Positions 1 to 64,000 of a DNA stretch of 64,000 nucleotides are shown in pieces. Every line of letters begins with the position of its first letter. Positions within the stretch are counted from its first letter, which is position 1. The stretch lies in the sequence record PP355091.1; one strand, 5' to 3'. This stretch comes from Escherichia phage 235Ecol030PP. The notes beneath the pieces were generated by a model. The model ran no database searches and was not told where the DNA came from. It was given only the letters and a program-made list of their open reading frames with translations. Made by a program: the position numbers and the translations under genes.

Positions 1-1
1 T

Positions 2-2108
<2,107 letters not shown>

Positions 2109-2136
2109 TATTAAAGCATATTAAAGAGGATTAAAA

Positions 2137-4116
2137 ATGACTTTATTATCTCCGGGCATTGAGCTCAAAGAAACTACGGTTCAAAGCACCGTGGTTAATA
2201 ACTCTACTGGTACAGCAGCTTTGGCCGGTAAATTCCAGTGGGGTCCTGCTTTTCAGATTAAACAGGTTACAAATGAAGTAGATTTAGTTAATACTTTTGG
2301 TCAACCAACCGCTGAAACTGCTGACTATTTTATGTCTGCGATGAATTTCTTGCAGTACGGAAATGACTTACGAGTAGTTCGTGCTGTTGATAGAGATACC
2401 GCTAAAAACTCATCTCCGATTGCCGGTAATATTGAATACACAATTTCTACCCCAGGTAGTAACTACGCAGTTGGAGATAAAATCACGGTCAAATATGTTT
2501 CAGATGCTATTGAAACTGAAGGTAAAATTACTGAAGTAGACGTAGATGGAAAAATTAAGAAAATTAATATTCCTACTGCAAAAATTATCGCTAAAGCTAA
2601 AGAAGTCGGTGAATATCCAGCACTAGGTTCTAACTGGACTGCGGAAATTTCTTCATCTTCCTCTGGTTTAGCTGCAGTAATAACTCTTGGAAAAATTATT
2701 ACTGATTCTGGTATTTTATTAGCTGAAATTGAAAATGCTGAAGCTGCTATGACAGAGGTTGGCTTTCAAGCAAATCTCGAAAAATACGGAATTCCAGGAG
2801 TAGTAGCGCTTTATCCAGGCGAATTAGGCGATAAAATTGAAATTGAAATAGTATCTAAAGCTGACTATGCAAAAGGAGCTTCTGCATTACTCCCAATTTA
2901 TCCAGGTGGTGGTACTCGTGCATCTACTGCCAAAGCAGTGTTTGGATATGGACCACAAACTGATTCACAGTACGCTATTATAGTTCGTCGCAATGATGCT
3001 ATTGTTCAAAGTGTTGTTCTTTCAACTAAGCGTGGTGAAAAAGATATTTACGATAGTAACATCTATATCGATGACTTTTTCGCAAAAGGTGGTTCAGAAT
3101 ATATTTTTGCAACCGCACAAAACTGGCCAGAAGGCTTCTCTGGAATTTTAACTCTGTCTGGTGGATTATCATCAAATGCTGAAGTAACAGCAGGAGATTT
3201 GATGGAAGCTTGGGACTTCTTTGCTGACCGTGAATCCGTTGATGTTCAACTGTTTATTGCGGGTTCTTGTGCCGGTGAATCTTTAGAAACAGCATCTACT
3301 GTCCAAAAACACGTCGTTTCAATTGGGGATGCTCGCCAAGATTGCTTAGTATTGTGCTCACCACCGCGTGAAACTGTAGTTGGAATTCCTGTAACCCGTG
3401 CTGTTGATAACTTAGTCAATTGGAGAACTGCGGCAGGTTCATACACTGATAATAACTTTAATATCAGTTCAACCTATGCAGCAATTGATGGTAACTACAA
3501 GTATCAGTATGACAAATATAATGATGTGAATCGTTGGGTTCCATTAGCAGCTGATATTGCTGGTTTATGCGCAAGAACTGATAACGTATCTCAGACTTGG
3601 ATGTCTCCAGCTGGTTATAATCGTGGTCAGATTCTTAACGTTATTAAACTTGCTATTGAAACTCGCCAGGCTCAGCGCGACCGTTTATACCAAGAAGCTA
3701 TCAACCCGGTAACCGGTACAGGTGGTGATGGTTACGTATTGTATGGTGATAAAACAGCTACTTCTGTTCCTTCTCCATTTGATCGTATTAACGTTCGTCG
3801 TCTGTTTAATATGTTGAAAACGAATATCGGACGTAGTTCAAAATATCGTTTGTTCGAATTAAACAACGCGTTTACTCGTTCATCATTCCGCACAGAAACT
3901 GCCCAGTACTTACAGGGAATTAAAGCTCTCGGTGGAATTTATGAATATCGTGTAGTTTGCGATACAACAAATAATACTCCGTCAGTAATTGATAGAAATG
4001 AGTTTGTTGCAACATTCTACATCCAACCGGCTCGCAGTATAAATTATATCCAACTTAATTTCGTCGCAACGGCTACTGGTGCAGATTTCGATGAGTTAAC
4101 TGGTCTTGCTGGTTAA
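2137..4116 (+). CDS. 18: contractile tail sheath protein
   Basis: 659 aa as T4 gp18; AGAGGA SD; TATAAATA late promoter upstream. Confidence 0.96.
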   Translation: MTLLSPGIELKETTVQSTVVNNSTGTAALAGKFQWGPAFQIKQVTNEVDLVNTFGQPTAETADYFMSAMNFLQYGNDLRVVRAVDRDTAKNSSPIAGNIEYTISTPGSNYAVGDKITVKYVSDAIETEGKITEVDVDGKIKKINIPTAKIIAKAKEVGEYPALGSNWTAEISSSSSGLAAVITLGKIITDSGILLAEIENAEAAMTEVGFQANLEKYGIPGVVALYPGELGDKIEIEIVSKADYAKGASALLPIYPGGGTRASTAKAVFGYGPQTDSQYAIIVRRNDAIVQSVVLSTKRGEKDIYDSNIYIDDFFAKGGSEYIFATAQNWPEGFSGILTLSGGLSSNAEVTAGDLMEAWDFFADRESVDVQLFIAGSCAGESLETASTVQKHVVSIGDARQDCLVLCSPPRETVVGIPVTRAVDNLVNWRTAAGSYTDNNFNISSTYAAIDGNYKYQYDKYNDVNRWVPLAADIAGLCARTDNVSQTWMSPAGYNRGQILNVIKLAIETRQAQRDRLYQEAINPVTGTGGDGYVLYGDKTATSVPSPFDRINVRRLFNMLKTNIGRSSKYRLFELNNAFTRSSFRTETAQYLQGIKALGGIYEYRVVCDTTNNTPSVIDRNEFVATFYIQPARSINYIQLNFVATATGADFDELTGLAG

Positions 4117-4132
4117 TACGGTGCATTCTAAA

Positions 4133-4150
4133 GGCCTGTTTCGGCAGGCC
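4133..4150 (+). other. stem-loop after gene 18 (GGCCUG / CAGGCC)
   Basis: Perfect 6-bp palindrome; no U-tract. Confidence 0.5.
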
Positions 4151-4151
4151 A

Positions 4152-4159
4152 TATAAATA
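4152..4159 (+). promoter_or_regulatory. late promoter TATAAATA upstream of gene 19 (distal)
   Basis: Exact TATAAATA. Confidence 0.6.
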
Positions 4160-4210
4160 CACTATATCCTTAATTCTTTAATTCTATATGCCCTAGGTTA
4201 AACATAGGGA

Positions 4211-4218
4211 TATAAATA
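4211..4218 (+). promoter_or_regulatory. late promoter TATAAATA upstream of gene 19 (proximal)
   Basis: Exact TATAAATA 15 nt before ATG; leader would be very short. Confidence 0.5.
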
Positions 4219-4232
4219 CTACAGAGGCTAAT

Positions 4233-4724
4233 ATGTTTGTAGATGATGTAACACGAGCGTTTGAATCTGGTGATTTTGCTCGACCTAACTTATTCCAAGT
4301 AGAAATTTCTTATCTTGGACAAAATTTTACGTTTCAATGTAAAGCCACTGCTTTACCAGCTGGTATTGTAGAAAAAATTCCAGTCGGATTTATGAACCGT
4401 AAAATTAACGTAGCAGGCGATCGTACATTCGATGACTGGACTGTTACAGTAATGAACGATGAGGCACATGATGCTCGCCAGAAGTTCGTTGATTGGCAAA
4501 GCATTGCTGCGGGACAAGGAAACGAAATTACTGGTGGAAAACCTGCAGAGTATAAAAAGAGCGCTATCGTTCGTCAATATGCTCGTGACGCTAAAACAGT
4601 AACAAAAGAAATTGAAATTAAAGGTCTGTGGCCTACTAACGTGGGTGAACTTCAATTAGATTGGGATTCAAACAATGAAATCCAAACCTTTGAAGTAACT
4701 CTTGCTCTCGATTATTGGGAATAA
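4233..4724 (+). CDS. 19: tail tube protein
   Basis: 163 aa as T4 gp19; follows sheath gene; late promoters upstream. Confidence 0.94.
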   Translation: MFVDDVTRAFESGDFARPNLFQVEISYLGQNFTFQCKATALPAGIVEKIPVGFMNRKINVAGDRTFDDWTVTVMNDEAHDARQKFVDWQSIAAGQGNEITGGKPAEYKKSAIVRQYARDAKTVTKEIEIKGLWPTNVGELQLDWDSNNEIQTFEVTLALDYWE

Positions 4725-4729
4725 AATGA

Positions 4730-6381
<1,652 letters not shown>

Positions 6382-6382
<1 letters not shown>

Positions 6383-6627
6383 TGGAAGGTTTAATTGAAG
6401 CTATTAAATCAAACGACCTCGTAGCCGCTCGTAAATTATTTGCTGAAGCCATGGCTGCAAGAACGATTGATTTAATTAAAGAAGAAAAAATCGCTATCGC
6501 TCGTAATTTCTTAATCGAAGGTGAAGAACCTGAAGACGAGGATGAAGATGAAGATGATGACGAAGATAGCGATGATAAAGACGACAAAAAAGACAAAGAC
6601 TCTGACGAAGACGAGGATGATGAATAA
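6382..6627 (+). CDS. 67: prohead core protein with acidic C-terminal tail
   Basis: 81 aa, [13 protein letters not shown]..., poly-Asp/Glu tail; ATGA overlap with gene 20 stop. Confidence 0.85.
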
Positions 6628-7052
6628 TGCTTCTGATCCCTGAAACTCATGAATTAGTTCTCGAGAATGTCGAAGCACTTATTCCTGAAGCACAGGGTCG
6701 CTTTGACGAATTGTCTTCTGCTTTAAATAAAGACGATATAAATACAATTGTCGAGAATATGCTTGATGATGAATCTGATTTAGCAGTTGCATTAGCTTCT
6801 ATTAATGAAAACATGCCGTTAAATGAATTCATTGTTAAGCACGTTTCAGCTCGTGGTGAAATTACTCGCACTAAAGACCGCAAAACGCGTGAACGAAATG
6901 CATTTCAAACCACTGGGCTGTCTAAAGCAAAACGTAGACAAATTGCTCGTAAAGCTACCAAAACGAAGATTGCCAATCCAGCAGGTCAATCTCGTGCTCA
7001 GCGTAAGCGTAAAAAAGCTCTTAAACGCCGTAAAGCATTAGGATTAAGCTAA
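6627..7052 (+). CDS. 68: prohead core protein
   Basis: 141 aa, basic C-terminus; position between 67 and 21. Confidence 0.82.
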
Positions 7053-7690
7053 TGAATGAACCCCAATTACTAATTGAAACTTGGGGTCAACCTGGCGAAA
7101 TTATTGATGGCGTACCAATGCTTGAATCCCATGATGGAAAAGACTTAGGTTTAAAACCGGGTTTATACATCGAAGGAATATTCATGCAAGCGGAAGTTGT
7201 CAATAGAAATAAACGTCTTTATCCAAAACGTATATTAGAAAAAGCGGTAAAAGACTATATTAATGAGCAAGTTTTAACTAAACAAGCTCTCGGAGAATTA
7301 AATCATCCTCCACGCGCTAATGTTGACCCGATGCAAGCCGCTATCATTATAGAAGATATGTGGTGGAAAGGAAATGACGTATACGGACGAGCTCGTGTTA
7401 TTGAAGGTGACCATGGTCCTGGAGATAAATTAGCAGCTAATATTCGTGCCGGATGGATTCCAGGAGTTTCTTCTCGTGGATTAGGTTCATTGACTGACAC
7501 AAATAAAGGTTATCGTATCGTAAACGAAGGATTCAAATTAACTGTAGGTGTTGATGCAGTATGGGGTCCAAGTGCTCCAGATGCATGGGTAACTCCTAAG
7601 GAAATTACCGAATCACAGACGGCGGAAGCCGATACAAGTGCCGATGACGCCTATATGGCTCTCGCAGAGGCCATGAAAAAAGCGTTATAA
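7052..7690 (+). CDS. 21: prohead core protease
   Basis: 212 aa as T4 gp21; synteny. Confidence 0.92.
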   Translation: MNEPQLLIETWGQPGEIIDGVPMLESHDGKDLGLKPGLYIEGIFMQAEVVNRNKRLYPKRILEKAVKDYINEQVLTKQALGELNHPPRANVDPMQAAIIIEDMWWKGNDVYGRARVIEGDHGPGDKLAANIRAGWIPGVSSRGLGSLTDTNKGYRIVNEGFKLTVGVDAVWGPSAPDAWVTPKEITESQTAEADTSADDAYMALAEAMKKAL

Positions 7691-7693
7691 ATA
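7686..7693 (+). promoter_or_regulatory. late promoter TATAAATA for gene 22
   Basis: Exact TATAAATA about 28 nt before ATG. Confidence 0.7.
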
Positions 7694-7720
7694 TTATTAT
7701 CTAAACAACAGGACTACAAA

Positions 7721-8530
7721 ATGCTTAAAGAACAACTGATTGCCGAAGCGCAGAAAATTGATGCTTCCGTTGCTCTTGATAGTATTTTCGAATCAGTTAA
7801 TATTTCTCCGGAAGCAAAAGAAACTTTCGGCACTGTATTCGAAGCTACCGTCAAGCAGCACGCCGTTAAATTAGCTGAATCTCATATCGCTAAAATTGCT
7901 GAAAAAGCAGAAGAAGAAGTAGAAAAAAATAAAGAAGAAGCCGAAGAAAAAGCTGAGAAGAAAATCGCTGAGCAAGCTTCTAAATTCCTTGACCATCTTG
8001 CAAAAGAATGGCTCACTGAAAATAAATTAGCAGTAGATAAAGGCATCAAAGCCGAACTGTTTGAATCCATGCTTGGTGGATTGAAAGAGCTCTTCGTTGA
8101 ACACAACGTTGTTGTTCCAGAAGAATCAGTTGATGTTGTAGCTGAAATGGAAGAAGAACTGCAAGAACACAAAGAAGAATCAGCTCGTCTGTTCGAAGAA
8201 CTCAATAAGCGTGACGCATATATCAATTATGTGCAGCGTGAAGTGGCATTGAGCGAAAGTACTAAAGATCTGACTGAGTCTCAAAAAGAAAAAGTCTCTG
8301 CTCTGGTCGAAGGTATGGATTATTCAGATGCATTCTCAAGTAAATTGAGTGCAATCGTAGAAATGGTGAAGAAATCTAATAAAGATGAAAGCACTATTAC
8401 TGAGAGTATAAATACTCCTGATACTGAAGCAGCCGGACTGAATTTCGTCACTGAAGCTGTAGAAGATAAATCTGCACAAGGTGCAGAAGATATTGTAAGT
8501 GTATATGCGAAAGTCGCATCTCGTTTCTAA
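7721..8530 (+). CDS. 22: prohead core scaffold protein
   Basis: 269 aa, acidic coiled-coil composition; late promoter 7686-7693. Confidence 0.92.
   Translation: MLKEQLIAEAQKIDASVALDSIFESVNISPEAKETFGTVFEATVKQHAVKLAESHIAKIAEKAEEEVEKNKEEAEEKAEKKIAEQASKFLDHLAKEWLTENKLAVDKGIKAELFESMLGGLKELFVEHNVVVPEESVDVVAEMEEELQEHKEESARLFEELNKRDAYINYVQREVALSESTKDLTESQKEKVSALVEGMDYSDAFSSKLSAIVEMVKKSNKDESTITESINTPDTEAAGLNFVTEAVEDKSAQGAEDIVSVYAKVASRF
8407..8414 (+). promoter_or_regulatory. candidate late promoter for gene 23, inside the 3' end of gene 22
   Basis: Exact TATAAATA about 135 nt upstream of gene 23 ATG. Confidence 0.45.
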
Positions 8531-8548
8531 TTTTAAAGGTTAACACAA

Positions 8549-10114
8549 ATGACTATCAAAACTAAAGCTGAACTTTTGAACAAATGGAAGCCATTACTGG
8601 AAGGTGAAGGCCTGCCGGAAATCGCTAATAGCAAGCAGGCTATTATCGCTAAAATCTTCGAAAACCAGGAAAAAGATTTCGAAGTATCCCCTGAATATAA
8701 AGACGAGAAAATCGCTCAGGCATTTGGTTCTTTCTTGACCGAAGCTGAAATTGGTGGTGACCACGGTTATAATGCTACCAACATCGCTGCAGGTCAGACT
8801 TCTGGCGCAGTAACTCAGATTGGCCCAGCTGTTATGGGTATGGTACGTCGTGCTATTCCTAACCTGATTGCTTTCGATATTTGTGGTGTTCAGCCGATGA
8901 ACAGCCCGACTGGCCAGGTATTCGCGCTGCGCGCAGTATATGGTAAAGATCCAATCGCTTCCGGTGCTAAAGAAGCATTCCACCCAATGTATGGTCCAGA
9001 TGCAATGTTCTCTGGTCAGGGTGCTGCTAAGAAATTCGCTGCTTTGAAAGCAAGTGATACTCTTGAAGTCGGAACTATTTACACTCACTTCTTCCAAGAA
9101 ACTGGTACAGTATATCTGCAAGCTACAGCAGCTAAACAAATTGATTCAGGCGCATCTGACGCAGACAAATTAGATGCTGAAATTAAGAAACAAATGGAAG
9201 CTGGTGTACTGGTAGAAATCGCTGAAGGCATGGCTACTTCTATCGCTGAACTTCAGGAAGGTTTCAATGGTTCTACCGATAACCCATGGAATGAAATGGG
9301 CTTCCGTATCGATAAACAAGTTATCGAAGCTAAATCTCGCCAGCTGAAAGCTGCTTACTCTATCGAATTAGCACAAGACCTCCGCGCTGTTCACGGTATG
9401 GATGCTGATGCTGAACTGTCTGGTATTCTGGCTACCGAAATCATGCTGGAAATCAACCGCGAAGTTGTTGATTGGATTAACTACTCCGCACAGGTTGGTA
9501 AATCTGGTATGACCCTGACTCCGGGTTCTAAAGCTGGTGTATTCGACTTCCAGGATCCAATTGATATTCGTGGTGCTCGCTGGGCGGGTGAATCCTTTAA
9601 AGCTCTGTTGTTCCAGATTGACAAAGAAGCAGTTGAAATTGCTCGTCAGACCGGTCGTGGTGAAGGTAACTTCATTATCGCTTCCCGTAACGTAGTTAAC
9701 GTTCTGGCTTCAGTTGATACAGGCATTTCTTATGCTGCACAGGGTCTGGCTACCGGCTTCAACACTGATACTACCAAGTCAGTATTTGCTGGTGTTCTGG
9801 GTGGTAAATACCGTGTATATATCGACCAGTATGCTAAACAGGATTATTTCACTGTAGGTTATAAAGGTCCGAACGAAATGGATGCTGGTATTTACTATGC
9901 TCCATATGTAGCTCTGACTCCGCTGCGTGGTTCCGATCCGAAGAACTTCCAACCGGTAATGGGATTCAAAACTCGTTACGGTATCGGTATCAACCCATTT
10001 GCAGAATCCGCTGCTCAGGCTCCGGCTTCTCGCATCCAAAGCGGTATGCCTTCTATTCTGAATAGCCTTGGTAAAAACGCTTACTTCCGCCGTGTATATG
10101 TTAAAGGTATCTAA
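8549..10114 (+). CDS. 23: major capsid protein
   Basis: 521 aa, MTIKTKAELLNKWKPLLEGEG...; matches remembered T4 gp23. Confidence 0.97.
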   Translation: MTIKTKAELLNKWKPLLEGEGLPEIANSKQAIIAKIFENQEKDFEVSPEYKDEKIAQAFGSFLTEAEIGGDHGYNATNIAAGQTSGAVTQIGPAVMGMVRRAIPNLIAFDICGVQPMNSPTGQVFALRAVYGKDPIASGAKEAFHPMYGPDAMFSGQGAAKKFAALKASDTLEVGTIYTHFFQETGTVYLQATAAKQIDSGASDADKLDAEIKKQMEAGVLVEIAEGMATSIAELQEGFNGSTDNPWNEMGFRIDKQVIEAKSRQLKAAYSIELAQDLRAVHGMDADAELSGILATEIMLEINREVVDWINYSAQVGKSGMTLTPGSKAGVFDFQDPIDIRGARWAGESFKALLFQIDKEAVEIARQTGRGEGNFIIASRNVVNVLASVDTGISYAAQGLATGFNTDTTKSVFAGVLGGKYRVYIDQYAKQDYFTVGYKGPNEMDAGIYYAPYVALTPLRGSDPKNFQPVMGFKTRYGIGINPFAESAAQAPASRIQSGMPSILNSLGKNAYFRRVYVKGI

Positions 10115-10128
10115 TCTTTGACGATTTA

Positions 10129-10146
10129 AGGGACCTTCGGGTCCCT
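10129..10146 (+). terminator. intrinsic terminator after gene 23 (UUCG tetraloop, U-rich tail)
   Basis: AGGGACC TTCG GGTCCCT then TTAGTTGTTTTT. Confidence 0.7.
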
Positions 10147-10162
10147 TTAGTTGTTTTTATGG

Positions 10163-10170
10163 TATAAATA
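10163..10170 (+). promoter_or_regulatory. late promoter TATAAATA for gene 24
   Basis: Exact TATAAATA about 28 nt before ATG, just after the gene 23 terminator. Confidence 0.7.
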
Positions 10171-10197
10171 AATCATATAAACCAAAAGGAAAGCGCA

Positions 10198-11481
10198 ATG
10201 GCTAAAATCAACGAACTTCTGCGCGAATCAACCACAACGAATAGCAACTCAATCGGTCGCCCAAATCTCGTTGCTTTGACTCGCGCTACCACTAAATTAA
10301 TATATTCTGACATTGTAGCAACGCAAAGAACTAATCAACCTGTTGCTGCTTTTTATGGTATCAAATACCTTAACCCAGACAATGAATTTACATTTAAAAC
10401 TGGTGCTACTTATGCTGGCGAAGCTGGATATGTAGACCGAGAACAAATCACAGAATTAACAGAAGAGTCTAAATTAACTCTCAATAAAGGCGATTTATTC
10501 AAATATAATAATATCGTTTATAAAGTATTAGAAGATACACCATTTACTGATATTGAAGAAAGCGATTTAGAATTAGCTCTTCAGATTGCAATTGTTCTTT
10601 TAAAGGTTCGTCTATTTTCTGACGCAGCGTCAACAAGCAAATTTGAAAGCTCTGATAGCGAAATTGCGGATGCTAGATTCCAGATTAATAAATGGCAAAC
10701 CGCAGTTAAATCTCGTAAACTTAAAACTGGCATCACAGTTGAATTAGCGCAAGATTTAGAAGCAAATGGATTCGATGCTCCTAATTTCTTGGAAGATTTG
10801 CTTGCAACTGAAATGGCAGATGAAATCAATAAAGATATTCTGCAGTCTTTGATTACAGTATCAAAACGTTATAAAGTTACAGGAATTACTGATACTGGAT
10901 TCATTGATTTGAGTTATGCATCTGCACCTGAAGCTGGTCGTTCATTATATCGAATGGTATGTGAAATGGTTTCGCATATCCAAAAAGAATCAACTTATAC
11001 AGCAACGTTCTGTGTTGCTTCAGCTCGTGCTGCTGCGATTCTTGCTGCATCAGGTTGGTTAAAACATAAACCAGAAGATGATAAATATCTTTCACAAAAT
11101 GCCTACGGGTTCTTAGCTAATGGTTTACCTCTTTATTGCGATACTAACAGCCCATTAGATTATGTAATCGTCGGTGTGGTAGAAAATATTGGCGAAAAAG
11201 AAATTGTTGGATCAATTTTCTATGCTCCGTATACAGAAGGTCTTGACTTAGATGACCCTGAACATGTAGGCGCATTTAAAGTTGTTGTTGATCCAGAAAG
11301 CTTACAACCGTCTATCAGTTTATTAGTTAGATATGCTTTATCAGCAAATCCTTATACCGTAGCAAAAGATGAAAAAGAAGCAAGAGTAATTGATGGTGGA
11401 GACATGGATAAAATGGCGGGTCGTTCAGATTTGTCTGTTTTATTAGGTGTTAAGCTACCAAAAATTATTGTTGATGAATAA
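10198..11481 (+). CDS. 24: capsid vertex protein
   Basis: 427 aa, gp23 paralogue; late promoter 10163-10170. Confidence 0.94.
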   Translation: MAKINELLRESTTTNSNSIGRPNLVALTRATTKLIYSDIVATQRTNQPVAAFYGIKYLNPDNEFTFKTGATYAGEAGYVDREQITELTEESKLTLNKGDLFKYNNIVYKVLEDTPFTDIEESDLELALQIAIVLLKVRLFSDAASTSKFESSDSEIADARFQINKWQTAVKSRKLKTGITVELAQDLEANGFDAPNFLEDLLATEMADEINKDILQSLITVSKRYKVTGITDTGFIDLSYASAPEAGRSLYRMVCEMVSHIQKESTYTATFCVASARAAAILAASGWLKHKPEDDKYLSQNAYGFLANGLPLYCDTNSPLDYVIVGVVENIGEKEIVGSIFYAPYTEGLDLDDPEHVGAFKVVVDPESLQPSISLLVRYALSANPYTVAKDEKEARVIDGGDMDKMAGRSDLSVLLGVKLPKIIVDE

Positions 11482-11484
11482 AAC

Positions 11485-11506
11485 AAAGGGACCTTTCGGT
11501 CCCTTT
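11485..11506. terminator. bidirectional terminator between gene 24 (+) and rnlB (-)
   Basis: AAAGGGACC TTTC GGTCCCTTT then TTTAT. Confidence 0.7.
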
Positions 11507-11510
11507 TTAT

Positions 11511-12515
11511 TTAACTTACCAATTCAATCCAAGCTGGACGAAGTACATCTTGCACCATTTTAACTAATTCCTTTTTAATCAAAGAAGGATTATCCGCTTG
11601 AGTTAGAGTAATACCTTCACGAGAAGTTTCTTCCAAAATATCTTGAACAGTTAGTCCCATCACCTTTCCAAAATCTTTTGGACCAATTTCGCCAATTTTA
11701 GAAATAACGTTATTTACCCGGTTCAGTGTAACGTAACAAGCTAAAATTCCTACCAATTTGTTATCAGCTTCTGATAGCTCAACTTTAGCTTTAATAGGCT
11801 TATCAGACTTTTTCTTTTCACTAAATTTAGAATTCTTGCATTTGATGGCTACACGATTGCGATTAGGCAGCCAAGAAGGATAACAAGGTTTCAATACATA
11901 TCCTTCAGCGGTAAATACTTCGCCTTTGGCTTCAGCTTTCCAAACACATTTGTTAGCGTCAATTAAACCTGCATTATCTACGGTAAAATTATAAGACGGA
12001 ACAACAGAATCCAAATCATTTGGAAGTTTAATAAGATCTTCAAATTTACCGCGACCTAAAAGTGGAGCCATTTTAAATTTAAATGTATTACAAAACGATT
12101 CCATCATGTAATCATCAACATAAGTTACATCACCACTTTCGGTAGTGACAATAATGTCAAATACATAAAAATCTTTATCGCCATAATCAACATTCTTCTG
12201 AATGCCAGGTCCAGCGAATTCGCCAAAGACTTGATAAGACACAATCGCTGAGGTTTCCATAATATCTTGTACTGCTTCGATAGAATCAGCGTAATTCTTT
12301 AGAATAATTTCATACCCAAAGAAATCTTCAGCAGGAAGAATAGGACCAGTACGTTTAGCGCAAGTTACTTTATCGCGCTCAATAATCAATGAGAAATTTG
12401 TGCCGTGAATCTTTTCACGAGCTACCCACTCCCCACCAGTCAATCCCAAGCTATAAAGTTTTTCAATAAATTTAGAGTTGTAATGATTTTCAAGACTGCT
12501 ATACTTTTTAAACAT
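11511..12515 (-). CDS. rnlB: RNA ligase 2
   Basis: 334 aa, nucleotidyltransferase lysine motif KIHGTN; T4 position after gene 24. Confidence 0.9.
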
Positions 12516-12524
12516 AATTAATCC

Positions 12525-12803
12525 TCAAAATGTAATTTCTAACCAATCACCATCACGCTGATCACTATTGACTTTAAAGCTGAATCCTTCTTTTCTCAGC
12601 CAATCACCAATTTCTTCAGTAATCAATTTATCACGAGCAATACAATAATAATTAAAATGTGTTTTACCTTGTTCAGCTGCTTTATTAGCAAGTTCCGAAA
12701 AATCTTTAATAAAACACTCTAGCTTAAACTGTTTACTTTTGAATGCTTTTTCGCGTAATTGATTAGCAAAAGATTCATTTTCATAAAGATCATACTGTTC
12801 CAT
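12525..12803 (-). CDS. hypothetical protein (position of T4 24.2)
   Basis: 92-aa ORF, ATG start, packed between rnlB and next ORF. Confidence 0.55.
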   Translation of the reverse strand: MEQYDLYENESFANQLREKAFKSKQFKLECFIKDFSELANKAAEQGKTHFNYYCIARDKLITEEIGDWLRKEGFSFKVNSDQRDGDWLEITF

Positions 12804-13005
12804 TTTTCACCTTTTTATTGATATGTCTTTTTCTATAGACAACTTTTTCTCGAGTTTCAAATTTATTTTTAGCAGTCATAGCTCGAGCCCATAATACAGC
12901 CACTTCTTTTGCCTGTAAGTTTAATTCACGAGCAATTTCAATGAATGACTTTCCAGACTCATGAAGAGTAAACACCACAACCTCAGTTCTCATAATCAAT
13001 CTCAT
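12790..13005 (-). CDS. hypothetical protein (position of T4 24.3)
   Basis: 71-aa ORF, ATG start. Confidence 0.5.
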   Translation of the reverse strand: MRLIMRTEVVVFTLHESGKSFIEIARELNLQAKEVAVLWARAMTAKNKFETREKVVYRKRHINKKVKNGTV

Positions 13006-13073
13006 GTTATCGAGTTGGTGCCATTATATACATCATTTTCTGATTGTGTTTTGTGTGCTTTCAAAATGAAGAA

Positions 13074-13089
13074 AGGGGCCGAAGCCCCT
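13074..13089 (-). terminator. terminator after hoc (UUCG loop on minus strand)
   Basis: Minus strand AGGGGC UUCG GCCCCU then UUUCUUCAUUUU. Confidence 0.6.
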
Positions 13090-13094
13090 TATGA

Positions 13095-14513
13095 TTATGG
13101 ATAGGTATAGATGATACCAGTTTCTAAAGCAGTTTTATGAATGATGTATCCATTACGCGATTCTTGAACATCAACTTCTGGATAGTCTTTCATCATCTTC
13201 TGAAGAGTGTAACGATGCAGGTAGTATTTACTATCTGGATCTTCAGTTTTCCAATCTTTACCTTCTTCGGTCATTTTTTGGATTTCATCCATAACCCACC
13301 AACCGCACCAGATATAAGCTGAAGTACGGTGTGGAAGAGGATGAACATAAGGCAATTCACCTTTTGGTTCCGGAGCAACTTTATCAGTTACCTGAACTTG
13401 ACCTGTTGTTTTAACTGTTTTGCTATCATAGTCAGTTGCTGTAACGACAGCAGTAACTTCAATAGTTTGACTTCCAACAGATGAGGTATCGACAGTATAT
13501 ACGTTAGTTGACCCTTCTACAGGAGAAGAATCTTTCTTCCATGAGTAAGTAATTTGTGCTGCTTCAGGTGCGCCAGTAACATTAGCAGTAAATGTAGCCG
13601 AAGCATCTTTCTGAACGTTAATAGAAGGAGGAGTCAATGTAACCTGTGGATTCATTGTCTTCTTATTAACCGTTAATGATACTTCATTCGAAGTAACTTC
13701 CTTTTCATTGTAATTTTCTGCAGTTACTTGGGCTACGCATTTAATTCTTTTTACTCCACTTGTAGTTGGAGTATAGCTAAATGTAGAGTTAGTTTCTCCA
13801 CTAATTTGAGAATCATCTACATACCATTTATATGTAGCAGACGCTCCATCAGGTTGAGAAACTAAAGCAGCAGTAAATTGAACCGGGGTTCCAATTACTC
13901 CTGCTGGAGGACTATCAGGAGTTACTGCCAAAGTAGTTGTCTGCTCCTTTTTATTAACAGTCAGTGATACTTCATTAGAAGTAACGCTTAGTGCATCATA
14001 ATCTGTCGCGGTTACTTGAGCTACACACTTAATTTTTTTAACTCCGCTTGTGGCAGGAGTGTAATTGAATGTAGCGCTAGTTGCTTCGTCCACAGGAGAA
14101 CCGTCAACGTACCATTGATACGTAGCAGATGCACCTGATGGCTGTGAAGCTAAAGCAGCAGTAAATTCAATAGCTGTTCCGATTACTCCAGCGTCAGGGC
14201 TATTAGGAGTTACAGCTAAGGTAGTCGTTTGTGTCTTATTTTGAACTGTGATAGTTGTACTAATTTCAGCTGTTTCGGGACTACTATCGGCAACTTGATT
14301 TGTTGCAACTACTTTAATAGTCTTTTGACCGGCAGGTCCTTTTAATACATAATTAAAAGTTGCTGACGTTTCTTCCTGTTGAGCACCGTCTACAGTCCAA
14401 ACATATGTAATAGGTCCATCTCCAGTTTGACCACTGGGTGTAGCAGTAAACTGCTGAGTCTGATCTATAACTCCAGTAGGTGTTTTAGGAGTTATATCAA
14501 CTGTAAAAGCCAT
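13095..14513 (-). CDS. hoc: outer capsid decoration protein Hoc with an extra tandem Ig-like domain
   Basis: 472 aa; N-terminus MAFTVDITPKTPTGVID and C-terminal capsid-binding region match T4 Hoc; internal 96-aa unit present twice. Confidence 0.9.
   Translation of the reverse strand: MAFTVDITPKTPTGVIDQTQQFTATPSGQTGDGPITYVWTVDGAQQEETSATFNYVLKGPAGQKTIKVVATNQVADSSPETAEISTTITVQNKTQTTTLAVTPNSPDAGVIGTAIEFTAALASQPSGASATYQWYVDGSPVDEATSATFNYTPATSGVKKIKCVAQVTATDYDALSVTSNEVSLTVNKKEQTTTLAVTPDSPPAGVIGTPVQFTAALVSQPDGASATYKWYVDDSQISGETNSTFSYTPTTSGVKRIKCVAQVTAENYNEKEVTSNEVSLTVNKKTMNPQVTLTPPSINVQKDASATFTANVTGAPEAAQITYSWKKDSSPVEGSTNVYTVDTSSVGSQTIEVTAVVTATDYDSKTVKTTGQVQVTDKVAPEPKGELPYVHPLPHRTSAYIWCGWWVMDEIQKMTEEGKDWKTEDPDSKYYLHRYTLQKMMKDYPEVDVQESRNGYIIHKTALETGIIYTYP
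13659..14234 (-). repeat. tandem duplication (2 x 288 bp) inside hoc encoding two consecutive Ig-like domains
   Basis: Protein units TQTTTLAVTPNSP...SLTVNKK and EQTTTLAVTPDSP...SLTVNKK, about 75 percent identical. Confidence 0.8.
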
Positions 14514-14522
14514 AAGTTATCC

Positions 14523-15203
14523 TTATTTTAATGTTACGAAAGAAGAATTGCGTGTTTCACGAATTAGAACTGATCCGTCACGATTAATGTAGTAAATTAA
14601 GCTAAATAAAGTTTGGTGTGCTGACGCGTGTTCAAAACTAGTTGGATGAGATTTCCAATCAGGAGTTTCAGCGATCCATTGATAAATCCACCAAGGAACC
14701 GTACAGAATCCTGGATTTTTCCCCAATAATTGAAGATTCGGACTAAAGTTTTCCGGAAGAGTAAATACAGACGGCTTTTCAGATTCAATAATCTCAGCTA
14801 CAGCCTGTTCGAATTTTTCTTCAACAAAAGGAGTATCTTCAATCAAAACATCGGTATTTTCAGGAATTTTATCCGTTTCTACTACTTCAATTTTAATGTC
14901 AGATTTAACAGGAGAATCAATCAGAAGTGCTGCTTCTGGATTGACTTCTTCATCGTCATATTTTAACCCCTCTGCAGCATCAGCAGCATCAATTAAGTCT
15001 TTAATAGATAACCCATCAGTCTCTGGCATAGGTTCACTAGCGAGCTTCTGGAGGGCTTCTTCAATATCAGCAACGATATTATCAAAAGATTTATTCTTTT
15101 TGACCTTTATACCAAACTGTTCAGCGTATTCAGCTAATTTAGCTTTAGCTTCTTTGTTATCATCAAGAGCCTTCAGCTCTGCAATATAATCTTTATCTAT
15201 CAT
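14523..15203 (-). CDS. inh: inhibitor of prohead protease
   Basis: 226 aa acidic protein between hoc and uvsW as in T4. Confidence 0.7.
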   Translation of the reverse strand: MIDKDYIAELKALDDNKEAKAKLAEYAEQFGIKVKKNKSFDNIVADIEEALQKLASEPMPETDGLSIKDLIDAADAAEGLKYDDEEVNPEAALLIDSPVKSDIKIEVVETDKIPENTDVLIEDTPFVEEKFEQAVAEIIESEKPSVFTLPENFSPNLQLLGKNPGFCTVPWWIYQWIAETPDWKSHPTSFEHASAHQTLFSLIYYINRDGSVLIRETRNSSFVTLK

Positions 15204-15216
15204 AATATTTCCTCAG

Positions 15217-15224
15217 TATAAATA
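15217..15224 (+). promoter_or_regulatory. late promoter TATAAATA for uvsW
   Basis: Exact TATAAATA about 30 nt before uvsW ATG. Confidence 0.65.
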
Positions 15225-15253
15225 TAGATATATTTATTACATGGTATTTAGAC

Positions 15254-16765
15254 ATGACTGACATTAAAGTACATTTTTATGATTTTAGTCACGTGAGAAT
15301 TGATTGTGAAGAAAGTACATTTCATGAACTCCGTGATTTCTTTAGCTTTGAAGCTGATGGGTATCGTTTTAATCCGAAGTACAGATATGGCCACTGGGAT
15401 GGACGAATCCGTCTTTTAGATTATAATCGTCTTCTTCCATTCGGCTTAGTCGGGCAAATTAAAAAGTTCTGTGATAACTTTGGCTATAAAGCCTGGATTG
15501 ACCCACAAATTAATGAAAAAGAAGAATTATCAAGAAAAGATTTTGATGAATGGCTTTCTAAATTAGAAATCTATTCAGGAAATAAAAGAATTGAACCACA
15601 CTGGTATCAAAAAGATGCAGTGTTCGAAGGATTAGTTAATCGTCGTAGAATTCTTAATCTTCCAACATCTGCAGGTAAATCTTTAATTCAAGCTTTGCTT
15701 GCGCGATATTATTTGGAAAATTATGAAGGTAAAATTCTTATCATTGTTCCAACAACTGCTCTGACAACTCAGATGGCTGATGACTTCGTCGACTATCGTC
15801 TATTCAGTCATGCAATGATAAAGAAAATTGGTGGCGGAGCATCAAAAGATGATAAATATAAAAATGATGCACCAGTCGTTGTTGGTACATGGCAAACTGT
15901 AGTTAAACAACCGAAAGAATGGTTCTCACAGTTTGGAATGATGATGAATGATGAATGCCATCTTGCTACAGGAAAAAGTATTTCATCCATCATATCAGGA
16001 TTAAATAACTGCATGTTTAAATTTGGTCTATCAGGTTCATTACGTGATGGCAAAGCCAATATCATGCAGTACGTTGGAATGTTTGGTGAAATATTTAAGC
16101 CAGTAACGACTTCTAAATTAATGGAAGATGGACAAGTAACTGAGTTAAAAATTAATAGTATTTTTCTTCGCTATCCCGATGAGTTCACTACTAAATTAAA
16201 GGGAAAAACTTATCAAGAAGAAATAAAAATTATTACTGGGCTCAGTAAAAGAAATAAATGGATCGCTAAATTAGCTATTAAGCTTGCACAAAAAGATGAA
16301 AACGCTTTTGTCATGTTTAAACATGTATCGCATGGTAAAGCTATTTTCGATTTAATTAAAAATGAATACGATAAAGTTTATTACGTATCAGGGGAAGTTG
16401 ATACCGAAACCCGCAACGTAATGAAAACCTTAGCTGAAAATGGTAAAGGAATAATTATAGTAGCTAGTTATGGTGTATTTTCTACTGGTATTTCAGTTAA
16501 AAATCTGCATCATGTTGTTTTAGCGCACGGCGTTAAATCAAAAATCATTGTATTACAAACAATCGGTCGTGTATTACGTAAGCATGGTTCTAAAACAGTC
16601 GCAACAGTCTGGGACCTCATAGATGACGCGGGCGTCAAGCCAAAATCTGCTAATACGAAAAAGAAATATGTTCATTTGAACTATCTTTTAAAACACGGCA
16701 TTGATCGTATTCAGCGTTACGCAGATGAAAAATTTAATTACGTAATGAAAACAGTCAATTTATAA
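15254..16765 (+). CDS. uvsW: UvsW DNA/RNA helicase
   Basis: 503 aa, begins MTDIKVHFYDFSHVRIDCEE, helicase motifs (PTSAGKS, DECH). Confidence 0.95.
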   Translation: MTDIKVHFYDFSHVRIDCEESTFHELRDFFSFEADGYRFNPKYRYGHWDGRIRLLDYNRLLPFGLVGQIKKFCDNFGYKAWIDPQINEKEELSRKDFDEWLSKLEIYSGNKRIEPHWYQKDAVFEGLVNRRRILNLPTSAGKSLIQALLARYYLENYEGKILIIVPTTALTTQMADDFVDYRLFSHAMIKKIGGGASKDDKYKNDAPVVVGTWQTVVKQPKEWFSQFGMMMNDECHLATGKSISSIISGLNNCMFKFGLSGSLRDGKANIMQYVGMFGEIFKPVTTSKLMEDGQVTELKINSIFLRYPDEFTTKLKGKTYQEEIKIITGLSKRNKWIAKLAIKLAQKDENAFVMFKHVSHGKAIFDLIKNEYDKVYYVSGEVDTETRNVMKTLAENGKGIIIVASYGVFSTGISVKNLHHVVLAHGVKSKIIVLQTIGRVLRKHGSKTVATVWDLIDDAGVKPKSANTKKKYVHLNYLLKHGIDRIQRYADEKFNYVMKTVNL

Positions 16766-16779
16766 GGGCTTCGGCCCTT
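16764..16779 (+). other. UUCG hairpin between uvsW and uvsW.1
   Basis: AAGGGC TTCG GCCCTT overlapping the SD of uvsW.1. Confidence 0.5.
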
Positions 16780-16790
16780 TGGAGAAAAAG

Positions 16791-17021
16791 ATGTTACTAG
16801 GATTTAAACAATTTCTTTATGAAGCTTCTATTGATGAATTTATGGGTAAAATTGCCTCTTGTCAAACATTAGAAGGTTTAGAAGAACTTGAAGCTTATTA
16901 CAAGAAAAGAGTCAAAGAAACTGAATTAAAAGATACTGATGACATCTCAGTCAGAGATGCTTTGGCAGGAAAAAGAGCTGAATTAGAAGATTCAGACGAT
17001 GAAGTAGAAGAAAGCTTTTAA
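16791..17021 (+). CDS. uvsW.1: small acidic protein downstream of uvsW
   Basis: ATG 16791 with GGAG SD (76 aa); the ORF-track start 16779 is TTG. Confidence 0.65.
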   Translation: MLLGFKQFLYEASIDEFMGKIASCQTLEGLEELEAYYKKRVKETELKDTDDISVRDALAGKRAELEDSDDEVEESF

Positions 17022-17030
17022 ATTAAAAAA

Positions 17031-17053
17031 GGCCCAACCAAAAAGGAAGGGCC
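17031..17053 (-). terminator. candidate terminator after the uvsY.-2-like ORF
   Basis: GGCCC ... GGGCC imperfect hairpin followed by UUUUUU on minus strand. Confidence 0.4.
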
Positions 17054-17076
17054 AAAACTATAGACTAAAGGTCACA

Positions 17077-17244
17077 CTATAGCAAAAGTTGTGTTTCATT
17101 TAATTGTTCTTCAGAACTTTCTGAAACTGGTAGTTCTTTAATGTAATTATAGCAAGGCCCAGGATGTACAGGACCTTTGTCTGTTTCAACAACCAATGCA
17201 GAATCGATTGGAGTTTTACAGACAACACAAATCTTATCTGACAT
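17077..17244 (-). CDS. small Cys-rich protein (position of T4 uvsY.-2)
   Basis: Start moved to ATG 17244 (MSDKICVVCK, GGAGA SD, 55 aa); late promoter 17270-17277. Confidence 0.55.
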   Translation of the reverse strand: MSDKICVVCKTPIDSALVVETDKGPVHPGPCYNYIKELPVSESSEEQLNETQLLL

Positions 17245-17269
17245 GATTGTCTCCTTTTGAATATAGTAA

Positions 17270-17277
17270 TATTTATA
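17270..17277 (-). promoter_or_regulatory. late promoter (minus strand) upstream of the uvsY.-2-like ORF
   Basis: Plus strand TATTTATA. Confidence 0.5.
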
Positions 17278-17367
17278 AACCCATTTTAATCCGCATTTCT
17301 TGTACACGGATTAAGCAAGCTTCCATCTCTGCTAATAGTCGAAATACTTCTTTACAATCTGTCATAT

Positions 17368-17595
17368 TTACCCCATATCTCTCATATGCATATCAATGCC
17401 CATATCTTTAGAATAAAAATATTCATCAAGATATCCGGCAAATTTTCCTTTAATATAAAGTACATCTTCACCGCACGGGTGGTCGGCCAGGATACGAATA
17501 TCCTGACGCTTAAGATTATGCTTTTTCATCAAGAATTGAATCTCAGTTTCAAATTCTTCTTCATAATTAAAAGCATCATCAATGCTATATCTCAT
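17368..17595 (-). CDS. hypothetical protein (position of T4 uvsY.-1)
   Basis: 75-aa ORF abutting uvsY stop. Confidence 0.55.
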   Translation of the reverse strand: MRYSIDDAFNYEEEFETEIQFLMKKHNLKRQDIRILADHPCGEDVLYIKGKFAGYLDEYFYSKDMGIDMHMRDMG

Positions 17596-18008
17596 TATTT
17601 TCCAGCCTCAAATGCTCGCATGTCTTGAATGTGCTTAATAGCAAATCCACGTGATTTAATAGCATCAAGAGCTCCGCTACAGAAATCTAATAAAATCCCC
17701 CAATATTGTAATGAAGTATCAACCTTTAAAACATCCTTATCGGCTGATAGAACTGTCTTCATTTCTGATTTCTCATAACGATCCATACTAAATTCATCAC
17801 CATCTCCTCGTCCCGAGTAGTAGTCTAATTTAGCTTTAAGAGCAACTTTTTTCTGCGCGTCAATTCTAAGCATTTCCTTTTTAATACTTGAATGCTTATT
17901 GAGCCATTTACTATATAACATCACATTATTAGCTGCTTCATACTGTAATTTAGTCGAATCTATAAACACATCTTTCTTCAATTCTTCTTGAAGATCTTCT
18001 AATCTCAT
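17595..18008 (-). CDS. uvsY: recombination mediator UvsY
   Basis: 137 aa as T4 UvsY; MotA-type middle promoter upstream. Confidence 0.92.
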   Translation of the reverse strand: MRLEDLQEELKKDVFIDSTKLQYEAANNVMLYSKWLNKHSSIKKEMLRIDAQKKVALKAKLDYYSGRGDGDEFSMDRYEKSEMKTVLSADKDVLKVDTSLQYWGILLDFCSGALDAIKSRGFAIKHIQDMRAFEAGK

Positions 18009-18048
18009 ATTGTTCTCTATTCAATTGTTATTGGATGGACTTAGATTC

Positions 18049-18076
18049 ATTATACCACGTTTATACGTGAAGCATT
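18049..18076 (-). promoter_or_regulatory. MotA-dependent middle promoter for uvsY
   Basis: Minus strand TAATGCTTCA (MotA box, 18068-18076), 13 nt, TATAAT (18049-18054). Confidence 0.55.
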
Positions 18077-18473
18077 ATACTCTATTACTGGAAGCCAGTT
18101 GCAGTTTTATCTGCTCAATATCATCAGGGTTATCGATGACCGAAAAGCGTATTTCTACTATCAGAGTATAATCATCATAAACTGGTATCACATTAACTGA
18201 TAATTTATCAATACGTGGCTCATAGTTTCTTACTGCGCTTTCAATATTGCGCTCAACTGTGTCAGCAGTAAGAGGAGTCATATTTTCAAAAAGCTGGTCT
18301 GATAAATCACATCCAAATTCAGGGTCAAACGGTCTTGAACCTTTTCTTGTTGTAATAATTCCCAAAAGACTGTTTTTAATTGACCTTAATCCAAGTGATC
18401 TTGAAACGTCTTTGTTCCAATCCATTTTCATTTCCGGGTCAATATCAGAATAAAGCTTATTAATATTTGCCAT
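18075..18473 (-). CDS. 25: baseplate wedge protein
   Basis: 132 aa as T4 gp25. Confidence 0.92.
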   Translation of the reverse strand: MANINKLYSDIDPEMKMDWNKDVSRSLGLRSIKNSLLGIITTRKGSRPFDPEFGCDLSDQLFENMTPLTADTVERNIESAVRNYEPRIDKLSVNVIPVYDDYTLIVEIRFSVIDNPDDIEQIKLQLASSNRV

Positions 18474-19099
18474 TATAGTAACTCAAAGAACTCTTTGAGA
18501 CCTCTTATTACGTGAGCATGGGTTTTTCCACACTCTGGACATTTAATTGGAACAGCCAAATAAACGGTAGGCTTTAAAAGCATATCTTTTATAGCTACAA
18601 TATCTGACTCTGTGATGATAGAATATAAATCTTCTAGTTCCTTTTCATTTAAGTCTTCAACTGGAATGCTTTCCCCGTTAGCATGAATCGTTTCTATGCA
18701 TGATACTATCATGTGGGCTATATTTTTATCATCAAAAATTTTAGGGTATCGGAATTTAATTTTAATGTCACCCAGTGTATACCAGAGGTCTTCTGGTGCA
18801 TCTATTTGTGTATGTAATAGATTTATATGGGTTGGTATTTCAGTTCCACAGGTGCACTTCCAGGAGTTTTCGTGATTAACTTCGCCGAGAGAATGTGCCC
18901 ATAAATGAATCAGCAGTAGTTCTGATTCTTGGCGGTTTAAATCTTTTGCATTTGTGCAGTCTTTGATTAGCTTTTTAACAATTACTTCTACAGAACCATT
19001 ATTTTTGGCAGTAATAAGTTCTAGATATTCTTTAAGCGTGAATGCGCGACAATTGATTATTTTAGAACCAACTCTCACATCAAATTTGTATTCATACAT
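18473..19099 (-). CDS. 26: baseplate hub protein
   Basis: 208 aa; GGAG SD; late promoter on minus strand at 19121-19128. Confidence 0.88.
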
Positions 19100-19120
19100 A
19101 TTTAGCTCCTTTATTTATCA

Positions 19121-19128
19121 TATTTATA
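19121..19128 (-). promoter_or_regulatory. late promoter (minus strand) for genes 26/25
   Basis: Plus strand TATTTATA, 22 nt from gene 26 ATG. Confidence 0.65.
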
Positions 19129-19132
19129 AATA
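19125..19132 (+). promoter_or_regulatory. late promoter for gene 51 operon
   Basis: TATAAATA overlapping the divergent minus-strand copy. Confidence 0.65.
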
Positions 19133-19149
19133 GAATAAAAGGAGCATCT

Positions 19150-19899
19150 ATGGCAAACATTATTCGTTGTAAATTACCAGATGGTGTTCATCGTTTTAAA
19201 CCATTTACGGTAGAAGATTATCGAGATTTTTTGTTAGTTCGAAACGATATAGAACATCGGTCACCACAAGAACAAAAAGAAATAATTACTGATTTAATTG
19301 ATGATTATTTTGGAGACTATCCGAAGACTTGGCAACCATTTATATTTTTGCAGGTATTTGTAGGGTCAATAGGTAAAACTAAAGTACCGGTCACATTTAT
19401 ATGTCCAAAATGTAAAAAAGAAAAGACAGTTCCATTTGAAATATATCAAAAAGAATTAAAGGAACCTGTTTTTGATGTAGCTAATGTTAAAATTAAATTA
19501 AAGTTTCCTTCTGAGTTTTATGAAAATAAAGCAAAGATGATTACTGAAAATATTCATTCTGTTCAAGTAGATGAAATTTGGTATGATTGGAAGGAAATTA
19601 GCGAATCAAGTCAAATAGAACTTGTTGATGCCATCGAGATAGAAACATTAGAAAAAATTCTCGATGCAATGAATCCTATTAATTTAACTCTACATATGTC
19701 ATGCTGTAATAAGTATGTAAAAAAATACACTGATATAGTAGATGTGTTTAAGCTATTAGTTAACCCAGATGAGATATTTACTTTTTATCAAATTAATCAC
19801 ACACTCGTAAAAAGTAATTATAGCTTAAATTCAATAATGAAAATGATTCCTGCTGAGCGCGGATTCGTATTAAAACTGATTGAGAAGGATAAACAATAA
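19150..19899 (+). CDS. 51: baseplate hub assembly protein
   Basis: 249 aa, divergent from gene 26 as in T4. Confidence 0.88.
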
Positions 19900-21074
19900 T
19901 GAGTATGTTGCAACGCCCCGGATATCCAAATCTCAGCGTTAAATTATTTGATAGCTACGACGCTTGGAGTAATAATAGATTTGTTGAATTAGCTGCTACT
20001 ATTACCACATTAACTATGCGGGATTCTCTTTATGGCCGAAATGAAGGAATGCTGCAGTTTTATGATTCTAAAAACATCCATACAAAAATGGATGGAAATG
20101 AAATAATTCAGATTTCTGTAGCTAATGCAAATGATATTAATAATGTTAAAACACGAATTTATGGATGTAAGCATTTTTCCGTGTCAGTAGATTCAAAAGG
20201 TGATAACATCATTGCTATTGAATTGGGAACTATTCATTCTATAGAAAATCTTAAATTTGGTAGACCATTTTTCCCTGATGCAGGTGAATCTATAAAAGAA
20301 ATGCTTGGCGTCATTTATCAAGACCGCACATTATTAACTCCAGCAATAAATGCTATAAATGCTTATGTTCCTGATATTCCATGGACTAGTACATTTGAAA
20401 ATTATTTGTCCTATGTAAGAGAAGTTGCTCTAGCTGTAGGAAGTGACAAATTTGTATTTGTATGGCAAGACATCATGGGAGTTAACATGATGGACTATGA
20501 TATGATGATAAATCAAGAACCATATCCAATGATTGTCGGTGAGCCATCTTTAATAGGTCAATTTGTCCAAGAATTAAAATACCCATTAGCATATGATTTC
20601 GTTTGGTTGACTAAATCGAATCCTCACAAACGTGACCCAATGAAAAATGCTACTATCTATGCTCATTCATTTTTAGATTCTTCATTGCCAATGATTACTA
20701 CGGGAAAGGGCGAAAACTCTATTGTAGTGTCAAGGTCAGGTGCTTATTCTGAAATGACTTATAGGAATGGATATGAAGAAGCTATTCGTCTTCAAACTAT
20801 GGCACAATATGACGGTTATGCTAAATGTTCTACTGTCGGTAATTTTAACTTGACTCCTGGTGTTAAAATTATTTTTAATGATAGTAAAAACCAATTTAAA
20901 ACAGAATTTTACGTTGATGAAGTTATCCATGAATTATCCAATAATAATTCAGTAACTCATCTATATATGTTCACTAATGCAACGAAACTGGAAACAATAG
21001 ACCCAGTTAAGGTTAAAAATGAATTTAAATCTGATACTACCACTGAAGAAAGTAGTTCTTCCAATAAGCAATAA
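19899..21074 (+). CDS. 27: baseplate hub protein
   Basis: 391 aa as T4 gp27. Confidence 0.92.
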
Positions 21075-21552
21075 AGAAGTTTCTATTCCTAAAATGGGTC
21101 TTAAACATTATAACATTTTAAAGGATGTTAAAGGTCCTGATGAAAATTTAAAACTTCTTATTGATTCTATATGTCCGAATTTGTCACCAGCAGAAGTTGA
21201 TTTCGTTTCTATTCATTTATTGGAATTTAATGGAAAGATTAAATCTCGTAAAGAAATAGATGGCTATACTTATGACATTAATGATGTTTATGTATGCCAA
21301 AGATTGGAATTTCAATACCAAGGAAATACATTTTATTTTAGACCTCCTGGAAAATTTGAACAATTTTTAACGGTGAGCGATATGTTATCTAAATGCTTGC
21401 TTAAGGTCAACGATGAAGTTAAAGAAATTAATTTTCTTGAGATGCCAGCATTCGTTTTAAAATGGGCAAATGATATTTTTACAACTTTAGCAATTCCTGG
21501 CCCTAATGGTCCAATAACTGGAATTGGCAATATTATTGGATTATTTGAATGA
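21019..21552 (+). CDS. 28: baseplate hub distal protein
   Basis: 177 aa as T4 gp28; overlaps gene 27 by 56 nt in another frame. Confidence 0.82.
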
Positions 21553-23321
21553 AAAAGCCACAAGAAATGCAAACGATGCGTAGAAAAGTTATTTCAGATA
21601 ATAAACCAACACAGGAAGCGGCTAAATCCGCTTCCAATACTTTATCTGGACTTAATGATATATCTACGAAATTGGATGATGCTCAAGCTGCTTCTGAATT
21701 AATAGCTCAAACTGTCGAAGAAAAATCGAATGAAATAGTTGGAGCAATTGGTAACGTAGAAAGCGCAGTGAGTGATACTACTGCCGGTTCTGAGTTAATT
21801 GCTGAAACTGTCGAAATTGGCAATAATATTAATAAAGAAATCGGTGAATCACTCGGAAGCAAATTAGATAAATTAACGAGTTTATTAGAACAAAAAATTC
21901 AGACAGCTGGAATTCAACAAACAGGAACCAGTTTAGCCACAGTTGAAAGCGCTATTCCTGTTAAAGTCGTTGAGGATGATACTGCTGAATCTGTGGGTCC
22001 TTTATTACCGGCTCCCGAAGCAGTTAATAATGATCCTGACGCTGATTTTTTCCCTACCCCTCAACCAGTTGAACCCAAACAAGAATCGCCAGAAGAAAAA
22101 CAGAAAAAAGAAGCATTTAACTTAAAATTATCTCAAGCTTTAGATAAATTAACAAAGACTGTTGATTTTGGATTTAAGAAATCCATTTCAATTAGTGATA
22201 AAATATCAAGCATGTTATTTAAGTACACCATAAGTGCTGCTATTGAAGCTGCTAAAATGACTGCAATGATATTGGCTGTTGTTGTTGGAATAGACCTTTT
22301 GATGGTTCATTTTAAATACTGGTCAGATAAATTTTCAAAAGCCTGGGATTTATTTAATACTGACTTTACTAAATTCTCTAGCGAAACCGGAACATGGGGT
22401 CCTTTATTACAGAGCATCTTTAGTTCTATTGATGAAATTAAAAAATTCTGGGAAGCGGGAGATTGGGGTGGATTGACAGTAGCTATTGTTGAAGGGCTTG
22501 GAAAGGTTCTTTATAATTTAGGAGAACTTATTCAATTAGGTATGGCTAAATTATCTGCTGCAATTCTTCGAGTCATTCCTGGCATGAAGGATACTGCTGA
22601 TGAAGTAGAAGGAAGAGCACTAGAAAATTTCCAAAATTCTACTGGAGCATCTCTCAATAAAGAAGACCAGGAAAAAGTTGCAAATTATCAAGATAAACGA
22701 ATGAACGGAGACCTTGGTCCGATAGCAAAAGGATTAGATAAAATTGCTAATTGGAAAACTCGTGCATCTAATTGGATTCGTGGTGTAGATAATAAAGAAG
22801 CACTAACTACCGACGAAGAGCGTGCAGCAGAAGAAGAAAAATTAAAGCAGCTTTCACCGGAAGAAAGAAAAAATGCTTTAATGAAGGCTAATGAAGCCCG
22901 TGCCGCAATGATTCGCTTTGAAAAATATGCTGATTCAGCTGATATGAGTAAAGACTCAACGGTTAAATCAGTTGAAACTGCCTATGAAGACCTTAAAAAA
23001 CGGATGGATGACCCGGATTTAAACAATTCACCGGCAGTTAAAAAAGAACTTGCTGCTAGATTTTCTAAAATTGATGCTACTTATCAAGAGCTCAAGAAAA
23101 ATCAGCCTAATGCCAAACCTGAAACTTCTGCTAAATCGCCAGAAGCGAAACAGGTCCAGGTTATTGAAAAGAACAAAGCACAGCAAGCTCCTGTTCAGCA
23201 AGCATCTCCTTCAATCAATAATACTAATAATGTTATTAAGAAAAATACTGTCGTTCATAATATGACACCCGTAACGAGCACAACTGCTCCTGGTGTATTT
23301 GGCGCGACTGGAGTTAATTAA
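21549..23321 (+). CDS. 29: baseplate hub / tail length determinant
   Basis: 590 aa as T4 gp29; ATGA overlap with gene 28. Confidence 0.92.
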   Translation: MKKPQEMQTMRRKVISDNKPTQEAAKSASNTLSGLNDISTKLDDAQAASELIAQTVEEKSNEIVGAIGNVESAVSDTTAGSELIAETVEIGNNINKEIGESLGSKLDKLTSLLEQKIQTAGIQQTGTSLATVESAIPVKVVEDDTAESVGPLLPAPEAVNNDPDADFFPTPQPVEPKQESPEEKQKKEAFNLKLSQALDKLTKTVDFGFKKSISISDKISSMLFKYTISAAIEAAKMTAMILAVVVGIDLLMVHFKYWSDKFSKAWDLFNTDFTKFSSETGTWGPLLQSIFSSIDEIKKFWEAGDWGGLTVAIVEGLGKVLYNLGELIQLGMAKLSAAILRVIPGMKDTADEVEGRALENFQNSTGASLNKEDQEKVANYQDKRMNGDLGPIAKGLDKIANWKTRASNWIRGVDNKEALTTDEERAAEEEKLKQLSPEERKNALMKANEARAAMIRFEKYADSADMSKDSTVKSVETAYEDLKKRMDDPDLNNSPAVKKELAARFSKIDATYQELKKNQPNAKPETSAKSPEAKQVQVIEKNKAQQAPVQQASPSINNTNNVIKKNTVVHNMTPVTSTTAPGVFGATGVN

Positions 23322-23329
23322 GGAATAAT

Positions 23330-24424
23330 ATGGCAATTGTTAAAGAAATAACTGCTGATTTAATTAAAAAGTCCGGTGAGAAAATTTCAGCTGGACAGAG
23401 TACTAAATCAGAAGTAGGAACTAAAACATACACAGCCCAGTTTCCAACTGGGCGTGCTAGTGGTAATGACACTACAGGGGACTTCCAGGTAACAGATCTA
23501 TATAAGAATGGATTATTATTTACTGCATACAATATGTCATCTAGGGATTCTGGAAGTCTTAGATCGATGAGATCTAACTACTCTTCTTCATCTTCGAGTA
23601 TTTTACGTACAGCCAAAAACACTATTAGTAGTACAGTATCAAAACTATCAAATGGATTAATATCAAATAATAATTCAGGAACAATAAGTAAAGCTCCTAT
23701 CGCAAACATTCTTTTACCGAGATCTAAATCTGATGTTGATACATCAACACATAGATTTAATGATGTTCAAGAAAGCCTTATCAGTAGAGGCGGAGGTACT
23801 GCTACTGGTGTGCTAAGTAATATTGCTTCAACCGCAGTATTTGGGGCACTGGAAAGTATAACACAAGGTATAATGGCTGATAATAATGAACAGATTTATA
23901 CGACAGCCAGAAGTATGTATGGTGGTGCTGAAAATAGAACTAAAGTGTTTACATGGGATTTAACTCCACGTTCAACAGAAGATTTAATGGCTATTATTAA
24001 TATCTATCAATATTTTAACTATTTTTCTTACGGTGAAACGGGTAAATCTCAATATGCTGCTGAAATAAAGGGGTATTTAGATGATTGGTATCGTTCTACG
24101 TTAATTGAACCTTTATCTCCGGAAGACGCAGCTAAAAATAAAACACTATTTGAGAAAATGACATCGAGTTTAACTAACGTTCTAGTAGTTTCAAACCCGA
24201 CAGTTTGGATGGTGAAAAACTTTGGCGCAACATCTAAGTTTGATGGAAAAACGGAAATATTTGGTCCATGCCAAATACAGAGCATCAGATTTGATAAAAC
24301 ACCTAATGGTAACTTTAACGGATTAGCTATTGCTCCAAACCTCCCTAGTACATTTACTCTCGAGATTACTATGAGAGAAATTATCACGTTAAACCGTGCT
24401 TCTTTATATGCGGGGACTTTTTAA
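23330..24424 (+). CDS. 48: baseplate tail tube cap
   Basis: 364 aa; synteny. Confidence 0.9.
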   Translation: MAIVKEITADLIKKSGEKISAGQSTKSEVGTKTYTAQFPTGRASGNDTTGDFQVTDLYKNGLLFTAYNMSSRDSGSLRSMRSNYSSSSSSILRTAKNTISSTVSKLSNGLISNNNSGTISKAPIANILLPRSKSDVDTSTHRFNDVQESLISRGGGTATGVLSNIASTAVFGALESITQGIMADNNEQIYTTARSMYGGAENRTKVFTWDLTPRSTEDLMAIINIYQYFNYFSYGETGKSQYAAEIKGYLDDWYRSTLIEPLSPEDAAKNKTLFEKMTSSLTNVLVVSNPTVWMVKNFGATSKFDGKTEIFGPCQIQSIRFDKTPNGNFNGLAIAPNLPSTFTLEITMREIITLNRASLYAGTF

Positions 24425-25389
24425 TGTATTCTTTAGAGGAATTTAATAATCAAGCAATAAACGCAGATTTCCAACGTAATAATATGTTTAGCTGCGTTTT
24501 TGCAACAACTCCATCAACTAAAAGCTCTTCGTTGATAAGTTCAATTAGCAACTTTTCTTATAATAACTTGGGCCTAAATTCAAATTGGTTAGGATTAACT
24601 CAAGGTGATATTAATCAGGGAATTACCACGCTAATTACAGCTGGCACACAAAAACTGATAAGAAAATCAAGGGTTAGTAAATATCTTATTGGTGCCATGA
24701 GTCAACGCACAGTTCAAAGTTTATTAGGCTCATTTACAGTTGGTACATATTTAATTGACTTCTTTAACATGGCATATAACTCATCTGGATTGATGATATA
24801 CTCTGTAAAAATGCCAGAGAATAGATTATCCTATGAAACTGACTGGAACTATAATTCTCCTAATATTCGTATAACTGGGAGAGAATTAGACCCTTTGGTT
24901 ATTTCATTTAGAATGGATTCAGAAGCTTGTAACTATCGTGCAATGCAAGACTGGGTTAACGCTGTTCAAGACCCAGTAACTGGACTGCGTGCTTTGCCAC
25001 AAGATGTCGAGGCAGATATTCAGGTTAATCTTCATTCTCGTAATGGATTGCCTCATACTGCGGTGATGTTCACCGGATGCATTCCAATATCAGTGAGCGC
25101 TCCTGAGCTATCATATGATGGAGATAACCAAATAACTACATTTGATGTTACTTTTGCGTACAGAGTGATGCAGGCTGGAGCAGTTGATAGGCAAGCTGCG
25201 CTTGAATGGCTTGAATCTGCTGCTATAAATGGTATTCAAAGCGTTCTCGGAAATAGTGGAGGTGTTACTGGACTATCTAATTCGCTTTCACGACTCAGTA
25301 GATTAGGTGGAACTGCAGGAAGCATTTCAAACATTAATACTATGACAGGAATTGTCAATTCGCAAAGTAAAATATTAGGAGCAATATAA
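24424..25389 (+). CDS. 54: baseplate tail tube initiator
   Basis: 321 aa; ATGA overlap with gene 48. Confidence 0.9.
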   Translation: MYSLEEFNNQAINADFQRNNMFSCVFATTPSTKSSSLISSISNFSYNNLGLNSNWLGLTQGDINQGITTLITAGTQKLIRKSRVSKYLIGAMSQRTVQSLLGSFTVGTYLIDFFNMAYNSSGLMIYSVKMPENRLSYETDWNYNSPNIRITGRELDPLVISFRMDSEACNYRAMQDWVNAVQDPVTGLRALPQDVEADIQVNLHSRNGLPHTAVMFTGCIPISVSAPELSYDGDNQITTFDVTFAYRVMQAGAVDRQAALEWLESAAINGIQSVLGNSGGVTGLSNSLSRLSRLGGTAGSISNINTMTGIVNSQSKILGAI

Positions 25390-25392
25390 CAA

Positions 25393-25412
25393 TGGGGACC
25401 TTTCGGTCCCCA
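25393..25412. terminator. bidirectional terminator between gene 54 (+) and alt.-3-like ORF (-)
   Basis: TGGGGACC TTTC GGTCCCCA then TATTTTTATTT. Confidence 0.65.
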
Positions 25413-25417
25413 TATTT

Positions 25418-25708
25418 TTATTTACGGAATGAAATGAAAGCAGCAACTGAAGCAACTAAACTGTCTTCAATATAAACTTCAATTTTTACCGGAGCTTCTG
25501 ACTCAAATTTACCTGTTACTACACCCTGAAAAATACTTTCAGTCTGTTCTGGCTTTGAAAAATTTTCAGAAGGAAAAATTCCAAACTTTTTATCTGTTCC
25601 GAAAATTTTGATAAATTCATCATAAACCGCTTCGTTAAAAGCATTATCAGCAGGAATAACGCCTTCAACTACAAGTTCTTGACCTAAAAAGCGTAAAGAA
25701 GATTTCAT
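25418..25708 (-). CDS. hypothetical protein (position of T4 alt.-3)
   Basis: 96-aa ORF, GAGGA SD, directly downstream of a conserved early promoter. Confidence 0.6.
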   Translation of the reverse strand: MKSSLRFLGQELVVEGVIPADNAFNEAVYDEFIKIFGTDKKFGIFPSENFSKPEQTESIFQGVVTGKFESEAPVKIEVYIEDSLVASVAAFISFRK

Positions 25709-25715
25709 TTTGTGT

Positions 25716-25769
25716 TCCTCATGTTATGTCAGTAAGACTACTATAACACAACACGAGGGACTTGTAAAC
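25716..25769 (-). repeat. 54-bp early promoter/leader repeat, copy 1
   Basis: Differs at 2 of 54 positions from the copy at 39555..39608. Confidence 0.85.
25740..25769 (-). promoter_or_regulatory. early promoter: -35 GTTTAC, 18-nt spacer, extended -10 TGtTATAGT
   Basis: Minus strand GTTTACAAGTCCCTCGTGTTGTGTTATAGT, then GAGGA SD and alt.-3-like ORF. Confidence 0.65.
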
Positions 25770-25904
25770 TACATTTTGAACTTTTTAGTACGCGTAATAG
25801 GCATGCGTCGATTTTATACTGTTTCATTGTTTGAAGAGCAGTATCAAAACAGCATTAATGACACCAATTGGATTTCCACCCAAGTTTTTAAGCTTAACTA
25901 ATGA

Positions 25905-26128
25905 TAGTTTCTCATTAACACCTATCATTACGATATGCATCATTTTGTCGCCTGGTTTAACGTTTTATCTGTATCACCGCCAGAGGTGTATGTACAAAAT
26001 CTAAATCCAGGAAGCACGCTTTCTTCGCCGGCTTGAATAGCAAAAATTTGAGGTATTTTATGCTTAGGATTTAAGTTAACAACCGGCGCCGAAGCGCCGT
26101 CAAATAATTATGTAATAAGTTCCATGAT
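25905..26128 (-). pseudogene. decayed duplicate of the 5' end of alt (region of T4 alt.-1/alt.-2)
   Basis: Minus strand reads ATG GAA CTT ATT ACA TAA ..., parallel to alt start MELITELFDE...NLNPKKKIPQIF, with a stop at codon 6 and later frameshift; begins 3 nt after the alt stop. Confidence 0.6.
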
Positions 26129-28177
26129 TTATCCTTGAACGAACTTGTAAGGCATGTTTGCAATATCTATGCAAGACGCAATAATTCCAAGAGATGATTC
26201 TACTTTCTGTTTAACATTTGATGAAACAAATGATGCAAAGTCAACTCTATCTTCTATATCACCTGTCATTGTAACCAATTCACCAGTTTCCATTAAATGG
26301 TCTCCGTCATAGATTACCGATTCGGTGAGTTCTTCTGTGGTCATAACTTCAGCTTGAATAAGCTTGTTGTTAGTTCTAACTGTTCCATCGTTGTAAGATG
26401 CATCGGTTATTTTATTAACTTTGACCATTAATCCACGTGGCAAAATGACTTCCATTTCATTTGAAGGCGCTAAACTTCCACCGGGTAAAACAACATTGAC
26501 CTTATCAGCCCCAGTAATAACCCATCCAATTCCAACTAAATTATCGCTAGAATTTACTAGTCCTTCATCAGTTTTATCAATAGAAACACTTAGACGCTTT
26601 TCGTCTGGTAAAACACCTATAGATGAATCAGTCATCCAAGTACCAAAAATATTTGGATATAATGATGTTGACACAAAGTTTCTAAAATAAAAAACTCGAT
26701 TTTTTACCATTGCTTCATATATTGAAGGTAACATTCGTTGTGAACGATACAAAGTAATACCTTTTGGTAATCGTTCACCATTTTTAAAGGCTGAATCTAA
26801 ATTATCAATGGCTTGTTCTATTTCAGGTGCTGTTAAAATACTTGTACGCTCATCTGGATTATATAATCCCAAAAGAGCATTATTTATGTCTACATATCCT
26901 GAACCTACATATTCACGAATTCCGCGTTTTTGCGCTGGCGTGTATTTAGATGAATCTTTATTTTCGACTATAGGATGTAATGACCATCCAGCGGTAAGAG
27001 CATATCCACGTAATTCTCTTCGAATAATCTTTGTTTTTATTGCATTCCAAGAATTTTGTACTAACTCATTTGCAGCATCTTGGTTTAAATGCGAATGTCT
27101 GTTAATATTTCTTTCAAACCAGGCACCTTTATATTTTTCTAAAGTATCATCGACGATAGAAGCAATAGTTTCTAAAGTTTTTATTGAAGTAATAGATTCT
27201 TTTCGTAATTTTTCTAAAGCTTTATTTTTTATTTCTGCATTAATAATGGATTCTTTATCTTCAGGAATTATAGAAGCTTCTCTGAATGCCATCCCAGCTG
27301 TAACACTGCTAAGAGCATTCTCTAGTGCAAATCCTGAAGTAGAAATTACCGTTAATTCATTAGAATCAGAAATTAAAGGCGCGTCCGCTGGTTTATTTAA
27401 TTCTGCCGCTGAAGCCTCAAATTTTTGAAACATCGGTGTTTCAAATCTAGAAGATTCCAATGACTGACTTTGTGCAATTGCTCTACGGGAAATTTTAACT
27501 TTAACGATTACAGCTTGGTCAGAACGTTTATCATTTTCTTGCGCAATAGATGCTGCAATTGCCTCATTTTTAGTTACTTGGGCTCCAGTATCTTTATTGA
27601 TATAAACATCACCGACCTTCGATTCAACTTTAGTAAAGAGCTCGGTACTAATTTCCGGAACTCCTGGAATGTCTTCTAGTGATACATTTTTGCGATGTAT
27701 AAGAATATATGCATACTTTTTATCATAATCCCAGAGTTCCTTAAGAAGGACGTATCTGCCACCTGAACGACTACGGATAAGTCTATCAGCAATAACTTGA
27801 ATTTGTCGAGCTTGACCAGCGGTTTTAGACTTAAGAATACGAAGCATACAGGCATCAATTTTATACTGACGCATCGTTTGCATTGCAACAGTAAAAACTG
27901 AATTGATATAATTAATTGGGCTTGGACCAAGACCTTTCAATTTAGCAATTGAACCTTTAGCGGTTAATGTAAAAGGAACAATATGCATCATTTTATCGCC
28001 CATCTTTAAATCACGATTAGTATCACCTCCAGATGTATAGGTACATAAACGAAAGCCTGGTTGTTCAATTGCGTCATCAACATGAACTGAAAAAATTTGC
28101 GGTATTTTCTTCTTTGGATTTAAGTTTGTAATCGGAAGAGTAGTATCTTCGTCAAATAATTCTGTAATTAGTTCCAT
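26129..28177 (-). CDS. alt: ADP-ribosyltransferase Alt (virion-packaged)
   Basis: 682 aa from second ATG (GAGGA SD spacing); TATTTATA on plus = late promoter on minus at 28203-28210. Confidence 0.9.
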   Translation of the reverse strand: MELITELFDEDTTLPITNLNPKKKIPQIFSVHVDDAIEQPGFRLCTYTSGGDTNRDLKMGDKMMHIVPFTLTAKGSIAKLKGLGPSPINYINSVFTVAMQTMRQYKIDACMLRILKSKTAGQARQIQVIADRLIRSRSGGRYVLLKELWDYDKKYAYILIHRKNVSLEDIPGVPEISTELFTKVESKVGDVYINKDTGAQVTKNEAIAASIAQENDKRSDQAVIVKVKISRRAIAQSQSLESSRFETPMFQKFEASAAELNKPADAPLISDSNELTVISTSGFALENALSSVTAGMAFREASIIPEDKESIINAEIKNKALEKLRKESITSIKTLETIASIVDDTLEKYKGAWFERNINRHSHLNQDAANELVQNSWNAIKTKIIRRELRGYALTAGWSLHPIVENKDSSKYTPAQKRGIREYVGSGYVDINNALLGLYNPDERTSILTAPEIEQAIDNLDSAFKNGERLPKGITLYRSQRMLPSIYEAMVKNRVFYFRNFVSTSLYPNIFGTWMTDSSIGVLPDEKRLSVSIDKTDEGLVNSSDNLVGIGWVITGADKVNVVLPGGSLAPSNEMEVILPRGLMVKVNKITDASYNDGTVRTNNKLIQAEVMTTEELTESVIYDGDHLMETGELVTMTGDIEDRVDFASFVSSNVKQKVESSLGIIASCIDIANMPYKFVQG

Positions 28178-28202
28178 CATATCCTCTCTAGTGTGTTTAT
28201 TC

Positions 28203-28210
28203 TATTTATA
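28203..28210 (-). promoter_or_regulatory. late promoter (minus strand) for alt
   Basis: Plus strand TATTTATA about 25 nt upstream of alt start. Confidence 0.6.
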
Positions 28211-28215
28211 AAATT

Positions 28216-28233
28216 AAAGGCCCGAAGGCCTTT
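28216..28233 (-). terminator. terminator after ligase-distal ORF (UUCG loop on minus strand)
   Basis: Minus strand AAAGGCC UUCG GGCCUUU then AAUUUUAU. Confidence 0.55.
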
Positions 28234-28420
28234 AGTAATCTAGCGGTAAGAGAGTACGATATATTTCAAACTTTGGTCCTTTTTCATAGGCATCAAATGT
28301 TTCTGTGAATTTATTATAAGCGTATGCATCTACAAATTCGAGAATGACTTGTGATACAGAAGTAGAAACATCTCCACCTTCTTTTTGAGCAATGACAATT
28401 GTTTCTAAGTAAGCTTTCAT
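28232..28420 (-). CDS. hypothetical 62-aa protein
   Basis: ATG overlaps ligase stop (ATGA); hairpin at its 3' end. Confidence 0.5.
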   Translation of the reverse strand: MKAYLETIVIAQKEGGDVSTSVSQVILEFVDAYAYNKFTETFDAYEKGPKFEIYRTLLPLDY

Positions 28421-29880
28421 AGACCAGTTACCTCATGAAAATCACCAAATACATCTTCGAATGTATTAGCTTTAGTTTTATCTTCGCGTAAACGAATCGC
28501 AATCGGAAGAAATAATTTAACGTAATCAGTGCGGCCATCAGATTTTAACCAACCGTTGCATTCGCACTCTAGAATTTTTCCAATATAATAATTTTGGTTT
28601 TCCATAATGCGAGTACGGTCAAGTTCATGCGATTTTACACCGGCTTTATCTTTTAAGCCTGAACCAGCATTTACCTTAATTTTTCCACACTCTGACTCAA
28701 GAATAAATCCACCTGCTTTAGTAGGGTCTTTACGGTGAGGATAAATTCCTACAATTTTTAAATCAACATCAATTACTTCTTTAAATTTATAGAGATTTTT
28801 TGAACGAGCATTTTCCCATAATCCATCGATATTTTTGAGAATAATACCTTCAAGACCTTGGTCAATATACTTTTTATAAATTACCTTAGCTTCATCTAGG
28901 TTATTTACTACCTGGTTTTCAATTAAAATTACTTTATCATAGCCTGATGTCATTTGTTCTAGTTTAGAAAAACGTACATCATACTTTAAACGAAATGCAG
29001 GAAGACCATATATTTCTACTAATGGAACATAATCCCAGACCTGAAACTTCATGCATTGTGCTTCTTTTTCAGAAATGGTTCCCTTTAAAGATTTATTAGC
29101 GATTCCATTAGAAGTAGTACGTGATTCAGCTACTTCGGCGAATTCTTTGGCTTTACTAATTTCAGGATAAGCATCAAAAAGAAAATCTAGGCCTTCTGGC
29201 TCCTTTTTAACTTGCTCATGGTATACCAATTCGCCATCAATTAACACGCCTTCTGGATGAATCTGGCGGGCTTCAGTGGTCATTTTGATTAATTCTTCCT
29301 TAAGAAGATCTAATCCTAGATATTCATTACCGGCTCGTGATAAAAGACGAACATCATCTAATTCATCACCTCTGACTTCGGCAAAGCACCGAGCCCCATC
29401 AGCTTTTAACTGAGCAAAGGCTGGAAATTTGATATTCTTATTAATGCCTTTTTCATCATAAGAACTTGCAAGCATTTGAGGTTGTTCAGGAATTAAACCT
29501 GGCCAAACTTTGTTTGCAATAGATACTGAAGCACCACATTCAAGGTCTCGCATCATCACTCGACGCAAAACTTCAACATCATCTTTTTTACCGTCAGTAA
29601 TATATCCAGTTAATTCCTCAATTGCCACATTTCCAGTCAATTTCCGAGTAGCTAATGTGAATTCAATGAAGTCAAGCATATCGGTAAGAGTCAACATTCC
29701 AAAACTCTGGGTAGCAATACCAGGTTTAGGCCATTTCTTGATATAATACTGCAACCCACGAGAATAAGTCAGACGATATACTCGTTTAAGCAATTCATTA
29801 TCTTTATTCTTTTCAAGAATTGCTTGCTTCTGCTTAGTTGAACCAATAGATGCTATTTCGTTCAGAATTTTAAGAATCAT
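28417..29880 (-). CDS. 30: ATP-dependent DNA ligase
   Basis: 487 aa as T4 ligase; adenylation motif KADGAR. Confidence 0.95.
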   Translation of the reverse strand: MILKILNEIASIGSTKQKQAILEKNKDNELLKRVYRLTYSRGLQYYIKKWPKPGIATQSFGMLTLTDMLDFIEFTLATRKLTGNVAIEELTGYITDGKKDDVEVLRRVMMRDLECGASVSIANKVWPGLIPEQPQMLASSYDEKGINKNIKFPAFAQLKADGARCFAEVRGDELDDVRLLSRAGNEYLGLDLLKEELIKMTTEARQIHPEGVLIDGELVYHEQVKKEPEGLDFLFDAYPEISKAKEFAEVAESRTTSNGIANKSLKGTISEKEAQCMKFQVWDYVPLVEIYGLPAFRLKYDVRFSKLEQMTSGYDKVILIENQVVNNLDEAKVIYKKYIDQGLEGIILKNIDGLWENARSKNLYKFKEVIDVDLKIVGIYPHRKDPTKAGGFILESECGKIKVNAGSGLKDKAGVKSHELDRTRIMENQNYYIGKILECECNGWLKSDGRTDYVKLFLPIAIRLREDKTKANTFEDVFGDFHEVTGL

Positions 29881-30146
29881 TATTCATCCTTCAGAGTTTG
29901 GTTTACAGCTCTATTATAAATCAATTCATCATTAAGCTCAGTCAAAGACTTATGATATGTGGTTCTAACTTTATTTCCTTGCATCCAGTGCTTGATATAA
30001 ATGAAACCTTGCTCTACGCATTTTTTAAAAATTCGTTCGTCTTTTTGAGATCGGAATTCTGGATTGCATCTAAAAAATTGATTTACGTGACCGTAATCAC
30101 GTGTAGTATTACCTTCATTTTCATAAATAGTGTGAACAACAAACAT
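29880..30146 (-). CDS. hypothetical 88-aa protein (T4 30.x cluster)
   Basis: ATG start, abuts ligase start. Confidence 0.55.
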   Translation of the reverse strand: MFVVHTIYENEGNTTRDYGHVNQFFRCNPEFRSQKDERIFKKCVEQGFIYIKHWMQGNKVRTTYHKSLTELNDELIYNRAVNQTLKDE

Positions 30147-30985
30147 TAGAATGCTCCTTGGAAAATATTATCACCACAAGTAGGTCTATTATACAAATAC
30201 TCTATACCGCCGGGTTTAATATAGTTCCATGTCTGAAACGGATGTGTCTGATATGGATGATATAGATGATTATAAGGATTAAATCCAGGAGTTCTCCAGG
30301 TAGTGTTCCAAGGAAAAGAATCGTTTTTAATCATCTTTTCAATTACATCTTTTATAGCTTTTTCACTATCAAAACTTTCTTTATTTTCCTTTGGTGAAAA
30401 AAGCTTATTCTCTACATCGTTCCATGTATAAACTCGCTGAGCAGTTTTTGGAATACTGTCACGTTCCCCTCGAGCCATCCAATAAACAGGAACACTTAAT
30501 ATTTCACTCGCGTGATCGCAGTGGTGAGCGAGATCGTCAATATAACAAATTACGTTATATTTCTCTTTTGCCTTTTTGAACAACTCTTCTTTTGAAGAAT
30601 CATGACCACACATCAGTACTTCTGAGAAGGCACCAGGAAAAAGAGCATTCAAATTAAATTGACGATTCAGCAGAGCGTCAATAGAATCACCCAATGCTGT
30701 AACAGCTACAAAATTATAATCTTCTTTTAATTTGTTAATTACACACAGGGCATCTTTATATGGCGACAAGTAACGAATAAAATCTGAACGATTGTATTTT
30801 TCAATTAACTTGACGCCAAGTTCTTCATCACAATTAAAAAGTTTACCAGGAGAAATAAATTTTTCATCTTGGATCATTTTTAAAATATGTTCCAACGGAA
30901 GATTATATTTCTGAGCAAAATAAGGAAGGCCTGATTGCCAGCTTAAACATACTCCATCAATATCAGTTAAAATAGTAGGCTTCAT
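30146..30985 (-). CDS. 279-aa protein with N-terminal HAD-like hydrolase signature (T4 30.2-like)
   Basis: N-terminal LTDIDGV resembles HAD motif I DxDG(T/V); later YIDD motif. Confidence 0.6.
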   Translation of the reverse strand: MKPTILTDIDGVCLSWQSGLPYFAQKYNLPLEHILKMIQDEKFISPGKLFNCDEELGVKLIEKYNRSDFIRYLSPYKDALCVINKLKEDYNFVAVTALGDSIDALLNRQFNLNALFPGAFSEVLMCGHDSSKEELFKKAKEKYNVICYIDDLAHHCDHASEILSVPVYWMARGERDSIPKTAQRVYTWNDVENKLFSPKENKESFDSEKAIKDVIEKMIKNDSFPWNTTWRTPGFNPYNHLYHPYQTHPFQTWNYIKPGGIEYLYNRPTCGDNIFQGAF

Positions 30986-31440
30986 AGAGAGTCTCTTAAT
31001 AGGTTTAACACATCAATAAATTCAGCTTCGGTTAGTATTGTATCATCTTTTGTTAGACCACTAGCCATGCTGTGCTTCAAAACTTTTCCTTTCGAGGCTT
31101 GTAATGCATCACGAAAGCCCTTGTTTTGGATCGCTGCTTCAAAATATGCATTTGTGTATAATTCTTTCCACGCCGGGGAGTATCTTGAAAACGGAACTCC
31201 AAGCCAGAAGAGGGTCCCACGGTCCTGAGCTCTAGCATAAGACCTTCCAGCTTGTTGGGCGGCAAGCCCGGATAACCCAAATATACGACGTTGTTGTTCA
31301 ACATTTTTCACCTTGCACCCTTGGAGGAATCCTTCAAGACCTCCAAATTGAATACCATCCATAACGAAAGGCCATTGGGCGAAATTACTTAATGCACATG
31401 ATGGCCACCTAAAATTGCTTCTAATCTCTAACTCAGACAT
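30982..31440 (-). CDS. NADAR / YbiA-like (DUF1768) domain protein (T4 30.3-like)
   Basis: LSNFAQWPFVMDG and following region resemble E. coli YbiA FSNFAAWPIKVDG; start set to ATG 31440 (track start is TTG). Confidence 0.6.
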   Translation of the reverse strand: MSELEIRSNFRWPSCALSNFAQWPFVMDGIQFGGLEGFLQGCKVKNVEQQRRIFGLSGLAAQQAGRSYARAQDRGTLFWLGVPFSRYSPAWKELYTNAYFEAAIQNKGFRDALQASKGKVLKHSMASGLTKDDTILTEAEFIDVLNLLRDSL

Positions 31441-31639
31441 TTTCAATGCTTATAATTTCAACATCAGCCCAATGACCATAGCAAGGAAGACAAAATTCAA
31501 CTGGCCAGTTAGGGTCCTTTTCTAATATAATAGACTCAACTCGTGGTTCTTCATGTTCATCAGTATATGGATTTTTATCTGTTACTTTATATGTGACCTT
31601 AATGTACTGAATTCCAAAAATCTTATTAATTATATTCAT
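31433..31639 (-). CDS. hypothetical 68-aa protein
   Basis: ATG start, packed ORF. Confidence 0.45.
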   Translation of the reverse strand: MNIINKIFGIQYIKVTYKVTDKNPYTDEHEEPRVESIILEKDPNWPVEFCLPCYGHWADVEIISIENV

Positions 31640-31833
31640 ACTAATTCCTTTAATCCGTAAATAGGAGATAATTCATCACCCATACGAAGGTCTTCATTTC
31701 CATCTACCCAGGAAACAATATAAGCCTCTTTTATTTGAATACCACTCCATTTAAATGGAGGTAGAACCTTAGAAATTAATCCAGGTATACCAACTCCCTT
31801 TAATTCAACAGTTTGACCTAAAAAGAATTTCAT
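31636..31833 (-). CDS. hypothetical 65-aa protein
   Basis: ATG start, ATGA-type overlap. Confidence 0.45.
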   Translation of the reverse strand: MKFFLGQTVELKGVGIPGLISKVLPPFKWSGIQIKEAYIVSWVDGNEDLRMGDELSPIYGLKELV

Positions 31834-32120
31834 TAGAACCTCATCTGAAAACCGTGCGATTTAACATTACCGCCATTAATATCAGAACTATTAATTTCAC
31901 GTGCAATTGAAGGGTCAATGTCAATTTCACGATTGAGTTTAGTGATAGCTAAAGTATCGCGCCCATTTACAGTACGAAACTCTAAAGGACAAACCACATC
32001 AACGTAGTTTTTAATCGATTCGCTAGTAGGTTGCAAATGTGCAGGAAGGTCTTTAGGTGCCTTTGAGAAAACAACTTCACAGAAATTTTTGCGGGTATCA
32101 AAATAAGTAGTCATAAACAT
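31833..32120 (-). CDS. hypothetical 95-aa protein
   Basis: ATG with GAGGA SD; UUCG hairpin just upstream. Confidence 0.5.
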   Translation of the reverse strand: MFMTTYFDTRKNFCEVVFSKAPKDLPAHLQPTSESIKNYVDVVCPLEFRTVNGRDTLAITKLNREIDIDPSIAREINSSDINGGNVKSHGFQMRF

Positions 32121-32136
32121 AATATTTTCCTCAATA

Positions 32137-32152
32137 GGGGGCCGAAGCCCCT
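32137..32152 (-). other. intercistronic UUCG hairpin
   Basis: Minus strand GGGGC UUCG GCCCC just upstream of the SD of ORF 31833..32120. Confidence 0.5.
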
Positions 32153-32161
32153 CATTTTATT

Positions 32162-32527
32162 TTAAATATCAAATTCGTTAAGAACTACATCAAAGATTGC
32201 TTCAAGATGCTCAGGTTTAGCTCTGTTACTCAGAATATGACGAATCCAAGTTTTAACCAAAAGCTTGCGATTAACGCCATTCCAGCAAGGATGAGTCCCT
32301 AAATCGCGTTGACGAAAATCATCATCCAGAGCGATTTTGAAGTTTGAACCTTCCATTGTGATTGAAACCGTGATTCCATTTTCAAATCGCATATAAACGT
32401 AATTAGGAGTCATATACTGCTCAATTTCGCATACTGATCCATTTTGATGTTTCCAAAGGCAAATAGTATCAATAGAACCTGCAATACCATTAGAAACATA
32501 TTTACGTTCAAAGTTGATGTAGTTCAT
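32162..32527 (-). CDS. hypothetical 121-aa protein
   Basis: Start moved to ATG 32527 (GGAG SD; track start is TTG); early promoter upstream. Confidence 0.5.
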   Translation of the reverse strand: MNYINFERKYVSNGIAGSIDTICLWKHQNGSVCEIEQYMTPNYVYMRFENGITVSITMEGSNFKIALDDDFRQRDLGTHPCWNGVNRKLLVKTWIRHILSNRAKPEHLEAIFDVVLNEFDI

Positions 32528-32563
32528 TTTATTCTCCAAGATGTTTAATTGCGGTACAGGTAT

Positions 32564-32592
32564 ATAATATCATATCCTGTACCAAAGTAAAC
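32564..32592 (-). promoter_or_regulatory. early promoter: GTTTAC, 17 nt, TGaTATTAT, bracketed by an 8-bp inverted repeat
   Basis: Minus strand GTTTACTTTGGTACAGGATATGATATTATATACCTGTACC. Confidence 0.55.
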
Positions 32593-32596
32593 TATT

Positions 32597-32965
32597 TTAT
32601 GCAACTTTAATCCAATTATCTAAATTTAATTCACCTTTGGCTTTCATTTTTTCAATCAAGAGGTCAGCGGTAATACGACCATTTTGATACCACGTAACAT
32701 CTTCAGAGTAACCAGTTTCTTTATCTTCATAAGTCTCGCAGCGAATTTTACCAAGAATCAAAGTTTTTAATTCGTATGTATCTCCAGTAAAAAAGTTAGT
32801 TAACATTATTTTCCAAGAGAAATCATCAGAAGGACCTTCAGGAGTCATACAATCTACGAATTCAAATTGTTCTTTGTATAAGTGCCACTGAAGTTCTTTA
32901 GTTTCGATAGCTTTATAGCCGTCGTGATCTTTACCTTTGATGTATGAGTTAAGATTGATTTTCAT
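32597..32965 (-). CDS. hypothetical 122-aa protein
   Basis: ATG, GGAG SD, early promoter upstream. Confidence 0.55.
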   Translation of the reverse strand: MKINLNSYIKGKDHDGYKAIETKELQWHLYKEQFEFVDCMTPEGPSDDFSWKIMLTNFFTGDTYELKTLILGKIRCETYEDKETGYSEDVTWYQNGRITADLLIEKMKAKGELNLDNWIKVA

Positions 32966-32992
32966 TTTATTCTCCTTTGTTTGTGTAAGATA

Positions 32993-33022
32993 ATACTATC
33001 ACAAAGGAACCATACTGTAAAC
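32993..33022 (-). promoter_or_regulatory. early promoter: GTTTAC, 18 nt, TGaTAGTAT
   Basis: Minus strand, about 30 nt upstream of ORF 32597..32965. Confidence 0.55.
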
Positions 33023-33051
33023 AACTTTATGCAATCTTTGGAAAATAAAAA

Positions 33052-33071
33052 AGGACTCCCGAAGGAGTCCT
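33052..33071 (-). terminator. terminator after the small basic ORF (UUCG loop, U-tract)
   Basis: Minus strand AGGACUCC UUCG GGAGUCCU then UUUUUUAUUUU. Confidence 0.65.
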
Positions 33072-33075
33072 TAAC

Positions 33076-33294
33076 TTATGCTTTCTGCTTACCAAAACGA
33101 GAAGCATCATCTCGAAGAACCGCACGTGCTCGGCGCATGATCTTCTCAACAGTTTGATTGATACGAGAGTTCGACCCACGCTTGTAGCCAGCGCGTTTAG
33201 AATCACCAACTTTCTTTTCAACTGCTTTCTTTGCTTTAGCTTGTTTTGCCATTATAAATTCTCTTTTAAATGAAAATGCAGGACTTATTGGCAT
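33076..33294 (-). CDS. small very basic protein (72 aa, or 58 aa from internal ATG 33252)
   Basis: Lys/Arg-rich ORF followed by UUCG terminator; weak SD for both candidate starts. Confidence 0.4.
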   Translation of the reverse strand: MPISPAFSFKREFIMAKQAKAKKAVEKKVGDSKRAGYKRGSNSRINQTVEKIMRRARAVLRDDASRFGKQKA

Positions 33295-33539
33295 TGCCTG
33301 CGCAAGCCCTCAAGGGGAACATAGGTTTTGAATATTTACCGACAGGATAACCATAAACCTCGTCATCATACCACCAAGACTTACACAGATAACACTTTTC
33401 TGACGCATGATAGTAACATTCAAGAGGTACACCGTAAAACTGCCGGGGTCTTAAAACTATAATGATTCGCAAATCATTAATCAGACAGTTCGACGGCTCC
33501 TCGATTTAGCTCACACTAAGGCAGTGAATCTCCAATAAA

Positions 33540-33788
33540 TTACTTCAGTGTTACCACAAAGTGACGAACTGCTTTTCGTGCAGCAGAAGCCAAAGGCTTA
33601 GCATATTTAAGTTCATCTTTTTCCTGAAGCTCAGCAGCTAATGCAGTTTGAGCAGGATTCAGATGTTTGAAATAACGCAGGATTTCAAGAGCTTCGGCTT
33701 CAACATCAATAGATGCGCCATAGTTTTCGTGACCATTATTCCATGCGTTTCGTTGCAGTTCAAGAGCGTGTTGTAATTGTTTAATCAT
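33540..33788 (-). CDS. rIII: lysis inhibition accessory protein RIII
   Basis: 82 aa, adjacent to gene 31 as in the T4 map. Confidence 0.7.
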   Translation of the reverse strand: MIKQLQHALELQRNAWNNGHENYGASIDVEAEALEILRYFKHLNPAQTALAAELQEKDELKYAKPLASAARKAVRHFVVTLK

Positions 33789-33927
33789 TTAAAAATTCTC
33801 GTTAGAGATTAAAACTCGGTAGTCACGTTCTTCTGAATTTCATCTTCTTTCGACAGATCTCTCAGTTGTAGACTACCACATAGAATTGTTCGGTTAACTT
33901 ATTATTCCGACACCCAATTCATATTAT

Positions 33928-33935
33928 TATTTATA
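33928..33935 (-). promoter_or_regulatory. candidate late promoter (minus strand) between 31 and rIII
   Basis: Plus strand TATTTATA at the 3' end of gene 31. Confidence 0.3.
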
Positions 33936-34271
33936 TCACTTATAAAGACACGGAATAGCTTTATAGTGACAAGTAACGAATTTTTGTTTAATTTCTTTTG
34001 GCTGCTTAAGACCCAGAGCTACAAAAGGATGCGGAACGTTTCGAATTTGACCAACTGGAAGAGAAGTCAAATCACCAACTTCACAAAAACCTTCAGGAAC
34101 ATCAGGACCGACAGAGTGAATTACACACAGTTCAGGAACTTCACCTTGAACACGTTTACCGATAATAAGTCCTGATTCTGTAACTTCTTCATCACCGGCT
34201 TGTGCAGGTTCAGAAACTAAAATAACATATTCACCGACAGCACGAATTGGTAGCTGTTGTACTTCAGACAT
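33936..34271 (-). CDS. 31: co-chaperonin (GroES analogue)
   Basis: 111 aa as T4 gp31. Confidence 0.9.
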
Positions 34272-34327
34272 CGTTTTTCCTTTTTGTTAACAGATGAATT
34301 AATAATAACAAATAATTCTTAAAGCAT

Positions 34328-34636
34328 TTATTTACCAATAAATTGGAGCAAATGCTCAACTTTCATACCATTAACGGAAATCAATTTGTCAATAGAAAAA
34401 CCTCGCCACGCACCAAGTTCAACATCAAATACTGGAACCATATCAGTAGATTCTTTCCTAGTAGATTCCGTCAATTTACCAGTTTGCATGGTTGGCATAA
34501 AGTCTGCATCACGAGTACCTTTCATAACACGAATAGTACCATCAGACTTTTCAAAAACTACGCTTGAAACACCCATGGACAATTTAGTTTTCAAAATTTC
34601 ACGAATTGCTACTTTTTGTTCAGTCGTCAGTTTCAT
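34328..34636 (-). CDS. hypothetical 102-aa protein (position of T4 31.1)
   Basis: ATG start, synteny. Confidence 0.5.
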   Translation of the reverse strand: MKLTTEQKVAIREILKTKLSMGVSSVVFEKSDGTIRVMKGTRDADFMPTMQTGKLTESTRKESTDMVPVFDVELGAWRGFSIDKLISVNGMKVEHLLQFIGK

Positions 34637-34873
34637 TTATTTACCTATTACAGTTTTAATATGAGTTGTTCCACGTTCTTTAAGAGTGGAAAGTAATTTT
34701 TGGCATTTTTCTAAATCAGATTTCCAACTATATGGTCTATCAATACTAGTCCAATCAGTTTTATAATACTGTTTCCATTTAGAGAAAAAATATTTCTTAT
34801 ACTCTACAGCAAACGAGATGTTCTCATTAGAATAAGAACTAATTGCTGTGAGCTTTACCAAACGAAATTTCAT
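34637..34873 (-). CDS. hypothetical 78-aa protein (position of T4 31.2)
   Basis: ATG start, synteny. Confidence 0.45.
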   Translation of the reverse strand: MKFRLVKLTAISSYSNENISFAVEYKKYFFSKWKQYYKTDWTSIDRPYSWKSDLEKCQKLLSTLKERGTTHIKTVIGK

Positions 34874-35454
34874 TATTCACCACAGAATTCGTTGATATTT
34901 TCCCAGTTTAACTTATTCAAGTTTTTCTTAGGAACATTAAACACTTCAATACCTGCATTTCGCAGAATATCATCCCAGCCAGGTTTATTTTTATCGTATG
35001 TTTCGCAATAAACCAGTTTTTTAATTCCAGACTGAGCTATCGCTTTTGCGCAATCCGGACAAGGAGAAAGTGTTACATACATAGTAGCACCTTCAATAGA
35101 AGAACCATTTCGTGCAGCAAACAAAATTGCATTTAGTTCAGCATGAATTTCATTTTTAGATGACCATTCCGAGTGAGCACTACGGTGTTCTTTCGCCAAG
35201 ACAAAACGATCAGTTGAACCAAATGATACGCATTCAGGCTTATGACCTTGAATGATAGTATGTTTAGGCTTATTCAACAACCAACCTTGCTCAGCAGCAT
35301 AATCACAACAGTTCACACCCCCTGCGGGTGAACCATTATACCCAGTAGAAATAATACGTCCATTCTTTTCAATTACTGCTCCTACCTTCCAGGAGCAACA
35401 TTTTGATTCCTGCGATACTAAATATGCAATTTGAAGTACTGTACTCGCTTTCAT
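34873..35454 (-). CDS. cd: dCMP deaminase
   Basis: 193 aa; zinc motifs HAELNAI and SPCPDCAKAI. Confidence 0.93.
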   Translation of the reverse strand: MKASTVLQIAYLVSQESKCCSWKVGAVIEKNGRIISTGYNGSPAGGVNCCDYAAEQGWLLNKPKHTIIQGHKPECVSFGSTDRFVLAKEHRSAHSEWSSKNEIHAELNAILFAARNGSSIEGATMYVTLSPCPDCAKAIAQSGIKKLVYCETYDKNKPGWDDILRNAGIEVFNVPKKNLNKLNWENINEFCGE

Positions 35455-35789
35455 TTCATAATCACCAGATAAGCAGATTTAGCAGTTTCAACACGATAAA
35501 TTTCGTGACGAAGTTTAGTTATACTTTTAATAACAGAACTAATTATATTCTGCCCATCTTTAAAGCGGTTTTTCTTATCAATAAAAACTGCGCCAGTCAT
35601 CTTTTTGTGAAGCTCAACTGGATACTTCGTCACAATAATAGCATCATACGCAGAAGGATGAATACTATTCACTAGAGTATCATTCATTAAAGTTATTCTA
35701 ATGAACTTTGCTGTTTCAGAGTCAAGCGCTCTATGATCACCAGTATCGTTTTCAAGACAATTATCAATTATATCAGTTAAATTCATCAT
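35451..35789 (-). CDS. hypothetical 112-aa protein (cd-pseT cluster)
   Basis: ATG start, overlaps cd start. Confidence 0.5.
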   Translation of the reverse strand: MMNLTDIIDNCLENDTGDHRALDSETAKFIRITLMNDTLVNSIHPSAYDAIIVTKYPVELHKKMTGAVFIDKKNRFKDGQNIISSVIKSITKLRHEIYRVETAKSAYLVIMK

Positions 35790-36022
35790 AGTACGCCATA
35801 CACCCTTTGTGCTTCAACTAATCCATCAAAATCCAATTTGAGATGTGTTATTTGATCGCCATCGCCTGGATTCACAATTACTAATACTGAGCGAGGAGTT
35901 TCGGTAATAACACGAACCGATGTTTCAGGAAATCGTTCAGAAACCTTATTTACTAATTCCTGTGCAAATAGTTTAACTTTTTCTTGGAATTCTTTAACAG
36001 TAATTGGTTTTTCGCTTAGCAT
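35786..36022 (-). CDS. hypothetical 78-aa protein (cd-pseT cluster)
   Basis: ATG start, packed. Confidence 0.45.
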   Translation of the reverse strand: MLSEKPITVKEFQEKVKLFAQELVNKVSERFPETSVRVITETPRSVLVIVNPGDGDQITHLKLDFDGLVEAQRVYGVL

Positions 36023-36543
36023 GTTGATCCTAGCTCCTTACTTTCAACATTTTTAACTAATTTGACAGAAACTAATTCAGCATCTTGAGTAATCATTACC
36101 GGACCTTCTTCATACTCTTCAAGATATTCTAGAGCTTTCTTTTTAGCTTCTTCCTTCGTATCAGTTTGAGCATAGATATAAAACATACAACCAGTAATAC
36201 CTACTACTTTCCACTTAATTTCTTTATCAGCTTTAATTTCAAATTTACTGACAGAATCATCTTTTTGAACTTCTTCGAAAAAAGAATATTCTAACATATA
36301 AGCAATTGAAAATAACGGGCTATCTTTATAGGATTCGCCCATTACATCAATAGCTTTATACCAGCAGTCATCAATTTCGCGTTTAATGCTAATAACATTT
36401 TTCGCAGGATCTATTTTTACTTTAAATGAATTTTCCCCAATAAACTGGGCAATTCGTTTATTAGCCCCGCAAGTTTCATTAAAAATATCTTTATACCCAG
36501 TTTTAAAGCGATAAACCTTATCTTCTTCAAACCATTCGCTCAT
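36016..36543 (-). CDS. hypothetical 175-aa protein (cd-pseT cluster)
   Basis: ATG, GAGGA SD, early promoter 36574-36603 upstream. Confidence 0.55.
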   Translation of the reverse strand: MSEWFEEDKVYRFKTGYKDIFNETCGANKRIAQFIGENSFKVKIDPAKNVISIKREIDDCWYKAIDVMGESYKDSPLFSIAYMLEYSFFEEVQKDDSVSKFEIKADKEIKWKVVGITGCMFYIYAQTDTKEEAKKKALEYLEEYEEGPVMITQDAELVSVKLVKNVESKELGSTC

Positions 36544-36573
36544 TTCAATTTCCTCATTTGTTTTGGTAGAGCC

Positions 36574-36603
36574 ATAATATCACAACTCTACCGTAAAGTA
36601 AAC
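36574..36603 (-). promoter_or_regulatory. early promoter: GTTTAC, 18 nt, TGaTATTAT, bracketed by a 7-bp inverted repeat
   Basis: Minus strand GTTTACTTTACGGTAGAGTTGTGATATTATGGCTCTACC. Confidence 0.55.
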
Positions 36604-36605
36604 CA

Positions 36606-36881
36606 TTAAATCGCTTTAAATTCTGCAGTTTGAGATTCAAAACGAATGTCGCCTTTGATAACTAGCTCAGCATCAAGACCGAATACGACAATGATATGCG
36701 CTGACCCAGGATACAGTTGAATAACAACAGAATCCACCTGGTCTGGAAGCAAAGTATTCAATACATGAGTCACTTGAGCGTGGATTCGAAGCTCAGCTGC
36801 GTTATCAAGTTTTTCAAACATATTATTAGCGATAATTTGGCTAAACACTACTTCTACGATTTTAGAGTAAGTCGGAAACAT
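36606..36881 (-). CDS. hypothetical 91-aa protein (cd-pseT cluster)
   Basis: ATG start. Confidence 0.45.
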   Translation of the reverse strand: MFPTYSKIVEVVFSQIIANNMFEKLDNAAELRIHAQVTHVLNTLLPDQVDSVVIQLYPGSAHIIVVFGLDAELVIKGDIRFESQTAEFKAI

Positions 36882-36883
36882 AT

Positions 36884-37084
36884 TTACCTCACATAATTTT
36901 CTTCAAGCCAATTAATAACATCCAACGCATTATCAAAAGTTGAACCATCTACTTTATCTTCTGTTTCATAATCAAGAACATCTAAGCCTACTCTTCCATC
37001 AACAATAGGCCATAAACAAAATAGATATTTCTTTTCTTTTTCAATTTTATCACAAAGACGATAAATCTTTTCTATATTATTCAT
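36884..37084 (-). CDS. hypothetical 66-aa protein (cd-pseT cluster)
   Basis: ATG start. Confidence 0.45.
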   Translation of the reverse strand: MNNIEKIYRLCDKIEKEKKYLFCLWPIVDGRVGLDVLDYETEDKVDGSTFDNALDVINWLEENYVR

Positions 37085-37273
37085 AAGTTTTCCATGGTAA
37101 AGGCAGTTTAGTTTTCTTTACTGTTAGTTCAATATCAGGATTCTTTTCTCTTAATTTAAGACATTCCTCCCAAGCTCTGATTTCACTAGTGAATACACAA
37201 AATTGCCCATTACTAGTACCAACTAAACCACTATTTACAATAATAATAGCCCAAGTTTCATGGTGCCAAGCCA

Positions 37274-37274
<1 letters not shown>
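37077..37274 (-). CDS. hypothetical 65-aa protein
   Basis: Start set to ATG 37274, which shares a nucleotide with the pseT stop (TAATG). Confidence 0.4.
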
Positions 37275-38179
<905 letters not shown>

Positions 38180-38407
38180 CTATTTTTTCTCAACCAGTGA
38201 TTGAATATAATTATGCAAGTCTTTAGATGCTTTACCCCACTTATTTTGGTATTCATTTTTAAGATTAGCACGTGATTGAGCTAATAAAACATCATTAGTT
38301 GGAGGTAAAGATTCTAACCGCTGAATCTGGCGTCCATAAATCATTGCAGCCATCTCGGATTCATAAATCAATCCTTTGAGATGTTCAAATTGATGCCATG
38401 AAATCAT
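38180..38407 (-). CDS. hypothetical 75-aa protein (position of T4 pseT.1)
   Basis: ATG start. Confidence 0.45.
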   Translation of the reverse strand: MISWHQFEHLKGLIYESEMAAMIYGRQIQRLESLPPTNDVLLAQSRANLKNEYQNKWGKASKDLHNYIQSLVEKK

Positions 38408-38703
38408 TTACATTTATCCTCTTTTAACTCTTGACGATAATAACATATCATAGTTTTCTGGTCATGTACATATCGTTTTACATCATTAAGCCAAATACGA
38501 AATTCCTGGGAATCTTCAAATGGCATACCGACCCAAGCTTTACCATCGATAACTTTAACTTGCCAAGATAGTTTAGCTTCATCATATGACTTTATTTGCA
38601 CAGGCCAATTAGGATGAACTGTTTCTTTCTTTACTTCTAGAGGCTTTGTCGAACAACCAACTAGAAGACCAATAGATAATATTACTGCTGATAGTTTAAT
38701 CAT
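38404..38703 (-). CDS. predicted lipoprotein (position of T4 pseT.2)
   Basis: Signal peptide with lipobox LLVGC (MIKLSAVILSIGLLVGCSTK). Confidence 0.55.
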   Translation of the reverse strand: MIKLSAVILSIGLLVGCSTKPLEVKKETVHPNWPVQIKSYDEAKLSWQVKVIDGKAWVGMPFEDSQEFRIWLNDVKRYVHDQKTMICYYRQELKEDKCK

Positions 38704-39053
38704 TTAGAAAGGTCCTGGATGTCTTCTGCGAACTTGTTGAAGGAGTTGTTGATTTGTTTTTCAACCAATCCTGGCTTATGAGCCACCACATCCGCCTTCT
38801 TTGCGTCTTTGCGCAGTTTTTCATTTTCACGCTCAATAGCAGCAATTGCCTCACGATTTTTATTATTCATCGCATCAATATAATTATACTGAATTCGCAA
38901 ATTATTTAATGCTAAGGCGTTTTCATTGGCCGTTTTTGTAATTTCAGTAACTGATGTTTCTAATCTTTCTACCTTATTTTTTAAAATAATAGATGTTCCG
39001 CCAAATGCTATTACAAGTAATAGCAATCCAGCTGTAAAATTACTTACATGCAT
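38700..39053 (-). CDS. predicted membrane protein with N-terminal TM helix (position of T4 pseT.3)
   Basis: Hydrophobic segment FTAGLLLLVIAFGGTSIIL, then coiled-coil-like region. Confidence 0.5.
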   Translation of the reverse strand: MHVSNFTAGLLLLVIAFGGTSIILKNKVERLETSVTEITKTANENALALNNLRIQYNYIDAMNNKNREAIAAIERENEKLRKDAKKADVVAHKPGLVEKQINNSFNKFAEDIQDLSK

Positions 39054-39550
39054 AAAGTTTTAATAACCTCTACAATATCGTCTTGAGAAAGACCGTTAAT
39101 TAAAATATGATGTTCAGCTGGAGATTTAGAAATTTTAAAGCATGCCTCAACATCTTCTGCCATATCCGATGCGCTACGATTTGGATTACTAATTCCAAGA
39201 CGATGTTTTCCCGTCAAAGGATTAACGATGATATAGCATTTACAATTATTGATATGAACATTAGGTTGAGTCTGATTAATGAACACATCACAATCATATT
39301 TCGCAAGCTGATTTTCTAAAAAGACTTTCATCTCCTCAACTGCATCAGGAAGCATATCACGGGCTTGCTCAAGACGACGATTTCGATATTCTTTAATGGT
39401 CGTTTTCCGCTTGACTTGCTTAGCTAAATCTTTCTTAAGATCGGTGATATATCCAACTCGACGATTTCCTTTAAATACAGAAATCCCATCTGTAGTATCA
39501 CCGTATGCTTCAACGACCATTTCAGTAGTAATAAGCTGTAAATCCATCAT
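39044..39550 (-). CDS. alc: Alc, host transcription elongation inhibitor
   Basis: 167/168 aa (two adjacent ATGs after GAGGA); directly downstream of conserved early promoter; T4 position. Confidence 0.75.
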   Translation of the reverse strand: MMDLQLITTEMVVEAYGDTTDGISVFKGNRRVGYITDLKKDLAKQVKRKTTIKEYRNRRLEQARDMLPDAVEEMKVFLENQLAKYDCDVFINQTQPNVHINNCKCYIIVNPLTGKHRLGISNPNRSASDMAEDVEACFKISKSPAEHHILINGLSQDDIVEVIKTLCM

Positions 39551-39554
39551 AAAG

Positions 39555-39608
39555 TCCTCATGTTATGTCAGTAAGTCTACTGTAACACAACACGAGGGAC
39601 TTGTAAAC
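39555..39608 (-). repeat. 54-bp early promoter/leader repeat, copy 2
   Basis: TCCTCATGTTATGTCAGTAAGTCTACTGTAACACAACACGAGGGACTTGTAAAC. Confidence 0.85.
39579..39608 (-). promoter_or_regulatory. early promoter for alc: -35 GTTTAC, 18 nt, TGtTACAGT
   Basis: Near-identical copy of the 25740-25769 element. Confidence 0.65.
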
Positions 39609-39611
39609 AGC

Positions 39612-41199
<1,588 letters not shown>

Positions 41200-41206
41200 A
41201 ATAAAA

Positions 41207-41222
41207 TGGGCCTTGCGGCCCA
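41207..41222 (-). terminator. hairpin between nrdB stop and denA start
   Basis: Minus strand UGGGCC GCAA GGCCCA then UUUUAUU. Confidence 0.55.
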
Positions 41223-41226
41223 CTCC

Positions 41227-41729
41227 TTAAAAGTATTTTTTAAAACTCATCATAACTTTATCATCAACATCATTATCAATCTGTGCAACAAGATAAGATG
41301 ACAGTTCTACTTCTTGCGGCGCGGATTGAACATTATCAGAATTAAGATATTCACGAATCCAAGGATATGGATGTTTAACCGGAGCATCAGTAATTGGGCA
41401 TGGAAGACCGCACTGTTTCATACGAGATACAGTTAAGTAATCAATAAAGCTCCACATGCTATTTGTATTTAATCCAGGAACATCGCCATCTTTAAATAAA
41501 TGAACTGCCCAATCTTTTTCTTGGCGGTTAACTTCCATGAAAATATCAACTGCTTCTTGTTCACACTCTTGAGCAATTTTAACCCATTCATCGCCATCAG
41601 TGCCAAGTTGAAGTTGACGAATAATATATTGAGTGCCTTTAAGGTGAAGCTGCTCATCACGTGCAATGAACTTCATAATTTTGGCATTACCTTCCATGAT
41701 TTCCATGTTCTTATGGAAGTTAAAGGTAC
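41227..41729 (-). CDS. nrdB: ribonucleotide reductase small subunit, exon 2
   Basis: R2 C-terminal sequence (NMEIMEGNAKIMKFIARDEQLHL...); 3' splice junction inferred after intron terminal G at 41730. Confidence 0.82.
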
Positions 41730-42818
41730 CGTATGTTCGATTGAGCTCGCTAATTCTCAACCCGTTCTCTTATGAACTGCTACATATTACTATGCAGACC
41801 AGACTATATCACAATCCCAGAGGGATTCTCCCCATTTCGAGTCGCTTGACCCTACGTCCGAAGACTAGTCGTTGAACCTTGCTTTGCAATTGTCGCCGTG
41901 CCATCGTTTATATGTTGATGGTGATAAATCTTTCTTATCACAATATGGACAATTCAATTGAATTCTATTTGGATTTAATTTACATCTGTCATTATGTTTT
42001 AGATAAAATCCAGGACCTTTACCAATGTGACCGCAGAAATCACATGTGATTTCTTTTTGTGCAGGATGGGTCCCGTTCTTAACCATTTCTAATGTTTTTG
42101 CTGATGTTCTTTTCTTATGGTCTTCTGACAAGAAATGATGCGAACCGTCATTTACCCGTTTTGATTGAGTTTCTGACTGCATTTTACCACCGCAAAATAC
42201 ATGAGTACCTTCTTTTATAGCTGCAATATTGCGTTCTTTAACTTTTGCAATATGCTCAGCTTGTTGAAAATTATGTATACCTAATGCAACTCTATTTAAA
42301 TTAGATTTACGCTGTATTTCACCGTCTAAAAGATGAAATGTACCATTTTCTATCTTAGATTTAATAGAGGCAATATTTTTAGCTCGTACTTCAGGAATAT
42401 TAAAAATCTGGATTTCTCTAGATTTTGCGGCTTTAGAAGCTAATTCAGAAATTTCTTCAGGAGAATATTTCATTCTAAGCTTTATAGCATGACAAGCCTG
42501 GTAATCTTTTTGAGCTAAATGTATATCATAATGTTCCTGTATAGAAAGGCACATCAAATTATCTAAATCATTATTTTCACGGTTACCGTCTTTATGATGG
42601 ATTTCGTATGTTCTTCCATCAGAATCTTTAGGTATAGGTCCGTTAGCATCTATCCAAATTTTTCTATAGTTCAATTGTGCATCCTCTTAAAAGTATAATC
42701 ATATTCATATTATACTAATTAAAGGTGCAAGCAAAACCTTGGCTGCTAGTTTTCCATAAAGGACTTTCCAGCAATTAAAGGAGTTTTCGATAAACGTTAC
42801 CGTTTAAAGGCGCATTTT
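41730..42818 (-). mobile_element. group I self-splicing intron in nrdB (1089 nt) carrying a homing endonuclease ORF
   Basis: Interrupts conserved R2 motif; 5' junction GCGT|AAAATGCGCC allows P1 pairing GCGU/GCGC with G.U; 3' end ...GAACATACG parallels td intron end ...GAACATAATG. Confidence 0.82.
41865..42674 (-). CDS. I-TevIII: intron-encoded HNH homing endonuclease, full length
   Basis: 269 aa; HNH motif EIHHKDGNRENNDLDNL; C-terminal Cys/His zinc-finger-like CDFCGH...CPYCDKK; apparent TTG start 7 nt after GAGGA. Confidence 0.8.
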   Translation of the reverse strand: MNYRKIWIDANGPIPKDSDGRTYEIHHKDGNRENNDLDNLMCLSIQEHYDIHLAQKDYQACHAIKLRMKYSPEEISELASKAAKSREIQIFNIPEVRAKNIASIKSKIENGTFHLLDGEIQRKSNLNRVALGIHNFQQAEHIAKVKERNIAAIKEGTHVFCGGKMQSETQSKRVNDGSHHFLSEDHKKRTSAKTLEMVKNGTHPAQKEITCDFCGHIGKGPGFYLKHNDRCKLNPNRIQLNCPYCDKKDLSPSTYKRWHGDNCKARFND

Positions 42819-43494
42819 ACGCAAAAGATACATAAAAACGAATAGCTTCCAATGCGTTGATTACATGAAGGCAAAGATAAAGAGATTTCATTAGTGCTCG
42901 TTTAGCTTCGGCTTCTTGTTTAATAGCTCGGTTTAAACGAAAGACGGCATCAGGAGATTCTTTAGCTAATTCTACAAATTCTTTAGCATTTTCCCATTCA
43001 CGGGTCTTCTTAAGAACATCATCATAATAGCGACCGATAGATTCAGCACGTTTCATGATAGCTTCATCTAATACAATCTCATCAAATACCTTAGCAGGGT
43101 CATTGAACAAGTTACGCATGATATGGGTATATGAACGACTGTGAATAGTTTCGCTAAAAGTCCATGTTGCTACCCATGTATCAAGGCTTGGATCTGAAAT
43201 CAATGGCATAAGCACAGCAGACGGTGCACGCCCCTGGATGGAGTCTAACAATGACTGGTATTTTAAGTTATTGATAAATATAGATTTTTGATGTTCTGGG
43301 AGCTTATTAAACTGTGCAGCATCCATCATCAAGTTTACTTCTTCCGGACGCCAGAAAAATGAGAGCGAACGTTCAATAAGTTCTTCAAATACCTTATGTC
43401 GTTGAATATCATAACGTGCAATTCCAAGACCTGAACCGAAGAACATAGGTTCTGTTAAAACATCAACTGGATTTGTATTAAAAACTGTGCTCAT
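42819..43494 (-). CDS. nrdB: ribonucleotide reductase small subunit, exon 1
   Basis: 225 codons plus 1 nt, ends ...AIRFYVSFA; last exon base is the T of the in-frame TAA. Confidence 0.85.
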
Positions 43495-43545
43495 AATTTT
43501 TCCTCTTAGTTAATAGATAGTGACTCGTCCATGAGTCAAATTATA

Positions 43546-45810
43546 TCATAATTTACAGGATGAACAATCTTCAGCTTTTGGAGTTTCTATTTCATAATCA
43601 TCAGTACCAGAACCATCACGGGTATTATGATAATAGAAATTTTTAATGCCATAATACCATCCGTATAGCATGTCATCAATCATTATTGACATTGGAACCT
43701 TGCCTTTAGGGAAGATTTGGGGGTCATAGTATGTATTCGCTGAAGCTGATTGACATACCCATTTCAGCATAATAGCTACCTGCGTAAGATAAGGTTTATT
43801 ACCTTTCTTAGCTAATTTCCACGTATAATCATATAGGTCTATGTTATGCTCAATATTGGGCACGACTTGATTAAAGGAGCCCTCTTTTGATTCTTTAACA
43901 GAGACTGGTCCACGTGGAGGCTCGATACCGTTTGTACTGTTAGAAACTTGGGAAGATGACTCACATGGCATAAGTGCTGATAATGTGCTATTACGGATGC
44001 CAAAGAGCTTAAGGTCTTCCCGCAGCGCCGACCAGTCACAAACGTATTTTGGAGCTGCGATTTGGTCAATCTTTTTATTGTACCAGTCGATAGGTAATTC
44101 GCCTCGAGACCAACGAGTGTCTGAATAATATTCGCAAGGTCCTTTTTCTTTGGCGAGCTTAATGGATGCTTTAATGAGTCCATACTGTAATCTCTCAAAT
44201 AGTTCATGTGTTAAATCGTTAGCATCTTCATAAGAAGCAAAGTTACTTGCCAGCCAAGCCGCATAGTTGGTAACACCTACACCGAGGTTACGACGCTTTT
44301 TAGCTTTTTCTGCTTCAGGAACTGGATATCCTTGGTAATCCAAAAGATTATCAAGAGCACGAACTTGAACTTCTGCCAATTCATTAATTTTATCTTGGTC
44401 TTGCCAGTCAAAATTGTCTAATACGAAGGCAGAGAGAGTACAGAGCCCAATTTCAGCATCAGGGCTATTCACATCATTTGTTGGAATAGCAATTTCACAA
44501 CACAAGTTACTCTGGCGAATAGGCGCCTTTTCACGAATAAACGGAGTATAGTTATTCGTATTATCAATGAACTGCACATAAATCCTTGCTGTTCCTGAGC
44601 GTTCAGTCATGAGCAATTCAAATAGTTCACGGGCTTTAATACGCTTTTTACGAATATTAGGGTCTTTTTCTGCTGCTTCGTATAATTCACGGAAACGGTC
44701 TTGGTCTTTAAAATAAGAATAATAAAGCTCGCCACTCATTTCATGCGGACTGAACAAAGTAATGTAATCGTTCTTTCCGAATCGTTCCATCATCAAATCA
44801 TTCAGCTGAACACCATAATCCATATGACGAATGCGGTTTTCTTCTACGCCTTTGTTATTTTTCAAAACGAGAAGATTTTCAACTTCCAAATGCCAAATAG
44901 GATAATAAGCAGTAGCAGCGCCGCCACGAATTCCACCCTGTGAGCATGATTTAACTGCAGTCTGAAAATGTTTCCAAAAAGGAATAACACCGGTATGACG
45001 CACTTCACCCATGCCAATCTTAGAACCTTCGGCACGAATCATACCTACGTTAATTCCAATTCCAGCGCGTTTAGAGATATATTCAACAATTGAAGCGGAA
45101 GCCTTATTGATAGACTTCAATGAATCTCCTGCCTCAATAACAACACATGAACTAAACTGTCGAGTCGGAGTACGGCAACCAGCCATAATAGGAGTTGGCA
45201 ATGAAATCTGTCGAGTAGATACTGCTTCATAAAAACGAATAACATGTTTTAATCTATCAACAGGTTCATCTTGATGCAATGCCATTCCAATAGTCATAAA
45301 TGCAAACTGTGGAGTTTCATAAATTTGACCAGTGGTTTTATCTTTAACTAAATATTTTTCTTTTAATTGCATCGCCCCGGAATAAGTAAATTCCATATCC
45401 CGTTCGTGCTTAATTTTTGATTCTAAAAATGTAATTTCTTCTGCTGAATATTTTGACAATAATTCAGGGTCATATTTACCTTCATTTACACAGTAAGAAA
45501 TATGGTCAATAAATGAACGTGGTTCATACTGCCCATAAACATGCTTACGAAGAGCGAACATTAAACAGCGTGCAGCTACATATTGATAATCAGGCTCTTC
45601 AACCGAAATAGAATTCGCAGCGGCCTTAATGACAATAGTCTGAATATCATCAGTTGTCATTCCATCACGGAGATAAGATTTAATATTTTCATATAATTCA
45701 TAAGGATCTACTGATGTTCCTTCAGCTGCCCAAGATAAAACTTTAATAATTTTTTGTGGGTCAAAGCTCTGAGAAACACCACTACTTTTGATAACATTAA
45801 TTAATTGCAT
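43546..45810 (-). CDS. nrdA: ribonucleotide reductase large subunit
   Basis: 754 aa as T4 NrdA; class I RNR sequence. Confidence 0.95.
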   Translation of the reverse strand: MQLINVIKSSGVSQSFDPQKIIKVLSWAAEGTSVDPYELYENIKSYLRDGMTTDDIQTIVIKAAANSISVEEPDYQYVAARCLMFALRKHVYGQYEPRSFIDHISYCVNEGKYDPELLSKYSAEEITFLESKIKHERDMEFTYSGAMQLKEKYLVKDKTTGQIYETPQFAFMTIGMALHQDEPVDRLKHVIRFYEAVSTRQISLPTPIMAGCRTPTRQFSSCVVIEAGDSLKSINKASASIVEYISKRAGIGINVGMIRAEGSKIGMGEVRHTGVIPFWKHFQTAVKSCSQGGIRGGAATAYYPIWHLEVENLLVLKNNKGVEENRIRHMDYGVQLNDLMMERFGKNDYITLFSPHEMSGELYYSYFKDQDRFRELYEAAEKDPNIRKKRIKARELFELLMTERSGTARIYVQFIDNTNNYTPFIREKAPIRQSNLCCEIAIPTNDVNSPDAEIGLCTLSAFVLDNFDWQDQDKINELAEVQVRALDNLLDYQGYPVPEAEKAKKRRNLGVGVTNYAAWLASNFASYEDANDLTHELFERLQYGLIKASIKLAKEKGPCEYYSDTRWSRGELPIDWYNKKIDQIAAPKYVCDWSALREDLKLFGIRNSTLSALMPCESSSQVSNSTNGIEPPRGPVSVKESKEGSFNQVVPNIEHNIDLYDYTWKLAKKGNKPYLTQVAIMLKWVCQSASANTYYDPQIFPKGKVPMSIMIDDMLYGWYYGIKNFYYHNTRDGSGTDDYEIETPKAEDCSSCKL

Positions 45811-46127
45811 AAGTCCTCAACTTGAAAATCGTCTTTAAACAATCGGTTAACTATATGAGCTATTATATCACCATGACACGGCTTTGGTTTACATGTGCAT
45901 CCTAGCCTCATTCCACGTAAAGGCTCTAAATGTGCTTTAGTTATTTCTCCGGATTTAATTCGACGTATAAAATCTTTTTTGAATAATTCAATGGCAGCCT
46001 CCCGGCTGCCAGCATCTTTACCGACGTAATTCCCCCAAAATGTACCACGGTGAATATTAACATCAAAGTCGGATTTGTATTTATTCACTACCCGGCATAG
46101 ACGGCCCGCGCGGTGATAATTCGGCAT
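45801..46127 (-). CDS. hypothetical 108-aa protein with Cys/His cluster (position of T4 nrdA.1)
   Basis: ATG start; [12 protein letters not shown] motif. Confidence 0.5.
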
Positions 46128-46344
46128 ATTGTTTTTCCGTTAAAACAGTAATATCGTAGTAACAGTCAGAAGAAGTTTTAACTGTGGAAATTTTATTATC
46201 AAAATACTCACGAGTCATTTTATGAGTATAATATTTTTTGCCATAAATGATAATAGGCTGATTTGGTCCTGGAACTTCTAACTCGCTTGGGTTAGGAAGT
46301 GTAAAAAGAACGGCACCAGAAGTATCTTTAAATCGTAAAATCAT
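46081..46344 (-). CDS. hypothetical 87-aa protein (position of T4 nrdA.2)
   Basis: ATG overlaps td stop (ATGA). Confidence 0.5.
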
Positions 46345-46652
46345 ATTGCCATTTTCCCTTTAATTGCTGGATGCGATTCATAATTTTCAAGGATAAAATC
46401 TTTCGGTTTCATGTATTCAGTTAACCAGTAAAGCTGTGTTTCGGTGTCACAATTTCCAAACTCTATAGGCCAATCAATTTTAAGTTCACACAGTTCTTTA
46501 GGCTCACGACGTAAAATTTCTTTACATTGTTCTACGTGATTCATATAGATATGAGTATTACCACCGGAAAATATCAAATCTCCCGGAATAAGATTACACA
46601 TCTTAGCTACAATATGAACTAACGTAGCATATGATGCAATATTAAATGGAAG
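46341..46652 (-). CDS. td: thymidylate synthase, exon 2
   Basis: Begins [25 protein letters not shown] after intron terminal G (46653); 103 codons. Confidence 0.9.
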
Positions 46653-46971
46653 CATTATGTTCAGATAAGGTCGTTAATCTTACCCCGGAATTATATCCAG
46701 CTGCATGTCACCATGCAGATCAGACTATATCTTCAACTTGTTAAAGCAAGTTGTCTATCGTTTCGAGTCACTTGACCCTACTCCCCAAAGGGATAGTCGT
46801 TAGGCATTTATGTAGAACCAATTCCATTATCAGATTTTACACGGTAAGTAACTAATCCTGATGAAATTATTAAAGGGTAGTCCTACAATTTAGCACGGGA
46901 TTGTCTACTAGAGAGGTTCCCCGTTTAGATAGATTACAAGTATAAGTCACCTTATACTCAGGCCTCAATTA
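46653..46971 (-). ncRNA. td group I intron, ORF-less (319 nt)
   Basis: 5' end TAATTGAGGCCTGAGTATAAGGTGACTTATAC and 3' end ...GATTAACGACCTTATCTGAACATAATG match remembered T4 td intron ends; no room for an I-TevI ORF. Confidence 0.88.
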
Positions 46972-47519
46972 ACCCAAGAAAACATCTACTGATCGTTGAT
47001 ACCACTGCAAATCCAAATAACCATTACGCACATTAAACTGATAGAACATATGACAAGGTGGTAATGCCATATATTTAAGTTCAGCTGGATTCCACGCAGA
47101 AACAATTTGACGCCTATCATTTGGCAGTTTTTTAATACGATCAATAACTTCTATAATTTGATCTACACCACCAAAATCACGCCACTGTTTTCCATAAATT
47201 GGACCAAGTTCACCGCTATGGTATCCTAAATCTTTTGCTTGATTTTCGTAATTTTCATCCCAAACTGTTTTGCCTTGGATTAACGAATCATGTTGAATTA
47301 ATCGCAAATCATTGACATTTGTGCTTCCCGATAAAAACCAAAGCAGCTCAGCAATGCAAGCTTTCCAGGCGAGCTTCTTAGTTGTTACTGCAGGAAAACC
47401 TTTAGTTAAATCCCAGCGTAATTTAGTACCGAACAAAGCAATTGTTCCTGTGCCTGTTCGGTCATCGGTTTCGTAGCCATTTTCCAGGATATCTTTAATT
47501 AAAAATTGGTATTGTTTCA

Positions 47520-47520
<1 letters not shown>
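46972..47520 (-). CDS. td: thymidylate synthase, exon 1
   Basis: Start set to ATG 47520 (MKQYQ...; track start is TTG); 183 codons ending ...VFLG; 183+103 = 286 aa as T4 TS. Confidence 0.9.
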
Positions 47521-48549
<1,029 letters not shown>

Positions 48550-48559
48550 ATTATTTTCC

Positions 48560-48802
48560 TTAAACAGACTTTTTCACAATTTTCCAATCAGCTTTAAACT
48601 GTTCAACGTCAGAATGGTAAATCCAAAATCCTGCGCTTTCTCCGTCTTCATAAAGAGGACATCCATCGCATTCATCTTCCCATCCCATATCACGTAAAAG
48701 ATGTTCAGCTTTTTCAACAAGTTCAGAATCTTTACCGATGATATTAAAATACCATTTACCTCTAACTTCTGAATCTTTGATGCTCTGGCGTTGTAATCTC
48801 AT
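48560..48802 (-). CDS. hypothetical 80-aa protein (frd-32 cluster)
   Basis: ATG start; CDGC motif. Confidence 0.45.
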   Translation of the reverse strand: MRLQRQSIKDSEVRGKWYFNIIGKDSELVEKAEHLLRDMGWEDECDGCPLYEDGESAGFWIYHSDVEQFKADWKIVKKSV

Positions 48803-48862
48803 TTTATTCTCCTCAGTAGTTGATAGGGTAATAGTATCACACTACTACCCTGTTGTAAACAA

Positions 48863-49123
48863 TTATTTTTGAATTTTATCGAGCCACTTACCAAGCTTAA
48901 TCATTTCTTTAGTAGCCTTTTCCATACTTCTGAACTTAACCAATAGAGGATAGGTATCGACACCCATAACTAAACTGGTTACAAGACTGTGTTCACCCAC
49001 AAGCCATAACGAATACGTTTGAATATCGAGTCCGTAATTTCTGTCTTTATGGACCCGTACACCCATCACTTCAAATTTCTCACTAGCTTTTTCTACCGCA
49101 TCCAGGAAATCATCTTTAGTCAT
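48863..49123 (-). CDS. hypothetical 86-aa protein (frd-32 cluster)
   Basis: Start set to ATG 49123 (AAGG SD), 2 nt after the upstream ORF stop. Confidence 0.4.
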   Translation of the reverse strand: MTKDDFLDAVEKASEKFEVMGVRVHKDRNYGLDIQTYSLWLVGEHSLVTSLVMGVDTYPLLVKFRSMEKATKEMIKLGKWLDKIQK

Positions 49124-49124
49124 A

Positions 49125-49511
49125 TTAGGCCTTAAAAGTTTTTCGCAAAAGTTCAATGATTTCATCTACATTGTTTTCGTCAACAATGCAGTGAATTTTT
49201 GTTACGCCAGAAACCTTGTCTTTGACTTCATCCTCTTCAGAAGTTGGTTCTTTATATTCGCGGAAACAATAAAACTCTTCTTCACTAAGTTCAAAATAAT
49301 CATCACCCATACCATCATCATTATAGATTTCACCGTTAGCACAAATGATTTCGGTTACATAATCAAAGCCATCTAAACTTGATATTGATTTAACTTCAAA
49401 CCAACCACCATTTTCTTGAATGATGCCGACCATATTAGCATTTGATGAACTAATATCAATGAAAGATTTAATACGGTGTGGATTTAACTCGTATTTTTTG
49501 CCGATTTCCAT
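49125..49511 (-). CDS. hypothetical acidic 128-aa protein (frd-32 cluster)
   Basis: Start set to ATG 49511 (GAGGA SD); hairpin upstream. Confidence 0.45.
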   Translation of the reverse strand: MEIGKKYELNPHRIKSFIDISSSNANMVGIIQENGGWFEVKSISSLDGFDYVTEIICANGEIYNDDGMGDDYFELSEEEFYCFREYKEPTSEEDEVKDKVSGVTKIHCIVDENNVDEIIELLRKTFKA

Positions 49512-49556
49512 TTTGATTTTCCTCATTTTAATAGGGGCTTAATAGCCCCTTGATAA

Positions 49557-49784
49557 TTATTGTTCAATCAATCCCATGTAAAATTCTGCGTCTTCAGAAT
49601 CCATACCATCACAATATTCATTAGCCATAAAGCGGGTGAGGTCTTCAAGAGGACCTTCAATAACGATTTGAATACTCCAAAACTTAGAATCTTGTACACT
49701 TGTGATACTAAGTTCAGGATAACGATTACGAATAATTTCTTCAATATATTCAAAATCAACGATGTCAATATCAACTTTAGCCAT
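49557..49784 (-). CDS. hypothetical acidic 75-aa protein (frd-32 cluster)
   Basis: ATG start. Confidence 0.45.
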
Positions 49785-49889
49785 ATTGTTTTCCTCTTTA
49801 ATCGTCAGCAGTATTGCCGATAGTTGTATAGTACCATAGAAGAACAGGGATGTAAACCGTTTTGTGAAAAAAATTTTGAAATAAAAAAA

Positions 49890-49907
49890 GGGACCTCTAG
49901 GGTCCCC
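49890..49907 (-). terminator. terminator after gene 32
   Basis: Minus strand GGGACC CUAGA GGUCCC then UUUUUUUAUUU. Confidence 0.65.
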
Positions 49908-49929
49908 AATTAATTAGTAATATAATCTA

Positions 49930-50835
49930 TTAAAGGTCATTCAAAAGGTCATCCAGGTCCGTGTCATCAGCACTAGATGAACTGCCAGAGCTTGAGCTCA
50001 TAAAATCATCTTCAGTTTTTGTATTGAAGTCATCAACATTGAATGCATCCAAATCATCAGCAACTTTATCAGCTTTCTTAGCAGCAGTTGCAGCGGCACC
50101 GCCCATCACAGCAGTTCCCATAACTTGACCGAATTTAGTGCTCAGTTCTTCAAATGATTTGAATTTATCTTTAGAAGTCATTTCAGAAAGGTCAACCATT
50201 TGTTCGAACAGTTCTTTCTGGAAAGATTCATCATCAATGTTTGGAATCGCAGATTGATTCAGGAATTTAGATTCATCGTAGTTACTAAATCCAGAAACTT
50301 GTTTAACTTTCAGTACAAAGTTAGCACCTTCCCACGGACAAGTTACATCAACTGGAGTTTCACCCATTTCAACATCAACCGCAATCATCGCGTTGATTTT
50401 ATCCCAGATTTTCTTACCGAAACGATATTTAAATACTTTACCTTCATTTTCTGGAGCAGCTGGGTCTTTTACTACAAGAATGTTAGCCCAGTAAGAAGTT
50501 TTACGTTTAACAAGACTGTACTCTTTATTGTCAGTGTTGTACAGATCATTTTTACTGATGTATTGACATACTGGACAAGAATCGTAATCACCGTGGGTAG
50601 ATGAACACGTTTCAATATACCATTTGCCATTTTTCTTGAAACCATGATTTACAAGAATTGCAAATGGTGCTTGTTCATCATTTTTAGACGGAAGAAAACG
50701 AATTACTGCTTGACCGTTACCCGCATTATCGAGTTTCAGTTTCCACTCGCCTTTATCTTCAGAAGAAAAACCTTTATTGCCATTCAGTTTAGCCATTTGT
50801 GCAGCGAGTTCAGCAGTAGATTTACGTTTAAACAT
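49930..50835 (-). CDS. 32: single-stranded DNA-binding protein
   Basis: 301 aa as T4 gp32; zinc ligands (H..C..C..C); acidic Ser-rich C-terminus. Confidence 0.96.
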
Positions 50836-50918
50836 TTTTATTTCCTTTTTAATTTAATTAACAGTTGGTGCTATGACGATGTATGACCTCATAGCTGGTC
50901 AGTGAGATAATTATAATC
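50836..50918 (-). promoter_or_regulatory. gene 32 mRNA leader / translational operator region
   Basis: A/U-rich UUAAA repeats (TTAATTAAATTAAAAAGGAAATAAAA) before ATG, preceded by GC-containing structured segment; gp32 autoregulation is established for T4. Confidence 0.5.
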
Positions 50919-50926
50919 TATTTATA
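50919..50926 (-). promoter_or_regulatory. late promoter (minus strand) for gene 32
   Basis: Plus strand TATTTATA about 84 nt upstream of gene 32 ATG. Confidence 0.55.
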
Positions 50927-50934
50927 ATAAGCAA

Positions 50935-51588
50935 TTAATACTTGCAAGATTTCACAGTTTCAATGAAAACATTTTTAGCTTTCTGTGAATCAATATTTAA
51001 AATTTTTCTATAAGCCTTTAACTTTATAGAATAATTATTCCAGACTAAATTATCAGTCTGTTCATCATGTTTATCAATTATATTTAAAAACGAATCAAGC
51101 AAGATAAACGTCTCAAACGAAATTATATTCGATTGTAGAAGTTTAAAAATATAACTTGACTGAACTTTTGGATTATATTCAAAAATTTCTTTAAAAGCAG
51201 AAACTTCAACTTTTTTACTAAAATAGTAAATATTGCGAATATCTTCTTCAAACTTAAATTTAATTTGCTTTAAGCGTCCGATATATTCACGATAAAACAC
51301 AAGTGCATCAGCGTCAGAGATGTCACCAATCCAAGCATCTTGGTTAGCAACAAGATTGCTTATAAAGATTAAAGCAAGTTCCTTTAATTTATATTTTTCT
51401 GATAACTTCTGGAAAAAATACTTATCCCTTCGCTTTTGATAAGCGGCATCAGACACCCGCATGCACCAATTATACTTAATAACATCATACTTTCCATTCA
51501 TATGCTGTTTTATCATTAAGTATAATTTATAAACTGATTTACCATCAATGTATCTTTCACCACCAGCAGGCATGCGGAGTTTAATCAT
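50935..51588 (-). CDS. 59: helicase loader
   Basis: 217 aa as T4 gp59. Confidence 0.9.
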   Translation of the reverse strand: MIKLRMPAGGERYIDGKSVYKLYLMIKQHMNGKYDVIKYNWCMRVSDAAYQKRRDKYFFQKLSEKYKLKELALIFISNLVANQDAWIGDISDADALVFYREYIGRLKQIKFKFEEDIRNIYYFSKKVEVSAFKEIFEYNPKVQSSYIFKLLQSNIISFETFILLDSFLNIIDKHDEQTDNLVWNNYSIKLKAYRKILNIDSQKAKNVFIETVKSCKY

Positions 51589-51923
51589 AGTAGAAAATCT
51601 AATGTATTAGTTTTTTCACAACGAACAACAGAAGGACGTAAAAGATTTTCGTCAATAGCTTCTGACTGAATTTTTTCAATTATACCCGAAGGAATAAATT
51701 TAGCAAATTGAGTTTCAGGAATAGAGTTTTCTTCCAAGAATGCTGTCGTAGCTTCAAGATAACTCATTCCAAACTCTTCTACCATTTTTTCAATAATAAA
51801 TCCGTTTTCTTGACGGTCAAGAAGCTTTGCTATTTCATCCTTTTCTTTCTTGATTGAAAGTTCTTTTTCTGAAAGACCGGTCTCATCGACCGGACGAATA
51901 TCATTTAGAGAAAACTGTGTCAT
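51585..51923 (-). CDS. 33: late transcription co-activator
   Basis: Start set to ATG 51923 (112 aa as T4 gp33; track start is TTG). Confidence 0.85.
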   Translation of the reverse strand: MTQFSLNDIRPVDETGLSEKELSIKKEKDEIAKLLDRQENGFIIEKMVEEFGMSYLEATTAFLEENSIPETQFAKFIPSGIIEKIQSEAIDENLLRPSVVRCEKTNTLDFLL

Positions 51924-52170
51924 AAAGTTCAACTACCTCTTCAGTTTCAGCTTCAAACACATCACGGTTATCTTTATGATACAAAGCTAATAGACGATTA
52001 AACATCTTACCATCAACGCCAAGTTCATCTTTGGCACGAATTCGAATATCTTTAATCAGTTCATTATAACCGGAAATTTTCAGTTTATGATCAGATGCTT
52101 CTTTAATAAATTTAGCCAAGTCTTCGCCATGGATAGCTTCATCAAATTCAACCATTTCTTTTTTAGCCAT
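51901..52170 (-). CDS. dsbA: dsDNA-binding protein
   Basis: 89 aa; T4 position between rnh and 33. Confidence 0.8.
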   Translation of the reverse strand: MAKKEMVEFDEAIHGEDLAKFIKEASDHKLKISGYNELIKDIRIRAKDELGVDGKMFNRLLALYHKDNRDVFEAETEEVVELYDTVFSK

Positions 52171-52178
52171 TATTCACC

Positions 52179-53096
52179 TCAAAATTCATTAATGCTATTA
52201 GTTAATTTAGAAAGACCCGCTTTTACAAAATATGAATAAATTTTGCCACGCGGTGGTAATTTATATGAATTATAGTAATTCACAATGTTTGAAGCAATAT
52301 TATCAGGAATATAATCAAAATCAATTAGAACTAAATTTTCTTTATAACGATTATATTCAGATTCAGTGAGAAGCACCTTAGCTTGCTCACGATCATTAGC
52401 AATAGCTTCAACGATTGAAGTTTTCATTGAAGGAGTTCGTTCACCTTCAACTCTGGTAAACCAAAAGTCAGATCGTACTTTAACTGAAGCAACGTTATCC
52501 TTTTTGTCGCCTTTAAGGATTTTAGTCATACAGTCAATTTCAGCAGAACCGCTTTTAATTTTAACCCATTTCTTATGCATCGGTGACCATTGCTTAACAT
52601 TTGGATATTTGTGAAGCTGTGTAAAGTCACCATCCGATGAAATGATTAAAATCTTGTGTCCTTCTAAAGAGAACTTTTTAACAAGAACAGCAATGTGGTC
52701 ATCTGCTTCATACTTATCAATATCCATAACAATGTATGGCATATAAGCTTTCAATTCATCTATAACTTTATGGCTGGATTCAAAATAACCTTCCCAGTCC
52801 CAAGTAGATTCTTCTCGTGCTTTTCCACGGTTTTTCTTGTAATAGTAAGCAAAATCACGACGCCAATATCCAGATTTCGCGTTATCAATACACAGCACAA
52901 TTTTAGTGTATCCAAGCGTTTTTGCTTTTTTGACATTAAACTTAATTGAGTTCAATATCAAATGACGAACCATTGATAAATTAATTTTTTCTTTATCCGG
53001 GAAGTTTACTAGAGCAGTTGAAAGCGCAATTTGACTAAAGTCAATTAAGCAGATTCCTTCTTTGTAATCTTCATCCAACATCATTTCTAAATCCAT
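52179..53096 (-). CDS. rnh: RNase H (5'-3' exonuclease / flap endonuclease)
   Basis: Start set to ATG 53096 (MDLEMM, 305 aa, GAGG SD; track start is TTG). Confidence 0.9.
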   Translation of the reverse strand: MDLEMMLDEDYKEGICLIDFSQIALSTALVNFPDKEKINLSMVRHLILNSIKFNVKKAKTLGYTKIVLCIDNAKSGYWRRDFAYYYKKNRGKAREESTWDWEGYFESSHKVIDELKAYMPYIVMDIDKYEADDHIAVLVKKFSLEGHKILIISSDGDFTQLHKYPNVKQWSPMHKKWVKIKSGSAEIDCMTKILKGDKKDNVASVKVRSDFWFTRVEGERTPSMKTSIVEAIANDREQAKVLLTESEYNRYKENLVLIDFDYIPDNIASNIVNYYNSYKLPPRGKIYSYFVKAGLSKLTNSINEF

Positions 53097-53125
53097 ATGA
53101 ACCTCGTTCAATTAGTGAGATTTCT

Positions 53126-53155
53126 ATTATATACTATCTAAATCTTAAAGTAAAC
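53126..53155 (-). promoter_or_regulatory. early promoter for rnh: GTTTAC, 18 nt, TATAAT
   Basis: Minus strand GTTTAC...TATAAT about 23 nt upstream of rnh ATG with GAGG SD. Confidence 0.55.
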
Positions 53156-53158
53156 AGG

Positions 53159-53166
53159 TATAAATA
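53159..53166 (+). promoter_or_regulatory. late promoter TATAAATA for gene 34
   Basis: Exact TATAAATA about 35 nt before ATG. Confidence 0.7.
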
Positions 53167-53200
53167 CTTATTATTGAAAACACAATAGGAGCCCGGGAGA

Positions 53201-56200
53201 ATGGCCGAGATTAAAAGAAAGTTCAGAGCAGAAGATGGTCTGGACGCAGGTGGCGATAAAATAATCAACGTAGCTTTAGCTGATCGTACCGTAGGAACTG
53301 ACGGTGTTAACGTTGATTACTTAATTCAAGAAAACACAGTTCAACAATATGATCCAACTCGTGGATATTTAAAAGATTTTGTAATCATTTATAATAATCG
53401 TTTTTGGGCAGCAACGGATGATATTCCAAAACCTGCTGGAAATTTTAATAGAATTCGTTGGAAAGCATTACGTACTGATGCTGTATATACAACCGTATCA
53501 TCTGGACCATATCAATTAAAATCCGGAGAAGCAATTTCAGTAGATACATCAGTTGGCAATGACATTGAGTTTACTTTACCACCTTCTCCGCTTGATGGAG
53601 AAACCGTAATAATTCAAGATATCGGTGGAAAACCTGGCATAAATCAGGTTAAAATAAATTCTTCAAATCAGAGTATTGTCAATTTTAGAGGTGAACAGGT
53701 ACGTTCAGTTTTAATGACTCATCCAAAGTCACAGATGGTATTCATTTTTAATAATCGTTTGTGGCAAATGTATGTTGCTGATTATAGCAGAGAAGCTGCG
53801 ATTGTTACTCCATCGACTGCATATCAAGCACAATCTAATGATTTTATCGTGCGTAGATTTACTTCCGCTGCGCCGATTAATGTTAAGCTTCCAAGATTTG
53901 CTAATCATGGCGATATTATTAATTTCGTCGATTTAGATAAATTAAATCCACTTTATCATACAATTGTCACGACATATGATGAAACGACGTCAGTGCAAGA
54001 AGTTGGAACTCATTCCATTGAAGGCCGTACAACGATTGACGGTTTCTTGATGTTTGATGATAATGAGAAATTGTGGAGATTGTTTGACGGGGATAGTAAA
54101 GCACGTTTACGTATTATAACAACTAATTCTAATATTCGTCCAAATGAAGAAGTCATGGTGTTTGGTGCGAATAATGGAACACCCCAAACAATTGAACTTC
54201 AGCTTCCGACTGATATTTCTGTTGGTGATACTGTCAAAATTTCCATGAATTACATGAGAAAAGGACAAACAGTTAAAATCAAAGCTGCAGGTGAAGATAA
54301 AATTGCTTCTTCAGTTCAATTGCTGCAATTCCCAAAACGTTCAGAATATCCGCCTGAAGCTGAATGGGTAAAAGTTCAAGAATTAGTTTTTAATGGTGAA
54401 ACTAATTATGTTCCAGTTTTGGAGCTTGCTTATATTGAAGATTCTGATGGAAAATATTGGGTTGTACAGCAAAACGTTCCAACTGTAGAAAGAGTAGATT
54501 CTTTAAATGATTCTACTAGAGCAAGATTAGGCGTAATTGCTTTAGCTACACAAGCTCAAGCTAATGTCGATTTAGAAAATTCTCCACAAAAAGAATTAGC
54601 AATTACTCCAGAAACGTTAGCTAATCGTACTGCTACTGAAACTCGTAGAGGTATTGCAAGAATAGCAACTACTGCTCAAGTGAATCAGAACACCACATTC
54701 TCTTTTGCTGATGATATTATCATTACTCCTAAAAAGCTGAATGAAAGAACTGCTACAGAAACTCGTAGAGGTGTTGCTGAAATTGCTACGCAGCAAGAAA
54801 CTAATGCAGGTACTGATGATACTACAATCATTACTCCTAAAAAGCTTCAAGCTCGTCAAGGTTCTGAATCATTATCTGGTATTGTAACTTTTGTATCTAC
54901 TGCAGGTGCTACTCCAGCTTCTAGTCGTGAATTAAATGGTACAAATGTTTATAATAAAAACACTAATAATTTAGTTGTTTCGCCTAAAGCTTTGGATCAG
55001 TATAAAGCTACGCCTACTCAACAGGGTGCAGTAATTTTAGCAGTTGAAAGTGAAGTAATTGCTGGACAAAGTCAGCAAGGATGGGCAAATGCTGTTGTAA
55101 CGCCAGAAACGTTACATAAAAAGACATCAACTGATGCAAGAATTGGTTTAATTGAAATTGCTACACAAAGTGAAGTTAATACAGGAACTGACTATACTCG
55201 TGCAGTCACTCCTAAAACTTTAAATGACCGTAGAGCAACTGAAAGTTTAAGTGGTATAGCTGAAATTGCTACACAAGTTGAATTCGACGCAGGCGTCGAC
55301 GATACTCGTATCTCTACACCATTAAAAATTAAAACTAGATTTAATAGTACTGATCGTACTTCTGTTGTTGCTCTATCTGGATTAGTTGAATCAGGAACTC
55401 TCTGGGACCATTATACCCTTAATATTCTTGAAGCAAATGAGACACAGCGTGGTACACTTCGTGTAGCTACACAAGTTGAAGCTGCTGCAGGAAAATTAGA
55501 TAATGTTTTAATAACTCCTAAAAAGCTTTTAGGTACTAAATCTACTGAAGCACAAGAAGGTGTTATTAAAGTTGCAACTCGGTCTGAAACTGTAACTGGA
55601 ACGTCAGCAAATACTGCTGTATCTCCAAAAAATTTAAAATGGATTGTGCAGAGTGAACCTACTTGGGCAGCTACTACTGCGATAAGAGGTTTTGTTAAAA
55701 CCTCATCTGGTTCAATTACGTTCGTTGGTAATGATACGGTAGGTTCAACACAGCCATTAGAATCATATGAGAAAAATGGTTATGCAGTATCACCATATGA
55801 ATTAAATCGCGTATTAGCAAATTATTTGCCATTAAAAGCAAAAGCTGTAGATAGTAATTTATTAGATGGTCTAGATTCGCTCCAGTTCATTCGTAGGGAC
55901 ATTGCACAAACAGTTAATGGTTCACTAACCTTAACCCAACAAACGAATCTGAGTGCCCCTCTTGTATCATCTAGTACTGCTGCATTCGGTGGATCAGTTT
56001 CAGCAAATAGTACATTAACTATTTCTAATACTGGAACGGCAACTCGTCTGATTTTTGAGAAAGGACCTCAAACTGGAACAAACCCAGCTCAAACGATGAC
56101 AGTCAGAGTGTGGGGAAATCAATTTAGTGGGGAATCAGACACAACACGTTCTACCGTATTTGAAGTTAGTGATGAAACGTCTAGTCATTTTTATTCTCAG

Positions 56201-57070
56201 CGTAATAAAGCTGGAAATATAACATTTAATATTAACGGTACAGTAACACCGATAAATGTTAATGCTTCAGGAACATTGAATGCAAATGGTGTAGCAACAT
56301 TTGGTAATTCAGTCACTGCAACTGGTGAAATTATTTCTCGAAGCGCAAATGCTTTCCGTGCTATTAACGGAAATTATGGATTCTTTATTCGTAACGCTGG
56401 TAATGACACCTATTTTATGCTCACTGCAGCCGGTGATCAGAGCGGTGGATTTAATGGATTACGCCCTTTAGCTATTAATAATCAGTCCGGTCAAGTAACG
56501 ATTGGTGAAAGCTTAATCATTGCAAAAGGTGCTACTATAAGTTCGGGTGGTTTGACTGTTAACTCGAGAATTCGTTCTCAGGGTACTAAAACCTCTGATT
56601 TATATACCCGTGCGCCAACATCTGATACTGTAGGATTCTGGTCAATTGATATTAACGATTCAGCCACTTATAATCAATTCCCTGGTTATTTTAAAATGGT
56701 TGAAAAAACTAATGAAGTGACTGGACTTCCATATTTAGAACGTGGTGAAGAAGTTAAATCTCCTGGTACATTGACTCAGTTTGGTAACACACTTGATTCT
56801 CTTTACCAAGATTGGATTACTTATCCAACAACTCCAGAAGCGCGTACAACTCGTTGGACGCGTACATGGCAGAAAACTAAAAATTCTTGGTCAAGTTTTG
56901 TTCAGGTATTTGATGGAGGTAACCCTCCTCAACCTTCGGATATAGGAGCAATCCCATCTGATAATGGAATAATAGGTAATCTTACTATTCGTGATTTCTT
57001 ACGAATTGGTAATGTTCGCATTATTCCTGACCCAGTGAATAAAACTGTTAAATTTGAATGGGTTGAATAA
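53201..57070 (+). CDS. 34: long tail fibre proximal subunit
   Basis: 1289 aa as T4 gp34; internal repeated motif TP(K/E)(K/T)L..R(T/A)ATE..G(I/V)AEIAT. Confidence 0.95.
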   Translation: MAEIKRKFRAEDGLDAGGDKIINVALADRTVGTDGVNVDYLIQENTVQQYDPTRGYLKDFVIIYNNRFWAATDDIPKPAGNFNRIRWKALRTDAVYTTVSSGPYQLKSGEAISVDTSVGNDIEFTLPPSPLDGETVIIQDIGGKPGINQVKINSSNQSIVNFRGEQVRSVLMTHPKSQMVFIFNNRLWQMYVADYSREAAIVTPSTAYQAQSNDFIVRRFTSAAPINVKLPRFANHGDIINFVDLDKLNPLYHTIVTTYDETTSVQEVGTHSIEGRTTIDGFLMFDDNEKLWRLFDGDSKARLRIITTNSNIRPNEEVMVFGANNGTPQTIELQLPTDISVGDTVKISMNYMRKGQTVKIKAAGEDKIASSVQLLQFPKRSEYPPEAEWVKVQELVFNGETNYVPVLELAYIEDSDGKYWVVQQNVPTVERVDSLNDSTRARLGVIALATQAQANVDLENSPQKELAITPETLANRTATETRRGIARIATTAQVNQNTTFSFADDIIITPKKLNERTATETRRGVAEIATQQETNAGTDDTTIITPKKLQARQGSESLSGIVTFVSTAGATPASSRELNGTNVYNKNTNNLVVSPKALDQYKATPTQQGAVILAVESEVIAGQSQQGWANAVVTPETLHKKTSTDARIGLIEIATQSEVNTGTDYTRAVTPKTLNDRRATESLSGIAEIATQVEFDAGVDDTRISTPLKIKTRFNSTDRTSVVALSGLVESGTLWDHYTLNILEANETQRGTLRVATQVEAAAGKLDNVLITPKKLLGTKSTEAQEGVIKVATRSETVTGTSANTAVSPKNLKWIVQSEPTWAATTAIRGFVKTSSGSITFVGNDTVGSTQPLESYEKNGYAVSPYELNRVLANYLPLKAKAVDSNLLDGLDSLQFIRRDIAQTVNGSLTLTQQTNLSAPLVSSSTAAFGGSVSANSTLTISNTGTATRLIFEKGPQTGTNPAQTMTVRVWGNQFSGESDTTRSTVFEVSDETSSHFYSQRNKAGNITFNINGTVTPINVNASGTLNANGVATFGNSVTATGEIISRSANAFRAINGNYGFFIRNAGNDTYFMLTAAGDQSGGFNGLRPLAINNQSGQVTIGESLIIAKGATISSGGLTVNSRIRSQGTKTSDLYTRAPTSDTVGFWSIDINDSATYNQFPGYFKMVEKTNEVTGLPYLERGEEVKSPGTLTQFGNTLDSLYQDWITYPTTPEARTTRWTRTWQKTKNSWSSFVQVFDGGNPPQPSDIGAIPSDNGIIGNLTIRDFLRIGNVRIIPDPVNKTVKFEWVE

Positions 57071-57078
57071 GAGGTATT

Positions 57079-58194
57079 ATGGAAAAATTTATGGCAGAGT
57101 TTGGACAAGGATATGTCCAAACGCCATTTTTATCGGAAAGCAATTCAGTAAGATATAAAATAAGCATAGCGGGTTCTTGCCCGCTTTCTACAGCAGGTCC
57201 ATATGTTAAATTTCAGGATAATCCTGTCGGAAGTCAAACATTTAGTGCAGGTCTTCATTTAAGAGTTTTTGATCCTTCTACGGGAGCATTAGTTGATAGT
57301 AAGTCATATGCTTTTTCTACTTCAAACAATACAACATCTGCCGCTTTTGTCAGTTTCATGAATTCTTTGTCAAACAATAGACTTGTTGCTATATTAACTA
57401 GCGGAAAGGTTAATTTTCCTCCTGAAGTGGTATCTTGGTTAAGGGGAGCAGGAACTTCAGTTTTTCCATCAGATTCAGTATTGTCAAGATTTGACGTGTC
57501 ATATGCTGCTTTTTATACTTCTTCTAAAAGAGCTATTGCATTAGAGCATGTTAAACTAAGTAATAGAAAAAGCACAGATGATTATCAAACTATTTTAGAT
57601 GTTGTATTTGATAGTTTAGAAGACGTCGGAGCTACGGGATTTCCTAAAAGAACATATGAAAGTGTCGAGCAATTTATGTCTGCGGTTGGAGGAACTAATA
57701 ATGAAATTGCGCGATTGCCAACTTCAGCTGCGATAAGTAAATTATCTGATTATAATTTAATTCCTGGAGATGTTCTTTATCTTAAAACACAGCTATACGC
57801 CGATGCCGATTTACTTGCTCTTGGAACTACAAATATATCTATCCGTTTTTATAATGAATCGAATGGATATATTTCCTCGACACAAGCTGAATTTACCGGG
57901 CAAGCTGGGTCATGGGAATTAAAGGAAGATTATGTAGTTGTTCCTGAAAATGCAGTAGGATTTACGATATATGCACAAAGAACTGTCCAAGCAGGTCAAG
58001 GCGGCATGAGAAATTTAAGCTTTTCTGAAGTATCAAGAAATGGCGGCATTTCAAAACCTGCAGAATTTGGCGTCAACGGTATTCGCGTTAATTATGTCTG
58101 CGAATCGGCTTCACCTCCAGATATAATGGTACTTCCTACACAAGCCTCTTCTAAAACTGGCAAAGTGTTTGGGCAAGAATTTAGAGAAGTTTAA
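57079..58194 (+). CDS. 35: long tail fibre hinge protein
   Basis: 371 aa; synteny. Confidence 0.9.
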   Translation: MEKFMAEFGQGYVQTPFLSESNSVRYKISIAGSCPLSTAGPYVKFQDNPVGSQTFSAGLHLRVFDPSTGALVDSKSYAFSTSNNTTSAAFVSFMNSLSNNRLVAILTSGKVNFPPEVVSWLRGAGTSVFPSDSVLSRFDVSYAAFYTSSKRAIALEHVKLSNRKSTDDYQTILDVVFDSLEDVGATGFPKRTYESVEQFMSAVGGTNNEIARLPTSAAISKLSDYNLIPGDVLYLKTQLYADADLLALGTTNISIRFYNESNGYISSTQAEFTGQAGSWELKEDYVVVPENAVGFTIYAQRTVQAGQGGMRNLSFSEVSRNGGISKPAEFGVNGIRVNYVCESASPPDIMVLPTQASSKTGKVFGQEFREV

Positions 58195-58199
58195 ACTGA

Positions 58200-58217
58200 G
58201 GGAGCCTTCGGGTTCCC
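58200..58217 (+). terminator. terminator after gene 35 (UUCG loop)
   Basis: GGGAGCC TTCG GGTTCCC (one G.U) then TTTTTC. Confidence 0.6.
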
Positions 58218-58225
58218 TTTTTCTT

Positions 58226-58233
58226 TATAAATA
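58226..58233 (+). promoter_or_regulatory. late promoter TATAAATA for gene 36
   Basis: Exact TATAAATA after hairpin, about 24 nt before ATG. Confidence 0.65.
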
Positions 58234-58256
58234 ATATTAAAATAAAGGGGCATACA

Positions 58257-58907
58257 ATGGCTGATTTAAAAGTAGGTTCAACTGTAGGTGGATCTGTCAT
58301 TTGGCATCAAGGAAATTTTCCATTGAATTCAGCCGGTGACGATGTACTCTACAAATCATTTAAAATATATTCAGAATATAATAAACCACAGGCAGCTGAT
58401 AACGATTTCGTTTCTAAAGCTAATGGTGGTACTTACGCCGGTCCAATTACTATTAATTACGGGGTAAATAGTTATCTTCAATTAAGTAATAATGAAACCC
58501 CTATTCGAATTCGTTCTGGTGGCGGTACCGGTAATACTCTTGTAGTTGGCGGCTCTTCCGGCGGTATTAGTTTTAGACCTGCAGGTAGTGAAATCACTAC
58601 TGGACAAATTACGATTACGCCAGAAGGTTTGACAACATTTACCAAAGCTGTAACGGCTCCATCTGTAACTGTTACATCTACTCCTTCCGCAGCATCTGAT
58701 GTTACTCGTAAAGATTATGTTGATGGAGCAATAAATACTGTTACGGCAAATGCGAATTCTAGAGTTTTGCGTAAAGGTGACACCATGACAGGTAATTTAA
58801 CAGCGCCAAACTTTTTCTCGCAGAATCCTGCATCTCAACCTTCACACGTTCCACGATTTGACCAAATCGTAATTAAGGATTCTGTTCAAGATTTCGGCTA
58901 TTATTAA
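58257..58907 (+). CDS. 36: long tail fibre distal connector
   Basis: 216 aa; late promoter 58226-58233. Confidence 0.9.
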
Positions 58908-58915
58908 GAGGACTT

Positions 58916-61885
58916 ATGGCTACTTTAAAACAAATACAATTTAAAAGAAGCAAAACTGCAGGTCAACGTCCTGCTGCTTCAGTATTAGCCGAAGGTGAAT
59001 TGGCTATAAACTTAAAAGATAAAACAATTTTCACAAAAGATGACTCAGGTAGTGTTATAGAATTAGGTTTAAAATATGGAGGAACAATTGATGGTTCTTT
59101 AACTGTTAATGGAAACATAATTGGAAATTTAACAGGTAACGCTGCAACCGCAACGAAATTAAAAACAGCACGAAAGATTAATGGTATATCTTTTGATGGG
59201 TCAAAGGACATTACCCTAACTCCATCTGACATAAATGTCAATAGCACAACATTTATAAAAAATAATGGCGAATTACCTACTGATGCTAATTTAGATACGT
59301 ATGGGCCCATTGAAGAATATCTTGGTGTTTGGTCGAAATCTACTTCAACAAATGCGCAACCAGCAAATAAATTCCCAGAAGAAAATGCCGTAGGTGTACT
59401 AGAAGTATTTGTGGCCGGCCAATTTGCTGGCACTCAGCGTTATACTGTTCGGTCTGGTAACGTTTATATCCGTTCTTTATCTGCGAAATGGAATGGCGTA
59501 GATGGTCCATGGGGTCCGTGGCGCAATATTCAAACTGGCACACGTCCACTATCAACTACACTAGACTTGAATACTTTAGGTGATGCTTCTCATTTTGGGT
59601 TATGGCGAAATAGTTCAAGTTCCATTGCATCATTTTCTCGAAATTACCCAGAAGAAGGTGGTCTCGCGCAAGGTCTTTTAGAAGTTTATGAAGGTGGTAA
59701 CTATTCTCGCACGCAACGTTATACTACCCGAATGGGTGTTGTATATGTTCGTTGTCTTGCTAGTGCATGGGATCCAGAAGCTCCGAATTGGGGACCGTGG
59801 CAACAAGTAGGTATGGTTACTCCAAACACATTCTATGACGGGGATCTTAATAATTTTCGTTCTCCTGGCTTGTATAACATTTTAGGGACTGATGCCGTTA
59901 TTAACCGTCCAGTTGCAGAAGGTGTTCCGGTTGAGATGACCGGATTGCTTGAGGTTAAACAGCGTGCTTCCGGTGGCGCTATTTTCCAACGTTTCACTAC
60001 CGCAGGAACGGGTGCAACTACGCGATCTCGCGTGTTTGAACGTGCAATGACAAATAATATCTGGGGAAATTGGTACGAAGTATATACGTCCTATTCTATG
60101 CCAATTACTTTGGGTATGGGTGGTATTAAAACTCAATTAGCGGAGCTAGATTGGCAAACATTTGATTTTGTTCCTGGTAGTATGTTTAGCGTTCCTTTGA
60201 ACAAAATAAAGAACATGCCAGCAAATATGAATTGGGGCACGATTGACGGAAACTTGATTATGTTTTCTGTCGGTCCTAGCGAACACACCAGCACAGGACG
60301 TACTGTTCAGGTTTGGCGTGGTACTGTATCCCAGACAAACTACCGTTATTTTGTCGTTCGTGTGTTCGGTAATTCTGGAAATAGAACTTGCACAGTTCGT
60401 CGTGTTGTTCTTGAAGATGGTCGCCACACATGGACAGCTCAACAAGATTTTAATGGTGCTGTTAACTTTGGTAGTTCAACAACGTTTAAATCAACTACAA
60501 CATTTAATACAGAAGTTAAATTCCGCTCATCTAATGCTTTCCGTATGACCGCTGGTAATTATGATGTTATTTGGCGTAATGATGGTGGCAGTTTTTATCT
60601 ACTTTCTACTGACGAGAATGATAAAGATGGGCAGTGGAACACCAATCGACCTATCACTTATGGATTGAGTTCTGGTACTCTTAACTTAGGTGGTAAAAGT
60701 AGCGGAAATGCTCTTGCATTAGAACGAGATTCGCTTGCCGCGCATTTTAGTGGTGATGTTAATATTAAAGTTGGTTATTTAACCTTTAATTCTGGGCGAT
60801 TAAATTCTCGCGATTACTTCCGGTTTAACCATTGGGGTGATAGCAATAACGCTCGTGATAACATTATTCAGTTAGAAGATAGCAAAGGCGCTCATTTTTC
60901 CACTGAACGTACTTTAGCGACTGGTGCAATTAAAACTAAATTCTTTGGTGAAGTTGAATCAACTGGTCGATTGACTATTAAACGTCCGGGTGATGCTATT
61001 GTATTATCGACTACAGCCAGCAACGCTTTGCATATTCGTGGTGACGTAGACGGGACTGGTAACTGGTATATTGGCAAGGGTGGTGCTGATAATGGATTAG
61101 CGTTCTATAGTTATGCTACTAATGCTGGTGTATACATTACAAACGGAGGGGATATCGCGCTAAGTCCAAAAGGCGTCGAAATGGCTCATGTCAATAACGT
61201 TCGATTCTATGTTCATGGTGAACGTTGGACCGCTAGTCAGCCAGGTGATTGGGGTAGTCAGTGGCAAGTGGAAGCGCCAATATTCGTCGATCATGGTTAT
61301 GTTTCACCTGATTGTTATTATCCAATTATTAAAGGAAGAAGTTTAATCACCAATCAAGGGTATAGCACCGCTGTTGACTTTGGTCTTCGTCGTGTCCCTA
61401 ACAATTGGGGACAAGCAATCATTCGCGTTGGATCTGCGGAGAACTCGCCAGCGGCTGGTCATCCTCAAGCTGTATTCGAGTTCCATCATGATGGTACTTT
61501 CTATTCTCCTGGTAATGGTAACTTTAACGATGTGTATATTCGTTCCGATGGTCGTCTTAAGATTAATAAAAAAGAGCTAGAAAACGGAGCACTTGAAAAA
61601 GTATGCCGACTGAAAGTTTATACATACGATAAGGTTAAGTCTATTAAAGACCGTAGTGTTATTAAACGTGAAGCTGGTATTATTGCTCAGGATCTTGAAA
61701 AAGAGCTACCAGAAGCTGTATCTAAAGTTGAAGTTGATGGATCTGATGTTCTGACAATTTCTAACTCGGCAGTGAATGCTCTTTTAATTAAGGCTATTCA
61801 GGAAATGAGTGAAGAAATTAAAGAATTGAAAACTCCTTTCTTTACTAAAATTGCTCGCAAAATTAGTAAATATTTTAAATTCTAA
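58916..61885 (+). CDS. 37: long tail fibre distal subunit with C-terminal chaperone/autoprotease-like domain
   Basis: 989 aa; begins [20 protein letters not shown]; C-terminal SDGRLK...[14 protein letters not shown] block. Confidence 0.92.
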
Positions 61886-61891
61886 CAACAA

Positions 61892-61906
61892 GGGGGAAAT
61901 GCCCCC
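61892..61906 (+). other. G5/C5 stem-loop between genes 37 and 38
   Basis: GGGGG AAATG CCCCC then TTT. Confidence 0.45.
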
Positions 61907-61921
61907 TTTGGAGTATAAATT

Positions 61922-62719
61922 ATGGCAGTAGTTGGAGTTCCTGGCTGGATTGGAAGTTCAGCCGTAAATGAAACAGGACAGCGCTGGATGAGTCAAGCGG
62001 CTGGTCAATTAAGATTGGGTGTTCCTTGCTGGATGAGTCAATTTGCAGGTCGTTCACGAGAAATTATTCATACTGTAGGAGCAAACCACAATTTTAATGG
62101 TCAGTGGTTCCGAGATAGATGTTTTGAGGCAGGTAGTACACCTATTGTATTCAATATTGTTGGTGATATTGTTTCTTATTCTAAAGATGTTCCTTTATTC
62201 TTCATGTACGGGGATACACCAAATGAATATGTTCAGTTAAATATTATTGGCGCTCATATGTGGGGTAGAGGTGGACAAGGTGGATGGACTCATTCCGGTG
62301 GAGATGGTAATGGACAACAAGGCGGGCATTGTATTCAAAACGACATTGGTGGACGATTAAGAATTAACAATGGTGGAGTAATCTGTGGTGGCGGAGGCGG
62401 TGGTGGCGGCATTGCTTACCGTGTTCACTCAGGGGCAAACTGGCAAGATATTGGTGGTGGCGGCGGAAGACCATTTGGCCCAGGTGGTGGCGGTGGTTAC
62501 TCAGGTGGCGCAGCTTCATACGTCGCCCCAGGAGGTGGTTACCAATACGGAAATGCTCACTCTGGCCAGGGCGGCGATGCCGGAGGAAATGGACAAAATG
62601 CCTGGTCTGATGGTGGTAAAGTTCTAAAGGTTGGTGCAGGAGGAGCAGCAGGTTATGCTGTCATAGGATCTGCTCCAACTTGGCAAAATGTTGGAGTAAT
62701 ATATGGTCCAAGAGTATAA
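61922..62719 (+). CDS. 38: T2-type receptor-recognising adhesin with glycine-rich motifs
   Basis: 265 aa; begins [15 protein letters not shown]; poly-Gly blocks (GGGGGGGG, GGGGG) separating variable segments. Confidence 0.85.
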
Positions 62720-62750
62720 TTTTGAATAAATACCCCTAAAAGGAGGGTCT

Positions 62751-63407
62751 ATGGCAGCACCTAGAATATCATTTTCGCCCTCTGATATTCTATTTGGTGT
62801 TCTAGATCGCTTGTTCAAAGATAACGCTACCGGGAAAGTTCTTGCTTCCCGGGTAGCTGTCGTAATTCTTTTGTTTATGATGGCGATTGTTTGGTATAGG
62901 GGAGATAGTTTCTTTGAGTACTATAAGCAATCAAAGTATGAAACATACAGTGAAATTATTGAAAAGGAAAGAAATGCACGCTTTGAATCTGTCGCCCTGG
63001 AACAACTCCAGATAGTTCACATATCATCTGAGGCAGACTTTAGTGCGGTGTATTCTTTCCGCCCTAAAAACTTAAACTATTTTGTTGATATTATAGCATA
63101 TGAAGGAAAATTACCTTCAACAATAAGTGAAAAATCACTTGGAGGATATCCTGTTGATAAAACTATGGATGAATATACAGTTCATTTAAATGGACGTCAT
63201 TATTATTCCGACTCAAAATTTGCTTTTTTACCAACTAAAAAGCCTACTCCCGAAATAAACTACATGTACAGTTGTCCATATTTTAATTTGGATAATATCT
63301 ATGCTGGAACGATAACCATGTACTGGTATAGAAATGATCATATAAGTAATGACCGCCTTGAATCAATATGTGCTCAGGCGGCCAGAATATTAGGAAGGGC
63401 TAAATAA
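62751..63407 (+). CDS. t: holin
   Basis: 218 aa as T4 T; N-terminal TM segment VAVVILLFMMAIVWY; follows gene 38. Confidence 0.9.
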   Translation: MAAPRISFSPSDILFGVLDRLFKDNATGKVLASRVAVVILLFMMAIVWYRGDSFFEYYKQSKYETYSEIIEKERNARFESVALEQLQIVHISSEADFSAVYSFRPKNLNYFVDIIAYEGKLPSTISEKSLGGYPVDKTMDEYTVHLNGRHYYSDSKFAFLPTKKPTPEINYMYSCPYFNLDNIYAGTITMYWYRNDHISNDRLESICAQAARILGRAK

Positions 63408-63680
63408 TTATTTGTTCGTATACATCTCTAGATATCGATATACACCCTCAAAACCCTCGTTGAATTCGTCGATGAGGGTTTTCTTATCTTCTTGAGTTAA
63501 TTCAGAAACAATTTTACGGAATGAATTCTGATTTAATTTTCTACCTTCATGCGTTACTCCAATCTCATTCAGAAATGCAATAAAATTAGAACGATTTTCA
63601 ACAATATCTTCTCTGGAAAATTTAATCAAAATAGACGCAACAGTAATAATTTCACGAACTGTATCAATGTTTTTATTCAT
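63408..63680 (-). CDS. asiA: anti-sigma-70 factor
   Basis: 90 aa, begins MNKNIDTVREIITVASILIKF; convergent with t. Confidence 0.9.
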   Translation of the reverse strand: MNKNIDTVREIITVASILIKFSREDIVENRSNFIAFLNEIGVTHEGRKLNQNSFRKIVSELTQEDKKTLIDEFNEGFEGVYRYLEMYTNK

Positions 63681-63693
63681 TAACTATACCACT

Positions 63694-63845
63694 CAATTAG
63701 TTGACTTTGTTATAATATCATCAGACGCTTGATTTGTAAACTGGTCTGTGTTATTTTCTTCAAAAATTTTTTCTACGAATTCCTTGAACGACTTACGTTC
63801 CTGAGCTACATTATGCTCGATTACCTTTTCAAGATTATGACTCAT
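63694..63845 (-). CDS. small 50-aa ORF (not in ORF track)
   Basis: ATG at 63845 overlaps stop of upstream ORF (ATGA); MSHNLEKVIEHNVAQERKSF... Confidence 0.3.
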
Positions 63846-64000
63846 TCGAAATAATCTTCAATTTCATAATCATGGACATAAATCATTATAGTTTTTAATA
63901 CATCATCAATACTTTTTCCTGGAGCTGGAATTACGTAAAAATACCCTGCTTTTGAGAGGTCTTTATAAGTTCCAATCAAGAAATCATTATTCTCAAGATG
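63842..64000 (-). CDS. 3' end of a CDS whose start lies beyond the window
   Basis: Minus-strand frame open from window edge to TGA at 63842-63844. Confidence 0.4.
   Translation of the reverse strand, partial: HLENNDFLIGTYKDLSKAGYFYVIPAPGKSIDDVLKTIMIYVHDYEIEDYFE

Follow-up and report, generated by a model that had tools for sequence, protein, structure and literature searches.

We find that the spacer between rIII and gene 30.9 in the 64,000-nucleotide stretch of Escherichia phage 235Ecol030PP analysed here (PP355091.1; the window) is not a gene, not even a dead one: on the gene strand, its modules form conserved RNA hairpins arranged as a chain. The helices of two of these, D and A, have been kept by selection, on the gene strand only, and the modules behave as exchangeable cassettes that are reordered, replaced or deleted in related phages. 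We put at about an even chance the reading that the spacer is a cis-acting, structured intercistronic leader that would govern the processing or stability of the rIII-30.9 mRNA and the translation of 30.9, a mechanism that we infer from sequence comparisons. In the literature on rIII, 30.9, promoter-early stem-loop (PeSL) cassettes, T4 small RNAs and T4 transcriptomes, no description of the spacer was found.

On the minus strand, the spacer is bounded upstream by the stop codon (33540-33542) of rIII (33540-33788, 82 aa, taken from the ORF list and 100% identical to T4 rIII) and downstream by gene 30.9 (33076-33252), which encodes a 58-aa basic protein of unknown function (phrog_1427) and was identified through the T4 annotation, a PHROG match (2.3e-31) and tblastn across the related loci. 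The earlier note had taken the rIII stop as one boundary and begun the basic ORF at ATG 33294, giving 72 aa, whereas the 58 aa annotated in T4 correspond to ATG 33252 (start codon 33250-33252). A 1-nt deletion separates the two ATGs in relatives L010 and L016, and the in-frame upstream ATG is absent from the non-Tequatrovirus relatives. Since 30.9 starts at 33252 and not at 33294, the true spacer is 287 nt long (33253-33539). The interval 33295-33539, which had been described as having no convincing ORF, indeed contains no ATG-started ORF of 45 aa or more on either strand, and its GC content is 42% compared to 36.4% for the window. Three ORF-free stretches longer than 200 nt, the spacer included, occur in this 64-kb Tequatrovirus window, and one of the other two is a group I intron. 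The GC-rich palindromic patch that had been pointed out, GCATTGCCTGCGCAAGCCCTCAAGGGG, lies at 33291-33317 on the plus strand; its reverse complement belongs to hairpins B1 and B2, described below. In T4, proposed earlier as the genome for comparison, the homologous gap (NC_000866, 130541-130784) is 244 nt long and is likewise unannotated.

The spacer is non-coding, and the 68-codon TTG frame that it contains is no gene. This frame (33266-33472, 68 aa, without an upstream Shine-Dalgarno sequence) is, as had been noted, the only sizeable one, and some automated annotations (PHANOTATE, RefSeq OE5505) call it a hypothetical protein. It has no ATG, a 44-nt deletion disrupts it in T4, as do 1-nt indels in Sf25 and teqsoen, and its protein gave no match to PHROG or Pfam at E values up to 1. 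No intact homologue was present in 773 matching phage records, where the region is unannotated or has inconsistent short calls, or in 40 related IMG/VR loci, across which no frame is conserved and the translated frames vary from phage to phage. More distant T4-like phages do not have the spacer at all. Furthermore, in modules D and A, the substitutions track the helices rather than codons. The earlier note had offered a small RNA, a structured leader or a decayed gene as options; the two structured-RNA options are favored by compensatory changes and by conservation above that of the neighbouring genes, while the decayed gene is contradicted by the 1-nt and 44-nt indels, the lack of a family match and the lack of an intact or consistent frame in relatives. 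That the spacer is a decayed protein gene, or that it still codes for a small protein such as the 68-codon product, is thus already largely refuted, and we consider it hardly credible.

Read in the direction of transcription, the chain begins with the 13-mer TTTATTGGAGATT (33527-33539), which precedes D1 (33510-33528), a small hairpin with a CAC/GUG stem extended by a U-A and a U-G pair and a conserved 9-nt loop, UGCCUUAGU. Its stem variants, read by eye, are compensatory between phages (CAC/GUG, CGC/GCG, UGC/GCA and AGC/GCU). D (33424-33502) is a long composite hairpin of 25 bp, obtained by RNAalifold, pair counting and MFE folding. It consists of an interrupted 17-bp lower helix, in which GAGG-A-GCCGU-C-GAACUGUC (33484-33502) pairs with GGCAGUUU-U-ACGGU-GUA-CCUC (33424-33444), and an 8-bp upper hairpin, UAAUGAUU-UGCG-AAUCAUUA (33460-33479), and this structure is also the local MFE fold of the window sequence, at -25.9 kcal/mol. 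Next comes W44 (33368-33415), a 48-nt insert defined by the alignment with T4 and Sf25 and by the module map, with an inner hairpin CAGA-AAAGUGUUA-UCUG. The hairpin of A (33339-33366), (A)UGAC-G-AGG / CCU-GUCG(G), has a conserved 11-nt loop, UUUAUGGUUAU, and is followed by a conserved AU-rich tail, UAAAUAUUCAAAACC (33324-33338), so that the module spans 33324-33366.

The covariance analysis that the earlier note had called for revealed compensatory changes and conserved G-U pairs in both D and A. For D, RNAalifold on 19 distinct sequences gave 25 pairs, 5 of them compensatory, compared to 1.7 +/- 0.9 in shuffles (5 reached in 0/500), with the structure derived from the same sequences that were scored; 98.5% of cells were paired, compared to 25-63% with slid partners, again in the sequences that yielded the structure. 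Two G-U pairs are invariant (19/19 sequences), and the lower helix changes from GCCGU/ACGGU to GCCAU/AUGGU. There are 34 distinct homologues of A in the loci, and in 20 of these, four of the eight pairs showed compensatory changes, 87.3% of cells were paired (72.0% in shuffles), the U-G pair was retained in 18 and the covariation score was 0.312, compared to 0.091 when shuffled (matched in 0/500) and at most 0.092 in slid controls. The covariance model for A had a single strong match in the window (33316-33374, 73.3 bits), the runner-up scoring 14.5 bits. It is the gene strand that folds because its G-U pairs become A-C mismatches on the other strand. The thermodynamic stability of the spacer as a whole was unremarkable, with z values of -1.8 for the gene strand and -1.9 for the opposite strand.

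Conservation points in the same direction. In relatives L017-L024, the 3' two-thirds of module D (D2, 33416-33481) have 97-98.5% identity to the window, and the corresponding values are 89-96% for A and 90-97% for B1 and B2; the flanking genes of the same phages have nucleotide identities of 83-85% (rIII), 77-82% (gene 31) and 71-73% (30.9). The compensatory substitutions together with conservation above that of the flanking genes are therefore signs of selection on the folded RNA. Part of the identity of D2 between diverged phages could be explained by recent recombination instead of purifying selection.

The remaining modules lie close to 30.9. B1 (33307-33317) is a mini hairpin, CCC-CUUGA-GGG followed by CUUG, that is kept in all groups, its stem varying between CCUC/GAGG, CCC/GGG and CCC..AGG, and in some phages it stands right after the rIII stop codon; its stem is short, and the support for it is weak for that reason. 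B2 (33278-33303) is a GCAGG/CCUGC hairpin whose 14-nt loop reads CAAUGCCAAUAAGU; AUUUUCAUUU comes after it, and the module includes ATG 33294. A hairpin occupies this position in all relatives, with at least six unrelated stem sequences among them (for example, GAACUGG/CCAGUUC, GGGAGC/GCUCCC, GGCUCUA/UAGAGC and GAGAGGU/ACCUCUC). The last element is an anti-SD/SD hairpin in the MFE folds (33259-33276), UUUUC-AUUUAAAA-GAGAA, which pairs the weak Shine-Dalgarno (SD) sequence of 30.9. In nine out of nine leader types folded, the SD (GAGA or GGAAG) pairs with an upstream UUUC or CUCC, and a hairpin plus this paired SD, in a stem of 4-5 bp, stands directly ahead of the 30.9 AUG while the upstream modules vary. 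The SD hairpin is weak because its stem is only 4-5 bp and is rich in A-U and G-U pairs. A comparable arrangement precedes rIII: element E (33818-33877, minus strand), in the gene 31-rIII spacer and outside the interval of the earlier note, forms an extended hairpin tipped by C(GAAA)G, supported by the MFE fold, and is followed by an anti-SD/SD hairpin for rIII (33797-33808). Element E is 85% identical over 48 nt to an element that in Klebsiella-type phages stands upstream of 30.9 in the place of B2, and all three of its helices differ by compensatory changes (GGUAGUC/GACUACC to GGGAGC/GCUCCC, CUGA/UCAG to CCGA/UCGG and AUCU/AGAU to AACU/AGUU).

Several searches for known elements gave no candidate. 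Rfam 15 had no match inside the spacer (cmscan, E up to 10) and nothing relevant in six relatives at permissive thresholds; across the whole window, at the gathering threshold, it returned the group I intron only. A tRNA, intact or decayed, and a tmRNA were rejected, ARAGORN finding no genes in the window, and so was homology to T4 rnaC and rnaD, to which no module showed similarity by BLAST or nhmmer. D1 shares TTCACTGCC-N8-AGCTAA with the type I-F CRISPR repeat, but its 17-18 identities over 28 positions are no more than the maximum reached by chance in shuffled windows (17-20), scores of 18-19 occur elsewhere in the window, and its covarying stem does not share the register of the repeat (Cas6f) stem, so it is not a repeat mimic of the RNA anti-CRISPR kind. 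A loop-loop (kissing) pairing between D1 and A was inconsistent across phages by eye, and A also occurs without D1. In IMG/VR, a scan for A with a degenerate pattern, which was too strict, returned T4-type copies only.

The slot held by W44 in the window is empty in T4, while ACG-C40 and many others have in its place module C, of about 135-150 nt. The inner stem of W44 changes from CAGA/UCUG to CAGC/GCUG in L016 and L028, and in L028 the W44 core is located within a terminator-like hairpin ahead of 30.9. Module C, absent from both the window and T4, is a multi-helix RNA of about 135 nt found in the slot between D and A in 405 GenBank phages, the hosts of which include Escherichia, Klebsiella, Enterobacter, Serratia, Edwardsiella and others. 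It has 44 pairs, 17 of them compensatory, is closed by its own P1 stem and includes a GNRA hairpin as well as the invariant sequence GCUAACGGUGUGCAACAGAU, and it is 92-95% identical between phages with rIII genes that are about 72-75% identical. No Rfam family matched it at permissive thresholds, and no description was found in the literature searched. The strings GUGCAACAGA and GAACCCGG in module C are reminiscent of RNase P RNA, but a relationship to RNase P RNA was rejected for want of covariance-model support. A bacterial origin was rejected as well, an 18-mer scan of 185,579 genomes having given three matches, in unrelated phyla and fewer than expected by chance. If it is an RNA gene in its own right, module C might act as a new ribozyme, as a sensor for a ligand or as a decoy that binds protein.

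The exchange of modules extends to the entire spacer. Near-identical Tequatroviruses differ in module presence, with spacers of 119, 244, 287 and 397 nt, and the order of the modules relative to 30.9 differs between genera. D1, D and W44 are missing in Tequatroviruses N2 and Lv5cm, and in one distant T4-like phage, rIII abuts 30.9 with a 9-nt spacer. In phi92-like phages, a circularly permuted T4-type spacer together with half of rIII has been inserted in the tRNA cluster, and this insertion used 13 bp of homology, as would the integration of a small circle. At the phi92 tRNA-Gln flank, the 13-mer in common with the spacer marks a recombination junction and was rejected as a sign of homology between the two. 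The modules are not dispersed repeats, as each is single-copy in the 64-kb window by BLAST and, for A, also by the covariance model with filters off. It is possible, though we hold it only tentatively, that T-even-like phages share a family-wide RNA cassette slot, of which the spacer is the T4-type allele, and that this slot carries functional, exchangeable RNA genes and not passive mRNA hairpins, with module C as the clearest member and D and A as further members.

Transcription signals would place the spacer inside a single unit. A strong intrinsic terminator after 30.9 (33051-33072, minus strand, 9-bp stem, UUCG loop and T-run; terminator scan and OE5505 annotation) marks the end of the rIII-30.9 transcription unit, and a consensus scan found none in the spacer, the sites being 33051-33072 and 33098-33114 only. 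B2 was not called as a terminator, with a 5-bp stem and a 14-nt loop compared to the 3-8-nt loop and direct T-run required. A Rho loading site was rejected, as G outnumbers C in the sense RNA (65 compared to 49). A scan of the spacer found no sigma-70, middle or late promoter, with neither a TGCTT MotA box nor TATAAATA. Proteins of 58 aa are easily missed by proteomics. T4 omics data assign the RNAs of rIII and of 30.9 alike to the early class, and the 30.9 protein was undetected in them (PMC9697503, supplement).

Under the cis-acting leader that we favor, the spacer would be the structured part of a polycistronic rIII-30.9 mRNA on the minus strand, made up of independently folding modules in the order D1, the long D hairpin, W44, A with its AU-rich tail, B1, B2 and the anti-SD/SD hairpin. 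The D hairpin and the A tail may serve as sites of endonuclease processing or as decay barriers and would thereby let the rIII and 30.9 messages have separate fates, while B2 and the anti-SD hairpin would hold the weak 30.9 ribosome-binding site partly closed. With this site partly closed, 30.9 would be translated poorly or under some conditions only. The terminator-free spacer and the strong terminator after 30.9 argue for a single transcription unit, and element E with its SD hairpin, which precedes rIII here and 30.9 in Klebsiella-type phages, argues for a leader that acts in cis. Against it stands the fact that the spacer is dispensable in nature, as seen in N2, Lv5cm and the distant phage with 9 nt between the two genes. 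The same modules might instead be released from the operon transcript, one or more of them, as stable small RNAs acting in trans in a regulatory, decoy or catalytic role, which would make the spacer an RNA gene locus. Not only the stems but also loops and junctions are kept (the A loop UUnnnGGUUAU and those of D1 and B2, for example), which is typical of partner-binding RNAs, and in 405 phages the D-A slot hosts module C, closed by its own stem, rich in compensatory pairs and more conserved than rIII. The varying order of the modules relative to 30.9 also argues against a fixed expression platform. However, no internal promoter or terminator delimits a small RNA, the lone promoter-like sequence TTTACG-N17-TACTAT is not conserved, no Rfam family matches the spacer or module C, and module C is absent from the window and T4. 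We regard such release as rather unlikely, though it deserves to be kept in mind.

Two further explanations were considered. The spacer could be an accumulation of mobile or recombinogenic cassettes, scars of PeSL-type shuffling in a hyperplastic region that have no function beyond being tolerated hairpins. The presence and absence of modules among near-identical Tequatroviruses, their different order between genera, the phi92-like insertion of a permuted spacer and a PeSL-like terminator-plus-promoter unit just downstream of 30.9 (PMC4122927) all fit such a history. We find it improbable, since compensatory substitutions and conservation above the flanking genes are evidence of selection on the folded RNA and since the modules are single-copy in the window and do not carry the promoter that defines a PeSL. 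The spacer could also carry a signal at the DNA level, namely, an early promoter driving 30.9 at 33410-33438, where TTTACG-N17-TACTAT and a preceding AAUGAUU hairpin would form a PeSL-like unit. At 11 of 12 positions, and in no allele but that of the window, the candidate agrees with the PeSL promoter consensus of T4/PST, TTTACW-N17-TAYWAT (PMC4122927), and the early class of the 30.9 RNA (PMC9697503, supplement) is in line with it. Its -10 element falls within W44, and T4 has GAATGA instead; its spacing is destroyed by a 7-nt insert in L011-type phages, its -35 element is one strand of the covarying D helix, and the consensus scan did not report it. We therefore give such a promoter very little credence.

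The annotation of T4, on which a very large phage family relies for reference, leaves this spacer of 244-287 nt blank. A selected, folded RNA at this site corrects automatic annotations that place a hypothetical protein here or lengthen 30.9, and the helices of D, A and B2 are concrete, mutable targets for the expression of rIII and 30.9. In hundreds of Klebsiella and E. coli phages that are candidates for therapy, the same locus hosts a well-folded RNA, module C. The phi92-like insertion is, with its 13 bp of homology, an unusually clean natural case of cassette transfer between unrelated phage families.

Among known systems, the part next to 30.9 resembles the hairpins that sequester ribosome-binding sites in T4 mRNAs, known for genes e, soc, 49 and I-TevI and for 25 and 38. 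As in these, a hairpin containing the SD stands just before the start codon of 30.9, and of rIII (33797-33808), on a long read-through transcript. In the classic T4 cases, a late promoter inside the hairpin yields an open mRNA, whereas the 30.9 hairpin has neither a late promoter TATAAATA nor another start signal, and its stem is much weaker. D shares with the RNase III hairpins of the T7 early mRNA (R1.1 type) an irregular intercistronic hairpin of about two helical turns with small internal loops, and its shape is conserved and compatible with an irregular RNase III helix of about 20 bp, although shape alone does not define such sites. D differs in its branched top and in being missing from some natural isolates, and, to our knowledge, T4 is not known to process the rIII-30.9 transcript by RNase III. 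Bacterial REP/BIME elements are likewise intercistronic mosaics of hairpins, and as between the genes of this operon, they are a plausible barrier to mRNA decay; REP sequences are dispersed in hundreds of copies, while the spacer modules are unique to the rIII-30.9 locus within the window. The rnaC and rnaD RNAs of T4 (species 1 and 2), of 119-139 nt, are unexplained structured RNAs similar in size to module C, and phi92 carries its copy of the spacer within a cluster of tRNA genes; rnaC and rnaD have no sequence similarity to any module. The last comparison is with the PeSLs, mobile promoter-early stem-loop cassettes of T4-type phages (PMC2839356, PMC4122927). PeSLs occur in many copies per genome as a terminator-like stem with an early promoter, whereas the spacer modules are single-copy, have no conserved promoter and form complex, covarying folds. 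Both are short stem-loops in a hyperplastic region that mark the boundaries of insertions, deletions and replacements, and the phi92 insertion is the evidence that the spacer, too, may have moved through a small circle.

The spacer between rIII and 30.9 lies in a Tequatrovirus (T4/T6-like) genome segment in which cd, 31.2, 31.1, 31, rIII, the spacer, 30.9, a terminator and 30.8 follow one another on the minus strand, with gene 31 at 33936-34271, rIII at 33540-33788 and the strong terminator after 30.9 at 33051-33072. A query of 851 nt around the spacer matched 966 phage records, the top match with 99.4% identity, and the comparison with T4 (NC_000866) proposed in the earlier note revealed the homologous gap, also unannotated, between 30.9 (130364-130540) and rIII (130785-131033). 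That note had seen no convincing ORF in 33295-33539, and ATG-started ORFs of at least 45 aa are indeed absent from both strands there; the TTG frame of 68 codons (33266-33472) has no Shine-Dalgarno (SD) sequence, as described, and the GC-rich patch quoted lies at 33291-33317. The bound set at ATG 33294, which opens a 72-aa frame, has to be moved. Sequence comparison places the conserved 30.9 start at ATG 33252 (58 aa), equivalent to the 58-aa T4 annotation, while ATG 33294 sits in the loop of hairpin B2, is put out of frame by a 1-nt deletion in two related loci (L010 and L016) and has no in-frame counterpart in the non-Tequatrovirus relatives compared. Since 30.9 starts at ATG 33252, the spacer is 33253-33539 (287 nt). 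Many phage annotations start 30.9 at ATG 33294 (72 aa, "putative 11.1 kDa protein"), and in the Shigella phage Sf25 (L003, 577-960) 30.9 is apparently a fused tandem duplicate, with two tblastn matches and an annotated ORF of 127 aa. The 64-kb window has three stretches of more than 200 nt in which neither strand carries an ATG ORF of 45 aa or more, this one among them; the largest is accounted for by a group I catalytic intron (46701-46981, minus; Rfam RF00028, 73.8 bits), and the third is 262 nt long (42555-42816).

A small or decayed protein-coding gene, the latter an option raised in the earlier note, is hardly credible, and we reject the decayed gene on sequence comparison. Within the TTG frame T4 is 44 nt shorter, and it has three further 1-nt indels relative to the window, some of which are found also in Sf25 and teqsoen; the frame matched nothing in PHROG or Pfam. 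Spacer length varies between 0 and 422 nt among 40 IMG/VR loci recovered via rIII and 10 GenBank loci, and the short ORFs of the relatives' spacers are the same conserved nucleotides translated in different, mutually inconsistent frames. No intact ancestor gene was found in these loci or in distant T4-like phages, which have no spacer (L041, L042, L043, L044, L046 and L047, 1720-2120): there, rIII adjoins either a 44-aa 30.9 homologue (L042, 9-nt spacer) or an unrelated conserved gene of 103-126 aa with the motif EDSQDAGY..TLETPR.

Comparison of the spacers instead defined discrete blocks conserved at the nucleotide level. Read along the minus strand, these are D1, a small hairpin whose 9-nt loop is conserved (33510-33528); D, a long composite hairpin (33424-33502); W44, a 48-nt cassette (33368-33415); A, a hairpin whose 11-nt loop is conserved (33339-33366), with an AU-rich tail, UAAAUAUUCAAAACC (33324-33338); the mini hairpin B1 (33307-33317); B2, with a 14-nt loop (33278-33303); and an anti-SD/SD pairing, UUUUC...GAGAA (33259-33276), directly 5' of the 30.9 AUG. 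For D, RNAalifold predicted 25 pairs from 19 distinct sequences, in the helices GAGG/CCUC, GCCGU/ACGGU and GAACUGUC/GGCAGUUU and an upper hairpin UAAUGAUU/AAUCAUUA. In this alignment, from which the structure was predicted and on which it was also scored, 98.5% of cells are paired (25-63% with slid partners), and both sides have changed in 5 pairs compared to 1.7 +/- 0.9 in shuffles, with 0/500 shuffles reaching 5, although shuffle statistics for the folds are inflated by kinship of the sequences. An example is the change from GCCGU/ACGGU to GCCAU/AUGGU in several phages. In A, both sides have changed in 4 of the 8 pairs among 20 diverse sequences (A-U to U-A, C-G to G-C, etc.), with 87.3% of cells paired (72.0% in shuffles) and a covariation score of 0.312 (0.091 in shuffles). 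The covariance analysis across T4-like genomes suggested earlier supports helices in both D and A. Two G-U pairs in D are invariant (19/19 sequences) and a U-G pair in A is kept in 18/20; because such pairs turn into A-C mismatches on the opposite strand, it is the sense RNA that folds. The stability of the whole spacer did not discriminate (z = -1.8 sense, -1.9 antisense).

In Mosigvirus, Dhakavirus or Gaprivervirus-like phages (L017-L024), nucleotide identity to the window is 77-82% for gene 31, 83-85% for rIII and 71-73% for 30.9, and 97-98.5% for D2, the 3' two-thirds of D (33416-33481), 89-96% for A and 90-97% for B1/B2. Such identity may reflect either strong purifying selection or recent module exchange; because of the compensatory changes, at least part of it is due to selection on the fold. 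The modules also behave as cassettes. Near-identical Tequatroviruses carry four spacer alleles, of 119 nt (only A, B1 and B2; N2 and Lv5cm), 244 nt (without W44; T4), 287 nt (the window and T6) and about 397 nt (ACG-C40 and ESh36), and module order differs in Klebsiella, Enterobacter and Serratia phages; it is A-D1'-C-B1-E in L033 and B1-C-A followed by a terminator-like hairpin in L027. They are not dispersed repeats, since each is single-copy within the window. Such shuffling would also fit mobile cassettes or recombination scars of mostly neutral effect, but with compensatory changes in D and A we consider this reading improbable.

The slot between D and A is occupied by W44 in the window, is empty in T4 and in many other phages holds module C, a larger RNA of about 135-150 nt. 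Module C was found in 405 GenBank phage records (Klebsiella, 158; Escherichia, 131; Enterobacter, Yersinia, Serratia, Edwardsiella and others) and in 18 IMG/VR phage contigs, one copy in each; it lies between rIII and 30.9 in ACG-C40 (L008, about 525-680, minus) and is also present in L010, L020-L023, L027, L029, L031-L039, L045, L065, L067 and L069. It is absent from the window and T4, and matches in bacterial genomes were not above chance. In feature tables it is not listed as an RNA, its matches falling mostly under no feature and otherwise under short "hypothetical protein" calls, and it had no match in Rfam. Its 44 consensus pairs form eight helices, among them a closing stem, P1, whose sequence turns over completely, and a GNRA-capped hairpin; the sequence GCTAACGGTGTGCAACAGAT is invariant. 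Both sides have changed in 17 pairs compared to 6.9 +/- 1.6 in shuffles (0/500), and 98.1% of cells are paired (26-42% when slid). Module C makes the rIII-30.9 locus a home for selected structured RNA. On a bolder and less probable reading, the locus would be a slot for real RNA genes, with module C the best candidate.

In all nine leader types folded, irrespective of the modules farther upstream, the 30.9 AUG is preceded by a stable hairpin, then a U-rich stretch and then a small SD-pairing hairpin. The SD pairing is CUCC...GGAAG or, as in the window, UUUC...GAGA, and the stable hairpin is represented by at least six unrelated sequences. In Klebsiella-type phages it is element E, some 60 nt long and tipped by C(GAAA)G, which in the window is an extended hairpin upstream of rIII, in the gene 31-rIII spacer (33818-33877, minus), followed by the anti-SD/SD hairpin UCUC-UAAC-GAGA (33797-33808, minus). 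Compensatory changes separate the two versions of E in all three helices. With E ahead of rIII in the window and of 30.9 in Klebsiella-type phages, a hairpin joined to an occluded SD appears to form a 5' leader unit that is portable within this gene cluster. A late-promoter-like TATAAATA lies near E at 33928-33935. Published T4 omics data place the RNAs of rIII and 30.9 in the early class and RIII protein in the middle class, and 30.9 protein was not detected (PMC9697503 supplement). The undetected protein fits poor translation of 30.9, but small proteins are frequently missed in proteomics.

The spacer is non-coding, with sense-strand folds under selection and a paired SD at its end, and the terminator scan, having found no intrinsic terminator in it, places it inside a single transcription unit as far as such a scan goes. 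Covariation supports a structured RNA; its function is inferred. At about an even chance, the spacer would be a cis-acting intercistronic leader. D, with about two irregular helical turns, and the single-stranded AU-rich tail of A could plausibly be cut by an endonuclease or act as barriers to decay, and would in this way give the rIII and 30.9 messages separate fates, and B2 with the anti-SD pairing would restrict translation of 30.9. Processing of the modules into trans-acting small RNAs is rather unlikely, though the conserved loops and the autonomous folding of module C speak for it. An early promoter, TTTACG-N17-TACTAT (33410-33438), is very doubtful, being unconserved and having as its -35 element one strand of a covarying helix.

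Seventeen records of phi92-like phages (Stephanstirmvirinae), which belong to an unrelated family, carry an insert of about 330 bp between tRNA-Gly and tRNA-Gln of their tRNA cluster (L049, 1293-1634; L050; phi92, NC_023693, about 53200-54100). It comprises a T4-allele spacer and, behind it, rIII codons 43-82 with their stop, joined to the ATG of 30.9; the resulting chimeric ORF of 42 aa bears the annotation "lysis inhibition accessory protein" in phi92. Two copies of a 13-bp direct repeat, TTTATTGGAGATT, flank the insert, and the sister phage PaulScherrer has an empty site with one copy (L071, 380-402). Compared with T4, the order within the insert is circularly permuted, as integration of a small circle via 13 bp of homology would give.

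No description of the spacer RNA was found in the literature searched, and searches for an Rfam family, a tRNA or homology to rnaC/rnaD were negative. The type I-F CRISPR repeat has TTCACTGCC-N8-AGCTAA in common with D1 (compared over 33502-33529, minus), but the stems differ and the 17-18/28 identity is no higher than chance reaches at best in shuffled windows; we treat the likeness as a coincidence. Bacterial REP/BIME mosaics and the promoter-early stem-loop (PeSL) mobile regulatory cassettes of T4-type phages (PMC2839356, PMC4122927) are near analogues, but membership of either fails, the modules being single-copy and without a conserved promoter. The PeSL arrangement itself is seen ahead of 30.8, where the terminator at 33051-33072 is followed at once by a promoter-like TTTACA-17-TAGTAT (32993-33021, minus), a unit spanning 32993-33072 (PMC4122927), and the phi92 insertion recalls the mini-circle model put forward for the shuffling of PeSLs. 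The other near analogues are the hairpins that sequester ribosome-binding sites in T4 late and early transcripts and the T7 intercistronic RNase III hairpins, the predicted shape of D being compatible with an RNase III site.

Follow-up and report, generated by a model that had tools for sequence, protein, structure and literature searches.

The two adjacent minus-strand genes lying between alc and pseT.1 in the window, the 64,000-nucleotide stretch of Escherichia phage 235Ecol030PP analyzed here (PP355091.1), almost certainly encode a T4-type two-component spanin (PseT.3/PseT.2) that acts in outer-membrane disruption at lysis. The pair carries every testable defining feature of the T4-type spanin family. 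The assignment draws on the sequence features of the two proteins, their near-identity to the T4 proteins and the conservation of these features and of the gene order, all of which were computed here, and on the literature on T4 alleles differing by one residue (H26N), which covers the complementation of lambda Rz/Rz1 and the cysteine requirement. The genes of the locus are as follows.

39044..39550: alc, the upstream neighbor of the i-spanin gene (Pfam ALC, E 4.5e-92)
38700..39053, minus strand: i-spanin gene, pseT.3 orthologue; ORF of 117 aa, inner-membrane subunit with an N-terminal transmembrane domain (TMD) and a helical periplasmic domain
38700..38703, minus strand: ATGA overlap of 4 nt between the i-spanin stop codon and the o-spanin start codon
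38404..38703, minus strand: o-spanin gene, pseT.2 orthologue; ORF for a 99-aa precursor of a predicted 83-aa mature outer-membrane lipoprotein
38180..38407, minus strand: pseT.1, 75 aa, phrog_2347 (unknown function)
37274..38179: pseT, beyond pseT.1, downstream of the o-spanin gene

The original prediction had delimited both ORFs exactly, leaving their strand unstated, and had correctly named pseT and alc as the genes between which they lie; pseT.1 intervenes on the pseT side. From alc through the spanin pair and pseT.1 to pseT the genes are tightly packed, with overlaps of 10, 4, 4, and 0 nt. The ATGA overlap probably couples translation of the o-spanin gene to that of the i-spanin gene. Another ATGA overlap joins pseT.1 to the o-spanin gene.

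Identity with the T4 spanin pair

The phage of the window belongs to Tequatrovirus. Of the 510 phage records that a 1.5-kb query over the locus matched, 490 share 95–99% identity with it, and the DNA from alc to pseT is 99% identical to that of T4. In the T4 reference, pseT.3 and pseT.2 occupy the same positions between alc and pseT.1/pseT, and both are annotated as "Rz-like spanin". BLASTP comparison showed that the 117-aa protein is identical to T4 PseT.3 at 116 of 117 residues (E 2e-85); the sole substitution, His26 in T4 to Asn26 here, falls just past the TMD. The 99-aa protein and T4 PseT.2 agree in each of the 98 residues that the T4 record defines (98/99 with one X, E 6e-75). Across both genes there are six defined DNA differences from T4, five synonymous and one non-synonymous, and one further position is N in the T4 record. 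This ambiguous base of the T4 reference (NC_000866) lies in pseT.2 codon 86, which may thus read Ile or Thr and adjoins the essential Cys87; in the window, the codon (38446..38448) is ATA (Ile). Apart from His26 and the ambiguous codon 86, the T4 pair is the same as the pair described here in its lengths (117 and 99 aa, with a mature lipoprotein of 83 aa), lipobox, Cys87 and Cys98, cysteine-free i-spanin, ATGA overlap, and neighbors (alc upstream, pseT.1 and pseT downstream).

The function of the T4 proteins has been established experimentally. Among two-component spanins, PseT.3/PseT.2 serves as the model case of the "separated" architecture, a class that still admits an overlap of 8 bp, and the T4 pseT.3/pseT.2 genes restore lysis by complementation in a lysis-defective lambda Rz-am/Rz1-am lysogen (Kongari et al. 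2018, PMC6139136, Fig. 8b). PseT.3 has no cysteine, and PseT.2 has Cys87 and Cys98; lysis is lost when either or both of these are changed to Ser, and dimers of PseT.2 joined by disulfide were seen only when PseT.3 was present (PMC6139136). Covariation between o-spanin E92 and i-spanin K117 was noted in the same study (PMC6139136), and both residues are present in the window proteins. The peptide epitopes against which its antibodies were directed, in PseT.3 (residues 74–87, ERENEKLRKDAKKA) and PseT.2 (residues 71–84, WLNDVKRYVHDQKT) are also present exactly, at the same positions, in the i-spanin and the o-spanin, respectively.

Profile searches gave lysis families as the top PHROG matches of both proteins, and not superinfection-exclusion families. 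The i-spanin matched phrog_739 (E 9.7e-38) and the o-spanin phrog_812 (E 3.5e-43), both full length and both "Rz-like spanin" of the lysis category, and the i-spanin further matched two spanin families weakly (phrog_214, E 3.5e-6; phrog_89, E 1.6e-3). Neither protein scored above the cut-off of any Pfam family. For the 117-aa protein, Pfam gave only sub-threshold matches (crescentin rod Rod_CreS, CCDC113, BRE1, and DUF4446), which reflect its coiled-coil composition; for the 99-aa protein it gave no family. NCBIfam gave no match for either protein, and a sequence search of the PDB returned chance-level matches only (E of at least 0.14), with no relative of solved structure. With no curated Pfam or NCBIfam model and no structure, the family call rests on the PHROGs, the identity with T4, and one published experimental study.

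Features of the two subunits and their conservation

The features of the two proteins map to the following positions, all on the minus strand.

38982..39038: single transmembrane helix FTAGLLLLVIAFGGTSIIL, i-spanin codons 6–24; Kyte-Doolittle 19-residue mean 2.24, helical in the AlphaFold2 (AF2) model
38781..38975: long helix alpha-1, i-spanin codons 27–91, with a continuous heptad pattern (heptad test, AF2)
38706..38774: C-terminal helix alpha-2, i-spanin codons 94–116; AF2 helix after the KPG break, where conservation within the i-spanin is highest
38653..38703: o-spanin lipoprotein signal peptide, codons 1–17, ending in the lipobox LVGC
38653..38664: o-spanin lipobox LVGC, codons 14–17, with the predicted lipidated Cys17 at 38653..38655
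38443..38445: o-spanin Cys87 codon, invariant in four genera; C87S in T4 PseT.2 abolishes lysis (PMC6139136)
38410..38412: o-spanin Cys98 codon, invariant in four genera; C98S in T4 PseT.2 abolishes lysis (PMC6139136)

The i-spanin has only one hydrophobic stretch, residues 6–24, which is followed by 91 highly charged residues (16 K+R and 15 D+E). Residues 28–91 keep one unbroken heptad register, with hydrophobic residues at 79% of the a/d positions compared to 42% overall, in a crude test in which this occupancy was reached by 1 of 5000 shuffles. The single-sequence AF2 model (mean pLDDT 88, and 94–98 across residues 21–80) consists of a helix over residues 5–91, a break at K92-P93-G94, and a second helix over residues 94–116, in agreement with the published description of alpha-1 of PseT.3 as a coiled-coil-prone helix (PMC6139136). 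The protein contains no cysteine. The N-terminal flank of the TMD (MHVSN; residues 1–9, 39026..39053, minus strand) has no Lys or Arg, and the C-terminal flank reads K25-N-K27-V-E-R30, where the sole difference from T4 (H26N) falls. With K25, K27, and R30 behind the helix and no basic residue before it, the positive-inside rule alone cannot fix the topology, and the probable orientation, N-in/C-out, follows from the function.

The N-terminus of the o-spanin, MIKLSAVILSIGLLVGC, is hydrophobic, with a Kyte-Doolittle maximum of 2.7 in an 11-residue window. Behind the lipobox cysteine, positions +2 and +3 are Ser and Thr, and the o-spanin thus lacks the Asp inner-membrane retention signal. The three cysteines of the protein are at positions 17, 87, and 98. 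The single-sequence AF2 model, of low confidence (pLDDT 51), shows a strand pair, a helix, and another strand pair, a pattern that resembles the published beta-alpha-beta prediction only loosely.

Conservation was examined across four genera by comparing the window phage with three divergent phages of other Tevenvirinae genera, Gaprivervirus VR26, Karamvirus CkP1, and Mosigvirus JS09, whose i-spanins and o-spanins are 38–47% and 65–71% identical, respectively, to those of the window. The order alc, i-spanin, o-spanin is retained in all three, and the 4-nt overlap between the spanin genes is common to them and T4. Cys17, Cys87, and Cys98 of the o-spanin are invariant; the lipoboxes read LVSC, IAGC, and LAGC in VR26, CkP1, and JS09, with Ser or Ala at +2. 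Within the i-spanin, the TMD and alpha-1 have drifted in sequence, while the C-terminal helix, KPxLVExQINxSFxxFAxD, is nearly invariant (K93, P94, L96, V97, E98, Q100, I101, N102, S104, F105, F108, A109, and D111 are the same in the four genera). Nearly invariant as well is the o-spanin block WVGMPFExSQEFRIWxNDVxRYVxD, and the i-spanin C-terminal helix and o-spanin residues 57–79 are the most conserved regions of the pair. Such conservation fits a conserved contact between the subunits, for which helix alpha-2 is the probable i-spanin side.

Comparison with the known spanin systems places the pair in the functional class of lambda Rz/Rz1, which likewise consists of a type II coiled-coil inner-membrane protein and a small outer-membrane lipoprotein and shares with the T4 pair the requirement for homotypic disulfide bonds. 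However, there is no meaningful sequence similarity between the lambda proteins and the window pair, and neither window protein matched the Pfam Rz/Rz1 profiles; the pair thus resembles Rz/Rz1 in function while standing outside those sequence families. The gene architecture is embedded in lambda and separated here, and one coiled-coil helix is predicted here compared to two in lambda Rz. The o-spanin is larger, with predicted strand/helix structure, whereas lambda Rz1 is proline-rich and unstructured. In further contrast to lambda, the cysteines are confined to the o-spanin, where both are essential according to the T4 data, and the genes, which are expressed early, show no linkage to those of the holin and endolysin. 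The unimolecular spanin gp11 of T1 also serves the last lysis step and spans the periplasm between an outer-membrane lipoprotein signal and an inner-membrane TMD (PMC6139136), but it carries both anchors on one polypeptide, whereas two separate proteins are used here.

Expression timing and the probable role at lysis

In T4, both genes are represented by early RNA; at the protein level, PseT.2 is early and PseT.3 middle (PMC9697503 supplementary files 4 and 6). These data bear out the label "early" that the original prediction had attached to the two genes. The T4 late-promoter consensus TATAAATA does not occur on the coding strand from 38 kb to 50.9 kb, that is, within about 12 kb upstream, and its absence there fits early or middle expression and not late expression. 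A promoter and terminator scan found 18 sigma-70-like sites compared to 21.1 in shuffles; because this is not above chance, no promoter can be assigned. The holin gene t was found far from the pair.

62751..63407, plus strand: T-type holin gene, 218 aa (phrog_860 holin, E 1.6e-107)

Some 24 kb separate this gene from the spanin pair, which is encoded on the other strand, so the lysis genes are scattered as in T4, for which the unlinked arrangement of spanin and holin genes is documented (PMC6139136, Fig. 8a legend). Early transcription and the lack of linkage to the holin and endolysin genes are unusual for lysis genes, though documented for T4.

On the spanin model summarized in PMC6139136 and PMC12642591, early synthesis would be compatible with a function at the very end of infection. 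The N-terminal helix of PseT.3 would hold it in the inner membrane, from which a domain of about 90 residues, mostly coiled coil, would project into the periplasm, and the lipidated PseT.2 would reside in the outer membrane. The C-terminal parts of the two subunits are expected to bind each other, so that the complexes would thread the peptidoglycan and link both membranes. Made early, the complexes would accumulate harmlessly under the restraint of the cell wall, the meshwork of which is proposed to block their lateral movement and conformational change. The spanins would be freed once holin T has triggered and endolysin has digested the wall; they would then draw both membranes together, and fusion or disruption of the outer membrane would release the progeny. 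This last step would need homotypic disulfide-linked o-spanin dimers formed via Cys87 and Cys98. Membrane fusion, restraint by peptidoglycan, and contact through the C-termini are carried over from the lambda model.

The timing also admits a different emphasis. Since the subunits are made early, many minutes before holin triggering, and their genes are unlinked to the other lysis genes, the bridges might have a second, non-lytic role in addition to lysis, altering the envelope, for instance by stabilizing it during lysis inhibition or by hindering the entry of superinfecting DNA. We consider this improbable. The early RNA and early/middle protein of T4 and the position of t, 24 kb away on the other strand, would be in keeping with such a role, but the peptidoglycan-restraint model already accounts for early accumulation, and conservation is highest at residues expected to serve the contact between i-spanin and o-spanin and disulfide formation. 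A second role is addressed neither in PMC6139136 nor in the review on lysis inhibition, and the T4 spanin genes are mentioned neither in that review nor in the HIDEN-SEQ preprint. If true, it would partly rescue the exclusion idea of the original prediction.

That idea held that the two are early envelope proteins serving superinfection exclusion or interference with host defense, and not lysis. As a sole function this is more improbable still, and we give it hardly any weight. It could appeal to the early transcription and early-to-middle synthesis of the T4 proteins, to the missing late-promoter consensus, and to a genomic setting of host-takeover and nucleic-acid repair genes (alc, pseT, and rnlA) that contains no lysis cassette. 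However, early synthesis also fits the spanin model, in which the complexes would be inert until the peptidoglycan is removed. The idea conflicts with the finding that the T4 proteins, with no more than one differing residue, can stand in for lambda Rz/Rz1 in outer-membrane disruption, for which the o-spanin cysteines are needed (PMC6139136), and with the matches to lysis families in PHROGs. PADLOC gave no match for either protein, which is weak evidence since PADLOC holds bacterial (host) defense proteins and not phage counter-defense proteins. Superinfection exclusion in T4 is attributed to other genes, imm and sp. Thus, the structural part of the original prediction stands, namely the signal peptide and lipobox of the 99-aa ORF (hydrophobic N-terminus, LVGC at residues 14–17) and the N-terminal TM helix and charged coiled-coil region of the 117-aa ORF (hydropathy, heptads, and AF2 helices), as do its neighbors and early timing, but the function it proposed gives way to a lytic one. 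Being lysis genes and not candidates for exclusion or anti-defense, the pair has no priority in screens for new phage-host conflict systems.

Gene order in relatives and the wider window

The protein of 117 aa is encoded in 681 phage records, at identities down to 37% and with conserved neighbors (tblastn), which indicates that the spanin ORFs are real genes. That they are chance open frames or mis-called genes can be dismissed outright against this record across several genera with conserved gene order, the predominance of synonymous differences from T4 (five to one), and the detection of both PseT.3 and PseT.2 in T4 by antibody (PMC6139136) and proteomics (PMC9697503). Plus-strand ORFs around the pair are all of 51 aa or fewer and unsupported, and an Rfam search of 37500..40000 on both strands gave no match.

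The spanin pair is already known: it is the textbook T4 pair in a close relative of T4 and is already annotated as such in many GenBank records. Hundreds of Tequatrovirus records annotate both ORFs as i-spanin/o-spanin or Rz/Rz1, and many of the 510 records matched by the 1.5-kb query label them spanin Rz and outer membrane lipoprotein Rz1 or i-spanin and o-spanin (e.g. phage Lv5cm). The practical value of the present assignment lies in correct annotation.

The relatives differ around the pair. pseT.1 was also found in Mosigvirus JS09, and unrelated ORFs occupy its place in VR26 and CkP1. Most of the closest relatives (e.g. Salmonella phage Lv5cm) carry an extra ORF of 100 aa between pseT.1 and pseT, which belongs to phrog_2364 (unknown function; E 4.4e-53) and is absent from T4 and from the window, where its place would be the 38179/38180 junction. 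The extra ORF explains why a search of phage records returned matches of about 1.8 kb in two pieces. On the other side of the pair, VR26 has an extra ORF of 77 aa, annotated as "inhibitor of host transcription", just upstream of a full-length alc, and the N-terminal 56 residues of the window Alc match a separate short PHROG (phrog_17715, E 5.2e-15). These observations may reflect a partial duplication of alc in some T4-like phages.

Two further genes were noted near t. An asiA-like anti-sigma gene (63408..63680, minus strand) directly follows the T-type holin gene, and the gp38 position is taken by the following ORF.

61922..62719, plus strand: glycine-rich ORF of 265 aa (phrog_2056 "tail fiber protein; host specificity", E 1.4e-110)

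The gp38 of T4 itself is a shorter chaperone. A glycine-rich gp38 of 265 aa suggests an adhesin of the T2/T6 type, and that the phage of the window, though related to T4, is not T4 itself and carries a different receptor-binding module.

Follow-up and report, generated by a model that had tools for sequence, protein, structure and literature searches.

The nrdB locus of Escherichia phage 235Ecol030PP was analyzed within a 64,000-nt stretch of record PP355091.1 (the window) and features a gene split by a group I intron that in turn carries the open reading frame (ORF) of the homing endonuclease I-TevIII—all on the minus strand (Table 1). The first nrdB ORF (42817..43494, −) accounts for residues 1 to 225 of the R2 protein and has the C-terminal end ...RFYVSFA; the second, whose 3′ end lies at 41227 (−), includes ...TFNFHKNMEIMEGNAK.... 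The intron had been predicted from the sequence with a length of 1089 nt, and both its position and its length hold, with junctions that are the same as in T4. The pattern of the locus is not a matter of chance since the segment is 98 to 99% identical to annotated nrdB/I-TevIII loci of many phages. Downstream of nrdB follow denA (endonuclease II; 40789..41223, −) and rnlA (RNA ligase 1; 39612..40772, −), an order shared with T4 and RB3. Both are lengthened via upstream GTG starts in the program-made ORF list, their annotated RB3 homologues being shorter (denA 411 nt, rnlA 1125 nt).

Table 1. Features of the nrdB locus and its intron, in window coordinates
Feature	Position	Strand	Description	Basis
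nrdB exon 1	42819..43494	−	676 nt; last base U pairs with G in P1	E. coli R2 alignment
Exon 1 tract adjoining the insertion site	42819..42849	−	31 nt; invariant in 11/11 phages; spans cleavage positions −14/−16	Alignment
Group I (IA2-type) intron	41730..42818	−	1089 nt; 5′ start AAAAUGCGCC, 3′ end ...ACAUACG (terminal G)	
Ribozyme 5′ half	42729..42818	−	P1 3′ strand (internal guide GCGC), P2, P3 5′ strand, P4, P5, P6 and P6a 5′ strands	Fold
RNA hairpin	42678..42729	−	52 nt; pairs Shine-Dalgarno GAGG; late-promoter motif in loop	
Late-promoter motif	42702..42709	−	TATGAATA here, with G at 42706; TATAAATA in T4 and RB3	
Shine-Dalgarno GAGGA	42682..42686	−	7 nt upstream of TTG	
I-TevIII ORF	41865..42674	−	269 aa, open; TTG start, TAG stop	
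Block deleted in T4	42120..42610	−	491 nt; short direct repeats AGAAGA(A/C)/CATA at bounds	
Ribozyme 3′ half	41730..41888	−	P6a and P6 3′ strands, J6/7, P7, P7.1, P7.2, P3 3′ strand, P8, P7 3′ strand, P9, P9.1, P9.2, terminal G	Rfam and fold
P9 hairpin	41780..41797	−	CUGCAUA-GUAA-UAUGUAG; T4 has CUGCAUG-GUAA-CAUGCAG	Read from alignments
nrdB exon 2	41227..41729	−	503 nt, stop codon counted	E. coli R2 alignment

At the 5′ junction, exon 1 ends on ...TTTGCGT and the intron starts with AAAATGCGCC; at the 3′ junction, the intron ends on ...GAACATACG and exon 2 continues with GTACC. Joining the exons as ...TTTGCGT/GTACC... creates a Cys codon from T/GT and yields a frame of 1179 nt for a protein of 392 residues containing ...RFYVSFACTFNFHKNMEIMEGNAK... 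in its sequence. The original prediction placed the frame break after RFYVSFA and had splicing at these junctions create the Cys codon and restore the FAC motif. This is borne out by the alignment of spliced NrdB with E. coli R2 (e.g. 1piy, 1rib), which covers residues 3 to 388 with E = 1.5e-129 and runs gap-free across the junction: NALEAIRFYVSFAC(T/S)F spans it uninterrupted, and the junction Cys corresponds to the Cys of the E. coli FAC motif. The insertion site is located within a strongly conserved stretch of NrdB according to the same alignment, and computational removal of the intron regains a continuous conserved nrdB frame.

Many records of related phages present nrdB as two genes and not as a spliced join. 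Their entries are two CDSs named "ribonucleotide reductase beta subunit", accompanied by a hypothetical protein or a homing endonuclease, as would be expected if splicing did not occur and nrdB consisted of two separately translated genes flanking a free-standing HNH gene. Such an arrangement is extremely improbable, given that the intervening DNA contains a group I catalytic core with a U·G at the 5′ splice site and a G at the 3′ end, and that the junction rebuilds the FAC motif gap-free against E. coli R2. Splitting the gene in this way is an artefact of automated annotation.

Group I introns need a 5′ exon ending in U and an intron ending in G. The 3′ terminus of the nrdB intron is a G (omega-G; ...ACAUACG/GUACC), and in P1 the pairing of GCGU/A with UGCGC places a U·G at the 5′ splice site, as judged by the fold of an ORF-trimmed mini-intron computed with ViennaRNA. 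This folding approach was chosen because Rfam scans misplaced the 5′ half of the ribozyme. At gathering threshold, a scan of the whole window returns the td intron as the only match and does not find the nrdB intron; a scan of the nrdB region with a permissive cut-off recovers the 3′ core of RF00028 at 33.9 bits and E = 1.4e-6, the gathering score being 50. The score stays below gathering and the 5′ half is forced into the ORF because an ORF insertion of about 840 nt splits the model. In a scan of the shorter T4 copy of the intron with RF00028, the 5′ half is still not recovered. The 3′ half is aligned with high posterior probability and comprises AAGGUUCAACGACUA (3′ strand of P6, J6/7, and P7), the inserted helices P7.1 and P7.2, the 3′ strand of P3, P8, GAUAUAGUCU (3′ strand of P7), and P9.

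The minimum-energy fold of the mini-intron features P1, P3, P4, P5, P6, P6a, P7.1, P7.2, P8, P9, P9.1, and P9.2. P7 is missing from it because this helix is a pseudoknot; its strands GACUA and UAGUC are complementary as read from the sequence. Folding for P1 to P9, which had been suggested as a check, hence recovers the expected helices up to P9.2 and, together with the Rfam core match, upholds the assignment as a group I intron. The 5′ half is the same in T4 and RB3 apart from one base in loop L5. P9 differs from its T4 counterpart at three positions and keeps its pairing by one compensatory change of G-C to A-U and one of G-C to G·U. The stop codon TAG of the ORF is part of GACUAG in the 5′ strand of P7, and the last ~25 nt of the ORF supply the 3′ strands of both P6a and P6. 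The 3′ end of the ORF therefore overlaps the catalytic core—in P6a, P6, and P7—much as predicted. The nrdB intron of the window is an RB3-type group I intron that, by inference from the literature on RB3 and T4, should self-splice.

The ORF within the intron is open over its full length and matches Pfam HNH_3 with E = 6e-13, as expected from the prediction of an intact 269-residue HNH protein. The HNH residues H26, H27, N39, and H48 are all found, as are C211, C214, C242, and C245. The predicted zinc-finger-like region at the C terminus resolves into two CX2CX12-13HX3C motifs spanning residues 211 to 231 and 242 to 263. In I-TevIII, the HNH domain is N-terminal and H26, H27, N39, and H48 are each needed for cleavage; zinc is bound by the two CX2CX12-13HX3C fingers (C211/C214 and C242/C245), on which DNA binding depends (Robbins et al. 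2007, PMC1865063). The protein is identical to RB3 I-TevIII at 268 of 269 positions, both in the 2014 record KM606994 and in the 1991 deposit X59078.1, and its ORF is uninterrupted relative to the RB3 gene. The only difference is Y23, which is D23 in RB3; nine of ten full-length copies carry Y23, making RB3 the outlier. For further comparison, the window was aligned with ten relatives (11 sequences), including T4, RB3, WilhelmHis, Ozark, TadeuszReichstein, pSe_SNUABM_01, and ESh24. Across this alignment, I-TevIII of the window bears zero private amino-acid changes.

The linker of I-TevIII repeats G-(T/S/I)-H-x-(F/A) motifs at residues 132, 156, 177, and 201. A match of residues 74 to 114 (window ~42333..42455, −) to the Pfam family FlgM (anti-sigma-28 factor) exceeds the cut-off of 25 bits slightly, at 26.2 bits and E = 9e-6, and is probably a chance resemblance of a helical linker. 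When the PDB was searched with the I-TevIII sequence, the best hit was an unrelated deaminase at E = 0.29, so that sequence comparison detects no homologue of solved structure.

Five codons ahead of the TTG codon the frame is closed by a TAA, and neither ATG, GTG, nor TTG occurs between this TTG and H26, which leaves TTG as the sole canonical start that keeps the HNH motif. The original prediction named the same codon as the only start ahead of the motif, 7 nt after GAGGA, and X59078.1 and KM606994 annotate I-TevIII from it as well; the TTG start is hence a three-decade-old annotation. Annotations of the locus in relatives are inconsistent, the endonuclease CDS being 810 nt long where it begins at TTG and 690 or 609 nt where an internal ATG is used. 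A 690-nt CDS is annotated in WilhelmHis and TadeuszReichstein, and a 609-nt CDS in pSe_SNUABM_01, where the TTG frame stops at codon 47. These records would fit a translation start at an internal ATG, at Met41 or later. It is nonetheless very unlikely that the protein begins there: the product would be devoid of H26, H27, and N39, each of them needed for cleavage, and codons 1 to 40 are conserved, with only one synonymous change and the Y/D exchange at codon 23. The GAGGA at a distance of 7 nt, the in-frame stop five codons upstream, the use of TTG in the 1991 and 2014 RB3 records, and a published residue numbering that fits this start likewise argue for TTG. The practical value of the element lies in a correct annotation, namely a TTG-initiated product of 269 residues together with a spliced nrdB join; annotations from internal ATGs would drop catalytic histidines.

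A megablast search of 50,697 phage records with a 1351-nt query matched 717 records, 84 of which hold at least 80% of the query; these long-form records all belong to T4-like phages of Escherichia, Shigella, Yersinia, and Salmonella. RB3 and RB5 to RB10 are among the matches and are annotated with nrdB as a spliced join and with I-TevIII. The intron 3′ core occurs in 128 phage records, and about two thirds of the intron-bearing records have the long form. The ORF of T4 is truncated, as the original prediction had it: 491 nt are missing, which removes the HNH domain including its motif and shifts the frame. Salmonella phage pSe_SNUABM_01 features a change of GAA to TAA at codon 47 of I-TevIII, and Shigella phage ESh24 a 6-bp deletion across the late-promoter motif.

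The hairpin upstream of the ORF folds with −17.9 kcal/mol (z = −2.4), and the same fold is present in RB3. RNA begun downstream of the promoter motif has essentially no structure (−1 kcal/mol). All three intron endonucleases of T4 combine an intron promoter with a hairpin sequestering the ribosome binding site, and only late transcripts begun inside the hairpin are translated (PMC2988022). An operator resembling the homing site and overlapping the intron promoter has been proposed in the literature; its best match in the intron lies where expected, at window 42728 with 16/27 identities, but across both strands 44 further window positions score at least as high, so that the match is not above chance.

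A private A-to-G change at 42706 turns the T4 late-promoter consensus TATAAATA into TATGAATA in the window. The consensus is present in T4, RB3, and all but one of the eight other aligned relatives, the exception being ESh24 with its 6-bp deletion there. The G at 42706 is one of two intron bases found solely in the window among the 11 sequences, the other being a synonymous change at 42141. In the annotated phage collection, none of the 124 phage records with this 66-nt stretch matches the window exactly. Exact-pattern scans of IMG/VR viral contigs found neither promoter variant and are uninformative on variant frequencies. Either a sequencing error or a neutral change that arose very recently could account for the G. 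A list of T4 late-promoter sites has the perfect consensus at 32 of its 50 entries, and single deviations occur and can be used (PMC2988020). The change at 42706 may lower expression of the endonuclease; alternatively, the TATGAATA variant could adjust when, or how strongly, the enzyme is expressed.

One conceivable reading combines normal splicing with a mutated intron late promoter (TATAAATA to TATGAATA) that leaves the endonuclease silenced or under-expressed. The intron would then be fixed and effectively immobile, having taken the first step of a decay cycle in which T4 and other relatives have advanced further. The restriction of G to the window among the aligned copies, the lack of an exact match to the 66-nt stretch in phage records, and the frequency of the perfect consensus among T4 late-promoter sites are in line with such silencing, and so are the other decay states: the 491-nt deletion of T4, the codon-47 stop of pSe_SNUABM_01, and the 6-bp motif deletion of ESh24. 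It is set against a fully open ORF without a private amino-acid change, against the possible error or recent neutral origin of the base, and against possible translation from read-through transcripts, and overall appears rather unlikely.

Among the ten relatives, the intron is 98.7 to 99.8% identical to that of the window, and the adjacent 132 nt of exon 1 only 73 to 96%. The divergence of exon 1 starts 31 nt upstream of the insertion site, and the reconstructed homing site does not vary between −31 and the insertion site among the 11 phages compared. I-TevIII cuts the intron-less allele at −14/−16, and homing of the RB3 intron amounts to 4.3% per recipient versus <0.1% for a T4 donor (PMC1865063). 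An intron of low divergence next to a diverged exon 1 would be the expected trace of homing with short co-conversion tracts. Beyond the 31 nt, exon 1 (42819..42950, −) occurs in two silent-site haplotypes—one in the window, WilhelmHis, Ozark, and TadeuszReichstein and one in T4, RB3, and others. The haplotype switch looks like the boundary of a co-conversion tract. The nrdB intron combines single-base variants of the T4 type with others of the RB3 type, as a mosaic.

The gap between nrdA and nrdB (43495..43545) measures 51 nt and contains neither mobE nor nrdB.1; WilhelmHis, the closest relative in the nrdB region, is also without mobE. In T4, the defunct nrdB intron is mobilized in trans by the neighboring mobE (Wilson and Edgell 2009, PMC2790892). 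With mobE absent, any mobility of the intron in the window therefore depends on I-TevIII alone, with no back-up route. The prediction of an RB3-like and presumably mobile element largely stands, backed by the 268/269 identity to RB3 I-TevIII; the private substitution in the late promoter adds a small caveat. Taken together, the promoter change and the lack of mobE could be a snapshot of the earliest decay of a homing endonuclease—transcriptional silencing of an intact gene after fixation of the intron—a reading that is doubtful at present.

The element is, with high confidence, a full-length RB3-type mobile group I intron of T-even phage nrdB. Its RNA folds as an IA2-type ribozyme and would excise itself from the nrdB pre-mRNA and join ...UUUGCGU to GUACC..., which would restore a functional β subunit of class Ia ribonucleotide reductase. 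The I-TevIII gene is looped out of P6a and encodes an HNH endonuclease whose catalytic domain is N-terminal and whose C-terminal domain, with two zinc fingers, serves DNA binding and dimerization. After cleavage of the intron-less allele, repair off the intron-bearing allele would copy the intron and a short flanking exon tract. Three restraints would act on I-TevIII expression, the first being the weak TTG start. In early and middle read-through transcripts, the hairpin would hide the Shine-Dalgarno sequence and would also stop ribosomes from disrupting the P6/P7 core overlapped by the ORF 3′ end. The ribosome binding site would be exposed only in transcripts begun at the late promoter inside the hairpin. 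The sequence itself shows the anatomy, the junctions, the restored frame, the intact ORF with its defined residues, the hairpin, and the near-identity to RB3. Self-splicing, the chemistry of cleavage, homing, and late-only expression are ascribed to the window by analogy; for self-splicing, cleavage, and homing, the underlying experiments were done with copies that are 98.7 to 99.6% identical.

The element is already known, as the RB3-type nrdB intron with I-TevIII, and is real but ordinary, with the tested defining features of intron and enzyme present apart from the altered late-promoter motif. Publications from 1986 to 2010 cover the element and its enzyme as well as its mobility and regulation, and the element carries little weight as a discovery, near-identical copies being found in about 84 sequenced phage genomes. 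Homing endonucleases pass through a cycle of gain and decay. The series of I-TevIII states in the relatives—intact, promoter variant, promoter deletion, premature stop, and large deletion—fits this textbook cycle. The early-silencing reading of the private promoter substitution would, if true, be modest in scope.

The full-length form of the nrdB intron was reportedly first described in phage RB3 by Eddy and Gold in 1991 (cited in PMC1865063). The RB3 intron (X59078; PMC1865063) shares with the window the gene, the insertion site, the ORF in the P6a loop, the TTG start with its Shine-Dalgarno sequence, and the 269-residue protein, and is 99.6% identical at the intron level. It differs by two single-A insertions absent from the window, in loop L5 and 3 nt before the 3′ splice site, and by a late-promoter motif that reads TATAAATA in place of TATGAATA. 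The exon 1 flank of RB3 is only 88% identical to that of the window, and RB3 has mobE upstream of nrdB, whereas the window has none.

The T4 nrdB intron has a length of 598 nt and features identical junctions and an identical ribozyme core, with 98.7% identity over the shared 598 nt. It lacks the HNH-coding block of 491 nt (window 42120..42610), and its P9 differs by compensatory changes. I-TevIII of T4 is inactive because this block is lost, and mobility of the intron is provided by mobE in trans (PMC2790892).

The td/I-TevI and nrdD/I-TevII introns of T4 resemble the nrdB intron by homologous IA2-type cores and a looped-out endonuclease ORF. They also share a late promoter with a hairpin sequestering the ribosome binding site, and cleavage distant from the insertion site (PMC2988022). 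I-TevI and I-TevII are GIY-YIG monomers, whereas I-TevIII is an HNH dimer. The thymidylate synthase gene td of the window (exons ~46341..46700 and 46985..47532) contains an intron at 46701..46981 (−) of ~285 nt, which is a full-length match to the RF00028 model at 73.8 bits; in P7.1 and P7.2 it is close in sequence to the nrdB intron. It carries no I-TevI ORF, the T4 td intron having a length of 1016 nt. The short td intron is one contiguous piece in many T4-like phages, and others have the I-TevI version.

I-HmuI of Bacillus phage SPO1 is likewise encoded by a phage group I intron and features an N-terminal HNH domain within an extended, modular DNA-binding protein (PMC1865063). Unlike I-TevIII, it is a monomer that nicks one strand and is devoid of the two CCHC zinc fingers.

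Follow-up and report, generated by a model that had tools for sequence, protein, structure and literature searches.

Introduction

The td intron of phage T4 is 1016 nt long (annotated T4 record OZ209023.1) and carries the gene for the homing endonuclease I-TevI at intron nt 132–869, the last 20 nt of this ORF contributing to the P6a, P6 and P7 elements of the ribozyme (PMC3073962). An engineered td intron without the loop-6 ORF (pTZ18U/tdP6-delta-2) splices in vitro and serves as a standard substrate, according to PMC1851640, which cites Salvo, Coetzee & Belfort 1990. The decay of an endonuclease gene within a phage intron has been established for I-TevIII in the nrdB intron of T4 (Eddy & Gold 1991, cited in PMC2993671 and PMC1865063), and the literature places a free-standing HNH endonuclease gene, mobE, between nrdA and nrdB in the same phage. 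For a natural td intron with I-TevI deleted, no published description was found in the literature searched, the matches being reviews on engineered or other introns. The four td records deposited from Sandegren & Sjoberg 2004 (RB3, U5, T6 and TuIa) all have introns of 1016 nt in GenBank, so that this survey was apparently without an I-TevI-deleted td intron.

Here we describe the td intron of Escherichia phage 235Ecol030PP, contained in a 64-kb stretch of DNA that was analysed as a whole and is called the window below. With a probability of about 0.9, we read it as a T4-type td group I intron that has lost its homing endonuclease gene.

A 319-nt intron at the td insertion site

The td gene lies on the minus strand, and the junction sequences quoted in the sequence-only reading of this DNA are reverse complements of the window. 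The gene is divided as follows.

46972..47520, minus strand: td exon 1, 549 nt, codons 1–183, with the ATG at 47520
46653..46971, minus strand: group I (td) intron without a homing endonuclease gene, 319 nt, recognized by Rfam RF00028, T4 alignment and folding
46341..46652, minus strand: td exon 2, 312 nt including the stop, codons 184–286

Exon 1 starts with ATGAAACAATACCAA (reverse complement) and ends in ...TTCTTGGGT at 46972. The intron opens with TAATTGAGGCCTGAG... at 46971 and closes with ...CTGAACATAATG at 46653, its first three bases (46971..46969) being an in-frame TAA, and exon 2 runs from CTTCCATTTAAT at 46652 to the stop at 46341. Translation of the 549-nt and 312-nt exons, once joined, gave 286 aa and a stop, which agrees with the spliced product proposed in the sequence-only reading and with the 286 aa of T4 thymidylate synthase. 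Exon 1 shows 95.6% identity to T4 and 98.2% to C2-3 and Paracelsus. There is a recurrent annotation gap in these genomes, which give td as two separate ‘thymidylate synthase’ CDSs without an intron feature.

Screening of the window with Rfam returned RF00028 as the sole family above threshold in the 64 kb, at 46981..46701 (minus strand), covering model positions 1–253 of 253 with 73.8 bits (gathering score 50) and an E value of 7.7e-17; the conserved P3–P9 core is thus recovered above threshold. The insertion site within td is that of T4, and the retained parts of the intron are 99.0% identical to T4 over nt 1–105 and 97.7% over the 3′ 214 nt, placing it in the T4 td lineage. The earlier proposals that 319 nt separate the td junctions (46971..46653), that both intron ends match T4 and that the T4 intron is about 1 kb long were all confirmed, the junction sequences being identical in the two phages and the T4 intron, at 1016 nt, not equally short.

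The deletion junction and the I-TevI relic

Alignment to the T4 td intron, as proposed in the sequence-only reading, mapped the endpoints of the missing segment and divided the intron into the following parts (a slash marks the breakpoint).

46867..46971, minus strand: intron 5′ segment, equal to T4 nt 1–105, with the P1 3′ strand/IGS, the 5′ strands of P2, P3, P4, P5, P6 and P6a, and a 12-nt I-TevI leader
46866..46868, minus strand: deletion junction, between TTTAATAA/AT and TTTAAAA/TTTC
46800..46867, minus strand: I-TevI 3′-end relic, codons 224–245 and TAA, 68 nt, found by tblastn with T4 I-TevI
46653..46799, minus strand: intron 3′ core and periphery, with P7, P7.1, P7.2, P3′, P8, P7′, P9, P9.1, P9.2 and the terminal G (46653)

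The intron corresponds to T4 nt 1–105 joined to nt 802–1016, minus one base at T4 nt 840. Relative to T4, 696 nt (intron nt 106–801) are absent, with a 2-nt ambiguity, as the AA at 46868..46867 is assignable to either flank (microhomology). Lost with this segment are the ATG, codons 1–223 and 26 nt of leader ahead of the gene, among them the RBS region. Both breakpoints lie in short A/T-rich imperfect direct repeats (5′ CCTTTAATAA/AT, 3′ CATTTTAAAA/TTTC), which at the sequence level are the signature of slippage or illegitimate recombination.

With T4 I-TevI as the query, tblastn matched residues 224–236 at 46867..46829 and residues 238–245 at 46826..46803, both at 100%. Between them one A has been lost (AAA to AA) at codon K237 (46828..46827), a frameshift seen only in this window. 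An intact I-TevI, taken as 245 aa with the GIY-YIG domain, the linker/zinc finger, the DNA-binding domain and its own expression signals, is not present: only residues 224–245 were detectable, in frameshifted form, and the deletion has taken the ATG, the RBS and the promoter region. The relic (46867..46800) is that of a degenerate homing endonuclease gene which is found at full length in 187 records, and its last ∼20 nt also serve as the P6a 3′ strand, P6 and the start of P7.

The relic differs from T4 by three substitutions (46862, 46859 and 46844), all synonymous in the I-TevI frame. These, together with 46878 G>A, the single change in the 5′ segment, all occur in the intact I-TevI allele of Mosigvirus G2469 (88% aa identity to T4 I-TevI), although few sites are informative as to the parent allele. 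Because they are found in this intact allele, the differences of the relic from T4 predate the deletion; being synonymous as well, they show that the relic evolved as coding sequence and was truncated afterwards. The descent of the short intron, by deletion, from an I-TevI-bearing td intron is therefore supported by sequence comparison, and the earlier view that I-TevI has been lost from td gains support from relic codons 224–245, the 12-nt leader and the repeat junction.

Mosaic td context and possible mobility

The window tracks C2-3 through the intron. Exon 2 is identical to C2-3 over nt 1–140 and identical to Paracelsus over nt 163–312, its distal part having only ∼65% nt identity to the T4/C2-3 type, with the crossover from C2-3-like to Paracelsus-like sequence at exon 2 nt ∼124–162 (about 46529–46491). 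Given this switch, the deletion allele is present in at least two td backgrounds. The mosaic context fits recombination or co-conversion and falls short of proof for homing in trans. In the distal part of exon 2 (window 46341–46512, minus strand), which is identical to Paracelsus, thymidylate synthase residues 241–265 are wholly unlike T4, which reads VISGLPYKFRYLSTKEQLKYVLKLR; two deeply diverged alleles of the td C-terminus are in circulation.

In Mosigvirus G2469, Marfavirus EI and Gelderlandvirus SEA1 the intron is about 89–98% identical to the window, exon 1 being only 71–80% identical. In EI and G2469, changes in the exon go together with changes in the internal guide sequence (TTAGGT with GCCTGGG or GCCTAGG). 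These comparisons point to horizontal transfer of the intron across genera, ORF-less forms included.

The intron might, beyond this, be mobilized in trans, by a free-standing endonuclease of the same genome or by I-TevI from a co-infecting phage, and be kept as a td vaccination against I-TevI. T4-like phages offer documented cases of homing in trans by introns that are defunct or have no ORF (PMC2790892, PMC3984707), mobE and the T4 nrdB intron being a comparable case, and such a process would suit both the occurrence of the same deletion allele in different flanking contexts and td introns that are at least 95% identical across genera with exons 71–80% identical. However, no endonuclease gene flanks td, the small ORF upstream has no nuclease signature, and tblastn with T4 I-TevI found no second I-TevI-like sequence in the 64-kb window; moreover, these phages recombine rampantly, and the mosaicism is explained equally well by ordinary homologous recombination. 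We regard mobilization in trans as possible, on balance doubtful.

The upstream ORF (47521–47726, minus strand) encodes 68 aa and lies between frd and td, which in T4 overlap directly. It is common to C2-3 and Paracelsus (99%) and matches phrog_9550, a family of unknown function; a Pfam search of it gave no match. As a candidate trans-acting endonuclease it was rejected, since it has no Pfam match and belongs to a PHROG of unknown function only. RB3 and 215Ecol030PP have a different ORF, of 115 aa, at the same spot, and small insertions seem to gather at the frd–td junction as at a hot spot. On the other side of the gene, the td stop overlaps the start of a DUF5496 gene (nrdA.2 homologue, 46081–46344) at 46341–46344, as in Paracelsus, and a spacer of 20–23 nt separates the two genes in T4 and C2-3.

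Ribozyme core and predicted splicing

The 3′ core has two changes from T4, both at unpaired or joining positions. One, 46733 G>A, lies where J8/7 begins and matches the A of the Rfam consensus, and the other, 46720 C>A, is directly 3′ of P7. The single-sequence fold (−85 kcal/mol, z = −3.1) yielded P2, P3, P4, P5, P6, P6a, P7.1, P7.2, P8, P9, P9.1 and P9.2, and the same helices were obtained in a consensus fold of six natural short td introns. In these folds the relic forms an extra hairpin stacked on a P6a stem of 9–10 bp. Likewise, P1 can form between exon CUUGGGU and intron GCCUGAG (RNAalifold columns 5–9 with 16–20), the last base of exon 1, T at 46972, providing the splice-site U of the U·G pair at the junction, and the 3′ end of the intron, ...CAUAAUG at 46653, supplies the terminal omega-G. 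The 20 ORF-terminal nt needed for P6a, P6 and P7 are retained. As the core is near-identical to T4 and engineered ORF-less td introns splice, splicing with a guanosine cofactor has very likely been retained.

td is dispensable in thyA+ hosts, and an intact reading frame is therefore weaker functional evidence here than in an essential gene. This non-essentiality is what would favour a splicing-defective intron in a decaying td pseudogene, with the host supplying thymidylate synthase. Such decay is very unlikely, as the two intact exons encode 286 aa, the core hardly differs from that of T4, laboratory deletions of the loop-6 ORF splice, and at least 16 genomes maintain the allele together with intact exons.

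Distribution of short td introns

A td intron of 320 nt with the same deletion was found in 16 INPHARED records, in each case as a one-piece alignment of the 319-nt query with 98.1–99.4% identity. The class includes C2-3, Shinka, 101112UKE3-1, PYps55T, MLP2, UPWr_E2, SYGD1, U115 and ESh30, and also HP3 and its derivatives, L14, Pinarejo and Elenatom, from Escherichia, Shigella and Yersinia hosts in several countries. From its own class the window intron is set apart by one more deleted base and one C/T difference. The best database match to the window as a whole is about 96% over 24 kb, and an exact search of IMG/VR for the 26-nt deletion junction gave 0 matches. Other natural td introns are also short.

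L005 1201–1645, G28 class: td intron of ∼445 nt, with a 570-nt in-frame deletion between CATTTTAAA repeats that leaves a 55-aa mini-ORF
L006 1201–1515, Klebsiella phage EI: td intron of 315 nt, with a deletion between TGA(A/T)AAG(C/T)GGAAT repeats at the start codon and codon 236
L003 1501–1762, 215Ecol030PP class: td intron of 262 nt
L007 1201–1454 and L008 1201–1450, CJY920 class and Salmonella phage SEA1: td introns of 254 and 250 nt, with a different 4-bp P6a hairpin

The deletion of the G28 class ends, on its 3′ side, in the same repeat as that of the window. Since their endpoints differ, the forms other than the 320-nt class would be independent events. Megablast placed td exon 1 in 548 records, I-TevI at ≥80% length in 187 and short td introns in about 36, all of them rough counts that include duplicates. 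Judged from these sequences, natural I-TevI-less td introns appear to make up an allelic series with five or more independent forms, found in about 36 of the ∼220 records that have a td intron. The unusualness implied in the sequence-only reading was thus overrated, the deletion being found in 16 phage records beside several independent short forms.

The hairpin of the 254/250-nt introns is GUUC-UUUU/GAAA-GAAC, and these forms could either descend from before the invasion or be deletions that were later remodelled. An ORF-less state is considered the original one of group I introns (PMC3073962), and the existence of compact td introns of 250–254 nt with a simple 4-bp P6a hairpin (CJY920, SEA1) agrees with the idea that the window intron, too, is ancestrally ORF-less and was never invaded, the T4 form being an insertion into something like it. 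Against this, 68 nt are colinear with I-TevI codons 224–245, of which codons 224–236 lie far outside the 20 nt that the ribozyme requires; the differences of the relic from T4 are purely synonymous, a signature of coding constraint; and the 12-nt I-TevI leader is kept at a junction that shows repeat-mediated deletion. On the relic codons, the leader and the junction we reject an ancestral ORF-less origin for this allele as extremely improbable. A collapsed or mis-joined region mimicking a deletion deserves almost no credence and was likewise rejected: the 1-nt loss in the A-run (46828..46827), seen in the window only, could be a homopolymer error, but 16 independent records, which come from several countries and hosts, share the exact junction of the 696-nt deletion, which is therefore not an assembly artefact.

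The nrdB intron and I-TevIII

The second intron considered lies in nrdB.

41865..42674, minus strand: full-length I-TevIII ORF in the nrdB intron, 269 aa (810 nt), between two nrdB exon ORFs

This I-TevIII is identical to that of RB3 at 268 of 269 positions. The full-length family phrog_12324 covers residues 1–269, whereas the family of the 97-aa T4 relic covers only 173–269. The claims that nrdB keeps a full endonuclease and that the states of td and nrdB are the reverse of T4 both stand on this evidence. The sole change from RB3, D23Y, is immediately upstream of the EIHHKDGNRENN HNH motif. At the gathering threshold Rfam did not detect the nrdB intron, because the 810-nt ORF splits it; a permissive search gave a sub-threshold group I match to its 3′ part (41780..42020, 33.9 bits). 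The nrdA–nrdB gap (43495–43545) is only 51 nt long, and mobE, present there in RB3, is absent.

Discussion

The sequence shows that the short td intron arose by one 696-bp deletion between the short A/T-rich imperfect repeats TTTAATAA and TTTAAAA, the former just upstream of the I-TevI promoter/RBS region and the latter at codon 222–223. This left the last 22 codons as a dead relic, from which one more base was lost later in the window. The RNA is predicted to take up the fold of the T4 td ribozyme, in which the relic would lengthen the P6a hairpin and be dispensable, and to self-splice by the usual guanosine-initiated, two-step transesterification; if the intron does self-splice, a normal 286-aa thymidylate synthase is to be expected from the transcript. 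The intron would no longer be able to drive its own homing. As the I-TevI recognition site is still split by the intron, the allele is expected to be immune to I-TevI cutting, and its spread would be passive only, through ordinary recombination or, where a co-infecting phage brings I-TevI, through serving as the template for repair. The immunity and the trans-mobilization are inferred from the known T4 system (PMC2988022, PMC3984707).

The window intron is a non-autonomous and, as judged from its sequence, almost certainly splicing-competent derivative of the T4 td intron. Group I introns in which the homing endonuclease gene has degenerated are a well-known kind; this member is new, widely shared and previously unremarked. 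As a clean natural case whose endpoints are mapped, it illustrates, in the mobile intron that has been studied best, the step at which a homing endonuclease degenerates in the course of its life cycle. With the td endonuclease lost here and the nrdB endonuclease kept, the laboratory strain of T4 proves not to be representative. The understanding of the system is unchanged by the finding. What is modestly novel is that short td introns form a natural allelic series and that they may have spread as ‘vaccinated’ alleles free of the endonuclease. A bolder, rather improbable combination would have introns without an endonuclease gene favoured as ‘vaccines’ (td being protected, the cost of the endonuclease and its interference with splicing being spared, and spread being provided by I-TevI in trans) and, at the same time, the compact 250–254-nt forms, with their different P6a hairpin, representing the td intron as it was before the invasion.

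The closest described relative is the T4 td intron with I-TevI (1016 nt, group IA2). The gene and the insertion site, after ...TTCTTGGGT, are the same, the first 93 nt of the window intron are identical, the 147-nt 3′ core is identical but for two substitutions, and the P1–P9.2 architecture is common to both. However, the T4 intron is self-mobile, whereas the window intron, without T4 nt 106–801, is predicted not to be; missing from it are the I-TevI promoter/operator region, the RBS hairpin and codons 1–223. The engineered introns tdP6-delta-2 and td-delta-1-3 resemble it in that the loop-6 ORF is gone and P6/P6a and the core are kept. Their endpoints differ, and the natural allele has ∼50 extra nt of ORF tail that extend the P6a hairpin.

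The T4 nrdB intron with its truncated I-TevIII is likewise a natural deletion that left a C-terminal relic in a still-functional group I intron (PMC2993671, PMC1865063), and the two relics represent the same stage of the homing-endonuclease life cycle. They differ in intron, gene and endonuclease family (HNH in nrdB, GIY-YIG in td), and the roles are swapped, I-TevIII being intact in the window. Moreover, the T4 nrdB relic is still an ORF of 97 aa, whereas the td relic of the window consists of 22 codons without a start.

Follow-up and report, generated by a model that had tools for sequence, protein, structure and literature searches.

The spacer between genes 59 and 32 of Escherichia phage 235Ecol030PP raises the question of whether it carries the operator at which gp32, the single-stranded DNA binding protein, represses translation of its own mRNA, and in which of the known forms. 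The window considered here is a 64,000-nucleotide stretch of this phage (record PP355091.1), and the leader is taken as all 99 bases of the spacer (50934..50836, minus strand); the minus-strand orientation is an addition to an earlier note on this DNA, which had proposed that the gene 32 leader keeps the T4 operator architecture. We consider the leader very likely to be the phage T2 allele of the gene 32 autogenous translational operator, at which gp32 would bind and repress. On the minus strand the spacer reads UUGCUUAUUAUAAAUAGAUUAUAAUUAUCUCAC-UGACC-A-GCUAUGA-GGUCA-UACAUCG-UCAUAGC-ACCAACUGUUAAUUAAAUUAAAAAGGAAAUAAAA-AUG (Table 1), so the leader lies where the operator is expected, directly 5' of the gp32 open reading frame (ORF).

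The gene downstream is gene 32. Its 301-aa product matches Pfam PF08804 at 7e-67 and is identical to T4 gp32 at 300/301 residues, with N232S as the sole difference. Both the N-terminal cooperativity segment (MFKRKST..., with the LAST motif KRKST) and the Zn-binding Cys77-X3-His-X5-Cys-X2-Cys90 are present. No segG lies between genes 59 and 32, which is the T2-type arrangement. An 80-aa ORF on the plus strand (50644..50886) runs antisense to the 5' end of gene 32 and to the leader, and was taken as a chance ORF.

Table 1. Features of the gene 59-gene 32 region in the window, listed in minus-strand order.
Feature	Position	Strand	Basis or remark
Gene 59 (gp59, helicase loader)	50935..51588	-	ORF list and Pfam
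Gene 59 stop codon TAA	50937..50935	-	
MotA-box-like AATTGCTTAT	50927..50936	-	overlaps gene 59 stop codon; 11 bp upstream of TATAAT
TATAAATA, T4 late-promoter consensus	50919..50926	-	exact match; +1 expected near 50913
TATAAT, -10 of middle-promoter-like site	50910..50915	-	+1 expected near 50903, at the pseudoknot 5' edge
AAUUA (RAUUW-type), candidate RNase E processing site	50908..50912	-	T4 alignment; -77..-73
Stem 1, 5' strand UGACC	50897..50901	-	pseudoknot search, covariation
Loop 1, single A	50896	-	invariant in all nine compact variants
Stem 2, 5' strand GCUAUGA	50889..50895	-	pseudoknot search, covariation
Stem 1, 3' strand GGUCA	50884..50888	-	pseudoknot search, covariation
Loop 2, UACAUCG	50877..50883	-	pseudoknot search; L2 in PMC5684407
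Stem 2, 3' strand UCAUAGC	50870..50876	-	pseudoknot search, covariation, 2TPK match
A/U-rich, predicted unstructured tract ACCAACUGUUAAUUAAAUUAAAAAGGAAAUAAAA	50836..50869	-	presumed cooperative gp32-binding site over the ribosome-binding site
AACUGU motif	50861..50866	-	3 nt past pseudoknot
UUAA-UUAAA-UUAAAAA units	50846..50861	-	
Shine-Dalgarno AAGGA (GG at -10/-9), within the A/U tract	50843..50847	-	read from sequence
Gene 32 start codon AUG	50835..50833	-	
Gene 32 (gp32, single-stranded DNA binding protein, presumed repressor)	49930..50835	-	ORF list, Pfam, T4 identity
Intrinsic-terminator-like hairpin and U run	49889..49907	-	23 nt past gene 32 stop codon

The source genome is a Tequatrovirus, and the spacer is widely shared: a 401-base query around it matches 512 phage records, while a 105-base query across it is 100% identical to phage T2 (PV958097) and finds 348 phage records at no less than 99% identity. 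Positions 50903..50868 of the window (minus strand) equal the 36-nt T2 gene 32 RNA of PDB 2TPK, as given in Table 1 of PMC5684407, at 35/36 positions, the sole mismatch being the 5' G of the construct. This RNA is the T2 gene 32 pseudoknot whose NMR structure was determined by Holland et al. 1999 (cited in PMC3014915, PMC5684407). The published operator model gives the T2 pseudoknot two coaxially stacked A-form stems (PMC535899, PMC3014915), and the 12-bp 'joint helix' described for its RNA, with loop UACAUCG named L2 (PMC5684407), equals the 5 + 7 bp found in the window. The T2/T6 pseudoknot likewise has helices of 5 and 7 bp, a 1-nt loop 1 and a 7-nt loop 2, UACAUCG. The element is therefore one already known, the T2 allele itself, and neither a new member nor a variant.

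Although the leader shows no difference from T2, the coding sequence of the window is T4-like instead, and tblastn puts its gp32 at approximately 98% identity to that of T2 (PV958097) over residues 1-275. This mosaic junction (49930..50937, minus strand), in which a T2-type leader and 59-32 arrangement meet a T4-like gp32 (300/301), is consistent with an exchange around the segG/gene 32 region. The claim that the T4 operator architecture is preserved is supported; the leader has it as the T2 allele (35/36 positions of 2TPK), and in the copy number of its repeats has one UUAAA fewer than T4.

An exhaustive search of the leader for H-type pseudoknots returned one compact solution (50901..50870, minus strand), whose stems of 5 and 7 bp span -66..-35, in keeping with the 5' pseudoknot of about 28-32 nt with two stacked stems, starting some 67 nt ahead of the AUG, that is expected of the operator. 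The foldable GC-containing segment singled out in the earlier note, GAGGUCAUACAUCGUCAUAGCACC at 50891..50868, does fold, but it makes up just the 3' half of this pseudoknot; the partner strands UGACC and GCUAUGA lie at 50901..50889, within the region that the note itself covered. Judged from the single sequence, the pseudoknot is only moderately unusual: 76/5000 dinucleotide shuffles of the leader (1.5%) also give a compact pseudoknot with at least 12 Watson-Crick bp. Nested minimum free energy (MFE) folding, which cannot represent a pseudoknot, recovers stem 2 only and yields a z-score of -0.55. The pseudoknot part of the degenerate pattern used below is unique within the window. Rfam searches in E-value mode (48000..54000 and 50800..50960) returned no family at threshold, and Rfam appears to be without a family for the gene 32 pseudoknot.

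These figures, along with a UUAAA repeat array expected 0.52 times by chance, are what one would cite in favor of regarding the spacer as a mere promoter-bearing, AT-rich region in which pseudoknot and repeats arose fortuitously and have no function in RNA. Since the leader alone is mildly unusual, it is the comparative evidence that carries weight, and the decisive support is of this kind: the 2TPK match, the identity to T2 and, across the lineages compared, strong covariation. Gene 32 loci drawn from IMG/VR, from named phages and from a scan with a degenerate pattern provided nine distinct compact pseudoknots (window/T2, T4, Mosigvirus, Winklervirus and four other IMG/VR lineages). The scan, which combined pseudoknot and AACUGU, found 18 sites in IMG/VR, 13/18 of them directly upstream of gene 32. 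The 5' strand of stem 2 takes the forms GCUAUGA, GCUACGA, GGUGCAA, GUUGCAA, GGUGUGA, GAUGUGA and GAUGCAA, each with a matching 3' strand (GGUGCAA occurs with two alternative 3' strands), and stem 1 appears as UGACC, UGCC, AUACC, GUCC, AUGCC or UACC with corresponding partners.

When the nine pseudoknots are aligned at equal length, 95.4% of cells are paired and 7/12 pairs have changed on both sides, a covariation score reached by 0/500 shuffles; when the 3' partners are displaced by 1-3 columns, pairing falls to 26-47%. The covariance check that the earlier note had proposed thus comes out in favor of the pseudoknot. The equal-length alignment was N-padded, and since its stem 1 columns were positioned manually according to the structure, the counts for stem 1 are biased toward that structure. 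Because of this manual layout, stem 2 was counted again on an unforced MAFFT alignment, where it is 100% paired with 4/7 pairs changed on both sides. The free alignment was kept for stem 2 alone and rejected for both stems together, as MAFFT misplaces the 3' strand of stem 1 owing to differences in loop length.

Compensatory change in 7/12 pairs over nine lineages is hard to reconcile with a fortuitous fold, as are the solved NMR structure and the fact that Acinetobacter phages and L028/L029, two further gene 32 loci, retain this topology at different dimensions. We therefore regard a chance origin as having a next to negligible probability. Alternatively, the conserved sequence could be an element acting in DNA, for instance the target or boundary of insertion for the SegG homing endonuclease. 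T4-type genomes carry segG exactly at this place, they become homologous to the window again only at 50898, inside stem 1, and the T4 segG reading frame overlaps the 5' strand of the pseudoknot (PMC535899). However, the compensatory changes are strand-specific and include G-U pairs, which is a signature of RNA, and lineages without any segG retain the pseudoknot. The strand-specific character of these changes contradicts the chance and DNA-level readings alike, and a DNA element appears highly improbable as the reason for conservation, leaving the RNA operator as the preferred reading.

The leaders with other dimensions form an extended H-type pseudoknot, in which the loop of an 8-bp hairpin pairs with a downstream ...CAUC strand. 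This arrangement was seen in L028/L029 (loop pairing GGUGUAG/CUACAUC) and in the Acinetobacter phages AB1I1P (L091; UGCAC/GUGCA) and Berthold (L094; GGUGUAC/GUACAUC, then ACCAACUGUU), with a compensated C-G to U-A difference between the latter two. No pseudoknot was detectable in the Jiaodavirus/Kanagawavirus-type leaders, in JS98 or in the Krischvirus phage Makalu_003; for Krischvirus, this fits the literature on RB49 (PMC3014915, PMC535899).

Between the pseudoknot and the start codon, the leader has the A/U-rich, unstructured, UUAAA-type tract that had been described before the ATG, and its 34 nt (50869..50836) bear out that description: A+U content is 82%, versus a window average of 63.6%, mean predicted P(unpaired) is 0.75, and the tract is unpaired in both MFE and centroid folds. 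The Shine-Dalgarno sequence is followed, before the AUG, by a further unit, AAAUAAAA. As in the operator, the repeats and the ribosome-binding site both fall inside the tract, though it is shorter than in T4, for which an unstructured region of >40 nt with UUAAA/UAAA repeats has been described (PMC535899, PMC3014915). With one UUAAA fewer, the operator tract is therefore 5 nt shorter than that of T4. Among close Tequatroviruses, the number of internal UUAAA units shifts the distance from pseudoknot to AUG in 5-nt steps: one such unit is present in the window, T2 and HY01, two are present in T4 and three in ACG-C40. By itself the array is no more than would be expected by chance in an AT-rich genome (the 0.52 matches expected allow for one mismatch), and it is too short for Tandem Repeats Finder, which consequently made no call on the leader.

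The best Rfam match to the leader was to the DUF2815 RNA (RF03084; 50833..50889, minus strand), at 19.1 bits versus a gathering score of 41.2. This motif presumably lies upstream of DUF2815 genes, which we take to encode a phage single-stranded-DNA-binding protein family. The similarity is confined to the ribosome-binding region from UUAAAAAGGAAAUAA to AUG, the hairpin of the family is unmatched and its pair was flagged as non-canonical, and the leader was accordingly set aside as a member.

Transcription of the leader probably starts at two overlapping promoters, a late one (TATAAATA) and a middle one (MotA box and TATAAT). The late promoter, which the earlier note had already located right after the gene 59 stop, is present at the level of sequence: TATAAATA starts 8 nt past the TAA. 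T4 late promoters have this sequence at about -13..-6 of a gp55-dependent start. There are 18 copies of TATAAATA in the window versus 8.5 expected, and it also precedes the pseudoknot in the leaders of Mosigvirus, Winklervirus, L019, L024 and the Acinetobacter phages. The middle-promoter-like site (50910..50936) is absent from that note; it overlaps TATAAATA, and its start would fall approximately 2 nt before stem 1. MotA boxes follow the consensus wwwTGCTTtA and are found 12 +/- 1 bp upstream of the -10 element TAtaaT (PMC2988021). The TATAAT of the window is perfect, and AATTGCTTAT departs from the consensus tA at its last two positions; there the strict regular expression wwTGCTT[TC]A fails and misses the site, which we therefore term MotA-box-like. 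Yersinia phage fPS-90, identical in sequence here, carries the annotation 'predicted middle promoter' at that position. A sigma-70 promoter scan did not flag the leader promoters and found fewer promoter-like matches in the region than in shuffles; a weak match on the plus strand (50883..50911) was set aside.

RNase E probably shortens longer transcripts by cutting at the conserved AAUUA immediately before the pseudoknot. The window shares AAUUAU (50912..50907), 5 nt before stem 1, with the T4 -71 site (GCGA followed by AUUAU), and cleavage at -71 is conserved in five T4-related phages (PMC3014915). This proximity bears on another possible function, in which the pseudoknot would serve mainly as a 5'-end stabilizer of a long-lived gene 32 mRNA against RNase E or 5'-end-dependent decay. 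In T4, no mRNAs are more stable than those of gene 32, and RNase E processes every one of them at -71, a short distance before the pseudoknot (PMC3014915). In the window, 6 nt (50907..50902) separate AAUUA from stem 1, and a TATAAT-driven start would lie about 2 nt from it; with processing or initiation so close to stem 1, the RNA would in either case begin almost directly with the pseudoknot. Published repression, however, requires the pseudoknot together with UUAAA elements, and gp32 footprints include the pseudoknot (PMC535899). We thus find it unlikely that stabilization is the main role. Given a very stable mRNA and processing and start sites just 5' of the structure, it is most plausibly a function added to that of the translational operator rather than an alternative to it.

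For that operator function, we infer from experiments with T4 and RB69 that gp32 binds the leader, nucleates at the pseudoknot, spreads cooperatively and represses, and the same mechanism is by far the best explanation here because the leader is exactly that of T2 and gp32 is one residue away from that of T4. The 5' end of the mRNA leader would fold into a 5-bp stem 1 stacked on a 7-bp stem 2. Once in excess over the available single-stranded DNA, gp32 would bind at the pseudoknot and spread cooperatively in the 3' direction over the 34-nt A/U-rich UUAA(A) tract, and the resulting coat over the Shine-Dalgarno sequence and AUG would block ribosome entry. New single-stranded DNA would then titrate gp32 off the leader, allowing translation to resume. 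The published model has the same order of events, with gp32 at the pseudoknot first and cooperative coating of the UUAA(A) tract thereafter (PMC535899, PMC3014915). In T4, autogenous repression needs both the pseudoknot and the UUAAA elements, and the region of the RNA protected by gp32 runs from G(+3) to U(-70) (PMC535899).

The T4 operator, with its pseudoknot at about -67 to -40 followed by a UUAAA/UAAA tract (PMC535899, PMC3014915), resembles that of the window in position, stem 2, the ACCAACUGUUAA junction, Shine-Dalgarno and AUG context, and the repressor protein. It differs in stem 1 (UGCC/GGUA, 4 bp with one G-U), in loop 2 (AAGUG), in the segG that intervenes between genes 59 and 32, and in the distance of the nearest TATAAATA, which lies within segG at -158 in T4 versus -91 in the window. 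RB69, a Mosigvirus, has the same architecture; its RNA structure has been probed and both gp32 proteins have been footprinted on its operator (PMC535899). Mosigvirus leaders are without segG and have TATAAATA upstream of the pseudoknot. The three in our sample (L016, RPN187 and JS09; RB69 itself was outside it) differ from the window by a compensated U-A to C-G change in stem 2 (GCUACGA/UCGUAGC), by AUACC/GGUAU in stem 1 and by a longer tract of different sequence. The Escherichia coli rpsO operator, under control of S15, is unrelated to the gene 32 operator in both sequence and protein. S15 traps the ribosome on the mRNA, instead of excluding it by cooperative coating. What the two systems have in common is an autogenous operator with a pseudoknot in the 5' leader, a comparison drawn in PMC3014915.

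The main value of these results is correct annotation, in that the regulatory leader of gene 32 can now be marked in a genome that joins a T2-type (segG-less) 59-32 junction with a T4-like gp32 and in which the classic autoregulatory circuit is intact as far as sequence goes. Some by-products may be useful to phage RNA biologists, namely the compensatory evidence from nine lineages, the extended pseudoknot geometry and two leader motifs, AACUGU and AUACA. A 2010 review urged broader study of gp32 autocontrol across diverse T4 relatives (PMC3014915).

With respect to these motifs, one conjecture, possible in our view but less than probable, is that the most deeply conserved part of the leader is not UUAAA but a set of short, lineage-specific single-stranded motifs that act as putative gp32 recognition or nucleation units. 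If true, this would explain autoregulation in phages without a pseudoknot and would bear on how a 'non-specific' single-stranded DNA binding protein selects its own mRNA. A limited full-text search of the gene 32 operator literature found no mention of AACUGU, nor of the motifs as gp32 recognition units.

In a survey of loci L005-L030, L085-L096 and L105, AACUGU was present in 29/34 non-redundant T4-like gene 32 leaders, with 47 copies versus 2.4 expected from the locus background, an excess that is not a probability because the leaders are phylogenetically related. It trails the pseudoknot in nearly all leaders that have one, from T4 to the Acinetobacter phages, at variable spacing. A role as a general translation-initiation element was considered and rejected, as just 4/65 AACTGT sites in the window are followed within 60 nt by the start of an ORF that has a Shine-Dalgarno sequence, an ATG and 50 codons or more. 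The marine, cyanophage-like and Schizo-T4-like leaders instead have 2-6 AUAC(A/G) repeats that run into the Shine-Dalgarno sequence. For this group (loci L032-L084 and L098, Vibrio phage V07), AUACA was counted 59 times versus 2.1 expected in the 70 nt upstream of gene 32 in 26 non-redundant leaders. AUAC(A/G) seems to be a lineage-specific equivalent of UUAAA and AACUGU, and together these patterns suggest that lineage-specific single-stranded repeat units may be a general feature of gene 32 leaders. Leaders without a pseudoknot contain 2-4 copies of AACUGU approximately 10-13 nt apart, and some of these copies lie within the 3' coding end of gene 59, where they occur in three codon phases.

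Follow-up and report, generated by a model that had tools for sequence, protein, structure and literature searches.

Early rnh and late gene 34 promoters abut in a divergent spacer of a Tequatrovirus genome, probably as independent promoters brought together by compaction

Does the overlap of two promoters that serve different periods of infection regulate anything? The question arises between rnh and gene 34 of Escherichia phage 235Ecol030PP (PP355091.1), of which a stretch of 64,000 nucleotides, here called the window, was analysed. The first-pass annotation had placed an early promoter for rnh on the minus strand and a late promoter for gene 34 on the plus strand of this divergent region. 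Both promoters are borne out by our analysis: their elements lie at the positions given in Table 1, the early promoter has a homologue in the T4 promoter Pe148.6, and the late box is conserved. We consider it probable that the early and the late promoter stand back to back as independent units of distinct temporal class, that their timing is set by trans-acting factors, and that their overlap is a by-product of genome compaction which contributes at most a minor sharpening. We thus infer that the overlap as such has no regulatory role.

The phage of the window is a Tequatrovirus and is colinear with T4 over rnh and gene 34. When the 901-nt stretch around the locus was searched, 651 phage records matched, the top identity being 99.2%. 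The two genes are divergent and separated by an intergenic spacer of 104 nt, which differs from that of T4 at three positions, two in the 18-nt spacer of the early promoter and one in the 3-nt gap between the promoters, and at none within the promoter elements. An Rfam search of 52800..53500 at a permissive threshold returned a single meaningless match (E = 0.96), and a repeat search of 53050..53260 returned nothing notable.

The start of rnh deserves a remark of its own. The ATG at 53096, preceded at 5 nt by GAGG, agrees with the T4 annotation, and the program-made list of open reading frames begins the gene at the in-frame TTG 53111, which falls within the predicted 5' leader. A longer form of rnh seems to be used in some records, for example in that of phage IME537, where the coding sequence reaches 15 nt further into the spacer.

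Table 1. Features of the rnh-gene 34 locus, in window coordinates
Feature	Coordinates	Strand	Basis
rnh (RNase H, 5'-3' exonuclease), 305 codons	52179..53096	-	ATG 53096..53094; equals T4 rnh CDS 149787..150704; matches annotated ribonuclease H
rnh Shine-Dalgarno GAGG, 5 nt upstream of ATG	53102..53105	-	sequence; GAGGT in most relatives
Predicted early rnh start, 23-nt leader	53119	-	7 nt below the -10 (AGAAAT between); homologous to T4 150,727
Early -10 TATAAT, no TGn (GTA before it)	53126..53131	-	sequence, sigma-70 scan; invariant in the Tequatrovirus sample
Early -35 region GTTTACT	53149..53155	-	T4 early-type GTTTAC 53155..53150; kept in Tequatrovirus and Mosigvirus
Late promoter box TATAAATA for gene 34	53159..53166	+	sequence; annotated in the LR215724 homologue; kept across genera
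Predicted late gene 34 start, ~29-nt leader	53170..53173 (~53172)	+	late promoter geometry and consensus
Gene 34 Shine-Dalgarno AGGAG, 9 nt upstream of ATG	53187..53191	+	sequence
Gene 34, long tail fibre proximal subunit, 1289 codons	53201..57070	+	list of open reading frames, homology, T4 colinearity

Read on the plus strand, the early promoter appears as gtaaac (53150..53155) and attata (53126..53131), which are GTTTAC and TATAAT on the minus strand. The gap between these two is 18 nt, or 17 nt when it is counted from the sigma-70 hexamer TTTACT. In the sigma-70 scan the site accordingly appears as TTTACT-17-TATAAT (53154..53126, minus strand) and scores 10 of 12 matches, TTTACT sharing four of six positions with TTGACA and five of six with the phage form TTTACA. 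With the -10 hexamer set at -12..-7, the +1 position is 53119. The TGn extension of the -10, which is present in most T4 early promoters, is absent from the rnh promoter; TGn is however common in the T4 early family and not a requirement. Other early-type promoters of the window have GTTTAC in common with it, and three others carry TGTG or TGATG before the -10. T4 early promoters have been described as UP/-35/TGn/-10 promoters (PMC2988021). Going by this general description, contacts of the alpha-CTDs with an UP element would fall into 53156..53179 (-37..-60 of the early promoter), a stretch of about 83% A+T that includes the late box and whose match to the UP consensus is not a clear one.

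T4 has a homologue of the minus-strand promoter, the early promoter Pe148.6. In T4 (NC_000866) the rnh -10 occupies 150,739..150,734, so that T4 position 150,727 matches position 53119 of the window. Patterson-West and colleagues give the Pe148.6 downstream region as map units 150,727 to 146,948, which hold rnh, 33, 59 and 32, and they report by primer extension that Pe148.6 is active 1 min after infection, T4 DNA being transcribed from it in vitro as well (PMC6024815). The first-pass annotation had staked its reading on an early minus-strand start near 53119, and the T4 homologue provides one. Time-resolved RNA-seq moreover places rnh RNA in the early class and the gene 34 protein among the late ones (PMC9697503 Table S2). 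The time-resolved 5' end mapping that the first-pass annotation called for exists for T4, as a dRNA-seq study which gives 150 starts from samples taken at 4, 10 and 20 min (bioRxiv 10.1101/2024.04.04.588121, GSE255091); outside its table of start sites, no coordinate near 150,72x or 150,78x came up in it. The supplements of the DksA paper hold no Pe148.6 data at 12 min and no data on the gene 34 late promoter.

Both promoters and their adjacency are already public knowledge. In the record LR215724 (Yersinia phage fPS-65) the homologous positions are labelled 'predicted early promoter' (minus strand) and 'predicted late promoter' (plus strand), and the early promoter is annotated in MH355584 (phage JB75) too. 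For T4 the present analysis holds nothing new: the early promoter has been published and mapped, the late box is as expected, and both are in a database record.

On the plus strand, the sole copy of TATAAATA in the spacer precedes the ATG of gene 34 (53201) by 34 nt. Judged from the letters, gene 34 has no other candidate promoter, because the neighbouring upstream gene lies on the opposite strand. T4 late genes generally need gp55, gp33 and gp45 as well as replication (PMC2988020). In the late complex, whose box has its centre near -10, the DNA is melted between -12 and +2 (PMC7892883), and a conserved upstream sequence is absent from T4 late promoters or not needed by them (PMC2988020, PMC7892883). 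The plus-strand site TTGAAA-17-GAGAAT (53174..53202, 9 of 12 matches) was considered as a gene 34 promoter and rejected, as its start would be within the coding sequence.

Could these motifs be chance matches in A+T-rich DNA rather than working promoters? The region is indeed rich in A+T and weak matches are common, a simple sigma-70 scan yielding 16 sites in 3 kb as compared to 12.6 expected. However, the exact composite motif GTTTAC-N18-TATAAT occurs once in the 64-kb window, at the rnh site, as compared to an expectation of 0.04. When up to one mismatch is allowed there are four sites as compared to 0.85 expected, and the other three have the look of typical T4 early promoters. The late box TATAAATA has 18 copies in the window, where 8.5 are expected, and 13 of the 18 lie on the plus strand. 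In about 498 Tequatrovirus records a 131-nt stretch is kept at an identity of at least 96%, the flanking coding sequence standing mostly at 90-95%. An alignment of seven Tequatrovirus sequences confines the substitutions to the 18-nt spacer and the 3-nt gap, and the -10, the -35 and the late box are invariant amid this variation. Since, in addition, the homologous T4 promoter has been shown by experiment and gene 34 could have no other promoter, chance matching is an exceedingly improbable account of the two motifs; for the early promoter it is effectively refuted by the T4 primer-extension data.

How, then, are the two promoters arranged? The first-pass annotation had called their elements interleaved. 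The plus-strand order is early -10, early -35, late box, and the elements therefore abut instead. It had also set the early -35 and the late box 4 nt apart, which is correct as a difference of coordinates but not as a gap, for only the three bases AGG (53156..53158) intervene. Its further point, that the two polymerases would occupy overlapping DNA, follows from the geometry. The early -10 (53126..53131) is 27 nt from the late box (53159..53166), and the two starts point outward at a distance of about 53 bp. Relative to the early start, the late box lies at -40..-47; relative to the late start, the early -35 and -10 fall at about -17..-22 and -41..-46, respectively. A sigma-70 holoenzyme with its alpha-CTDs extends to approximately -55 to -60. 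The activated late complex has gp33 near the DNA at -35/-36 and -39 and the gp45 clamp adds 13 bp of upstream footprint (PMC2988020), which takes this complex to about -40 or further. Because two polymerases cover more DNA than separates the starts, it is impossible for both polymerase forms to be bound at once, if footprints are derived from the geometry in this way.

Such an overlap of footprints is unavoidable, because two promoters and two leaders have to fit into 104 nt: subtraction of the 23-nt leader of rnh and the ~29-nt leader of gene 34 leaves about 52 bp, and 36 bp are needed for the early core and 13 bp for the late promoter. The arrangement is not that of a bidirectional promoter with a shared -10, in which the opposite -10 elements overlap and the starts are about 20 bp apart. 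Since the starts point outward, the two RNAs have no sequence in common, and pairing of the rnh and gene 34 RNAs as antisense partners was rejected on this ground.

We envisage the use of the two promoters as follows. Early in infection, unmodified host sigma-70 polymerase would bind at GTTTACT-17-TATAAT, start near 53119 and transcribe rnh together with its downstream genes (in T4: rnh, dsbA, 33, 59 and 32). Shut-off would come with AsiA on sigma region 4 and with ADP-ribosylation of the alpha subunits, which would weaken the rnh promoter. As this promoter lacks TGn, it would be dependent on its -35 and should therefore be sensitive to the remodelling of sigma region 4 by AsiA. After the onset of replication, core polymerase carrying gp55 and gp33 and activated by the gp45 clamp would open TATAAATA, start near 53172 and transcribe the tail-fibre genes. 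The late box would lie in the alpha-CTD zone of the early complex, and the early -35 and -10 would come to lie under gp33 and the gp45 clamp of the late complex.

Why should two complexes that exclude each other not form a working switch? By promoter occlusion, sigma-70 polymerase, alone or with AsiA/MotA, would block the late complexes, and the late complexes would in turn silence residual rnh-dsbA-33 transcription. As gene 33 is part of the rnh operon, occlusion would then give negative feedback on the late co-activator. The footprints must overlap by geometry, and the association of the promoters is kept across the Tevenvirinae and tightened in several genera to 4 bp common to the -10 and the late box. 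Each promoter type is also either strong or strongly activated, and it is in this situation that polymerases compete measurably at divergent promoters of E. coli; at E. coli bidirectional promoters, competition between polymerases was measurable only once one direction was strongly activated (PMC12825309). Finally, Pe148.6 RNA persists at 5 min, by which time late promoters are detectably active (PMC6024815). The activities of the two promoters may for this reason overlap in time, which leaves room for interference. However, primer extension reports RNA that is present and not ongoing initiation. T4 early transcription declines from about 3 min through trans-acting factors, by a mechanism that is incompletely understood (PMC2988021); the incomplete explanation of this shut-off speaks for a contribution of occlusion, but its general onset from about 3 min precedes late transcription. 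Nor is the geometry fixed, given that the gap between -35 and late box varies among relatives (about 0-1, 3 or 17 nt), and spacers of 54-120 nt impose an overlap whatever its function. We therefore regard occlusion as unlikely to be a working switch.

For the same two reasons, that factors in trans bring early transcription down from about 3 min and that the gap is variable, a coupling of rnh shut-off to tail-fibre expression, as put forward in the first-pass annotation, is not needed. It is speculation, neither called for nor contradicted by the present data. The locus lends itself to asking whether late complexes take a local part in the shut-off of an early promoter.

But what keeps Pe148.6 RNA present at 5 min? 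In a motA amber infection this RNA falls, which surprised the authors as they found 'no recognizable Pm sequence' (PMC6024815). Going by sequence, the rnh promoter is possibly a hybrid early/middle promoter with a degenerate MotA box, TTTACTTTA, at which MotA/AsiA polymerase would extend promoter use into the middle period and compete with the late complex. This best MotA-box match in the rnh promoter of the window lies at 53154..53146 on the minus strand (150,754..150,762 in T4 NC_000866), agrees with the consensus at 8 of 9 positions, has an ACTT centre and is 14 nt from TATAAT. A MotA box with an ACTT centre works at the T4 middle promoter P46, and MotA tolerates deviations from the consensus (PMC2988021). 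Relatives carry perfect MotA boxes at the same place upstream of rnh (ATTGCTTTA, TATGCTTCA, TATGCTTTA and ATTGCTTCA), and in the Tequatrovirus IME537 a 2-nt deletion places TTTACTTTA exactly 12 nt from TATAAT.

However, the distance of 14 nt in the window and in T4 is beyond the usual 11-13 nt, and a MotA box of the form (a/t)(a/t)TGCTT(t/c)A at 11-13 nt from the -10 is not found in the rnh promoter of the window. Moreover, a second early-type promoter of the window (36574..36603) has GTTTACTTTA as its -35 region too, and because of this recurrence the resemblance to a MotA box may stem from the early consensus itself. A published list of about 60 T4 middle promoters holds no rnh promoter, and the effect of motA on Pe148.6 RNA could be indirect. 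A hybrid promoter of this kind is conceivable but, in our judgement, rather improbable. As to the deletion in IME537 (MT179807, 21..149), it affects a TATATA run, keeps TATAAT and shortens the sigma-70 spacer to 15 nt; the record is a single one and a sequencing error is possible.

The comparison across the Tevenvirinae comprised 56 T4-like loci collected from IMG/VR by alignment of gp34 N-termini and 12 loci from GenBank phage records. The search was anchored on gp34 because the pattern ATTATA-N17-19-GTAAAC-N0-12-TATAAATA had proved too permissive in IMG/VR, where the matches listed were mostly unrelated A+T-rich contigs. At most loci, rnh on the minus strand faces gene 34 on the plus strand across a spacer of 45-120 nt, in a few cases of up to 275 nt. 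In most spacers the gene 34 ATG is preceded at 22-42 nt by a late box, exact or with one mismatch, and the rnh ATG at about 30-37 nt by a -10 resembling TATAAT.

It is the element upstream of this -10 that differs. Tequatrovirus and Mosigvirus have the early-type GTTTAC. Five Gaprivervirus loci instead have the perfect MotA box ATTGCTTTA 12 nt from TAATAT, overlapping the late box by 1 bp, and two Jiaodavirus loci have the perfect MotA box TATGCTTCA 12-13 nt from the rnh -10. Several T4-like contigs carry the perfect boxes TATGCTTTA and ATTGCTTCA, again at 12-13 nt, and Moonvirus, Gelderlandvirus and Karamvirus carry TTTGCTATT at 12 nt. In Gaprivervirus, Jiaodavirus and others the rnh promoter is of the MotA-box and not of the early type. 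Going by sequence, these boxes would function with MotA, and according to a review various T4-type phages have motA and asiA. The divergent pair is thus conserved across the Tevenvirinae at the sequence level, and the class of the rnh promoter, early or MotA-box, has turned over while the pair stayed joined. Such switching of the rnh promoter between the early and the MotA type among genera may help to explain the MotA dependence of Pe148.6 RNA.

The spacing of the pair has changed as well. In Jiaodavirus, Moonvirus, Gelderlandvirus, Karamvirus and others, the plus strand reads ATTATAAATA, in which TATAAT on the minus strand overlaps TATAAATA on the plus strand by 4 bp. About 22 bp separate the predicted starts of these phages, whose MotA box is within the gene 34 leader; it is to these relatives, and not to the window, that the word interleaved applies. 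No fixed phasing of -35 and late box is maintained: Tequatrovirus and Mosigvirus have 3 nt between the two, contig L163 has about 0-1 nt and phage NHEP36 has 17 nt.

Five T4-like contigs from IMG/VR have an rnh-gene 34 spacer enlarged to 156-275 nt with extra promoter-like sites. Among these sites is a perfect TTTACA-17-TATAAT, at a long distance upstream of rnh on the minus strand, and in some of the contigs the late box takes the variant form AATAAATA in place of TATAAATA.

Does the conservation of the pair speak for a function of the overlap after all? Compaction could explain why the association has been kept across genera, and selection for the association could do so too. On the second account, the gene 34 late promoter would be embedded in the prereplicative promoter of rnh as a conserved Tevenvirinae switch, at which the late complex and the polymerase form serving rnh-dsbA-33, unmodified sigma-70 polymerase in T4 and RB69-like phages and the MotA/AsiA form in others, displace each other. 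If this were true, transcription of the tail-fibre genes and of the late co-activator gene 33 would be mutually exclusive, and promoter class would have turned over with the overlap kept. We hold this to be quite unlikely. Other divergent spacers of the window measure only 50 nt, which supports the reading that we prefer, namely that of independent promoters overlapping by compaction.

Two of these 50-nt divergent spacers are of interest in themselves. The one between 18473..19099 (minus strand) and 19150..19899 (plus strand), by T4 homology the baseplate genes 26 and 51, contains TATTTATAAATA at 19121..19132, which is made up of two TATAAATA boxes on opposite strands with a 4-bp overlap. By its sequence it looks like a bidirectional late promoter, at which two late complexes would compete directly. 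The other lies beside the inh homologue and has a late box at 15217..15224, 29 nt upstream of the plus-strand open reading frame 15254..16765. In T4 the plus-strand neighbour of inh is segE, followed by uvsW, and the 503 codons of the reading frame in the window suggest that segE is absent.

How does the locus compare with known systems? With T4 Pe148.6, the early promoter of the window shares its position relative to rnh, the -10 TATAAT, GTTTAC 18 nt upstream of it and the predicted start, 150,727 corresponding to 53119. The two differ by three substitutions, and activity is known from T4 whereas the promoter described here is known from its sequence. The typical T4 early promoter of reviews has TGn, whereas the rnh promoter lacks it in both the window and T4. 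The late promoter conforms to those of T4 in that an exact 8-bp box precedes the start codon of a classical late gene by 34 nt and no conserved upstream element is needed. Different from these, its upstream flank is made up of the -35 and -10 of another promoter; like its early neighbour, it is known here from sequence. T4 middle promoters, which combine a MotA box at -30 with a sigma-70 -10, are resembled by the rnh promoters of Gaprivervirus, Jiaodavirus and several T4-like contigs, whereas the window has GTTTAC at -35 and a MotA-like match of only 8 of 9 positions at a spacing of 14 nt. Finally, the locus is like bacterial divergent and bidirectional promoters in that binding of one polymerase excludes the other. 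In the bacterial bidirectional promoters, however, one holoenzyme picks its orientation on a shared -10 with starts about 20 bp apart, whereas in the window the -10 elements are not shared, the starts are about 53 bp apart, and the two directions are served by different specificity factors at different times of infection. The symmetric type with a shared -10 is resembled instead by those relatives in which ATTATAAATA is at once the minus-strand TATAAT and the plus-strand TATAAATA.
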